Below the pieces are notes generated by a model. The model was not told the DNA's origin. It saw only the letters and a program-made list of their open reading frames with translations, and made no database searches. Position numbers and translations under genes: made by a program. A stretch of DNA of 44,899 nt from Hyphochytrium catenoides (lineage: Eukaryota; Protista; Hyphochytriomycota): positions 1 to 44,899 of the forward strand of contig FLMG01001401.1 of NCBI GenBank assembly GCA_900088475.1, read 5' to 3'. Positions 1 to 44,899 of this stretch are shown piece after piece (the stretch's first letter is position 1; every line of letters begins with the position of its first letter).

Positions 1-42
1 TCTCTCTCTCTCTCTCCTCAATCTCTCTCTTTTGTCTCTCAG

Positions 43-69
43 ATCAAGGAGGTGCACGAAGATTTTTGA
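43..69 (+). other. Possible terminal exon of an upstream gene (IKEVHEDF*), or a 5'UTR exon acceptor of DPM3
   Basis: Polypyrimidine tract ends tctctcAG at 41-42, followed by ATC AAG GAG GTG CAC GAA GAT TTT TGA. Phase is unknown because the upstream exon lies outside the window. Confidence 0.2.
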
Positions 70-492
70 TGGCACCTGTCTTTGAGTCTATTCCGAATCC
101 AAAGGCCTCACTGAACGGAATACTGGGATCCAGCTCAGCTTATTCCCAATGTCATGAGGTTTGTTAGATTTTGTTGGTTCGCAAATCTTCGTCAGAGTCT
201 TCAGGAGCTGCCACACAGAGACAGACAGAGATCGCCAAACAGCCGCAGCTCCTCGACAGTCCCGAGCACAGAGGAAGAGGCTGACGCAGGCAGGACACAA
301 GCAGAAGAGGGAGAGAAAGAAGCGTGACGAGGCAAGGCAAGAGAGGCCAAGAGTTTCTATAAGGGAGAGAGAGAGAGATAGACAAAAAGAGTGATAAGTG
401 TTACCCACGCCAACGTGCTGCTGCTTGTCTTTCTGTCTCCTGGTGGGGCCTCTTCCCTGTCGGAGCCTGACTGTGAGGAATAGAGGAAGAAG

Positions 493-1701
493 ATGCTAAA
501 ATATCAGCGGTTTGGCCTTGGCCTTTTAGGCTTCCTCGGCCTTTGGCTGGGTCTGCTCTGCAATGTCCTTGGTCTGCCTCTCAGCAGCGCTCACATGGAC
601 GTCATCAAGGCTGTAAGTCCGAGACTGTCTCATCTTTCATCCTCCTGACCATTAGAACTCCGTTTGCTATGCTCTTGGGCATATCTCCTACAGGCCCCTT
701 TCTCCCTTGTCTTCTCTCCCTCTCTCCATCTCTTTGTCTCTCTCACTTTCTCTTTCTTCTCGCAGTCTGGCTCACACGCTCTTGCACCTGCTGTCTCTCC
801 TTTGATGTCTTCTTTTTAAAATCTCTCTCCTTTGTCTTTGTCCTCGGCTCGGCGTTTCTTCTTCTTTGGACGCCTCTTGATCTCCCTTTCTGGCGTTCGC
901 CTTGTGTCTGCACTGCCCCTTTGCAATCTGTCTTTTGCCTGTCTTCTCTCTCTTCTCTCTTGCATCTCGCCTGCATATATAACATTTGCCATACGTTACA
1001 TGATCTCGCAAACCTCTCTTGCTCTCGCTCTCTCTCTCTCTCTCTCTCTTAGCTCTCTTTCCTAGCTCTCCCTCTCACGTTCTTCTCACGCTCTTTTGTC
1101 TCTCTTTGAGTCTCTGTCCGTGTCCTCCTCCGTCAAGTCATAGTCTCAATTTTTCCTGGCGATTCATAACCTGGTGTTGTCTGTCTCAGTCTCTTTGACA
1201 TGCCACTGACCAAAGTTTCTCTCTTTCTCTCTCCATTTACTCTCCTCTATTGACTCCTATCTCTCTCCTTCCACCAATTCCACGCATACGCACCACCCGC
1301 ACTCTGTTGTCTCTTCCGATCCCTGGTCATTCTTCGCCTTTCTCAGCTTCCGATGTATGTACTTGTATCCTTTGGCTCCTACTCCCTGGCGGTGATCGGC
1401 TTCAATCTTTTGAAACTCGAAGACTGCCCAGAGGCCGCGAAGGAGCTGGAGCAGGTACATCCTGAGAACCATCTTTCTCTCTCTTTCCTTCTCTTTCTCT
1501 CTCTCTCTCTCTCTTTCTGTCTCTGATCTAGATCGTTGTCTTTTCTTCTTTCTCTCATTTTCCTCTGTATTAATGCGTGACATCTACTGGGTTCCCAGCT
1601 CTCACGCACTTCCTTTGCATCTCTCTTCCTGCTTCTTTCTCTCTTAGGAGGTAATTGAAGCTCGAGAAGATTTGAAGAGGAAAGGATTCACTTTCCAATG
1701 A
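493..1701 (+). CDS. DPM3: Dolichol-phosphate mannosyltransferase subunit 3, 93 aa; exons 493-612, 1347-1454, 1648-1701
   Basis: Spliced product MLKYQRFGLGLLGFLGLWLGLLCNVLGLPLSSAHMDVIKA/LPMYVLVSFGSYSLAVIGFNLLKLEDCPEAAKELEQ/EVIEAREDLKRKGFTFQ*. Two TM segments, the LP.Y.LVS.G.Y.L..G motif and the C-terminal DC.EAA.EL...(I)EAR.DL.R.G coiled coil typical of DPM3. Both introns are GT-AG, phase 0. Confidence 0.93.
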
Positions 1702-2050
1702 TAGATAACCTGCTCACAAGATATAGAAGGAGAAACTGATGCAAGAGAGGAAACAAACCGAGTGGCGGTGGGGGAGAAGAGAGAGAGAGAGAGAGGGAGA
1801 GAGAGATGGAGAGAGAGGTAGAGAGAGAGAGCCAGTGATCGGAGTGCGAGAAGAGAGTGAAGCCAAAGGAGAGCGTGTGGTTTTTGATAGAGTATAACAG
1901 GAAACGGAGGAGAGAGAGACGATTTGAGGCACGGACGACAGATTCTAAAACGAAAGCAGCCGCATCTATTTATTGACTCTAAGCCCTTGAGTAGTATGTT
2001 CATATGTGCAGTCTCTCTCTCTCTCTCTCCCATTGTAACTCATCTCTTTC

Positions 2051-3575
2051 TCAAGTTGTGGCGCTCTTCTGCCCCAAAGAGTTAGAGCTGTTGCTGCGAG
2101 AGAGTCTACCCATCACGCGGTTCAGCACACTTCCTCTAGAGCGAGAGTCTAGAGGAACGTCACTCATTTTACTCTCAATCACAGTCCCTGGCTGCTGCCC
2201 ATTCGCAGCAGGAGTCATCGTTTCCTCGTCTGCTGAGGGAGAGAGAAGTGGAGAAGCAGTGAGAGAGGATGCACCTTCTCCTCTCTCTTGTCTGCTTGTT
2301 CCTTCTTCTCTGGTTGCCGAGGAGACCGAGAGCTCTCCTTCACTCGTTCTCCGGAGTAACTTCTTGAGAAAGCTAGAGAGAGAGGCACTTGACGGAGTCT
2401 CTCCACCTCTTGAGCCTTCCTCGTCCGTTTCTTGAGGAGATGATAGAGGAGAGACAGCTTGAGCGGACGCGACTGTAACTCTTGAATCTGTGACGGTGGG
2501 AGATGTGAGAGAGGAGGCAGAGATTTCTCCCTCGCTCTTTCTTCTAATGATCTTCTGCACAAAGTTACTGAGTGGTCCCCTGCCAGCGCTAGGCCCTTCC
2601 ATTTCTCTCTTCCCTGATACTGCGGCGTCCACTCCTGGCTGAAGAGAGATGCTCGTAGAAGAGGCTTCACGAGACAAGGAGGCCGTTCCTCCTACTTCGT
2701 TCACAGAAGGGGAAGACGAAGAGGCAACGTCCCCTTCAGGCTTTTTATATACAATACGCTGTACAAAGGTACTTATAGACTTCCGCCCTGGACCTCCACC
2801 GGTTGTCCGCAAGGGAGCCGAAGGCACTATGGTTGGCGAGGAAGACAGGGCCCAAAAGAGAAGAAGATAGGAAGTAGAAGAGGAGTTAGCGATATGTTAG
2901 TCACAGTCGTAAGCCATCATCCTCCCTCTTCTCACTGAAAAGACTATTGGGCGGTCTCTCTCTCTCTCTCAATTATCTCCTCCACGATTCTGAGAGGTCC
3001 TCTGGGTCTTCCGCTTCTCTCTATCCCACTTCTTCTCTGTCTATTTCGGCTGCTCTCTCAATCTTCTTTGCCTGCTTCCGTCTCTTGCTGCTGTCCCTTT
3101 CCTCTGTCTGCACCTTTCTGCATACTTACATTCTGGTCTGATCTCTGTGTCTTCCGTTCCTCCATCGCCTCCTCTGCCTGCTTCTCCATGGAGTCTGGAG
3201 GCTCTCTCTAAGTCGTGAGAGGGTTGGAGAAGAGAAGAAGAGGTGAAGGACGTAGCAGCAACAACCGATGAGGAGGCAGAAGATGGCGTCGCAGTGTCTG
3301 GTCCCCCTGAAGCGCCGTGATTCTTTCCCAGGATCTTGTTCACGAACCCAGTAATTGAGGTTCTGTTCTCAGAGGGACTCTCCTCGGTCGAGGGAGAGAG
3401 GTCTTCAGGGGACTCTATATCGCGGGACCACCAGGTGGACAGGCAGCAGGAGATGGCGACGGGAATTTGGCGGGACGTGTTCACGTGTGAGTAACAATTG
3501 ATGAGAAGAAGGTACAGGCTGGACACACACACACCAAGGAGAGGGAGAGAAGGAAAAGAGAGACGTATATCTATA

Positions 3576-3608
<33 letters not shown>

Positions 3609-6600
3609 GAAAAGAGAAAGCGAACAAACAACTACAAGCAATTTTTTCATCCCTACAAGGAAAGTACAAGGATCCGCATAGAAACAAGCAGTCGCGGTGC
3701 AGGAGAGAATCTGATTGTCAAGCCAGAAGGTGGCAGAATGGAAGAGAAAAGGATAACTGTCAGGAACTGACAGACACAACTCCACAGCGCTCCGACCGAC
3801 CTCCTTCACCCTTAGGGCCCCTCTGGAAAGGGGCTCGGACAATATCTCTGAAGTTCTCAAAAACTCCGCCTTTCCCTACCGCTCCTTCTCCTCCCACGGG
3901 CTCAGATAAGACCTCAGGGGACATCAACTCTGGGGAGCTCAGCGAGCCTCCTTCATCTGCTTCTAAATAGTTTATACTGGGCACGACCAGCCGCTCCCTA
4001 ACCACCATTCCTGTCTCCCTTACTGGAGTATCTTTGGTCCAATCCACGTAGCTGAACCGATACCTGAAGATTTAGAGGCGATGGAGGGGAACATAGAGAG
4101 CAGTGTCAGGCTTGTCCTCTATTGTTTAAAACCTCAATGCAAAGATTGAGAGAGAAGAGAAAGACACAGGCGGAGTGAGGCCACTAAGGAAGCATTCATA
4201 TCCAATGACAAGGGTCAGACATTGGGTTAACAGTATCTCACGCAGGTTAAGAGTAAAGGGATCTAATGATAAACGAGAGGTACCGCAAGACCTGCCAGAA
4301 AACTAATAGAGGAAAGCCGGGGAAAGAGGACAACCTCGGGAGCTCCTCTTCGGTCTCTTGAGCCTCCTTAACTATGCTCTCGTCACATTGTTGGCACACT
4401 CTAATGCCTAGTGTCGGATAGAACACCAGCGCCACTTTCTCAGACTGACAGCCGATGTACTGACAAACCATAAACTTCAACGGCAGATGGGCGTGGAATT
4501 GTTGGATGGCCTTCTCAACTCCACTCTCTCTCTGGATAGCCTTGCCAATTTCTGATAGAAGATGGAAGACAACAGCGAACGTAGGAGAACGAGAACCGAG
4601 GCTAAGCGATGCCATTCCCCATCGACTCTTTTTGCGATGCCTCTGATCTCTGCAGGGTGCGGCTTCGCTCATGTGCCATCTCAACCCTCTTCCCCTCATC
4701 TTCTCATCCGCCGATATATACACAGCTCCAATGTTGCTTACCTCCCGCCACTGTCAAGGCTTGCGAAGAGCAGGCATACTTGATCTCATCAGCCAAGATG
4801 TCCGAGGTGAGTGACGAGTAAGGCACGGCCGCGGGACCTGCACCCACACGCCGCACAGCCCGTCCCCAGAAGAATTGATCGCCAAAAAAAGGAACGATTA
4901 CTAGCAACAGCAAAATGTTGTTAACGGAAGTCAGTCAGTGTGCTTAGACCAAGAGACAAAGATAGAGACGTGGACATTTTGGAGGCAAGGGCAAGGGCAA
5001 GGCTCATGCCTCTGCCTTCTCGAAACACAGGATTTTGCCGAGAGCGAAGGTCCGCATTGCCTGGACCTACCTGTGGGCTTTCCGAGACGGAGTCCTGCAG
5101 CAGTCGTTCCGGCGCCACCGTGGTGCACTACGGCCTTACATTGCGCGAAGAGCCAATCATGCGGCGCTGGACCTATCATATACACCTAACCGGAGATTCA
5201 GTAGGAAGACAGCCAAGGAGAGCGGCATTGTAAGTCGTGAACGACAAATGCCCCCAAGAACATAAGAGAGAAGAGGAGGCGGCTAATATGCTAAGTTGAA
5301 TAATGAGACACCTGCTCGGGACAGTCTTCGACATCGCCAAGCCCTGACCATCCTTTTTGAATGATGGCTCTCTCGCCTGATTTGATCACGGCCTCGATCA
5401 CTAGCCGAGTCAGCTTAGCTGGATCCTTAACCACGATGGAACCGAATCCTAAAGAGCGCGATAGAAAAGAATGGGATGGACGGTTACTGTGATTGGGATA
5501 AACTCTGAGACGACTGGAAGGCACTTGGAAGGTTAGAGTGATAGGATCGGCCAAAACAGACGTGTGTCAGTTGTTCGCAAGAGGCAGGAGAGAGCACACT
5601 ATGGCTAGATAGCTGAACCGAGTGATATCATTTTCCCCCCCATGCCCTCATACTTTCTCAGGACTTTGGATCACTCAGTTCTACCATCAACAGGTGTGTC
5701 CATACCTATGAAGACTGGCTGGTCCCCTTTGGCGAGGAAATCTAAAAGGTCCTTGGGCGGCTGGTAGTCAAAGTCTGGATTGTCAAGGAACCACAAACCA
5801 CTGACGCCTATCCACGGCTGCCAATCCGAAGGGCGAGGGAGGAGATGCTCGCTGAAGCAGTATGTAAACGGTACCTGATATTTCATAAACAGACACCGTG
5901 AAAAGGTCGAGCAATACTGGAAGCTTGTAAAGGAAGACAGGACGCAAGCAATGGGACAGCGCCCCCGGAGAGCATAAGAAGGAAGAAAGTCACGAATGGG
6001 CAACCTGCACCCATGTAAGTATGGGGGTAAGTTGTTCTTCGAGACGGCTCGCTTTACCTGCTTGTCATTCAGAATGGTAGCTCCTCTCTTCACCTTTCTC
6101 AGCCGTAAAGTTTTTCTTCTCCACTCCTGCACGAGGTCCCGAATACCGCTCCAGATAGCAAGGTCCACGGTGAGATAGGAAAGGTACTTGGCGGCATCGG
6201 AGGTCAGCTCTGTCGTTATGAATGGGCTCTGGACGGCACGAGTGGGAGTCCAGGGCATGGTAAACGCCATGTGCTGATTGTACCAAGATCAGGGGTCGAT
6301 GGTAAGTGACGAGCAGCAAGATGATCGGGTTACGAGACGGGAACAATCAGGTGGCCAAGGCTTCAAGCATACGGCGATGTATGGAGAAGGAGAAAGGAGG
6401 GAAAAAGCGAAAAGTCATAACGTCTAAAGCATCTACTTTGTGCGCCATGGCAGAAAAGGCCTGAACAATGTAAGATGCGGACACGGGGGACAGGCTGAAG
6501 ATCCCAATGAGCTTAAGACCGGAAAAGGAGGCGAAGGGAAGTGAAAGAAAGGGAGGAGGCACATCCTAATTCTAGTTCCGCTGGGGTTAGGGGAACGCTT

Positions 6601-9600
6601 CCTGCTAGGAGGATAGTACACCCCTTGGCTTACCAATGGAATGCCCAACTTCTCAGCCACATGCGGAGCACAGAGCGAAGGAGGATTGGCGATCAATGCA
6701 TCTGCTCTGTAGAATTCATCGCCTTCTGAAGGTGTGGTGCAGGCCTGATAGACTGTTTTGAAGAGCTCTTTCATCCAAGGCCGCTTGGACCTTAGGTGGT
6801 CCAGTACCATACCAACGCTGATGAGCTTGTGGTTGACCATTGCCTGAGACGGGATAAGGTAAATGATAGGGCCGAAGAGGAGGCCGAGCCGAGTGGAAGC
6901 GGACAATGGGAAGTGATAAAAAGAAATCCAGAAGAAATAAGCGCCAAGCAGTTGGTGCCGGGTGATAAGATAAAGCTGAAAGGTTACCAGCGAGAGGTAA
7001 GATGAATATATACAGAGAGATGCCCAAGCAGAGTATAAATTCGTTCCGGGCCTCGATATATCACCGCCTTCTAGATTGCAAGGTATTCCGCTGCGCCTCA
7101 CCTCCATCAGCATCTTTGGATCTCCTGCTAAAGGGAAGAAGTCCAGACCATGGCCAGTGACAAAGTCCCTAAAGACTTCGTGGGTAGCAACCCGGACAAG
7201 ATGTCCCTTTGAGGCTAATCCTTTGCCCAGAGCGATAAAAGGTTGTACGTCCCCGCGAGAGCCCACGACTATTGAACAGAACAAGTGTCTTAGTGGTGGA
7301 GGTTAGAAGACAATGGCCGGTGGAGTGAAGTAGCACTCTGGACAAAAGGTAGCCAGAGCTTGGCGCGAGGACCACGTCTGTAAGGAGAAGCCATGGAGAA
7401 GCTAGTAAAGCGACAGACGGGGCTGTGGAGGCTGCCAAAGCAAGCACTCTACCTATAATGACGATCCGAAGTCTAGGGACTTTGAGTATTTGCTGGTAAT
7501 TTTGAGAGTGAGAGAGTTAGACACTTCTTTCGACCCTGCTACTCTGTACACAAGCAGGAAGAGTGCAGAGATTGCCGTCATATCCTTCTTAACCCCAGCA
7601 AGACGTCTGATCGCACACAGACTAAAATATAATGAGGGAGCCAGATATCTGAACGCCACTTAGCCAATGATGGACGCATAGAAGGAAGAACCCGCTAAGT
7701 ACTACCCTACCTTCTCTGCTCCTTCTTCTTTATTCACATAAAGGGAAACGGTCGTAGAGTAGAGAGCACGGAGTCTCATGATTGTCTCCTCCTTATGAAT
7801 GTTAGACTTAATGAGCTTCGACAAGATCTCTCGCAAGACCCACTGCACATTCTGCCCCTGCGAGTACCGCCTCTTCATCTTCCGCGAGTACTCTTCCACC
7901 ATCTCTTCCAGCTGCTGCTTGTGGCTCTCTCCATACTCTTGGCCCTCAAACTCTACGATCTGGCGGAGGAAGGGCTCTACCACCTGAGGCAGAACAGATT
8001 ATTGTTGGGCATATCAATCGACCTGCTACCAGCACCAGAGCCGACGGAATCACACTTTCCGTCCTGCCTCGAGTCCCTCTGCTCTTAATGTTCACACGAC
8101 CATTCGTACCTGAGGAAGAACAGTGTGCACGTTCCTTCTCCTAATGACACCCATCTCGTCCATGTACTGCCGCACAATATTCTCCACCAAGTATCCCACG
8201 GTCTGTTCTGTGTCCTCTAAGAGGAATGCGTTGTACATCCTCTCAGTCTCTGCAATGTCCTCCAAGGCTTCATTCTCTTCAGACAAAACAAACAAGGAGA
8301 GCAGATTTTCTCCGCTTTCCTCCTTAAACTTACGGCCACGCCTCAAGGAGGAGGGATCTAGGAGAGTGTAAGTCAGAGTAGAGTTTGACGGAAGAGAGGC
8401 AAGTAAAGACGCGCAGCGATGCGGGTGATGCTACGAGCAGGATGATCCCAAGACGTGAGTCACTAGAAAGCGTAAACCAGGTACAGGAACAAGAGATGAT
8501 GATCAAAAGAAAAAGGTAAGATCTACGCCGATAAACTAGTACCTGGCTCCGACTCTGAGTCCAGGTCGCTGGCTCGTAGGTCTCCAGCGTCTCCTTCTCC
8601 CTTTACGATAGACGTTCTGACAAGTGAGCTTCGCTCTGCTTCCTTCTCTACTTCCCATAGGTTGGAGCGAGGAGCAACCTGCTTCTGCAGCCAAAGCCGC
8701 CGGCGTATGAACGTGATTGGACTCTCTTTTCCTGATGTGAATTTAAAAGCTGAAGTCGAGTAAGACAAAGGTAAAGGAAGATACGAAACGAAGATGCCTT
8801 GCTCCATCTGACAGCCATGCTCTCCTTGGTATCTCTTCCGGAAGCCTTAAGCTTCATACCACCTATCTCCTAATGTCTTTGGCTGCTCATCGTTCTCCAC
8901 ATCCAAGCTCACCATCAAAGGACGTCGCGTACTGCCAACCGTCCTTATCACAAGGAAATCTATTCCTTTCGATCTGCCAGCCCTCGAGGTTCAGCCAAGG
9001 AGTCGATATGGTTCCATCTGCATTCGAGAACTTCGCGCGGCCATGCCAGCGTATATTCGTGCTGCAGAAGAAAAGGAAACACGCCATTATGAAAAAACGA
9101 TAGAGACACAGTGGGAGAAGGAAGATGTCATGGACGGACGTGAGGCTCCAAACTTATAAGGAAGTAGGATGGATAAGAGGTAGGGAAGTGAAGATGCCAT
9201 GGGGACTGCCAGCCATAGATAAAACACCATGGGATAGGCAGGAGGTTGTGCTAAACGGCACAAAGTATAGGCCAAGGCCGGATAGAGAAAGACACAAGTG
9301 ACACAGAACACCAATGAAGTCAACGAATCTCGCACTCTAGTTTCCTAAAAGAGTCACTTGGGAGAAGACTGTCTTCTCCCCGCGCCTCACCTCTTCCAAC
9401 CTGTGAGTCCGTACGTCTGGTTCTGATACACCTCTCCGGCCGGGTAAAGAGCGGCAAGGAACTCTTCCTCTGTAAGGGCTTGATCCCCGTCATCCCCATC
9501 AGATGAAAGATGCGACCAAGAATCATTGCTGCTGCCACTTTCCCGGTTTTCACCCTCTCCCTCTGCGACCTCCTGTCAATAGAAAGATGATCAGATTGAG

Positions 9601-10507
9601 CACTCGGCATAAAGCAGAGCGCCACCAGTAAAGAAAGCGCACGAAGAGACAATCCTTTGTTAGCTCCAAACCTTTGAACCTGAAGGAATGAGCAGATCGA
9701 GCTAACTAAGGACTGAGATGGAAGAATCGATAGAAAGAGAGAGAGAGAGGGAGAGAGTGATATTGAGTCTCAGACTCATCATAAGGTAGTCGACAGCTGA
9801 CCCTTAGCGCCTTCTTTATTGCCGTAAGCCATTGATCTCTCTCAGCTGCGGTGTCTGCATAGACATAAACCTTTCGAGGAGAGAACCAGTCCGGGTTTCC
9901 ATTGATGACTAGAAAGCCCGTCTCTGATGGTGATCTGCTAGGATTCACCACGTGAATACCTGCCCAAGGACCGACACCTTCCACCTAAAACAATGTGAGA
10001 GATGAGAGAATGAGAGAAGAGGAAGGAGGGAAGAGTGGTCGTCAACAAGCCAGAGTTTACCCAGCGGACGGAGCTGGCGCATGGGTTGGCAAGAGGCAAG
10101 ACCAGCACGGAGAGAGAGGGAAAAGACAAAGAGAGGAAGAGAGAGAGCGAGAGAGAGAGAGTGGGAGAAAGAGAGAGAAATGCAAAAAGGTGCACCCAAC
10201 AGATGATAATAGAGCCTATGAAAGAGAGAAACAGCAACGGGGAAACAGATCAATAGAGAGGGAGAGAGGGAGAGAAAGAGAGACAGGAAGAAAAAGCAAC
10301 CTTGATTCTAAGCACTGGCTGCGCAGGGTTCTCTCTGAAACTGGCTTTGGAGTTGTAGACCTGGATCCACTGTCCCCTCAGAAGGCAATACCTCCTCTTT
10401 CTTCGGTGCAGACGGATATACAGCTCTCCCTCCATCCCAATCGCTGCTCCTCCGCCACTTCCGCCTTCTTCAGAGGTGGCTGGTTCTTGAAGAGCATCCG
10501 AAGCCAT
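2051..10507 (-). CDS. Multidomain sterol 3-beta-glucosyltransferase-like protein (GT1, UGT51/UGT80-type), ~1370 aa, 19 exons: 10507-10301, 9984-9802, 9572-9391, 9061-8913, 8749-8543, 8276-8110, 7983-7711, 7492-7453, 7268-7102, 6843-6634, 6273-6058, 5874-5706, 5448-5312, 5185-5071, 4900-4742, 4551-4335, 4063-3810, 3414-3130, 2826-2051
   Basis: All 18 junctions are GT-AG and phase-consistent. GT motifs: [34 protein letters not shown]...[37 protein letters not shown]...[27 protein letters not shown]-terminal PH domain ([14 protein letters not shown]...[20 protein letters not shown]) and DysF domain (EVYQNQ...GW...DKDGWQYA..F...IRRRLW). Confidence 0.88.
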
Positions 10508-10876
10508 GATGTCGACAGAGAAAGAAACGCCAGAGTGGAGAGCGCGCGCAGGAGAGAGAGACAGAGAGAGAGAAGAGAGAGAGAGAGAAGGAGAGAGAGA
10601 GAGGAGGTGGACGCTGGAAGATAGGTTATGCCGATTGGTGGCGCTGTCTATCTGAATGTGATGCTTCGAAGCTTTGTAAGGACTTCCTCAAGACATTTGG
10701 GAGGAGGAGGACTGGTCCTCTGGACAGGGTAAAATGCAAGTCAAGGGTGGCGTCAGCCTTCTTCCCTTCCTTGTTCGACCACCAGGGCGAGCCGTAGAAG
10801 CTGTAAGGAAGAAGAAGAAAGAGAGAAGAGACGATGCGCGCAGGGGAGAGGGGTTGCCAGCCGAGAGCGAGTGATA

Positions 10877-10919
<43 letters not shown>

Positions 10920-11157
10920 ATAAGAGACACGCTAGGAGAACAGTTGTCGAAGTATAGTTCTAAGGATGGTGAGGGCGGTCAATAGAACGGGGGAACAAGC
11001 GCTGTCTTGGTGGTACCGTACATCTCAGCTGAATGACAGGCGAGCTGGCCGAGGATGGACATTGGATTCTTGCTCGTGATGATGGACCAAAAGCTGGAGG
11101 AGGAGGAAGTACGTAGGACGAGGAACAGAGCACAAGGAGGAGTGAGAATTAGTAGGT

Positions 11158-11340
11158 GAGAGAGAGACAGAGAGAGAGAGAGACAAACAGAGAGAAGAAG
11201 AGAGAGAGAAAGAGAAGGAAAGAGAGAGAAAAGAAAGAGGGAGAGAAAGGAAGAGAGAGAGAAAGAAAGAGAGAGAGAAAGAGAGAGTGAGAGAGAGAGT
11301 GAGAGGAAGAGAGAGACAGAGAGAGAGAGAGAGAGAAAGG
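11158..11340. repeat. (GA)n-rich microsatellite tract
   Basis: Near-continuous GA/GAGA/GAAA run. Confidence 0.9.
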
Positions 11341-13179
11341 GGCGAGAGTTGAAGGCAAAGAAGGGAGGTTTGCTGGAACAGAGAAGAATAGATTCGGACA
11401 CAACGAAAGTGCGGACCATGGTAGAACGTGTACATGAGAATCAAGGCAAAACGCGATAGAGACAAGGGATTCAACGAGATTTGGCAGACAGAATAAGACG
11501 AATATACCGTCCGAAATAATAGGTTTGGGGAGAGATACTATATTATGATGACTGAGACGATGAAAAGGTATCTCTATACAACCGAAGATAAAGGCCAAAA
11601 CCAAATGCTCGAATATAAAGCTACCTTGTGAACCAATCTATATAGTCAAAACAATTTCTTACCTTTTTGGTGAGGAAACAGGAAAAGTTCTGGAGCCCCA
11701 AAAGTAATAGCCTATTTATTCTCGGCTCACAAAAGCTGTAGCTTCTTCCTCACAGTCTGGTAAGGACTGTTTATTTTCGACTCTGGCTAGTTCCTAATTT
11801 TAGTTCTCGGTTGTAAGTGCTGTGGGATATGGTCCGATGATCTGTGCCTCGCCAGTGCATGATGCGTCTTCAGCACCAGCTGCATCACCCGATCTCATCA
11901 GCTGCAGCATCAGCAGGAGAGTTAACAGAGAAGCTACAGCGACTACAGCGAAAGGAGATTGATGGTCCATGGTCCAGGGAGATATCGGGGAAGAACCACT
12001 AGTGCTGGAGGAACGGGGTAACATGTCAGTGTAAAGGTTGATTCGTCGATCAGCAAGGTAGTGACAAGTGGTGAGCCGAACGGCAAAAAGATAGGGCTCG
12101 TGCTGGGGGAAGGTGGGAGGTTGACAGGCATTCAAAGGAACTCAGAGTGCGAAAGGTCCAATAAAAGCCCAACCATTAGCAAGAACTCGCGGAATGCTGA
12201 GTTGAGAAAGTTAGCTAAAGGTGGAAAAGTCTTTGGTTCACCTCCACCTGCTGCTGGGTCAACAGGCTAGCGTTGGGCTAATTCATCTGTGTCCTGCAGT
12301 GGCAGCTGCCTCTGCCCCTTATTCATTCTAGTTTGTTTGACTCTTTGTCTGCCTAGCATGATAGTTGGGTTCGTCTGCTGCTGTACCAGTGATGCAGTGG
12401 TGAGACTATCGTAGCTCTTGGTTTGCTCTCCTTCTTCCGCTATCGAGTATTATAAATCATTCGTTCACTTCGAACGATGTGACTGTCATGGGTCGAGCAT
12501 ATTCTTGAATGCCAATATCCAAAGGAAGGTAAGCCCAAAGCAGTTAACAGCGACGCCCTTGCTCGATGTATGACCAGTTTGACAGTGACCATACTAGTTA
12601 GGAGAAACTCTCATAGAGGGTTAACGAAAGAAGGGAAACGTTCCCTTCGATCTTCAGCAATCAGAGGGTGATTATAGTTCTCCAGTGGTCTCAAACTTAG
12701 CGCTGCTCAGTTCATCCATCTTAATTGCAATGATAAGCACCTAATGTCATCTATTCTACCGTCAGCCCACCTGCAGAAACAAAGCATATACGTTGTGATG
12801 ATGAAGCTGCCACGTCTCGTCGTGACCACTGAGACGATTCCCTGTGTCGTCTTCTCTGCTATATCCTAGGAACACTTATATGCACACTTCCATGAAGGAG
12901 CGGATGGGCCAAAGAGGAAAACATTCACTGCTTACATTAGGGTCAGACTCAATAGAGCTTTATAACACGTAGCTCTTAGGAATCACATATAACCTTACTA
13001 TGATACAGTTCCCGAACGATAGAAGACGGGATGTCTGCTCCGCGGGTTCTTACACGGTCTGAGACGTCACTTTTCAGGATGCTCCAAAAGAATGGAGCTT
13101 GTATGGGACGAGACGGGGGTTTGTGCGATGATGGCAAGTGCCCAGAGCCCTAAAGCACTTGCAACTATGACATGAAGCT

Positions 13180-14526
13180 TTATACACAGGCTAGCTTGGT
13201 ATCACAGCTGCTGAGGCAGATGGCCAGGGCTTGCAAAGGAGAAAGAGGCCATTGAAAATCCATGGTAAAGAGATTGTTTGCAACCCTTCCAAACTGCAAA
13301 ACATTGCCCATAGAAGGATCCTCAGGGTGAATCAGCTGGAAGTTCTTGACAGATGCCATTGATACTCTGCCACCGAAGTCCAAGCAGTACGCCCCCACGT
13401 CATCTCTAAAGATTGGCTCTCTGTTCTTGAAAACCATCAGATTCTCTCCTTGTCCTTGCTGAAGACGGGATGCGAGTCTACGTAAGGAGCCTTTTCCCCC
13501 GTGAGTGGGAGACCCGCCTCCAGAGGCTACTGGAGGGAGGTCTGATAGCCTAACACAATCTTCTGATACCTCTGGTATGCAGACGCGCATCTTTCTTGGC
13601 CCAACACTCGTACGGTTCGCTTCATATGTGACTGCACCTACTTCCTCTCTAAAGAATGGCAGAGAAGCTGAGCCTGTCTCGGATGACTCAGAGCGAGAAG
13701 GCGAGTGATCTCCTGTTAAGGATAGGCTTGGAAGGTTCTGGGTGGTCTTGACGCTCGAAGTGGGACTTGAAGCCTTTTGTGTAAAGCTTTCTTCAAAGAA
13801 GGTGAAGCGAGTTCCTAGGAAGTTTGACTGCAACCTGCCAACCCGCAAGCCACCAGCTTCAAACTTGTCCGGGACGCTTAGAATATATTCACTGCCCATC
13901 GGAGATCGCAGTTGCTTTCTGGCAGTCAGGACTACCCTGTCTTCTGCGCTGCAAGATAGACCCCCATTCTCTGGCTGAAGCAGTACCTCATATACCAATT
14001 GTCGGAGAATCCCTCTCTTGCTCTCTCGCACAAGGCAGCGCATAATGCCCATGTCTAGCGGTATAGGAGAGACCGCAAAAACAGAGAGATCATCAAGCTT
14101 TAAGAGCCTCTTCGGCTTCAAAATCGACATTTCCGATGGTCCTCGACAAAGCGGGCAGGTGCTGCTACCTCCGAGCCATGCACTAATACAGCGATAATGT
14201 ACCAGGACATCACCCGCCTTGTGGTTGCTGCAAGGCAACGGATAGGCACTTCGATTGGGCGTGAAGTTGTCCATACAGATCAGACATGACTGGTCCTTGG
14301 CAAGGTCCGAGTCTGAAGGAATGCCACACACAAAATCTTGCGTCTTGTCCTCGGAGTTTGCTGGTCCAGGCCCACTTGCGACATTATGAACGACGAGTGC
14401 GGATGAAGCAGAAGACGTGGGCGGCGGGGAGAGAGGACACGCCGGTCCTTGTGAAGCCAGTGTGATATCACCCTCTGGCCGGACCGATTGCTGCATTCTG
14501 TCCTCACAGGCTAGCTCCGTTTCCAT
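13180..14526 (-). CDS. RING-H2 zinc finger + Tubby C-terminal domain protein, 448 aa, intronless CDS
   Basis: RING: CLIC...LPCSNH...VHYRCISAWL...TCPLCR. Tubby motifs: GRLQSNFLGTRFT, GPRKMRV, NREP...YCLDFGGRVSMASVKNFQL, LQFGRV...FTMDFQWPLSPLQALAICLSSCDTKLACV*. Confidence 0.92.
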   Translation of the reverse strand: METELACEDRMQQSVRPEGDITLASQGPACPLSPPPTSSASSALVVHNVASGPGPANSEDKTQDFVCGIPSDSDLAKDQSCLICMDNFTPNRSAYPLPCSNHKAGDVLVHYRCISAWLGGSSTCPLCRGPSEMSILKPKRLLKLDDLSVFAVSPIPLDMGIMRCLVRESKRGILRQLVYEVLLQPENGGLSCSAEDRVVLTARKQLRSPMGSEYILSVPDKFEAGGLRVGRLQSNFLGTRFTFFEESFTQKASSPTSSVKTTQNLPSLSLTGDHSPSRSESSETGSASLPFFREEVGAVTYEANRTSVGPRKMRVCIPEVSEDCVRLSDLPPVASGGGSPTHGGKGSLRRLASRLQQGQGENLMVFKNREPIFRDDVGAYCLDFGGRVSMASVKNFQLIHPEDPSMGNVLQFGRVANNLFTMDFQWPLSPLQALAICLSSCDTKLACV

Positions 14527-15283
14527 ACTGCCAAATTGTGTCTAAAAGGTTATTGACAGTCACTGCATTGTCTCGTTTTGTTTGCCCAAGAAAAAGCCCT
14601 TGAGAATGGACCGGCAGGCCTCGGCCGCAGGAGAACTTCAATCTCGAGAAAGAGGAAAAAGCCGTGAACAGTGAACAAGTTGTCGCCCGACGAGGAGAAC
14701 AGAGAGAGACCGAGAGAGAGAATATCTGCTATGCAGGAGTAAATTATGAAAGAGAATAGAGCTTTGTAGTCGCAGCTCGAGATCCTTGGCTAGCCAATGA
14801 CGCCAGGGAAGCTGTGCAGCGATCTCTCAGAACAACAAGAAAGAGTCAGGCAATCCTAACAGACGGACAATGTCTGTGAGATAGAGCGCGTTGCGAAGTG
14901 ACCGCAATGAGACACAGGGAGTTTGAGAAGAGACACGGAAGACGCTGGAGGAGAGAAAGAAGCACAAACCCAGCGGTGAAGACAAGATGAGAGATGGCGG
15001 CCCGTGCTCACCACAGAGGAAGAAAGACAGCGGGGAAAGAAGAATAGAGAAAAGTAACAGAGTACGACCGAAAGAGAGAGAAAGAGAAAGAGGAGAGAGA
15101 CAGAGAAGAGGAGAAAGGGCGAAAGAGAGAGAGAAAGAAGAGAAAGAAAGAGCACATACCTCTTCCCTTGTTTCTTGGCCCAATCCTCCCACAGTCCTTT
15201 GTAGCTGAATCAGAGTCACCAAGAAACAAGCACGGAAAGCATGTGCTCTTTTCTCTCTCTCTCTCTCTCTCTCTAGCTCTCTC

Positions 15284-15318
15284 NNNNNNNNNNNNNNNNN
15301 NNNNNNNNNNNNNNNNNN
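15284..15318. other. Assembly gap (35 N) inside a (CT)n tract
   Basis: N run flanked by CT repeats. Confidence 0.99.
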
Positions 15319-15358
<40 letters not shown>

Positions 15359-18107
15359 AGAAGAGCCAAACCACAGCATAAAACGCTGTCGCTATCAATT
15401 CTGGAAAAGAATACACAAGCTGGGACGCCTTTCATTCACAATCGGAGAGCTAAGATGATGCCTATTCGTGAACCTTACTAACTACTATTCTTTATGAGCA
15501 CATGTCCTTTGACCCGATGCCGTACTACTAGTGCCATCTATAGGTCTCTAAGGCCTAACTCAGTTCTTACTACGCCGAATGTCCTTCCTTGTGCTTTCTC
15601 ATAAGGGACAGTATATCATGTTGATGAAGCCCTTATATCACTGGCGTTGCGTAGAGGGGTCGAGAATGACAACCTGTCAAGAGGGATGTTGGACACAGAA
15701 AGAATGGGTCCCACCCGCCCTTGTCCCCATTCTTCCTTTCCTACTGACCATATCATGGAGGAGGTACACAGGGTGGATATGTCACATTCTGATATGTTGA
15801 AGCAGGCTGCCCACTAAACCAGAACTGGCCCCCACCTTGTTAGCCATCCCCTTCAATATTCGTGTTTCTCTAGCTAGCAATACATTTCTTGAAAGCTAAT
15901 GACCTCTGGTATTACTCCTCTAAGAAAGGCAAGGCTATTACTACATCCACCCTACAATCTAAACCTATAACTAGCGCATTTCTTGATTGGGTTGCAGCTG
16001 TCTCGTTTGCAGAAAGTTTTTGAAAGGTAAAGCTAGAAAACAACAGAAACAAGTAAAGTAGTTCTGCCAGCTAATAAGGCCTTGAAATGAAACATTTCAG
16101 TAGGAGAGAAGGAAAGAATGGGCTCACGTCTATTTAGTGTTCAGACGCTGACGTGAAGCTCTGATAATCTGCGATCTTTCCCATCATCATCGGGCCGCTG
16201 ATGATCTTCTGAATATTCTACTACTGCTGCTGCTGGCACCCATCATCAGTCCGATCATCATTATTTGAAGCCTGCTAGAGGCTCGGACGGGTAAATAGCT
16301 GCATGCAATACGGAGGCTGGAGAGAATTTGGCACTACTGTTCGCATGGATGTTATGAGGAGTTGTAAAAGGGTTGGTACACTACTTCATCATCATGACGA
16401 AGAGGAGGAGGAGAGAGGTGGTAATGACGAGCATACTCGTTTGACAAACAGGCGCTAATGGCAGACGACGATGCAGAGGGGAAAAACAGCCTTTCTCTAA
16501 TGGAAACCAGCTACCCAGACTAGTCTGCAATACTGAAGGAAGATGGACTGGGTTCGATGTTGGTTGGCCGGTTGAGAATCTTGGGCCCCCAATCCTGTCT
16601 CCTGCACCACACATTCCACCACCGCTTGTCCTAGAAGATAAACCGTCATTATTGAAGCTCATGACTAACTCATAGTATTCATCTTCGGTTAGGGAGATAC
16701 ATACTCGTATTATTACTTACATCAAGCAGCGCTACAGTTGGGGAGCGCTTTCACCCAGGATCGTTGTCTCCTCCCTCCTACATGCAGCTTATCATCAGTT
16801 TGTCATATGCCCACCAACTGATTGAAAGGTTAGTCCGTTATCTACAATACTGCTTGCTGATAATAAAATGTTAGTATAGCAAGTAATGATTGCTTGAGAT
16901 CAGAGTCACAATAATAATGAAGATATCATAATATCGTCGCTAAGCAGCGCTCAGCCTTATTAGTTATGAACGCATCCGCCTGACGGTACAGTCCGTACAA
17001 GAAGAATAGTTGCGATGATCTCCTCAACGACCTTAACGCATTCGGACCACATACAGGAGCCTCCTCCTCGTTATTATCTTTTTTTTATAGAACCGGCGGC
17101 GCCCAACAGCTTATTAGTTGTTGCTAATAAGAATCGTTGCGGCGAAACGACGACGGGAAATAAACACTACTATCATGCAAGCGTTGTTATAAGGATTACC
17201 CGGCAGACGTCGTATTTAGTGGCCAGCATATCCCATCATCAAAGTACTGTTACGCACGCTTAACCTCATCAACAAATCTAGCCCTTCCTTCGAGGAGAGA
17301 TAGCAACAACAACAACCTCCCTCCTCTCTTCCTACGACGAACTTTCCCGGGCCATACTGACTGATAGGTAGTAGCGTCGTTAAGTCGGTACGGTCTGAAT
17401 GGCAGTAGCAGGTATTACGATTGGCCATTGAAAGCGTTAGCGATGGACCAAGCCGAGGAAGATGGTGGAGTGCATTGCTGATAATTGTTGGCACGCTTCT
17501 TAGAACAAGGTTTAACCTACCAGTTCCTCCATCTCTCACAGTTTCCCATCATCTCCAGCAGCCGTACAAGTAACGGAGCTCCATTCATTACAAATATAGG
17601 GCATTGTATGCCTGCTATTTGGGGATAGAGTGATACTTGATTCGTGACAGCGCCTTATTTGAAGCTGTCTCAGTTTTTCTTGATCTCTTCTTTGGCAACT
17701 TCATGACAGCGTTGGGGGAAGAGGAAGACAGATTCTGATCATCATGATTGACCAGAGTTCTTCCCTACTCTGTCTCTCTTCTCTTCTCTCTCTCTCTCCC
17801 TCCTCTTGCTCTCTCTCTCCGTTTCATTCTCTCTTCTTGACCTTCCCTATGAGACATAATGTGTGTTGCCTTCTAACGATCAAGCCAGCCAGCCATGGAA
17901 CGTTGCCCAAGGTCAAGAAGGTCGCTGCAGAAGGAAAAGAAGTGAAGCTAAAGGGACTTATCGACAAGGTCCTAGCATAATAGAGGCATTAACAATTCCT
18001 GGATCTTTGCTATGTGGCAGCCACCGGCCAAAACCTTGCTCCTCCTACCTCAGGAAACCTTCCTTCCGAGTTGGCCGAGAGCCTAGAATTGTTCCGGTTT
18101 ACTAGGG

Positions 18108-21100
18108 ATGGAAGAGCAACAAGGTGCTTTGCTTAAGCTGAACAATGAGGGCACTGCTCGGAAGAAGAAGACTAAGGCGGAGCGAAGTGCTCCAAGAAAG
18201 AGAAGGCCAAGGAAGAGGACGACGACTCAAAACAAGGGCAATGATCCTCCAAGTAGTAGAAATCCAGGCGAAGGACCGGATGCACAAGGAAGAGGAGATG
18301 TTGGGCTGTCTACCCTCTCTCCCTTACTCAGAGCCATCGCTCTCCCCTGCCAGTCTCCGTACGCAGGGCAAGGAGAAGGAGAGAGAGCAGGAAATGCACA
18401 GACTTCAAAGCGGGGAGAGAAGCAGCCTCCTTTCACAGAGAGAGACAAATTGACATGTTACTCTCCCTCTCTGCAAGAGCAAGAAGCAGCAATGAGAGCA
18501 GAAAGAGCCTATTGGACACAATGGGTGATTCGCGCGGCGGAGAAGGAGAGAGAGAGAAGATTGCGTGTGCTTGCCGAGATGCAACAGGAAGAAGAGAGAG
18601 AGAGACTGACGAGACGAGCATGGGCAATCAATGCAATAGAAGAGGAAAGAAGAGCGGTGATGAGGGAAATGTTCCTGAACAATCTTACCAACTCGCCCTG
18701 GTTCCAGGTGAGAAAGGAGAGAGGACAGCGAGGAAGGTTTAATGGCATGAAGACAATATCAGTGCAGAAGAAAAGAGACAGAGAGAGAGAAGAGAAGCGG
18801 GCCAAGCGAGAGAGAGGAGTGGCAGGAAGAGGAGGTGCTACAGAACCCTCAGACTACGGCGGAAGGGAGAGAAGGCAATCAGCTTGCATAGGGTCTTGCC
18901 TCACATCTCTGTTCTCGCTCTCAAACTTCTGCATCGACCACTTGGTTTTCTTCTCTCCCTCTCTGTTTCCTACTCTCTCTCTCTTGTTTGTCACCCTGCC
19001 CGTCTGTGCGTCTTTGCTTTCTCTTTGCCTTCCCCCTCCCCTCCCTCGTTCCGTCTCTTCTTCTCCTTCTTGATCTTTCTCTCTTCATCCTCCCTACTCT
19101 CAGGCATCTGTCTCGGCGATTGAAGAAGACTATGAGGTCGTATGCCCAAATTTTGGCTGTGATCACAGCTGCAGGAGGAACAAACTTCACGAACACGTTG
19201 CGGAATGCCCATACGGACTTGGTAATGTGACAGCTTGATTTCTTAGATACAGCTAGGAGGATAGGAGGAGGAGCGCCCAGAAGGGAAGGGGAGCAAAGAG
19301 ATAGGCCTGACTGATGGTTGAGAGAGAGGCGAAAAGGTAGAAGAGAGACAGAGAGAGTGACAAAGCCCTGACCTACGTACAGAGACTATATGACTGTCGA
19401 CCTTCTTACCTTATGATCGCTGGATACATAGAGGAATCATCCCAGTCGGGCGCATCCTCAACAGACTTCAACACTTACGAGGTCATTTGCCCCAACGCCG
19501 TTCTGGGCTGCGTCTTCACGTGCAGCAGGACTCACTTGCCCCAGCACATGGATGAATGTGCCTTTCAGGGTATCGTAGATTCTCCTTCCTTTCTAGTCGT
19601 CTCTGCCTTTTCTTCTGTCTTATGGTCCACCTCCCCAATCAGTTCTTTGCACGCTCGAAGGCCACCGTGATGATCCTTATACTTACCACTTCATGGCCCA
19701 TCCATCCGCGAAAAATAAGCTTGTTGGCCGCAGCAACGGTCGTCTATCCTCACAATGTGTTTCTCTTTCGAAACGTCTCAGGAAAATCTCAGGAAGAGGA
19801 GCAGAAAATTCGTACCGAGCTGAAACAGAGAGTCTTAGAGGCTGTGGAGCTTGAGAGACAAAGGAGGATGGAGCAGCTAGAGAGCAACGAAGATGAAGAG
19901 GCTCGAGGTCTCCTCCATAGATTATGGGGAGCACAGACGAGATACCTCCAGGTTCGTCTCTCTCTCTCTCTCTCCCTCTTTGCGCGACTCCTGCTCTCTC
20001 TTCGATTGTCCTCATTATTTTTTGCCGACCTTCTTTCTTCTAGGGTATACTTCACTATGAGATTCAGGACTTTGCAGTTTCCTGCATAAAGGAGTCATAT
20101 AAGCGGGAAGGTAAGAGCTGTGAAGAACTCCGTGTGGGAGCTCTTCTGGAAGATGCGAGGAAAAAACGGCAGGAGATGAAAAGAGGGACAAGTAGTAGAG
20201 AGCATGAAGGATGAAGGCCGGAGATAAAGATAGTCCATTATAAGGGGAAATGGCGGGAACATTGGTCACCCACCGAATGGCAAGCCAAGTGTGAAGAGTG
20301 CTAACTAGTTGTTCTCATTGCATAGCACTTCTGAGGCCCCTTACCAGGCACTTGGAGGCTGTCATCAAGCAGCTCTGGTCGGCTGCCAAGTTAGAGCCGT
20401 TTGGTTCCTTCGTCACAGGTGAGATCAGCAGTAAGGAATCTGTAGAGTCCCATTGCCGTGTGGAACTCCGGCCTTGTTCTTGGCATGTTGCGGTCACTGC
20501 TCTTGACCGGGTCCATTCCTGAGGCTGATGGAACTTTACGGGCCCCCGACAATAGGCATGTGCACCAGCCAAAGTGACATCGACCTCGTGATATGTGGGG
20601 CTGAGGAGGCAGAAATACCAGGAGAAGAGTCATCCGCTGTAGGAGCTTCTACCGCGTCAGGTGGCTCAAAGGACAAACGGCTGAGAACATTGTCAGAGGT
20701 AGGGATAGCAGAGGAGTTGGCAACGGGAGAAATAAACCCTTAGAGAGAAAAAGGAAAGGAGAAGGGTAATAGGAATGGGTACTCGCTGATCTGTTTCTCT
20801 TACACTTCGCTTTCTATGCAGCAACTGCGGCAGAGTTGCGAGTGGATTGAAGACATCCAGACCATAGAAACTGCCACTATTCCGCTGGTGAAGGTAAGGA
20901 ATGGCCTCTAGTCTTCTTTCCTAGTCTGTGATCGCACCAGTCGTTCTTCTTCTCGCTCTCCGTCCGTCGAAGCACACAACCCTTTCAAGTTCACACCGTG
21001 CAGTCGCACGATTAGCTTCCATTTGAGAACCGTCTCGTTGTGATTGTGCCTGTCTTCGAGCAGACCTCACGCGATTGATATCCATGCCACTTACTGTCAC

Positions 21101-22810
21101 ATCTTTTACACGCTGTGCTCAGGTTCGCACCAAAGCCGACCCATACATTTTGCAGTTAGACATATCATTTGATGGTCCACGGCACAATGGCATTGCTACT
21201 GCTTCTTTACTCTTGGAGATGAAGAGCGCCCTTGCCGCGCTCTCTCCCCTCGTCCTGTTATTGAAGGAGTTTCTTGCTAGGAGAGGGCTGAACGACACTT
21301 ATACTGGCGGTCTCTCTTCGTACGCGTTGGTGAGATACAGAATAGTCTTTGAACAGTCGAAGAAAGAGCTCGTTACTCTGCTCTCAAACAGCAAAACTAA
21401 TGACGGGGACAATGTCTATTGTCCTACCTCGCTCTCCCCAGGTTCTTATGGTGACCTATCTTCTTCTAACACGTCGAAGCAACAGGTCCACATTCTCTCA
21501 GCCGCAGTTGACGTCACCATCTCCGTCCTCTCCGATTCTACCTCGGAAAGGTCAGCAGCAAACTTTCAAAGAGAGAGAGAGAATCTCTCTATTAAGGCAG
21601 CTTAGGCTTAGTGTTATTGCTGTGCCCTTCCTCTTTCTCTGCTGCGGCATCCACTGTTTCCCAGGGACAGTCTTTTCCTCCACTCACAGGCCCGCTTCTT
21701 TGGTCTACAGATAGCATCGTCGAGTCGAACTCCAGTGTCTTTCCTAAGGTTTACGGACCTGATCTGCAGCGATCTCAGGGGCAGCGCCTCGGCTCTTTGC
21801 TCCTTCATGGAGGCCCTGTCGCACAACAGGGAAACTCCTCACCCTCCCACGTCATCGCCCCTCCTACATCCGTTTCTTCTTCAGCGTCTCCTGCGCGTCC
21901 ATCTTTTTCCCCTGCCTCCGAGGACCAGCAAGCTGGCGAGCCTCCGACCCTTCTGGGTCAGCTCCTGATGGAGTTCCTTCGATTTTATGGCGATGAGTTT
22001 CAACCCATGGCCGAGGGCTTATCAGTCAGAAACGGAGGGTAAGAACCCTTCGTCTATTCGCGGTAGTGTGACGCTTAGTGCTTTTATTTCAAGAGATGGG
22101 GGATGTGAAAGCAACAGATGGGAAGACAGAGGCATGATGCCCGAAGGTGAAGGGGCTGTCTGCCAAGAGACAGAAAGGCTGAAGCGGCAGCAATATTCCC
22201 TTTATCTCTCCTAAACAGCCTGCGACCAACCTGTCTCTAGGTTCCGCTTTCTGCTGAGCCCAAGCCTCCCTGGCCATCCCTCCGAGCCCCTAACCATTGA
22301 AGACCCGTTTGACCCTAACAACAACGTAGCAAGGTAAATCTCGTTTCTCTTTTATCTTCCAGTCTTCGGGCTTTAGCTTGCTAGGGAGGTCGGTTTGGTT
22401 GTTTGGTGTAGCTACTACCCCTCTCGCCCTGCGTAGCATGGATATCGTCTCTCCTCCGATCGCTGGCCGGTCTCTTCAACCTTACCCTGACATGGTTGGA
22501 TGCCTCTTGCAGGCATTGTTATAGGATCTCTCAAATACTCCAGAGCTTTGGCGATGCTCTCTCCCGCCTTAACTCTTTCATAGCACGAGGGAAGCGGTAC
22601 GCTATCTCTGTCTCTCTCTCTCTCTCCACAGGGGGAAAGCTGTCTTGATGATCCTCCTGTGGACCCATCGACATTCACACCCAGCGTGGCTTAGTGCTTG
22701 CCTTCACTCTTAGGTTGGAGGATCTGCACCTGTCGGTCCTCGAAACGATCCTGCAAGTCTCCACGCCGATAGCTTCTCCGCCGTCAACTTCTTCAGGAGA
22801 AGCCACGTAG
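18108..22810 (+). CDS. Trf4/PAPD5 (TENT4)-like non-canonical poly(A) polymerase with N-terminal coiled coil and two TRAF-type zinc fingers; multi-exon, 5' end uncertain
   Basis: Spliced motifs: LHYEIQDF; QLWSAAKLEPFGSFVTG/MCTSQSDIDLVI (GS..DxD); IETATIPLVK; LQLDISFD (third Asp); LVLLLKEFLARRGLNDTYTGGLSSYAL; LGQLLMEFLRFYG; LTIEDPFDPNNNVAR (PAP-associated). Last exon SVLETIL...GEAT*, TAG at 22808-22810. Zn-finger exons 19104-19221 and 19432-19569. Confidence 0.85.
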
Positions 22811-23062
22811 TTTGAATAGGCAGGTAGAGACAATCTTGGATCCCAAACAATTCTCTCTCGCTTTCTCTCTTGGTCTCTGCGCTGCCTTATTGCCCATGAT
22901 GGTGACGGTCTTGCGCGTCTCCACAAAAGCCAAGGTCATGTCTTCGCTGCGTGCCTCCGCAGCTACCTTTCCCTCCTCTTCGGGGACCTTTGCACTTCCC
23001 CCTCCGTCCCGCATTATTCTTTCTCTCTCTCTCTCTTTCCTTTGTAGCATATTGCTGGTTCT

Positions 23063-23808
23063 TCACTCCTTGTCTTCTGCATCCCATAGGTTGTCGTCCT
23101 GCTCTAAGTGTACTGCTGTCTTACGAGACAGCTCCTGCAGATGCTGGTCCACATATCGCCGGGCGTTAGGGTCCCTGACGTTGTACTGGGGAACAGCGCT
23201 GCAAGCCAAACAGACGTCCGTCTCACACTCATAACAGTGATACTGAGGCAGACGACGGAGAGGAAGAAGGAGGAGGGAAGACGATTAGAAGAGTGTGACA
23301 CTGAGGACGAAGTAGAAGCGTAAGACAAGTTCCTCTAGGCCTAGCGCTTATCGCCCTTGCCACTTACCACTTGACCTCTTCGCCCCTGTCCCTTGCAGAC
23401 ATCACACTTCCAGTTGATCCTATGGATGACATCAACATCCTCCTCACTGCCTCCGATCTCTATGAAGGAATAGGGATCAACTGTGAGGAGGAGAGTGTGA
23501 AGATGAAGAGATGAGGAACCGCAGTGTTTGCTCTTGATCTCAAAGGGGACATAGGAGTCCTCATAGCTATAGTCCACTTCCAGGCAGTCGGAGACGCTGT
23601 GCTGGTTCAAGAAGTATGTGCTCGCGAGAGAATGAGGTTGAGGATGACAGAGCTGCACGTAAGGGTACTCTCTCCTCTCCCCTTCTCCCTCCAGCGAGCT
23701 CAGACAGCAAGACTCCTGGTCGCTCTCTGTGAGCTCACCGTCACTGCCATCGCTTCCTTCGGCCCAACTCGTCCCACGTTCCCGCTGCTTTCGTGCTTCC
23801 AAGCTCAT
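23063..23808 (-). CDS. 206-aa protein with a C1-like (DC1)/ZZ-like Cys/His zinc finger; exons 23808-23368 and 23242-23063
   Basis: GTAAGT donor and cctcAG acceptor join WKCDVCKGQGRRGQV to YHCYECETDVCLAC. The upstream HLHTLLL matches the HxHxL start of DC1 domains. Exon 2 is exactly 60 codons ending in TGA. Confidence 0.75.
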
Positions 23809-24071
23809 TGCCCAGCAGGTGTAGGGCTGAGGATGTCTTGTCTCTTTGGTGATAATTTGAGTCTGACACACTGACTCTGCGCAGTGGGAGAGACAAGGAC
23901 TTTGTAGTGGAGGGGCAAGGACGATCCCGAGTTCTACAGGTCCCTGTCCTGTGAGAAAGGAAAAGAGCCGGCAAGAAGGGGGAGTAGTGTGGGCTCTGAT
24001 CTCCCTCCCTCTCTCTCCCCCTCTCTCTCTCGGTCTCTCTCTCTCGGTCTCTTTCTCTCTCTCTCTCTCTC

Positions 24072-24111
24072 NNNNNNNNNNNNNNNNNNNNNNNNNNNNN
24101 NNNNNNNNNNN
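24072..24111. other. Assembly gap (40 N) inside a (CT)n tract
   Basis: N run flanked by CT repeats. Confidence 0.99.
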
Positions 24112-25009
24112 CTCTCTCTCTCTCTCTCTCGCGGTCTCTCTCTCTCTCTCTCTGAGTTCTCTAATTGAACGTTTGGAGCACCAATCTAAGTCATTGCAGA
24201 ATAGTCCAGCATATAATCGTTCTTATGGTGAATTCGTCAAATCTAAACGCAGCTAATCCTAGATATCCAGGGAGCGGTTAACGCTCAGACTTTTGTTAAG
24301 ATTGTCGATTGGTTTGGTGTCTGTCTCTATTTATCTCTCTCGCGCTCCCTCTTCTCTGCCTTACTCTTTCACGCTTATCACCACCAGCATAAAATAGAGA
24401 AGAAGACAGCGAGCGATGGAGACGACAAGCTGAGCGGCTCGGCTCGCGCCCCTCCCTCCTCCTATTATTTACTTCCGCTTAGGATGGAAGAGTACGCTCA
24501 TTATTTGCATCCCCGCCGGCATCAACTGAGTTTATTATTGGTGCTTTGACAAGACCGCCAGGCCTTGCCCAAGACTACTAGCGCCTAAGGTGAACCCATG
24601 ATGCAGGAGTTAAGTCACGATTGGGGCTGCACATTATCACAGAGTAGCTGGTTCGCTCAAACATAAGCATGAGGAAAGACATGACACAGAAGGGCCCGGG
24701 TGAGGAATTTGCACTGAACAGAATGGGGGCGTCTTATTAGCTGCTTCTGGAGCGGCGGCAAACATTGACGATAAGGTTGACCATCATCGGCACCATCATC
24801 CATAATTCATGGGCATACTCGACATCTGTGTGACTCAACGAGTCATCCAGCACATTATATTGTGTACTTCCCTTCGTCCCTTTCATTTGACCTCTCTGAA
24901 AAGTGTCTAGCGCTGATTTTGAATGGTAAAGAAGGTGAGCAGAGCAAGTCCTTGGAGAGAAGTCCTTGGAGGGTAGATTTAGGTGCTCCTGAAGACCTTT
25001 CCCAGCTCT

Positions 25010-25342
25010 TTAACCGACAGTTGGATCAGAGAAAACAACTGCTCTCAGTGCACCGGCTGAACACCCAGCCAGGGCAACCCTCGACCCCAGCAAAGCGCAG
25101 AGCGCTTGAGGAAGCGCATCTAAATCATGAAGGCAACGATGTGGAGAAAGGGCGTGAGTAGCGAGCTGACACTGAGGTCTAAAGAACGCCATCAATCCTT
25201 TCTGCTCTAGCAGCAGCTTGATGCGGGCGAGCAGAGGGCCAAGAAGCTCTGCTTCCTGCGTCCAAGAAAGGTCGTTACAGGCACGAAAGAAGATCGTTAG
25301 CGGCTCTTCGGAATCAAGTGCGGTCGCTGGAAACCTTTCCAT
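25010..25342 (-). CDS. Hypothetical 110-aa ORF divergent from the UFD1-like gene
   Basis: ATG-initiated, non-repetitive and helical-looking (MERFPATALDSEEPLTIFFRACNDLSWTQEAELLGPLLARIKLLLEQKG). No family recognised. Confidence 0.25.
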   Translation of the reverse strand: MERFPATALDSEEPLTIFFRACNDLSWTQEAELLGPLLARIKLLLEQKGLMAFFRPQCQLATHALSPHRCLHDLDALPQALCALLGSRVALAGCSAGALRAVVFSDPTVG

Positions 25343-25792
25343 ATATTCAGTTGAATATGATTGAAATATTTCACATGGCTATATCCTACTCAGGGTTGTG
25401 GGGAAATAATTCATTGGATTGCCAAGCGAAGCTGAAAGAGCTCAATGGAAAGTTTAGAAGCTGACAAAAAAGCTCAGAAATTGATGACATTCAGAGATCG
25501 CGGAGATCTGGCAGAGCTCCGTTGATCGCCGTCCACATCGCGACCCGACCATTATCTCCTCACGCAGATCAGGAAGCTGCAAGGGCAAGCCTCTTATTCG
25601 CTGAAGTATATTGCCGACGTACTGTGGTCTGTAACAGGGACGACGCGCTTGTCAGCTCCAGCAACCAGCCACGACATCGAGTGATCTTGAAGAGTCAACC
25701 TCTTTCTAGTCTACCTGCAGATTCACAAGTGAGCCTCCCAGAAGCTTGTATGTTCCAAGTGAGGACAGACCCCTGTCCGGGACCACGGTGCC

Positions 25793-28700
25793 ATGGACTT
25801 TGATCTTAACCGAAGGACAGGCAACTTCTTGAAGGAGCAAGAGAGAAGGAAGCAGGAGGCTAAGCGGAAGCTTGAAAAGGAGAAGGCAGCGAGAGAGCGG
25901 GCGGCAAACGCTGCAGCAGAGCTTGCGGAGCGACAGAAACAACTCAGACTGCAGCGGTTAAAAGAGCTAGAAGAGGTGTGGCGGACTTCTCTCGCCATCC
26001 CAAGCCTATATACTTACTATCGCGCCCGCTATCATGAGCCTAGCCCGATTCTCCTTCTTTGCTACCTCCTGCAGTCTTCCTATTTCCTGAGCGGCTGAGA
26101 GCGATAATGCAGCTTTCTCACTTAGTGCCGCTTAATTTAGGCGGAGGAGCGTCGGCTTGAAGAGGAGCGAATAACTGGAGGCATCAGATATAGCCAGATC
26201 CTTCGCCCTGTGCCGTCTGAAGACACAGGTTCCTGTCCACTATTCCTTGCTATAAGCCGTCACTCTCCCTTGAATGTATTCCCAGCTTGCCCTACTTCCG
26301 TCAGTCTGCTTGATCATAAGTATATTCTGAATTTCTGGCCTGCTTCACCGCATTGTCTAAGAGCTTCTACGGCCATTTGGCAATCAGTGCTGGCTCCTCA
26401 AACGTGTATATCTTCTTCTCCTTGCACCCCTCTCACCTGCGGTGCCTTATGTAAAAAAGGGGACAAGGTTACTCTTCCCGTATCGGCTCTAGAAGAATTA
26501 AATCCCCAGGATGCCATCAGCGCTGGCATCGTCCTCACCTTTGAGCTCACATCAAAGAGAAGTGGAAAGATGACGCACTGTGGCGTTAAAGAGTTCACTG
26601 CTGAAGAGGGGACAATCGGTAAGAAATGCCTTTGTCCCTTCCAGTTCCTCTTGTGTTGCGTCGAGTCTTTTTTATTCTGTCAGTTTGTGCGGCAGTACCT
26701 CTCAGCCCTATTGGAGCTCTTCTCAGTGGTCCTTTTACTTTTCCATCAGTCACCTCCTGCTCTGAGATCTATCCATCTTCAGGCGGTGTTAGTCCTATCG
26801 ACCCACCAGCCTCGCCCAAGTCTCATTTTTCTTTTCTGTATCTTGCGTATGGCGGTTTCCTAGGTATACCTCCTAAAGTAGCGCGATCGCTCTGCTCCTT
26901 CGGACAGAGTATCGAAAGCGCGATGAACGAAGGCCTCCACGTCAAGTATATCAGGATGCCAAAAGGAACTTTTGCCAGGATTCAACCACTTGGTGAAGGC
27001 TTTCAAGAGCATGATATAGATCTAAAGCCCATGCTCGAGAGGGTGCTCAGGGTAAGGACAAGAGCTTGAACAAGAGGAAAGCAGAAAACGAGGGACGAAG
27101 AGACTTATAGGCAGAAAATGGCATAAGAATGCACCGGACGGGGCTGCAGACTAAGATTGGTGGAATCTAGAAGAGGGTCTGCTTACGAGATAATGGGAAA
27201 GGGAAGCCTGTGTTAACAGCATGACAGACAAGGCTACATACCTATGTTGCCTCTGCGGTCCCTTCTCGCCTTCAATCCCTGCAATGCGCTTCTCTGGGTC
27301 CTCACTCTAGTTTCCTTCCTGTCATTGGTGCTTGACAGTCCGGTAAACAACTAATCTTTCCATGCTTACGGTGTGCAGACACACACGACACTGAGTGAGG
27401 GAGATATTCTCCTTGTCCGGCATAAAGGAAGGACCTTTGAACTAGGGGTGCGAGAGCTTCAGCCAGAGAGTCGCGTAGTGGTCATCAACACAGACCTGGA
27501 AGTGGAAGTGATGGTGTCAGAGGCTGCAGAAAGATATCAGGAGGAGGAAAGAAGAAAGAAAGAGAAAGAGGCTGCCGCTCTGAAGGTATTTCGGTCAGAC
27601 CTAAGCCCTTTCCGCTCTATTAAATTTCTCTCTTGTCCTCCGTGCCATCTGGCCCTCTGGTGTTCTTATCTGTCCCTCTACTTCTTTCACTCTTTTACTT
27701 CTTTCACTCTTCTACTTCTTTTCGCTTCCCTCTCATCCACTGCCTTGTCTTGGCTTCCGTGCTGTTTAGGCCGAGGAGGACAGAAGAAAAGCTGTTGAGG
27801 AGAATAGAGCAAGAAAGCGGGAGCTTATAGCGTCAGAGAGTCCAAAGCAGGTCAGGTCCTGCTTCTTTTTGTTACTTACTAGCTATGCCCTGAAGTGGCG
27901 TACATATTATCACTGCCAGCGCTCCTTTCGCTCTCCTTCTTGCTCACTGACTTGCTCCCTCCTTAGCTTTCTACCTCTGATATTCTTACCCCTCTTGGCT
28001 TCTACAGACGGAAAGTGAGCCAGGAAATATTATTAGCATCCATGTTAGACTGCCTTCGGGACATTCGATAGGGCGAGACTTCTCACTCGACAGCAGACTG
28101 CAGGTATGTCGGAAGCCATAACTGGATAGCTTTGTTCTTGTTTAACCTGAATTCTCTCTGCTGCGGATAGACCTTGATTCCTTCTTGTGCGTGGCACACT
28201 CTCTCTTTCTCGGTCGCGCTCTCTTTCCCTGCCCCTCTCTTTCTCTGTTTATCTTTCGAAGTGCTCTTTCTCCCTATGTCTCTCTGTCTGCGTCTCTCTC
28301 TACTATGTTCTTGTACCATTCTCCCGGCCCAACCAACTCCGTTGCCGGAATGTTTCTTGCCTCCCTACAGACACTTTTTGACCTGGTAGAGGCAGAGAGT
28401 AATCTTGACATCTTGCCTGGAGAGTTTCAGTTATCCACCAGATTTCCTAGGAGAGTACTAAGCGGTCCGTAGAGCCTTTCTTTGCTCGCTCCACCCGCTC
28501 CTATCTTTGTATTCAGCTGATCACGCCCCGTATCTCCGCATTCCCTCTGATATTGGCGTCTTTTCTCATCTTCCTGGCCCCCTCTTACTCGGTCTTTTCC
28601 TGCATCGCTCCATGTTTCGCGGTCTTTCTAACCTTGAGGCTAAACCTTTTTCCGGTACATTCATCAGCGACTGAAGCGGAAAGAAGGTTGGCAGATATTG

Positions 28701-29558
28701 GGTTTTCAAGTAAGAAGGAGGCCCTGTTCTTCGAGAGAGTCACCAGCCCAGAAAGCTTTAATGTTGATATGGGACACGTAGACGTAGAGGAGAAAGAGAA
28801 GGCCCCTGCTCCTTCACTACCTTCGCCTCCACGTCCTAAGGAACCCTCCCGATGGCATGAAGCTGAGATGAGGGCCATGGCGGCAATGGACAAGGTACTG
28901 ACGACTGTGGGCCTTACGCTGCTGAATGCTTTACAACCTTCGCTGTGGCCGTACTGACAGTTTAGATCTCTTTGTCTTCTCGCCTGCGCGGTTGGACATC
29001 ACAGTCCTGTTTGGATTGGGTTATATTCTGCTATACCAACCTTAGGCGATCTTTTCAGCTCTCTGACTTATTTGCAGACCTCTCAGCTGTTTCACATTCG
29101 CTCAGGCCGTAGGATTCCTAGGCACTAACCATCCTTGATGCTTGCAGCAGCTGTTGGCAGAAGAAGAGTCAAGGCCAATTCATGCGGTAGAGAAGACTCT
29201 CCCGGTCCGTAGAGATGTATCTGACCCGTCAGAAAGATGGAGAGAACAGTTGAAGGAGCTTGAGGAGATGGTAAGACTAGAAGACTACTCCTGCAGCTGT
29301 CTTATCATAGACATTGAGTTAGAGCCGTACCCCTTGTCGCTTCTGCGTCTAAAAAGTCCTGTCTTCTTGCTTCCCTCGCCTTAACCCCTTACTGCCATGG
29401 CACTCACCCCGTTGTCTCCCCTCCTCTCTCAATATCCTTTCCTTCTGTACCAGGGCTTTCCTAACACAGCGCTTAATATTCAGCTGCTGGAGAGATATCA
29501 AGGAAGATTATTACGTGTGGTCAACTATCTCTCAGAGATGGAGGAGGAAGCAAGTTGA
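25793..29558 (+). CDS. UFD1-domain + UBX + UBA protein, ~516 aa; exons 25793-25975, 26141-26228, 26460-26618, 26864-27051, 27379-27585, 27770-27850, 28008-28103, 28371-28464, 28668-28894, 29148-29270, 29454-29558
   Basis: UFD1 (UT3) motifs GDKVTLPVSALEEL, THCGVKEFTAEEG, MPKGTFARIQP, TTLSEGDI, VINTDLEVE. UBX motifs ISIHVRLPSG...RDF...LFDLV...FQLSTRFPRRVL...LADIGF. UBA motif QLKELEEMGF.NTALNIQLLERYQGRLLRVVNYL. All junctions are GT-AG and in phase. Confidence 0.88.
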
Positions 29559-29720
29559 GTTGATTGGCCCGAGATTTTCAAATAAATATGTTACTATTAG
29601 CCCTGAGACACGTGAGAGAGGGGAGATCTCCCACGTCTATGGCAGGGAGAGAGACAACAGAAGAAAAGAAGGAAGGGCGCATCTTCTCTATCTCTCTCCT
29701 TCTCCTTTCCATCCTACTCG

Positions 29721-31115
29721 CTAAATTTCCATGGATTCGGCCATAGACAGCCGGAGCCCGGCCGTACCTAACGGACCGGGCAGCTCATCATCGACGATGA
29801 ATTCTGAGCCTGTTCCGTCCGTGGTTGGCGCCTCTGCTGCCTCTAGCTCTAATGCTCTTTCTCCCCGTCCTGCGGTTCCTCCTCCGCCTCCTCCTCTCAT
29901 GAAGAGCTCGGTATCGATATCAATCGTCTGTTGGCTGTCAATTCGAGAATAAGGTTGCAGCTCTACCCTTTCCGCTCCCGATAAGGAGTTCACTGTAGAT
30001 GAGCGACTCTTCAGCTCTCGAATCTTATCCTCGAGGGTTACCGAGGAGGTAGAAGAAGGAGCGATGGCCCTCATCACAGCGGAGCCTCTATAGCTCACCC
30101 CTAATCCTTCTCCTGCACTGGGCCCCCGCTCTCTATGAGACAGTTCCTCTCCTTCCTCTCTGGCACTGTCCGCTGGGCCTCCTCCTTGCAGCTGGCGATA
30201 GTGCCCACTAGGCGTGGAAGGAATGGTTGGAGAAGAGAAGCGCAGATCTTTATCGTCGTCTCTCTCCTGCATGGTGAGAGCCAGAAGCAACTCTCCTCCT
30301 CCCGCCGCGCCTCCAATCGTCCCTGCGCGTGTTATCTCCTTACTGCTGCTGGTGTTCTCCGGCAAGGTCTCTCCTCTTCCTCCCCCTTCTCCTCTCTTCG
30401 CGGACCGCTTAGATGACCGTTTGCGGAGAAAAAGGAGAAGGAGCAGGACAAGGACCAGCGTCCCAAGGACACTAACGGCTATGATACTGACAATTGCACC
30501 CTGTCCAAGGCCGCCTCCGCTATCATCTTTCTTGCTCGGATCTGCTACCTGTCCAGGCACATCACTGGGGTTGGCCACCGTGGGAGAGGGAGAAGACGAG
30601 GATGGAGAAGAAGGAGACGGATCTGCTGGAGAGGAAGGAGAGAGAACAGGTGGAGTGGGAGGAACAGCCGGACGAGAAGGAGGAGAGGTAGGAGCCGGAT
30701 GAGGAGACGGAGGAGGAGAAGTAGATGAAGGTGTGGGCGGTACCTGTGAAGGAGAAGGAGAGGACGTAGGGGGCGGAGTCGGCTGTGGCGTCGGCTCCAC
30801 CGTTGGGGCAGGAGAGGGAGGAGGAGGAGAAGGAGGTGATGGCGTTGGAGACGGAGATGGGAGGGTTGTCGTCGGAGCAGGGGTAGGGGAAGGGGACGGA
30901 AGAGTGGCTCTATAGCAGTCCGTGATAATGCCCTGGTTCGGACCGCCGAAGAGATTGTCGCAGCTTCCTTCCTTATAAGCCCAGCAGCTGTAGCGAGGGG
31001 CTGAGACATCAGTAGAAGGAGAGTACTCGCGGCAAGGAGGACAGGAGAGACCATCACAGGTTGTCCCTCCTACCAGGCGGCAGGAGGCGTAGCAGTCAAT
31101 GGGGAGAGAAGCCAT
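29721..31115 (-). CDS. Single-pass membrane protein, 464 aa: 8-Cys N-terminal module, Pro/Ser/Thr mucin-like stalk, TM helix, disordered cytoplasmic tail
   Basis: Long ORF with Cys at residues 8, 12, 20, 25, 28, 44, 52 and 67. PSPSPT repeats follow, then TM AIVSIIAVSVLGTLVLVLLLLLFL and a basic RKRSSKRSAKR stretch. Confidence 0.85.
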   Translation of the reverse strand: MASLPIDCYASCRLVGGTTCDGLSCPPCREYSPSTDVSAPRYSCWAYKEGSCDNLFGGPNQGIITDCYRATLPSPSPTPAPTTTLPSPSPTPSPPSPPPPSPAPTVEPTPQPTPPPTSSPSPSQVPPTPSSTSPPPSPHPAPTSPPSRPAVPPTPPVLSPSSPADPSPSSPSSSSPSPTVANPSDVPGQVADPSKKDDSGGGLGQGAIVSIIAVSVLGTLVLVLLLLLFLRKRSSKRSAKRGEGGGRGETLPENTSSSKEITRAGTIGGAAGGGELLLALTMQERDDDKDLRFSSPTIPSTPSGHYRQLQGGGPADSAREEGEELSHRERGPSAGEGLGVSYRGSAVMRAIAPSSTSSVTLEDKIRELKSRSSTVNSLSGAERVELQPYSRIDSQQTIDIDTELFMRGGGGGGTAGRGERALELEAAEAPTTDGTGSEFIVDDELPGPLGTAGLRLSMAESMEI

Positions 31116-32192
31116 AAGATTTTCCAGTTTCCCTGGTCTTTGTCTCTTGTCCGGCCTATCTCTCTGCTGTCTTTGGCCTTGGAGAATGTGACGTACTTGC
31201 CTCTTTCTTTCTTTGCCCTAGCTCCGTTGAGTCTCTTCTTTCTCTTTTGTCTCCTTCTTCCTCTCCACCTGGCTCTCTTTCCTTTGGCTAAGAGAAAGCA
31301 AAGCAGCAGAGGAAGAAGCTTGCCTCCTTGACTCAGAAAACGAAAGAGAAGAGAGCCTGTCGCTCGCTCTCTTGATCCCTATCTAACGAGGGCTGGTCCC
31401 TACGTTGGGCTCAATGGTCGGGGATCCTCTGTGACTCTCGTAGGCTGGGAGGAACAGTAACAGAAGCGCATCATCTGCCCCGCCGATGGCGATGGCCTCC
31501 GTCTTCTCTGCTGTCTTCAAGCTCTATTTTTCCGGAAAAGCTGCAAAAGAAAGAAAGAGACAATTGAGAGGAGGAAGAGTGAGAAGAAAGAGAAAAAAGA
31601 AGAGAAAACGGAATGGGCGTCAATGGAGTGCAGATCAGCGTCGCCTGTCTCTCTTCTTCTCTCTTCTCCTCCTTCCCTTGTCTCTCTCTCTCTCCTTTTG
31701 GTGTCTGTCTCTCTCCTCTTTTCTCTCTTACTCTTGGCTGGCTGTCCGCCTTTAGAGAGTGGCACAACTATCTCTTCCTACGAGTGCCTTACCTTCTTCT
31801 TCAAAGCTGTCTTCTGTATGGCGGATGGCTTGCTTTATAAGCAAGCGAGAAGCAAGAGAGAGGAAGAGACTTGGAGAGAGGAGACAGAGGGACGTTGTAC
31901 AGAGAGGAGAACTGAGTGAGTGAGGGGAAGAGGTAGGAGAAAGAGAGAGAGAGAAAAGAAGAGGGAAGACAGAGGATGGTCGAGGTACCTGAACGACGCA
32001 AAGAGAAGCGTGACTCCTTACTTCTGGTCTGCGGCTCAGGAAGACAAAAAGAGCGAGGAAGAGGCGGGCGAGTTGAACTGGTGAGGGAGGAGGAATGGCC
32101 GAGTTTCCCGAGGTCTTATGAAAGAAGACTGCAACTGCCTGTCTTCCAGCAGCTGATGATGGAGAGAGAAAGACTTGGACAAGCAGCTGCTA

Positions 32193-32322
32193 GACATAGA
32201 GAGGAAAGAGAGGGAAAGAAGAAGAGGGAAATGAAGAGAGAGGAATGACCTCCAAAATGACATAGAGAGGAAAGAGAGGGAAAGAAGAAGAGGGAAATGA
32301 AGAGAGAGGAATGACCTCCAAA
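32193..32322. repeat. Perfect tandem duplication, 64 identical nt at a 66-nt period
   Basis: gacatagagaggaaagagagggaaagaagaagagggaaatgaagagagaggaatgacctccaaa begins at 32193 and again at 32259. Confidence 0.9.
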
Positions 32323-32530
32323 GAGAGAAGGAACAGAAGAAGAGTGAGAGATCTTAGGGAAGACGGGGCAAAGGGATGATCGAGAGAGCTTGGAGGAGAT
32401 CTTTGTAATTAGGAGAGACGAGCTGCACTGCCCTCTCAGCGTCAGAAAGACTGTTGGATGGAAGAAGAGAGAGAGAGGGGCGACGAGGTAAAGAAGAGAG
32501 CCAAACTTGTCAAGGAACAGTTAGGGAAAA

Positions 32531-32577
<47 letters not shown>

Positions 32578-34265
32578 GAGCGTGTGTCATCATGTCATCA
32601 TCATTGAAGCTGCACAATGAGGACTTTGCCAATAATAATTGGGGACGAGGGAAGTCTGATGATGGCAGAAAAACACAGTGCCCTGTGCACAAGACCACTC
32701 AAGATAGGAGAGAGACCGAAACCACCTCTCTTTCTCTCTCTTCTCTCTCTCCCCTCCTCTTCTTACTTCCTCATCATCTCTAAGAGGAAGAAGGAAGTGG
32801 GGAGAGAAGAGAGAGAGAGACCAGCATCATCATAGAAGTACTAAGAGTTCAGGACGATGCTTCTCTTGTTTCCTCTTTTCTCTCTCTTGTGAGCCGTCAT
32901 GAGCCCGCCATGTCCATTGCAGAATATTTTGCTCTTGCCCTCTCTCTTTTCTCTCTCTTCGTTCTCTCTTCTTCTCTCTTTTCTCTCTCTTCGTTCTCTC
33001 TGCTCTCTCTTTTCTCTCTCTTTTCTCTCTCTTCGCCGTTCTCTCTTCTCTCTTTTCTTTCTTTTCTCTCTTCTCTCTCTCTCCCCTCTTTCTCTCTACT
33101 TTTTATCTGGTCTGCCTTGCTGCTGAAAGAAGGTGGCCCTTGTCTCTCATGAAAGCTCTCTCTAGCTTTATGGCTTAAGTTCAGTCACTCTGTCTCAACG
33201 GGTAGTCCCAGCACTCTTCGCTGTTGCACTGTACCATGGTGCTAATCATCTCTGTTAGGCTCTGTCTGGCACGTGGAACCATCTATTTAGGCCAGATGTA
33301 TAGGGGTCTGAGGCTATTTATCCATTCTGTCTCGTGTCAAGAGCAGCCCTTTCGAATGCTCTGTCTGCCACGATGGTTTACGACCTTCCATCATTAGGTC
33401 ATCCTTTGCTATATCTATTCCATAATCTTCTTCTCCTTGCCATACAGCTCTTGGCTTTATCGTAATACTTTAAGCCTCATTCTGTCTCTCTTTCATGGCG
33501 TTTGTCTCTCGCTCCTCGCCACTCTGTCTCGCAGAGGTAGAGGGACGAAGAGGACCAGCTGACTTCTCTTCCTGCCTGTTCACTATCAACTGATCCCCTT
33601 TTTGTACCTTCTCGTGCCTTTCTTCGTACCTTACCTCCTATAATAATATGCCAAAGGCCAAACCTTTCAGTGAGCCATCCTATGTGCTTTCAAGAGAGTA
33701 GTAAGATCCCCTCCCACAGGCCTGTAATACGGCATTTTCTGAGGGGGTCACCCGCAGCCTGGTGGTGCGGGGCCACCTCCCTCACTGTGCCAAGACAGAG
33801 GTAGCAGCTAGATACTTTATGGTACGATCAATTCTATCCTGATACATAGTAGAATGCTACCAGGCTCGGGCATACAGACTACGTTGAGAGATGTCCTGGA
33901 CTCATTAGCCTGTCCCCCATCTGGGTCCACCGGTGGTACAAACCTCTTGACGTAACTGGTCCTTCTTCTTCCTAGGAGTACCTAAGAATATTCCGATTTG
34001 TAGATGGCTCAATGAATTAAATAAGGTTTCTGGCCTGATCTTAAGCCGCCGTGAGAATGCGACAATGGGGGGACCTGCATCCATCTGTCCAACTACCACA
34101 AGCTTCTGCTTCTCTGTGTTTGGACGGAGAGTAGAAGTTAGTCTTAGGGTTATTGGGGACCATGTGAATGTGTGTTTGAGGACTATACTCTAACCGGGAA
34201 TAGTCACATCCTAACTTCTTGTACCTTCCATCTTGCTTTCTCTCTCTCTCTCTCTCTCTCTCTCG

Positions 34266-34299
<34 letters not shown>

Positions 34300-37149
34300 T
34301 TCTCTGTCACACACTCTCTCATCGTCTTTTTTTCTTTTTATCTCTTCTTTCTCTTTTTCTCTCTCTCTCTCTTTACGTCGCTTTTCCTCTCTTTTCTCTC
34401 CTTTCTCTCCCTCTCTTTGTCTCTCATCTCTTATGTCTGTCTCTCTCCTTTTCTCTCGTTTTTCTCTCTTCTATTATTGTTCCTCTTCCCCCATTTTCCT
34501 TTTCTTTCTGTTCGTCCTCCATCTTCTTTACCACCAAAAGTAATAGGGCTTTGTGAACCTTATCAATGCTTGGAAAGAACCAAAAGGGGTGATGCGTTAA
34601 GTAATTCATCATCATCAATCATCGCAGACTGCAGACCGCCGCTTCCTTGCCTTACTTCTTAGGCCGCCGCCCTCTGTCCTCTCATCAGCTCATCAGCCAG
34701 TACTATGCAGCGAGCAGCGAGCAGTCAACTGAAGAGTTAACAGTGGCGTGAGAGCATCGTAAGTGTGCACGCCAGAGCTGGAGTGGTGAGCCAAATAACC
34801 GCGGCTGTTGGAGGTGAACAAAGGAAGAGAGAGGCCTTGGATACCAGACTCTATGAATAGAAGAATAAGGCTGAATGAGTGAGCAACTGGTAAGACAATG
34901 AGGCTTCTGGGGAGAAGGTTGCACGTGATGTAAGACAGCGCTGCAGGGAGAATAAAGAGAAGGCTGAGATGAGCATCGGACAGCAGAACTTGGGACAAGA
35001 GATGCGCTGCGGAACGATAGAACAGAAAAAGAGAAAACTGGATTTAGACCAGGAGGACCAAAGGTGTTTCGAAGCTGGAGTCGAAAGAGCATGAGTCGAC
35101 AGCGATTGAAACATGCAGCATCACCATCAGTCCTCGTCATTATGGGGAAGAAGCCCTCACAGCGAAGCAAAAACGAGACCCCTAAAGACGCAGGCAAAGA
35201 GTGGAGGGAGCCAGGAGTTCCGGGAGGGGGAAAGGGGTTCTTCTTGTCTTGATGAGAATGCGGTTCTTTCTTTCTGGCTTGTCCTTGATTGATGTGTATT
35301 TTAAGAAAGGGCACTTTGTACTACTTACAGCCATCATCGAATCCGTTCGACGACGAAGATGGATGACGACGCCCCTGATAATGACACTCTTCTTCTATTC
35401 TCTTATCTCGTTTCGCGCAGCAGCGTGCAGCAGCTAGAGGCAGTTGTTGCTCCCCCTGAAGATAGTAAGCCATTAGTAGAATAAGTGACCCGCCCACCTC
35501 TGTTAGCATCGATCAAAGACTTCAAACTAAACTCCTCTTCTCCCGCCGTCACCTTCACCACCATTTGTTCTCTCTCCTCGTCGGCCTATTCTGCCTGTTA
35601 GGGAGATGATGTCGAATCCTTGGGCTACTCGATCAGCAGCCAAGATTCATCACCACGGATGCAAGGGTCAACCTCATCATGGGTGAGACAACCCCACACA
35701 TGTCTACAAAGATAAAGTATACTCGTAGTAAGAGGGAAAATAGAACAAAGAAGGATTGTATAAAGGCACGCTCAGCCAGCATCAAACGAGACAGACCATG
35801 ACACGTCCGCCCCGCCCCGCCTTCCATAGTAAGGCTGCACTGATGATGGGACGATCGGATGGAGTCGCTCTCTTTCCGCCCGCTGCTGTTCGCTTCCTGT
35901 TGCCGCCTCCTCGTTGCTTCTTTCCTTTCTTCCTTTCTCCTTTGCTCTCTTCTTCTCAACATCATCCTCCCTTCTGCGGCTAGTGGGAGGTCATACAAGC
36001 CGCACCGTCGAACTTTATGGTTGTTCTTAGTAGCTCCTTTTTTGCCTTGCGACCACTGGGAGGAACGCTAACATATAAACCACCCAACAACATCGGGCTA
36101 CTCACGCTTCATACTGCATTTGATCTCATCATCTCTTCGGCCCAAACCCTTCTCGCCCGCCACTATAGAACTATTAGGAGGAGAAGAGGATTTACGTCAA
36201 GATTTTGCCCAGTTATTAGGTCGAAGATGATTGACGAAGCTGTTGCGGAAGAAGTGATGAGTACACACGTAAGATCAAGGAAGAAGAAGGGTGGCGTCTT
36301 TGTCCGTCGTTCGCCAGCAGCGGAAGAGTATAATAACACTAACTAATAAGAAGGAAGAATAGGATGCCCGATGGAGAAGAAGGCATATGACTCCTACTAC
36401 GTAGACTGCTGCTGCTGCTCATGCCTCTCCTTCTAGGTGCCTCTTCATTGTACATGAGGTTGATGATTAATGATGATGCTGGCGGGGGTAAGAGAGCGAG
36501 GACGACGACAACAGCCATCTTTGAAAACCGGGGCGGGCCGCAGCAAGCAGACCGAGCCCAATATCTATGATGATCATTAGTGGAGTTTAGCTAGCATCAT
36601 CGATCATCCTAGGATAGGGAGAGAAACGGTCATCGACAAGAGCAGAAGAAGAAACGACGTCCGCAGCCGCACAAAGAATCCTCTTTCATCCATCAACATC
36701 TATAAACTATAACCTCAAGAGCTGTCATCGATATTATTTGATGGCAAATTCATCGTCGCGTCATGTCTCCTCTTCTTCTCTTGTGACTTTCTCTCCTCTA
36801 ACTAGTGTGCTCACACATCGGCCATCACCATCACAGGAGAATGATAGGACAACACCCCGCCGATGATAGGAGATCTCTTCTTCCTTCTACGCTGCTGCTG
36901 CTCCACGAAGAGTACAACTGATAAATCATTGTCGCTGCCGCTGCTGCTGAAAACAGTTATTATTGCTTATTACCACGGAAGAAGAGAAGAAGAGACTGCC
37001 TGCGCGCCAAGAAGATGATTTCTATAACGATGAGCATTACCACCAACAACTCAGTCAACCAAGCTCATTACTTATTATCACTCCGCTGATCTTCTTTTTC
37101 ACTTCTCATTTATTGGAGGACGAGGTTCCCTTTATAGTTCTATCTAGGC

Positions 37150-37222
37150 GGTGCTGCTGCTTGCTGCTGCTGCTGGTGCTGGTGCTGCTGGTGCTGCTGC
37201 TGCTCTTGATGATGATGATGCT
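37150..37222. repeat. (CTG/GTG)n and (GAT)n trinucleotide repeat
   Basis: gtgctgctgcttgctgctgctgctggtgctggtgctgctggtgctgctgctgctcttgatgatgatgatgct. Confidence 0.8.
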
Positions 37223-37579
37223 GGCCGCAAGAAGGAGCGAGGAGGTGGGAAGGAGGCCAATACTGTTTATTCCTCGGCCTCCATTACTCTCTCTCTTCGG
37301 CGCAGATTCCCTCCTCGTCTACCCCACATCACCCGGCACTGCTAGTCTAATCCTTCGCCACTGCTCAATAAATTTAAATATCTGGTTAAAACAAACCTCA
37401 GTACTCAATAAACGCTATAGAATATAGAGCACTTCTCTCTGAGAGAAATTAACAATTTATTTACAATCTTACGCGAGTCTGTGTTCTCTAATGATTCACT
37501 ATGTTTCTAGTAATTTCTAAAGGTACGCCGCCCTGGTGGTTTTATCCCCAAAATCGGACGTCGCACGAAGGTTGGTTCG

Positions 37580-37601
37580 TTTCCTGTCTCTGCTTCTCAC
37601 A

Positions 37602-37635
<34 letters not shown>

Positions 37636-37771
37636 CTCTCTCTCTCTCTCTCACTTTTTCTCTCTCTCTGTCTCTCTCTCTCTCTTTTCTTCTCTCTCTC
37701 TCTCTCTGTCTCTCACTCTCTCTCTGTCTCTCACTTTTTCTCTCTCTCTTTTCTCTCTCTCTCTCCTTTCT

Positions 37772-37818
<47 letters not shown>

Positions 37819-37896
37819 TCTTGTCTCTCTCTCTCCTCCTTTCTCTTCTCTCCCTCATTATCTCTCGCTCTTTCTTTCTCTCTCTCTCTCTCTCTC
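37580..37896. repeat. ~320-nt (CT)n-rich microsatellite upstream of the phosphatase gene
   Basis: Near-pure pyrimidine CT/CTGT/CTTT run. Similar tracts occur at 32930-33100 and 34236-34470. Confidence 0.9.
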
Positions 37897-38199
37897 ATTG
37901 AAGGGCGGCCTACTTGAAGATTCATTCTCTTCTCACCCCTGCTCCTCGCTCTTGTCCAAGCTCTTGTTGTTTCTCATGACGGTCAGTAAAAAGTCAATGG
38001 AGGATGATGATGGGAGCTTTCTTAGTCTTCCCGTCTCTCTCTTCTGCTCTTCTGCTTCTCCAAACCTCTTCTATCTTCGAATCTTTACTACTGGCCCACA
38101 ACCTTTCGCTTGGACTTGCACCTCCCCAGACAGCTTGGCGTCTCTCTCTTGTCACACAGAGGTGGGAAGACATAGTCTAGGGCACAGTTGCACCACGCG

Positions 38200-39531
38200 A
38201 TGAGCGATGAGAGAGTTGCGATGCTCTATGAAGACAAAGACGATGCCTCGCCCGTTGCTGTTGGTCGAGTGGAGGTCATGACACCTTCTCAAGAGGAAGA
38301 AGAGAGCAGGAGGATGGGCGGCGGGAAGGAAGAAGAGAGAATGACTGCGTGTCCGTCTTCGACGCTGCCTTCTCTTCCTCCTCACCCGCCGCTGCCGCTT
38401 TCTCATACATTCGTCACTCCGCCACTTCCCTTGCCAGCAGTAACTCTGCCTACTATCGCCGGTGCTGACGAAGGCGAAAGCAAGAGGAGAGAAGACCTTC
38501 AACAACCTGAGAAGAGCGCTACCTCCTCCTCTAAACGTACCGGGCTCCTCATCATGAAGGTTCTCGTCTTTCTCTCTTCTCTGGCCGTGGTAGCCACCGT
38601 CATTGTACAGGCGCAGAGCACTGACATAGACAACAGCTTCGCTCCTACCGCTCCTGTCTCTTCCGGTGCCCCTCTCTCTTTCTCAGTCATTGGTGACTGG
38701 GGACATAACTCTGGCAAGCGAGACAGAGTGGCCAAAGTTCATAATGAAGCTTCTAAGACGTACAACACGAGCTTCATTCTGTCTCTTGGAGACAATTTCT
38801 ACGATGACGGCGTTACCGGCGTGACAGACAAGCAGTTCCAGAGCAAATGGGCCAACATCTACACGGATAACAAGCCTTGGTACGTCATTGCAGGCAACCA
38901 CGACTGGCACAGAGATGCTCAGCCAGAAGTCGACTTCAGCAAGCAGGACAGTCGGTGGATCATGCCTGCTTTCTACTATGACAAGATAATAGAGAGAGAG
39001 AATATCTCTCTGCACTTTGTCTTCATTGACACGGAGATATTGGTGAAGAAGAAGCTGGGCCGGGGAGAGAGTGAAAAGCATCTGGCTTGGATAGAGAAAA
39101 CGCTAGCAGACAGCACGGCAGACTGGCTCATCGTGGCAGGACACTACCCTATCTTTTCAGTAGGGAGCCACGGCCCGAACACTTACCTGATAGACTCTGT
39201 TCTTCCTTTGTTGAAGAAGTACAAGGCCGCGGCTTACCTGTCTGGGCACGACCACATGTCCGAGTACTTTCTCTCTGATGGCGTGGCTCACATTGTCTCA
39301 GGCGATGGGGGAAGACGAGACAGCCTGGGAGACATCAATAAGAACAACAGGCGCAACCCTCCTCCGGTCTGGTACAATGCTAAAGATGTGGGCGGCATCG
39401 CCATTGTAGAGGTGGAGAGCGTGCAGTCTCTCTCTGTCTCTTTCTTGTTGGCAGACGGCAAGGTAGCTTATAAGACTTCTCTAAGCAACGGAAGGAAGCA
39501 AGCTACCACTCGCGCTCTGCGCGGGAACTAA
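38200..39531 (+). CDS. Purple (tartrate-resistant, ACP5-type) acid phosphatase, intronless; start at ATG 38200 or ATG 38554
   Basis: All metal-ligand blocks are present: IGDWG, LGDNFY, AGNHD, VAGHYP, SGHDH. Hydrophobic segment MKVLVFLSSLAVVATVIVQAQS starts at 38554. Confidence 0.92.
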   Translation: MSDERVAMLYEDKDDASPVAVGRVEVMTPSQEEEESRRMGGGKEEERMTACPSSTLPSLPPHPPLPLSHTFVTPPLPLPAVTLPTIAGADEGESKRREDLQQPEKSATSSSKRTGLLIMKVLVFLSSLAVVATVIVQAQSTDIDNSFAPTAPVSSGAPLSFSVIGDWGHNSGKRDRVAKVHNEASKTYNTSFILSLGDNFYDDGVTGVTDKQFQSKWANIYTDNKPWYVIAGNHDWHRDAQPEVDFSKQDSRWIMPAFYYDKIIERENISLHFVFIDTEILVKKKLGRGESEKHLAWIEKTLADSTADWLIVAGHYPIFSVGSHGPNTYLIDSVLPLLKKYKAAAYLSGHDHMSEYFLSDGVAHIVSGDGGRRDSLGDINKNNRRNPPPVWYNAKDVGGIAIVEVESVQSLSVSFLLADGKVAYKTSLSNGRKQATTRALRGN

Positions 39532-40336
39532 CAGAAAGGACCATTATCAGTTGAGAGAACAGCAAACACTCTTCTCTCTCTCTCTCTCTTTCTCGCTCTT
39601 TCAAAAATGTCTCACTCCTTATGGTTAGTAGAACAACAGAGTTCTCAGCAGGTCTTCTCTCTCTCTCTTTCCTTTTGCCTGGCTAGCAGCGAAGCCACTC
39701 CCTATTTCTATCAGTTGCTTAAGAGTGACGACCCCGCTATGGTACAATAAACAGAATCTCTATTGTCGTCTCTATAGTCTGACATGTAAGCTCCTTGTCT
39801 CTTCCTAACTCCCTGAGTCCGTTGTGGAGACTTCAAGCATATTATAGCGATAGCCTCCTGCTTGGAAGTCTACAACGGACTCACCTTCTTTTTGCTAGTT
39901 AGGAAGTGACAAGTGAATGACTGTGTGAAGGCCTGAAAGCGATAAGTTGGAAGATAAACGCAGGTCAACATTGAACATGGTAGCGTATGGACTTCATAAG
40001 GTCTATCACTACTGTTATTATCACCATTAGACATAGTATGGCCTCGATAGCGATGCGGGGTCTTTCGGGAGAAGCAACGAGAGATGGACCTAGTCTTCTC
40101 TGTCTCTGTCTGAACCCTACGCCTGACCGGGGTCACCTTATGTACATAGGATGCAGGCAAAGCATTTTAGAAGAGGGCTGACTTTGGAAGGAACTGGGCA
40201 TGGAGAGGTATAGAGAGCAGACACGAGGCAGCTTGGATCTCATCTGAATCAAGCGAGAGAAGCTATTAATTGGGTGAGAGAGAGAGGAGATAAAGAAGAT
40301 AAAGCAGGACAGAGCAGGAGAGAGAAGTGCACAGCC

Positions 40337-43300
40337 CTAAAGCTCTGGTTTGGAATCTACTGCCGCAAGAATCTTGTCCATCCTCTCAACCTCCAGTGTT
40401 TGCTTGGTCTTCTGGCCTGCCTCTCCCTCCGGTCCTCCTTTTCCGGCCGGCGGTGAAGAAGCCACATCTTCTGCGCCCTGAGGTAGCGCAATAACCTTCC
40501 TGAGATTAGGTGAGAGTTTCAAAGAGTTGACTCCTCCTCTGTCATCGCCAACGAGGAGGATGGGATCTTCTCTAGAGAAACAAACATGAGTCAACTTGCT
40601 CTTCTTGACGACTTTCTGCTCACACAGAGGTTCATGCTTGTTCTCTGCAAGGTCAAAGACGTGCACTTTCCCGTCATTTGTGACTGCAGCGAAGACCGTG
40701 GAGGAATAAGGTGCCCAGTAGACGTCACCAACCGCGTTACCCAGGTCGAAGGACATGATAGGGTAAGGAAGGTTGTGGTCCCATATCTTGACCTGTTACG
40801 GAGAAAGGAGAAAGTGGTAAGCCAGGAAGATCAAAGAGGAATGAAGAAGAGAGAGGGAAAGGAAGGCGACCAGATCCTCCTTGGCTGGCGTAGGGTCGTG
40901 CGAAGAAAGGAGAGAGCGAAGAGAAAACACGAACAGCATGTGAAAGTCAAACAGACAGATAATGTAGAGCGGGAGAGAAAAGAGAAACACAAAGAAGAGG
41001 AGGGAAATCTGTAAGAGAGAGGGAGAGAGCGAGAGCGCTAGAAGTAGTGGAAGGGCAGCTATCGACAGCTAAGACGTAATCCTACCGTCCAGTCGGCACT
41101 GCAGCTGATGAAGACTCTGGGATTGTAAGGGTTCCACCTTACGGCATAGACTGCCATATGATGGCCCTCGTAGGTCTCCAAATACTGTCCACTGTAGGCC
41201 TTGCTACACTTATGGATCTTCCCCTCTTCTGTGCCCACAATGAATAGATGCTCAGAGAACTTGTTGAAGTCAAAGCAACAGCCTCCTGCCAGGCCAGAGA
41301 GAGAAGTCTCTTCTGGATCGTCTTTCAGCGTGTTGACGAGCTTCAGCTGCATTACAATCTCCATCTTCAGCTCATTCTTGCTCATCACCCAGTTGGCAAC
41401 CTTCCCGTCCGAGGAAATTGAGAAGAAGTTCAACTCTTTTGCCAGATCCTCGTCCTGCCAGTAGACTTGCCAAACCTGCGGTCGAAAAGGGTCAGATATT
41501 CACAGCTGCCTATTTGACTTTGACGTCCACCCTTCTCCGTAACCCTCTCTTTTTCTCTATCTCACTCTTACCTCTGCCTCTCCCCTTCCGTATCCTGATA
41601 AGCATTGCTAATTTTCTCTCCCTGCCTATTCTCTCTCTCTCTCTCCCTCAGGCATTGTTCCCTGCACAGTGAGCAATTTCGTATACTTACAGGGTCTGTA
41701 TGCTTTCCAGTCTTGATTGTCGATGTGTAGATGGGCCTGTTTGTCCTCTGACGAACGTCGTAGACCAGTACAGTGCCATCATAGCATCCCACAGCCAGGA
41801 GAGAGTGATGCTGAGGATGAAAGTCCAGGCACATCACGCCAGAGGGAGAAGAGAAGGTATACTCAGGATGAGACGTGTTTTTCAGAGAGAAGCAGCATAT
41901 CATCCCAGGCCCCTGCTTCATATACTCATAGCTTCCATAGCCAACAGCGAAGAGAGTAGGATGGCCAGGGTTCCAGGCGATAGCGGTAACTTGTTTCCTC
42001 TTTGCTCTCTCCGTAGAGAAGCGCCAAAGTGGGAGGAGGGAGCCTTCCCCGTTTCTGAATTGGTCAGACACGTCTTCCCAGTATTTGAAGTCCTGGAAGA
42101 TCTCATCCTCAGCGTTCTGATTGACCATCCTTTCCATGATCTTAAGACTCTTTGCCATTGCGGCAGAGTGCACCATGTCATCTTTCAGCTTCTTCTCAGC
42201 GTCACCCTGATCGTCCTTGTCCGCTGATGTCTTTTTGGCTACCCCGCTCTTGGCCGCCTCAGCTTCCCTCTGCTGCTTCTCATATTCGGCCATGTAGGCG
42301 TCATAAATTTCCCACTGAAGCGGAACGAGGAGAGAGAGCACGGTATGAGGCCGCAGCGAGTGATGACAATGGAGGGAAGGGCTAGAGAAAAGAGTAGACT
42401 GTGCCGCCAAAACAAAGAAGAAACGAACGGAGAGAAGAGGATAATCAACAGAGAGTCCAGCAGGTTTCCACTGCTTTTACCTGGGTCACAATGGATTTGA
42501 ACTGGATTACTGGGGGCGGAACAGTCTCCACACAGCGGTCTTTCATTGGGTTGTTAAAGGTCTGTGCAGCTCTCTCACTGTAGTTGAACTGGTTCTTTCC
42601 AGTGTAAGAAGAGATATCGCCTTTCTTGGCACCTCCCGCTGCCCCTCCTCCTTCGTCGTTCTCGGCTGCTTCTTTTTTGGCTAGCTCTATCGCAGCTTGC
42701 AGCTCTTCTCTCCTCTTCATCTCTATTTGCAGCTGAATCTTCGCCTCCTCGCTCTCTGTGTGGAGAGAGGAGCCATCCATAGAGAAGTGCATGGCGAGAT
42801 GGTCTCCTGGTCCTGGCGGGTCAATCTTGTACACTCGATCTTTATAGTTGTACTTCGTGATGTTTGTCGGGACATTGGGATCGTTGGCCGTAAGCACCCT
42901 GACCGTGCAAAGAAAGGAGGGAAAGAGAGAGAGAGAGAGAGCAGAGAGAGAGAGAGAGAAGAGAAAGAGGGAGAGAGAGAGAAGAGGAAGAAAGAGAGAA
43001 GATGCAACGGAGAAGAGAGAGGGAGAATGTAAGCGCGATGGAGGAGCAGAAGAAAATGGCGAGGCACCAAAAGCCTTAAAGAGAGAGATAGAGAACAGAA
43101 CAACGGAAATGAAAGGATGAGAAGACAAGGCAGCTCAGAGAGACAGATGTCCGTCGAAATGAGTACATAGCTAAGGCCAAGGAAGCATGGGAACGCTTTT
43201 AAAAGTAAGAATAAGACGAAGCAGCAGCTGGCTCTTTCTGTCCAACCTCGTATGTTCCTCCTTCAGCTCCGCCTCTGAGAGCTGCAGTTGGTTTGGAGGC

Positions 43301-43718
43301 TTCTTAATCTGCTTTTGCTATGGGTGACGAGGGGCAAGGAGTGAGCAAGAGTGGAACAGCGCCAAACCGGAGCAGACGAAAGATAGAAAGAAAGAGTCCA
43401 TAGAGAGAGAAACATGAGAAGAGACGGGAAGAGACAGACGCGGGCATGGAGACAGAGTAGGGCCTTACAACCCTAAGACTCTCACGAAGCTAAGACACAA
43501 AAGAAGGAAGGACACTATCCAGCGAGCTCGGTCTGTCTCACCGCTTCCTTGTACAGATCATCTTCGGGGAACTGGTTGGCAGAGATAGCGTTGACAACGG
43601 TGGGAGGCCTCGTCGTGTTTGCTGTGTAACTTCTCTGCGTGCCAGGGTCATCTATCGATAATTCCTTAGAAGGGGACTTGCCCACTAGCTTTTTCTTTGT
43701 CGGGCTCTTCGGTGGCAT
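40337..43718 (-). CDS. DNAI1: Axonemal outer-arm dynein intermediate chain 1 (IC78/ODA9-like), WD40; exons 43718-43542, ~43318-43248, 42898-42481, 42314-41691, 41475-41086, 40792-40337
   Basis: [62 protein letters not shown]...[62 protein letters not shown]. Confidence 0.95.
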
Positions 43719-44010
43719 GTTTTTCTGTCTGTTTCTCTCTCTCTCTTTCTCTCCTTTCCCTCTCCTAGAGATAAATCTCTAGCTCTATCGTCTACGCTGT
43801 CCACTTGAGAAGCGCGGGGTTGGTTGGCCAGGGCCTAGAATGGTAACTCCGCCTCCGAGAGAGGGCGAAGGACAGCGATCCTCTTCTACTGACAAGACAT
43901 CTGCCCCTGTACTTTCCGTCTGTGCCTTCACTGACTTCTGACTTCCCTGGCAAAATGAAGAGGAGGCGCTCTTGATGCTACTCTTTTGTCTGTTTCCGAT
44001 TGCTTGGGAG

Positions 44011-44043
<33 letters not shown>

Positions 44044-44204
44044 TTCTCTCTCCAGGACACTCCTGAGCTTGCTCATGGTGTTGGTGTTGGATGGGAAGTT
44101 TGAGCCTCAGATTGAAAGCAATGAAACCTCTGCTCCTACAGCACTTCCCTTGAGACCTTTGGCGCGCTCTCTCCCTCTTTTCTTTCTTTCTCTCTCTCTC
44201 TCTC

Positions 44205-44267
44205 NNNNNNNNNNNNNNNNNNNNNNNNNNNNNNNNNNNNNNNNNNNNNNNNNNNNNNNNNNNNNNN
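44205..44267. other. Assembly gap (63 N) inside a (CT)n tract
   Basis: N run flanked by CT repeats. Confidence 0.99.
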
Positions 44268-44899
44268 TCTCTCTCTCTCTCCTCTTCTCTTCCTATTTCT
44301 CTCTCTCTCTGTGTCTCCAAGACATCTCATGTCCTTTCGCCTCCGCTTCTACCAATTACTATCATGGGCTCATAAAATACCTGTACCTGTCATCTGCTAA
44401 GTGATAACCCTAAATACTGTGCCCCCGTAGCTTTTCGTCTCCCATGAGCGCTAGCGGTCACTGATATGAACCGACACCCACTGTCATGGAGTTGATTTTC
44501 ACCCAAAGTAAGTCTATCCTGAAAAAGGTCTCCATAGTGTTATAGCTATCCTGATGTTTATTCAGTTAACAAGAGCCTGGAAGACTATACCCTATTTTGG
44601 TTATTATTGTCACTGTAGCTCACAGAAATCGAAAATACAATAACTACTGCACTCTAGCCTTTTGATAATCACAAATAGGCATTTGATCAAGAATAGCAGT
44701 TGTAAATGGGAGTGCCATTAGGAATATACTCACCATAGAAACCATAGTCTCCGGGATTAGAACAGTACTGTACTGTACACTCGTACAGGCAGGAGGATGT
44801 AACGGTCAGCAAAGAGGGAGGAGGAGGAGGAGGGTATCAAGTCCCTGATGATGGCCCCACCGTCATACTAAGAGACCTCTTCTTTCTTTCTCTCTCTCT

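Follow-up and report, generated by a model that had tools for sequence, protein, structure and literature searches.

Steryl glucosides are tied to stress responses and to selective autophagy, and to our knowledge the aiming of their synthesis at particular membranes is known mainly from the fungal GRAM-PtdIns4P case. The reading of specific lipids by DysF domains is a recent observation, made for sphingomyelin on damaged membranes and for phosphatidic acid at ER contact sites. A locus of Hyphochytrium catenoides, located in the 44,899-nucleotide stretch of DNA analysed here (contig FLMG01001401.1, hereafter the window), raises the question of whether PH, DysF and sterol glucosyltransferase (SGT) modules belong to one enzyme, and of what such an enzyme would do. 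Our answer, given with moderate confidence, is that a single gene of 15, and probably 18, exons would encode a membrane-peripheral UDP-glucose:sterol 3-beta-glucosyltransferase carrying a PH-like and a short DysF lipid module at its N terminus.

As the first-pass annotation had claimed, phase-consistent splicing joins the PH, DysF and linker regions to a UGT51/UGT80-type domain. Our model, built by hand and checked by script, runs along the minus strand from 10507 to 4335 in 15 exons, with GT..AG at every border, consistent phases and no stop codon. The start codon is the ATG at 10507, the first of its ORF, and the gaps from exon to exon measure 126-417 nt. The features, including three probable exons beyond 4335, are as follows.

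10301..10507, minus strand: exon 1, start codon and N-terminal half of the PH-like module; donor GTTGCT, phase 0.
9802..9984, minus strand: exon 2, C-terminal half of the putative PH domain, with the C-terminal-helix Trp.
9391..9572, minus strand: exon 3, acidic linker; DysF begins in the last ~14 codons (roughly 9434-9391).
8913..9061, minus strand: exon 4, DysF core, W...W...DGWxYA.
8543..8731, minus strand: exon 5, DysF end with the RRRxW arginine ladder (roughly 8731-8682), followed by linker rich in Ser and acidic residues.
7706..8357, minus strand: exons 6 (8357-8110) and 7 (7983-7706), linker, in-phase GT-AG exons.
4742..7288, minus strand: exons 8-14, predicted complete GT-B sterol glucosyltransferase catalytic domain.
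4335..4551, minus strand: exon 15, last GT helix and a degenerate B-box-like zinc finger; probable donor after 4335.
2051..4063, minus strand: probable exons 16 (4063-3801), 17 (3414-3130) and 18 (2826-2051; stop 2053-2051), Ser-rich tail.

At the level of the core motif, there is good evidence that exons 3-5 together encode a DysF domain. Single exons gave no match to Pfam Pex24p (PF06398), the domain being divided among three of them. Six DysF domains found in other SGTs served to build an HMM (SGT-DysF). This SGT-linked seed family represents true DysF, because Pfam Pex24p scored above cut-off on P0077 and P0096, and because the profile matched the solved DysF structures of TECPR1, dysferlin and myoferlin at 2e-16 to 7e-21. 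Of 1709 segments from the six-frame translation of the window, a single one matched the HMM significantly, the exon-4 ORF (E 1.9e-6). Colinear alignment to the HMM placed the end of exon 3 at positions 4-15, exon 4 at 42-73 and the beginning of exon 5 at 82-94; taken alone, the exon-3 tail was not significant and the exon-5 head was weak. Exon 4 keeps all four invariant Trp/Gly/Tyr columns of the DysF alignment (A2), and the DysF signature W..W, D-x-D-G-W-x-Y-A, R-R-R-x-W is found in order across exons 3-5. The purpose-built HMM thus upholds the initial placement of DysF in these exons. Searches with exon 4 alone returned nothing relevant from PDB sequences, no relative from a metagenome scan and just a weak Pex24p lead (0.85) among Atlas look-alikes. 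A word-index protein search with the exon-4 ORF gave no candidate, in a collection that apparently lacks this genome or a close relative.

The indications for an N-terminal PH-like module across exons 1-2 are weak. Of the PH domain claimed for these exons by the first-pass annotation, the part in exon 2 has a sub-threshold match: it aligns to Pfam PH (PF00169) with E 2.9e-4 and 21.7 bits, below the 25.1 cut-off, over profile positions 53-105, which are the C-terminal half. In addition, exon 2 matches P0139, a PH-GRAM SGT, within its PH region (tblastn, 31%, E 0.001) and tops the ranking with a PH HMM built from homologues, but weakly (E 0.12). In the nearest relatives, a PH that is significant by Pfam occupies the same N-terminal position. 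Exon 1 alone has no Pfam match; its PH-like beta1-beta4 pattern was judged by eye only. PDB sequence searches with exon 1 or exon 2 alone found nothing relevant.

Between these modules and the catalytic domain, the linker of exons 6-7 (~175 residues), possibly helical as the first-pass annotation had proposed, belongs to no known family; neither exon has a usable Pfam match, and no Atlas look-alikes were found for exon 7. Exon 7 weakly resembles the part of Amoebidium P0010 that precedes the GT domain (tblastn, E 1.5e-4; phmmer, E 3.5e-4). When 264 SGT homologues were compared with the window by tblastn, exons 1-7 received just two weak matches, from P0010 and P0139.

Where, then, does this combination of modules come from? 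The first-pass annotation had called for a phylogeny of the GT domain, and this tree places the window gene with SGTs that carry PH only, apart from the C-terminal-DysF clade. Both window GT pieces share a clade (SH-aLRT 97) with P0002, P0004 and P0160, nested among SGTs. The nearest GT relatives (P0002, P0154/P0004 and P0160) are marine-metagenome proteins with PH, linker and SGT in intronless single ORFs, 58-68% identical to the window gene per GT exon. They resemble it in the place of PH and in a long pre-GT linker, and differ from it in having no introns and no DysF: HMM and motif searches of the P0002, P0154 and P0160 linkers found none. Exons 3-7 have no significant similarity to the linkers of this marine group. 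Neither tblastn of SGT homologues, nor the metagenome scan, nor the word-index protein search turned up a relative that shares the N-terminal PH-DysF order.

At least nine further SGT clusters or loci, found in diplonemids, Paramoeba, Chromosphaera and metagenomes, also carry DysF, and in all of them it comes after the GT domain. They include ABCA-SGT-DysF proteins of three diplonemids (P0031, P0077, P0096), SGT-DysF-C2 proteins (P0040, L001, L012), and further C-terminal-DysF SGTs from Paramoeba (P0068), Chromosphaera (P0105) and an environmental source (P0147). Like the window gene, these unite SGT and DysF in one polypeptide, and window exon 4 aligns to their DysF cores; however, their DysF directly follows the GT domain, whereas that of the window gene precedes it. 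A literature search found no paper pairing DysF or dysferlin with sterol glucosyltransferases, and none describing any of the C-terminal-DysF SGTs. The initial view that the architecture is not known from described proteins therefore stands as far as the publications searched go, but the pairing itself is shared with these other SGTs in the opposite order.

Most C-terminal-DysF SGTs form one GT clade apart from the window gene, with P0105 placed elsewhere, and a single clade for all DysF-bearing SGTs was rejected (AU test, p-AU 0.0002). The tree and the AU test indicate that the window fusion arose separately from the other DysF-SGT fusions. Since its nearest relatives are PH-linker-SGT proteins without GRAM, DysF looks to have been added in this lineage to a PH-linker-SGT scaffold. 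The idea of an Atg26 analogue in which DysF replaced GRAM is thus retained in part: GRAM is absent and the assembly was independent of the other DysF-SGTs, but replacement does not fit relatives that also have no GRAM. The finding of SGT and DysF fusions in separate clades leads us to argue for a functional link between the two. We tentatively raise the broader possibility that DysF has been recruited repeatedly and convergently as an SGT partner across eukaryotic supergroups, in at least three independent fusions, including the diplonemid ABCA-SGT-DysF and the PH-DysF-SGT described here.

Such a link may take a form other than membrane targeting. DysF could act as an intramolecular regulator (for example, an autoinhibitor of the GT domain) or as a protein-interaction surface, or it could be a decaying remnant. 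Its length of ~81 residues, ~15 fewer than in other SGT-linked DysF domains, would suit these roles, as would the degenerate B-box nearby, an indication that module decay does happen in this gene; yet the invariant Trp/Gly/Tyr columns and the Arg ladder have been retained, and independent DysF fusions to this lipid enzyme fit a lipid-facing role. We consider a non-targeting DysF unlikely and keep a targeting role as the likelier reading.

A second alternative, to which we give slightly less credit, is that the locus comprises two transcription units or isoforms, with exons 1-5 encoding a small PH-DysF protein and a separate SGT starting in exons 6-7. Internal Met codons are present in both of the latter exons, retention of intron 5 would close the frame six codons on, and no homologue was found for exons 5-6. 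This arrangement is opposed by gaps of 126-185 nt, too small for a terminator and a promoter, and by phases that agree at all junctions; moreover, the nearest relatives have PH and SGT in one continuous ORF, and DysF-SGT fusion occurs in many other organisms. Exon 8 cannot hold a start codon, because an in-frame stop at 7305-7303 is followed by no ATG. Its sole phase-compatible partner is exon 7, in which 7706 (GTAGTA) is the sole in-phase donor; a donor at 7711 was ruled out, because exon 8 has a single possible acceptor and the phases of the two do not match. At the junction of exons 3 and 4, the two leftover bases of exon 3 complete a Ser codon. The nearest same-strand upstream neighbour, RING-Tub (13183-14526), lies ~2.7 kb off. 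From these in-phase joins we infer that the PH/DysF exons and the SGT exons share one transcript.

The sequence evidence is strong that the GT domain is a complete member of the UGT51/UGT80/Atg26 family of sterol glucosyltransferases. The exon 8/9 ORF matches Pfam Glyco_transf_28 (PF03033) at 1.7e-15 and exon 13 matches EryCIII-like_C; the yeast UGT51 structures 5GL5/5XVM match at 2e-18, with the GSRGDVQP motif aligned; and exons 8-14 colinearly cover residues 624-1029 of homologue P0002. The catalytic motifs GSRGDVQP and HHGGAGTT...PFFGDQ (exons 13/14) are intact. The Pfam matches, the structures, the coverage of P0002 and the tree placement agree with the intact UGT51/UGT80-type domain described initially. 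Family membership is what points to a sterol as the probable acceptor. Ceramide, another lipid or a small molecule is improbable as acceptor: GT1/GT28-type enzymes are promiscuous and the sterol activity of the clade of P0002, P0004 and P0160 is a prediction only, but the best structural matches are to the yeast sterol 3-beta-glucosyltransferase and the clade is nested among annotated fungal, oomycete and plant SGTs. No exon matched the Pfam GRAM domain at E up to 1, while GRAM was readily detected in P0029 and P0139.

Position 4335, taken at first as the end of the gene, is probably a splice donor (CGAG|GTTGTC) and not the end of the coding sequence. Three further exons with GT-AG borders, which continue the reading frame of exon 15, lead to the stop at 2053-2051, and they probably form the Ser-rich tail of the same gene, which would then total 18 exons. 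P0003, P0017, P0025 and P0006 have a C-terminal B-box region to which exon 15 aligns; the exon has lost the His ligands and the middle pair of Cys residues. Exon 16 starts with the R-[YF]-x-x-W motif that comes after the B-box in homologues. An F-[VL]-x-K-[IL]-[IL]-R-R-like motif recurs some six times in the tail, which has no Pfam match. Read-through to a stop at 4249-4247 was judged less likely than splicing at 4335.

How does the predicted protein compare with known systems? With fungal Atg26/UGT51 (PH-GRAM-GT) it shares the catalytic family and motifs, and the principle that N-terminal lipid modules, including PH, carry the SGT to a membrane. In contrast to Atg26/UGT51, it has DysF between PH and GT and no GRAM, and its GT belongs to a different clade, that of the marine PH-SGT group. 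TECPR1 and the Pex30 family have a homologous DysF fold signature and bind specific lipids, and TECPR1 likewise combines DysF with PH. Unlike them, the window gene has no tectonin repeats, ATG5-binding region or reticulon-like membrane domain, and the partner of its DysF is an enzyme. Nothing outside the DysF core matches the Pex23/24/30 peroxins, and exons 1-7 have no hydrophobic segments; the gene has one module in common with these peroxins and is not a member of their family.

Our model suggests that the enzyme is soluble and bound peripherally to a membrane. PH and DysF would jointly recruit the catalytic domain to a membrane marked by a phosphoinositide and the DysF ligand, where the GT-B domain would glucosylate sterols locally. 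The logic would be that of Pichia Atg26, which GRAM brings to PtdIns4P membranes (PMC3320016). DysF domains bind lipids: that of TECPR1 binds sphingomyelin and that of Pex30 phosphatidic acid (PMC10476172, PMC10476171, PMC12101077, PMC12101078). As sphingomyelin binding is not general to DysF domains (PMC10476172), the ligand of the window DysF is not predictable. By analogy with Pex30 and TECPR1, the enzyme might be targeted to contacts of the ER with peroxisomes or lipid droplets, or to damaged membranes.

If DysF has indeed been recruited convergently by SGTs, the recognition of a DysF ligand, of membrane stress or of damage would be mechanistically coupled to local sterol glucosylation, a lipid-remodelling response on which we found no paper. 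A panel of natural fusions, made up of the window gene together with the SGT-DysF-C2 proteins and the giant ABCA-SGT-DysF proteins of diplonemids, is available for asking which lipid is read by DysF. Repeated, independent fusions of DysF and SGT lead to a concrete hypothesis, open to test, in which sterol glucosylation is directed by lipid sensing of the DysF type.

The sterol glucosyltransferase (SGT) gene lies on the minus strand of a eukaryotic, intron-rich window. Fifteen exons (E1-E15) were derived from stop-to-stop frames and the sequence, and their borders and phases were then verified by script: every border is GT..AG, the phases are compatible throughout and no stop interrupts the frame. 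This model agrees with the exon assignment of the first-pass annotation.

Exons of the SGT gene, derived from frames and sequence
10507-10301, minus, E1
9984-9802, minus, E2
9572-9391, minus, E3
9061-8913, minus, E4
8731-8543, minus, E5
8357-8110, minus, E6
7983-7706, minus, E7
7288-7102, minus, E8
6843-6634, minus, E9
6273-6058, minus, E10
5874-5706, minus, E11
5448-5312, minus, E12
5185-5071, minus, E13
4900-4742, minus, E14
from 4551, minus, E15

CT/GA repeats are plentiful across the window, for instance within intron 1 of the SGT gene and 5' of its start codon (ATG, 10507), and a run of N at ~15150-15300 (an assembly gap, read as X in ORF translations) lies within a GA/CT microsatellite. 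An intronless 448-residue ORF (13183-14526, minus) encodes a RING finger (zf-RING_2, 3.8e-10) and a full Tub domain (2.5e-56).

Queries for the domain and homology searches were either individual exons or read-throughs free of stops. As read from the sequence, the enzyme part of the gene is complete. Pfam identified Glyco_transf_28 on the E8/E9 ORF (1.7e-15) and EryCIII-like_C on E13, and the structures of yeast sterol 3-beta-glucosyltransferase UGT51 (5GL5/5XVM) matched at 2e-18 across the GSRGDVQP strand. E8-E14 span residues 624 to 1029 of P0002, the best full-length homologue, colinearly, and the UDP-sugar motif HHGGAGTT...PFFGDQ runs unbroken over E13/E14.

The N-terminal exons and the glycosyltransferase (GT) exons probably form a single gene, judging from exon phases, gap sizes and relatives. 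E8 has no possible start, as an in-frame stop (7305-7303) is followed by no ATG; its sole acceptor is at 7289, and its phase fits only an E7 ending at 7706. Inter-exon gaps are 126-417 nt, and the nearest same-strand upstream gene, the RING-Tub ORF, is ~2.7 kb away. Furthermore, the pre-GT region of Amoebidium P0010 weakly resembles E7, and PH, linker and SGT form continuous ORFs on the marine-metagenome contigs of the nearest relatives.

Taken singly, no exon matched the Pfam Pex24p model. A phmmer search with the E10/E11 ORF against 1.84 billion representatives returned 1672 SGT relatives, and each N-terminal exon was compared with the best 150 of these. E4 was weakly similar to regions C-terminal of the GT in several of the 150, and these regions score as Pex24p above threshold in the diplonemid proteins P0077 (33.1 bits) and P0096 (40.5 bits). 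We built an HMM from six of these post-GT DysF regions, and it matched exactly one of 1709 six-frame window segments, the E4 ORF (E 1.9e-6). Model positions 4-15, 42-73 and 82-94 fall, colinearly, on the end of E3, on E4 and on the start of E5. None of the four columns that are invariant in the family alignment is lost in E4. Thus, E3-E5 are predicted to encode a DysF domain, short (~81 residues) yet recognisable, as originally annotated.

The PH assignment of E1-E2 is more tentative than that of DysF. As a single exon, E2 covered the C-terminal half of the Pfam PH model at 21.7 bits, against a cut-off of 25.1, and E1 gave no match. A homologue-built PH HMM ranked E2 first, with an E-value of just 0.12. 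The nearest relatives, the DysF-less P0002, P0154 and P0160, carry a Pfam-significant PH domain at the matching N-terminal position.

We then placed 45 GT domains and two window pieces on a maximum-likelihood tree, with intron-coded stretches masked as X. Both pieces grouped with P0002, P0004 and P0160, of the DysF-less marine set (SH-aLRT 97), apart from a clade of seven C-terminal-DysF SGTs (98); P0105, from Chromosphaera perkinsii, grouped with PH-GRAM SGTs (96). Constraining all DysF-bearing rows together cost 72.6 log-likelihood units (p-AU 0.0002). The placement and the rejected joint clade indicate that DysF joined SGTs at least two separate times, and probably three, in line with the independent assembly proposed in the first-pass annotation.

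That annotation had also held the architecture to be unknown from described proteins. The architecture is real at the sequence level, and the pairing is undescribed in the papers found: a whole-word literature search for DysF domain or dysferlin with SGT terms returned none. Its uniqueness did not hold, as SGT and DysF recur together. ABCA transporter-SGT-DysF proteins occur as complete transcriptome ORFs in Namystynia karyoxenos, Diplonema ambulator and D. japonicum; these diplonemid giants (P0077, P0096, P0031; 2242-2692 residues) carry a full ABCA-type lipid transporter, SGT and DysF in a single ORF, and no paper on them was found. SGT-DysF-C2 proteins, namely P0040 and two intronless metagenome ORFs (L001, 31-2178; L012, 15-2210), pair DysF with C2, a combination reminiscent of ferlins. 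SGT and DysF also co-occur in Paramoeba P0068, C. perkinsii P0105 and environmental P0147, and further SGT relatives bear FYVE, PX or PH-GRAM domains. The N-terminal DysF arrangement was found in no other protein or locus of the searched collections, which seemingly lack this genome and close kin. The gene adds a new domain architecture to a known enzyme family.

At the 3' end, similarity to relatives extends as far as 4334 and includes a B-box-like zinc finger, common to several protist SGTs and matching Pfam ANCHR-like_BBOX in P0003; the window's finger (4335-4480, minus) is degenerate, its middle Cys pair and His ligands replaced. GT directly follows 4335, with two bases left over at the exon end. 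The exon downstream of an acceptor at 4064 starts with R-[YF]-x-x-W, a motif found after the B-box in homologues, and two more in-phase exons lead to a stop at 2053-2051. These three added exons (2051-4063, minus) probably extend the gene by a Ser-rich tail, giving a predicted protein of ~1389 residues, versus 977 with read-through of the last intron. Retention of that intron would give a hydrophobic, tail-anchor-like 29-residue end (4250-4334, minus) before the stop at 4249-4247, and this form could be an alternative isoform. The spliced tail gave no Pfam match and repeats a motif similar to F-[VL]-x-K-[IL]-[IL]-R-R some six times. In several copies S-E-G-E comes next, resembling a basophilic kinase site.

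In Pichia Atg26, the GRAM domain carries the enzyme to PtdIns4P membranes (PMC3320016). The DysF of TECPR1 reads sphingomyelin on damaged membranes, where PH adds little (PMC10476172, PMC10476171), and that of Pex30 reads phosphatidic acid (PMC12101077, PMC12101078). Sphingomyelin binding is not shared by all DysF domains (PMC10476172). By analogy with Pichia Atg26, we infer that PH and DysF would bring the SGT to a lipid-defined membrane.
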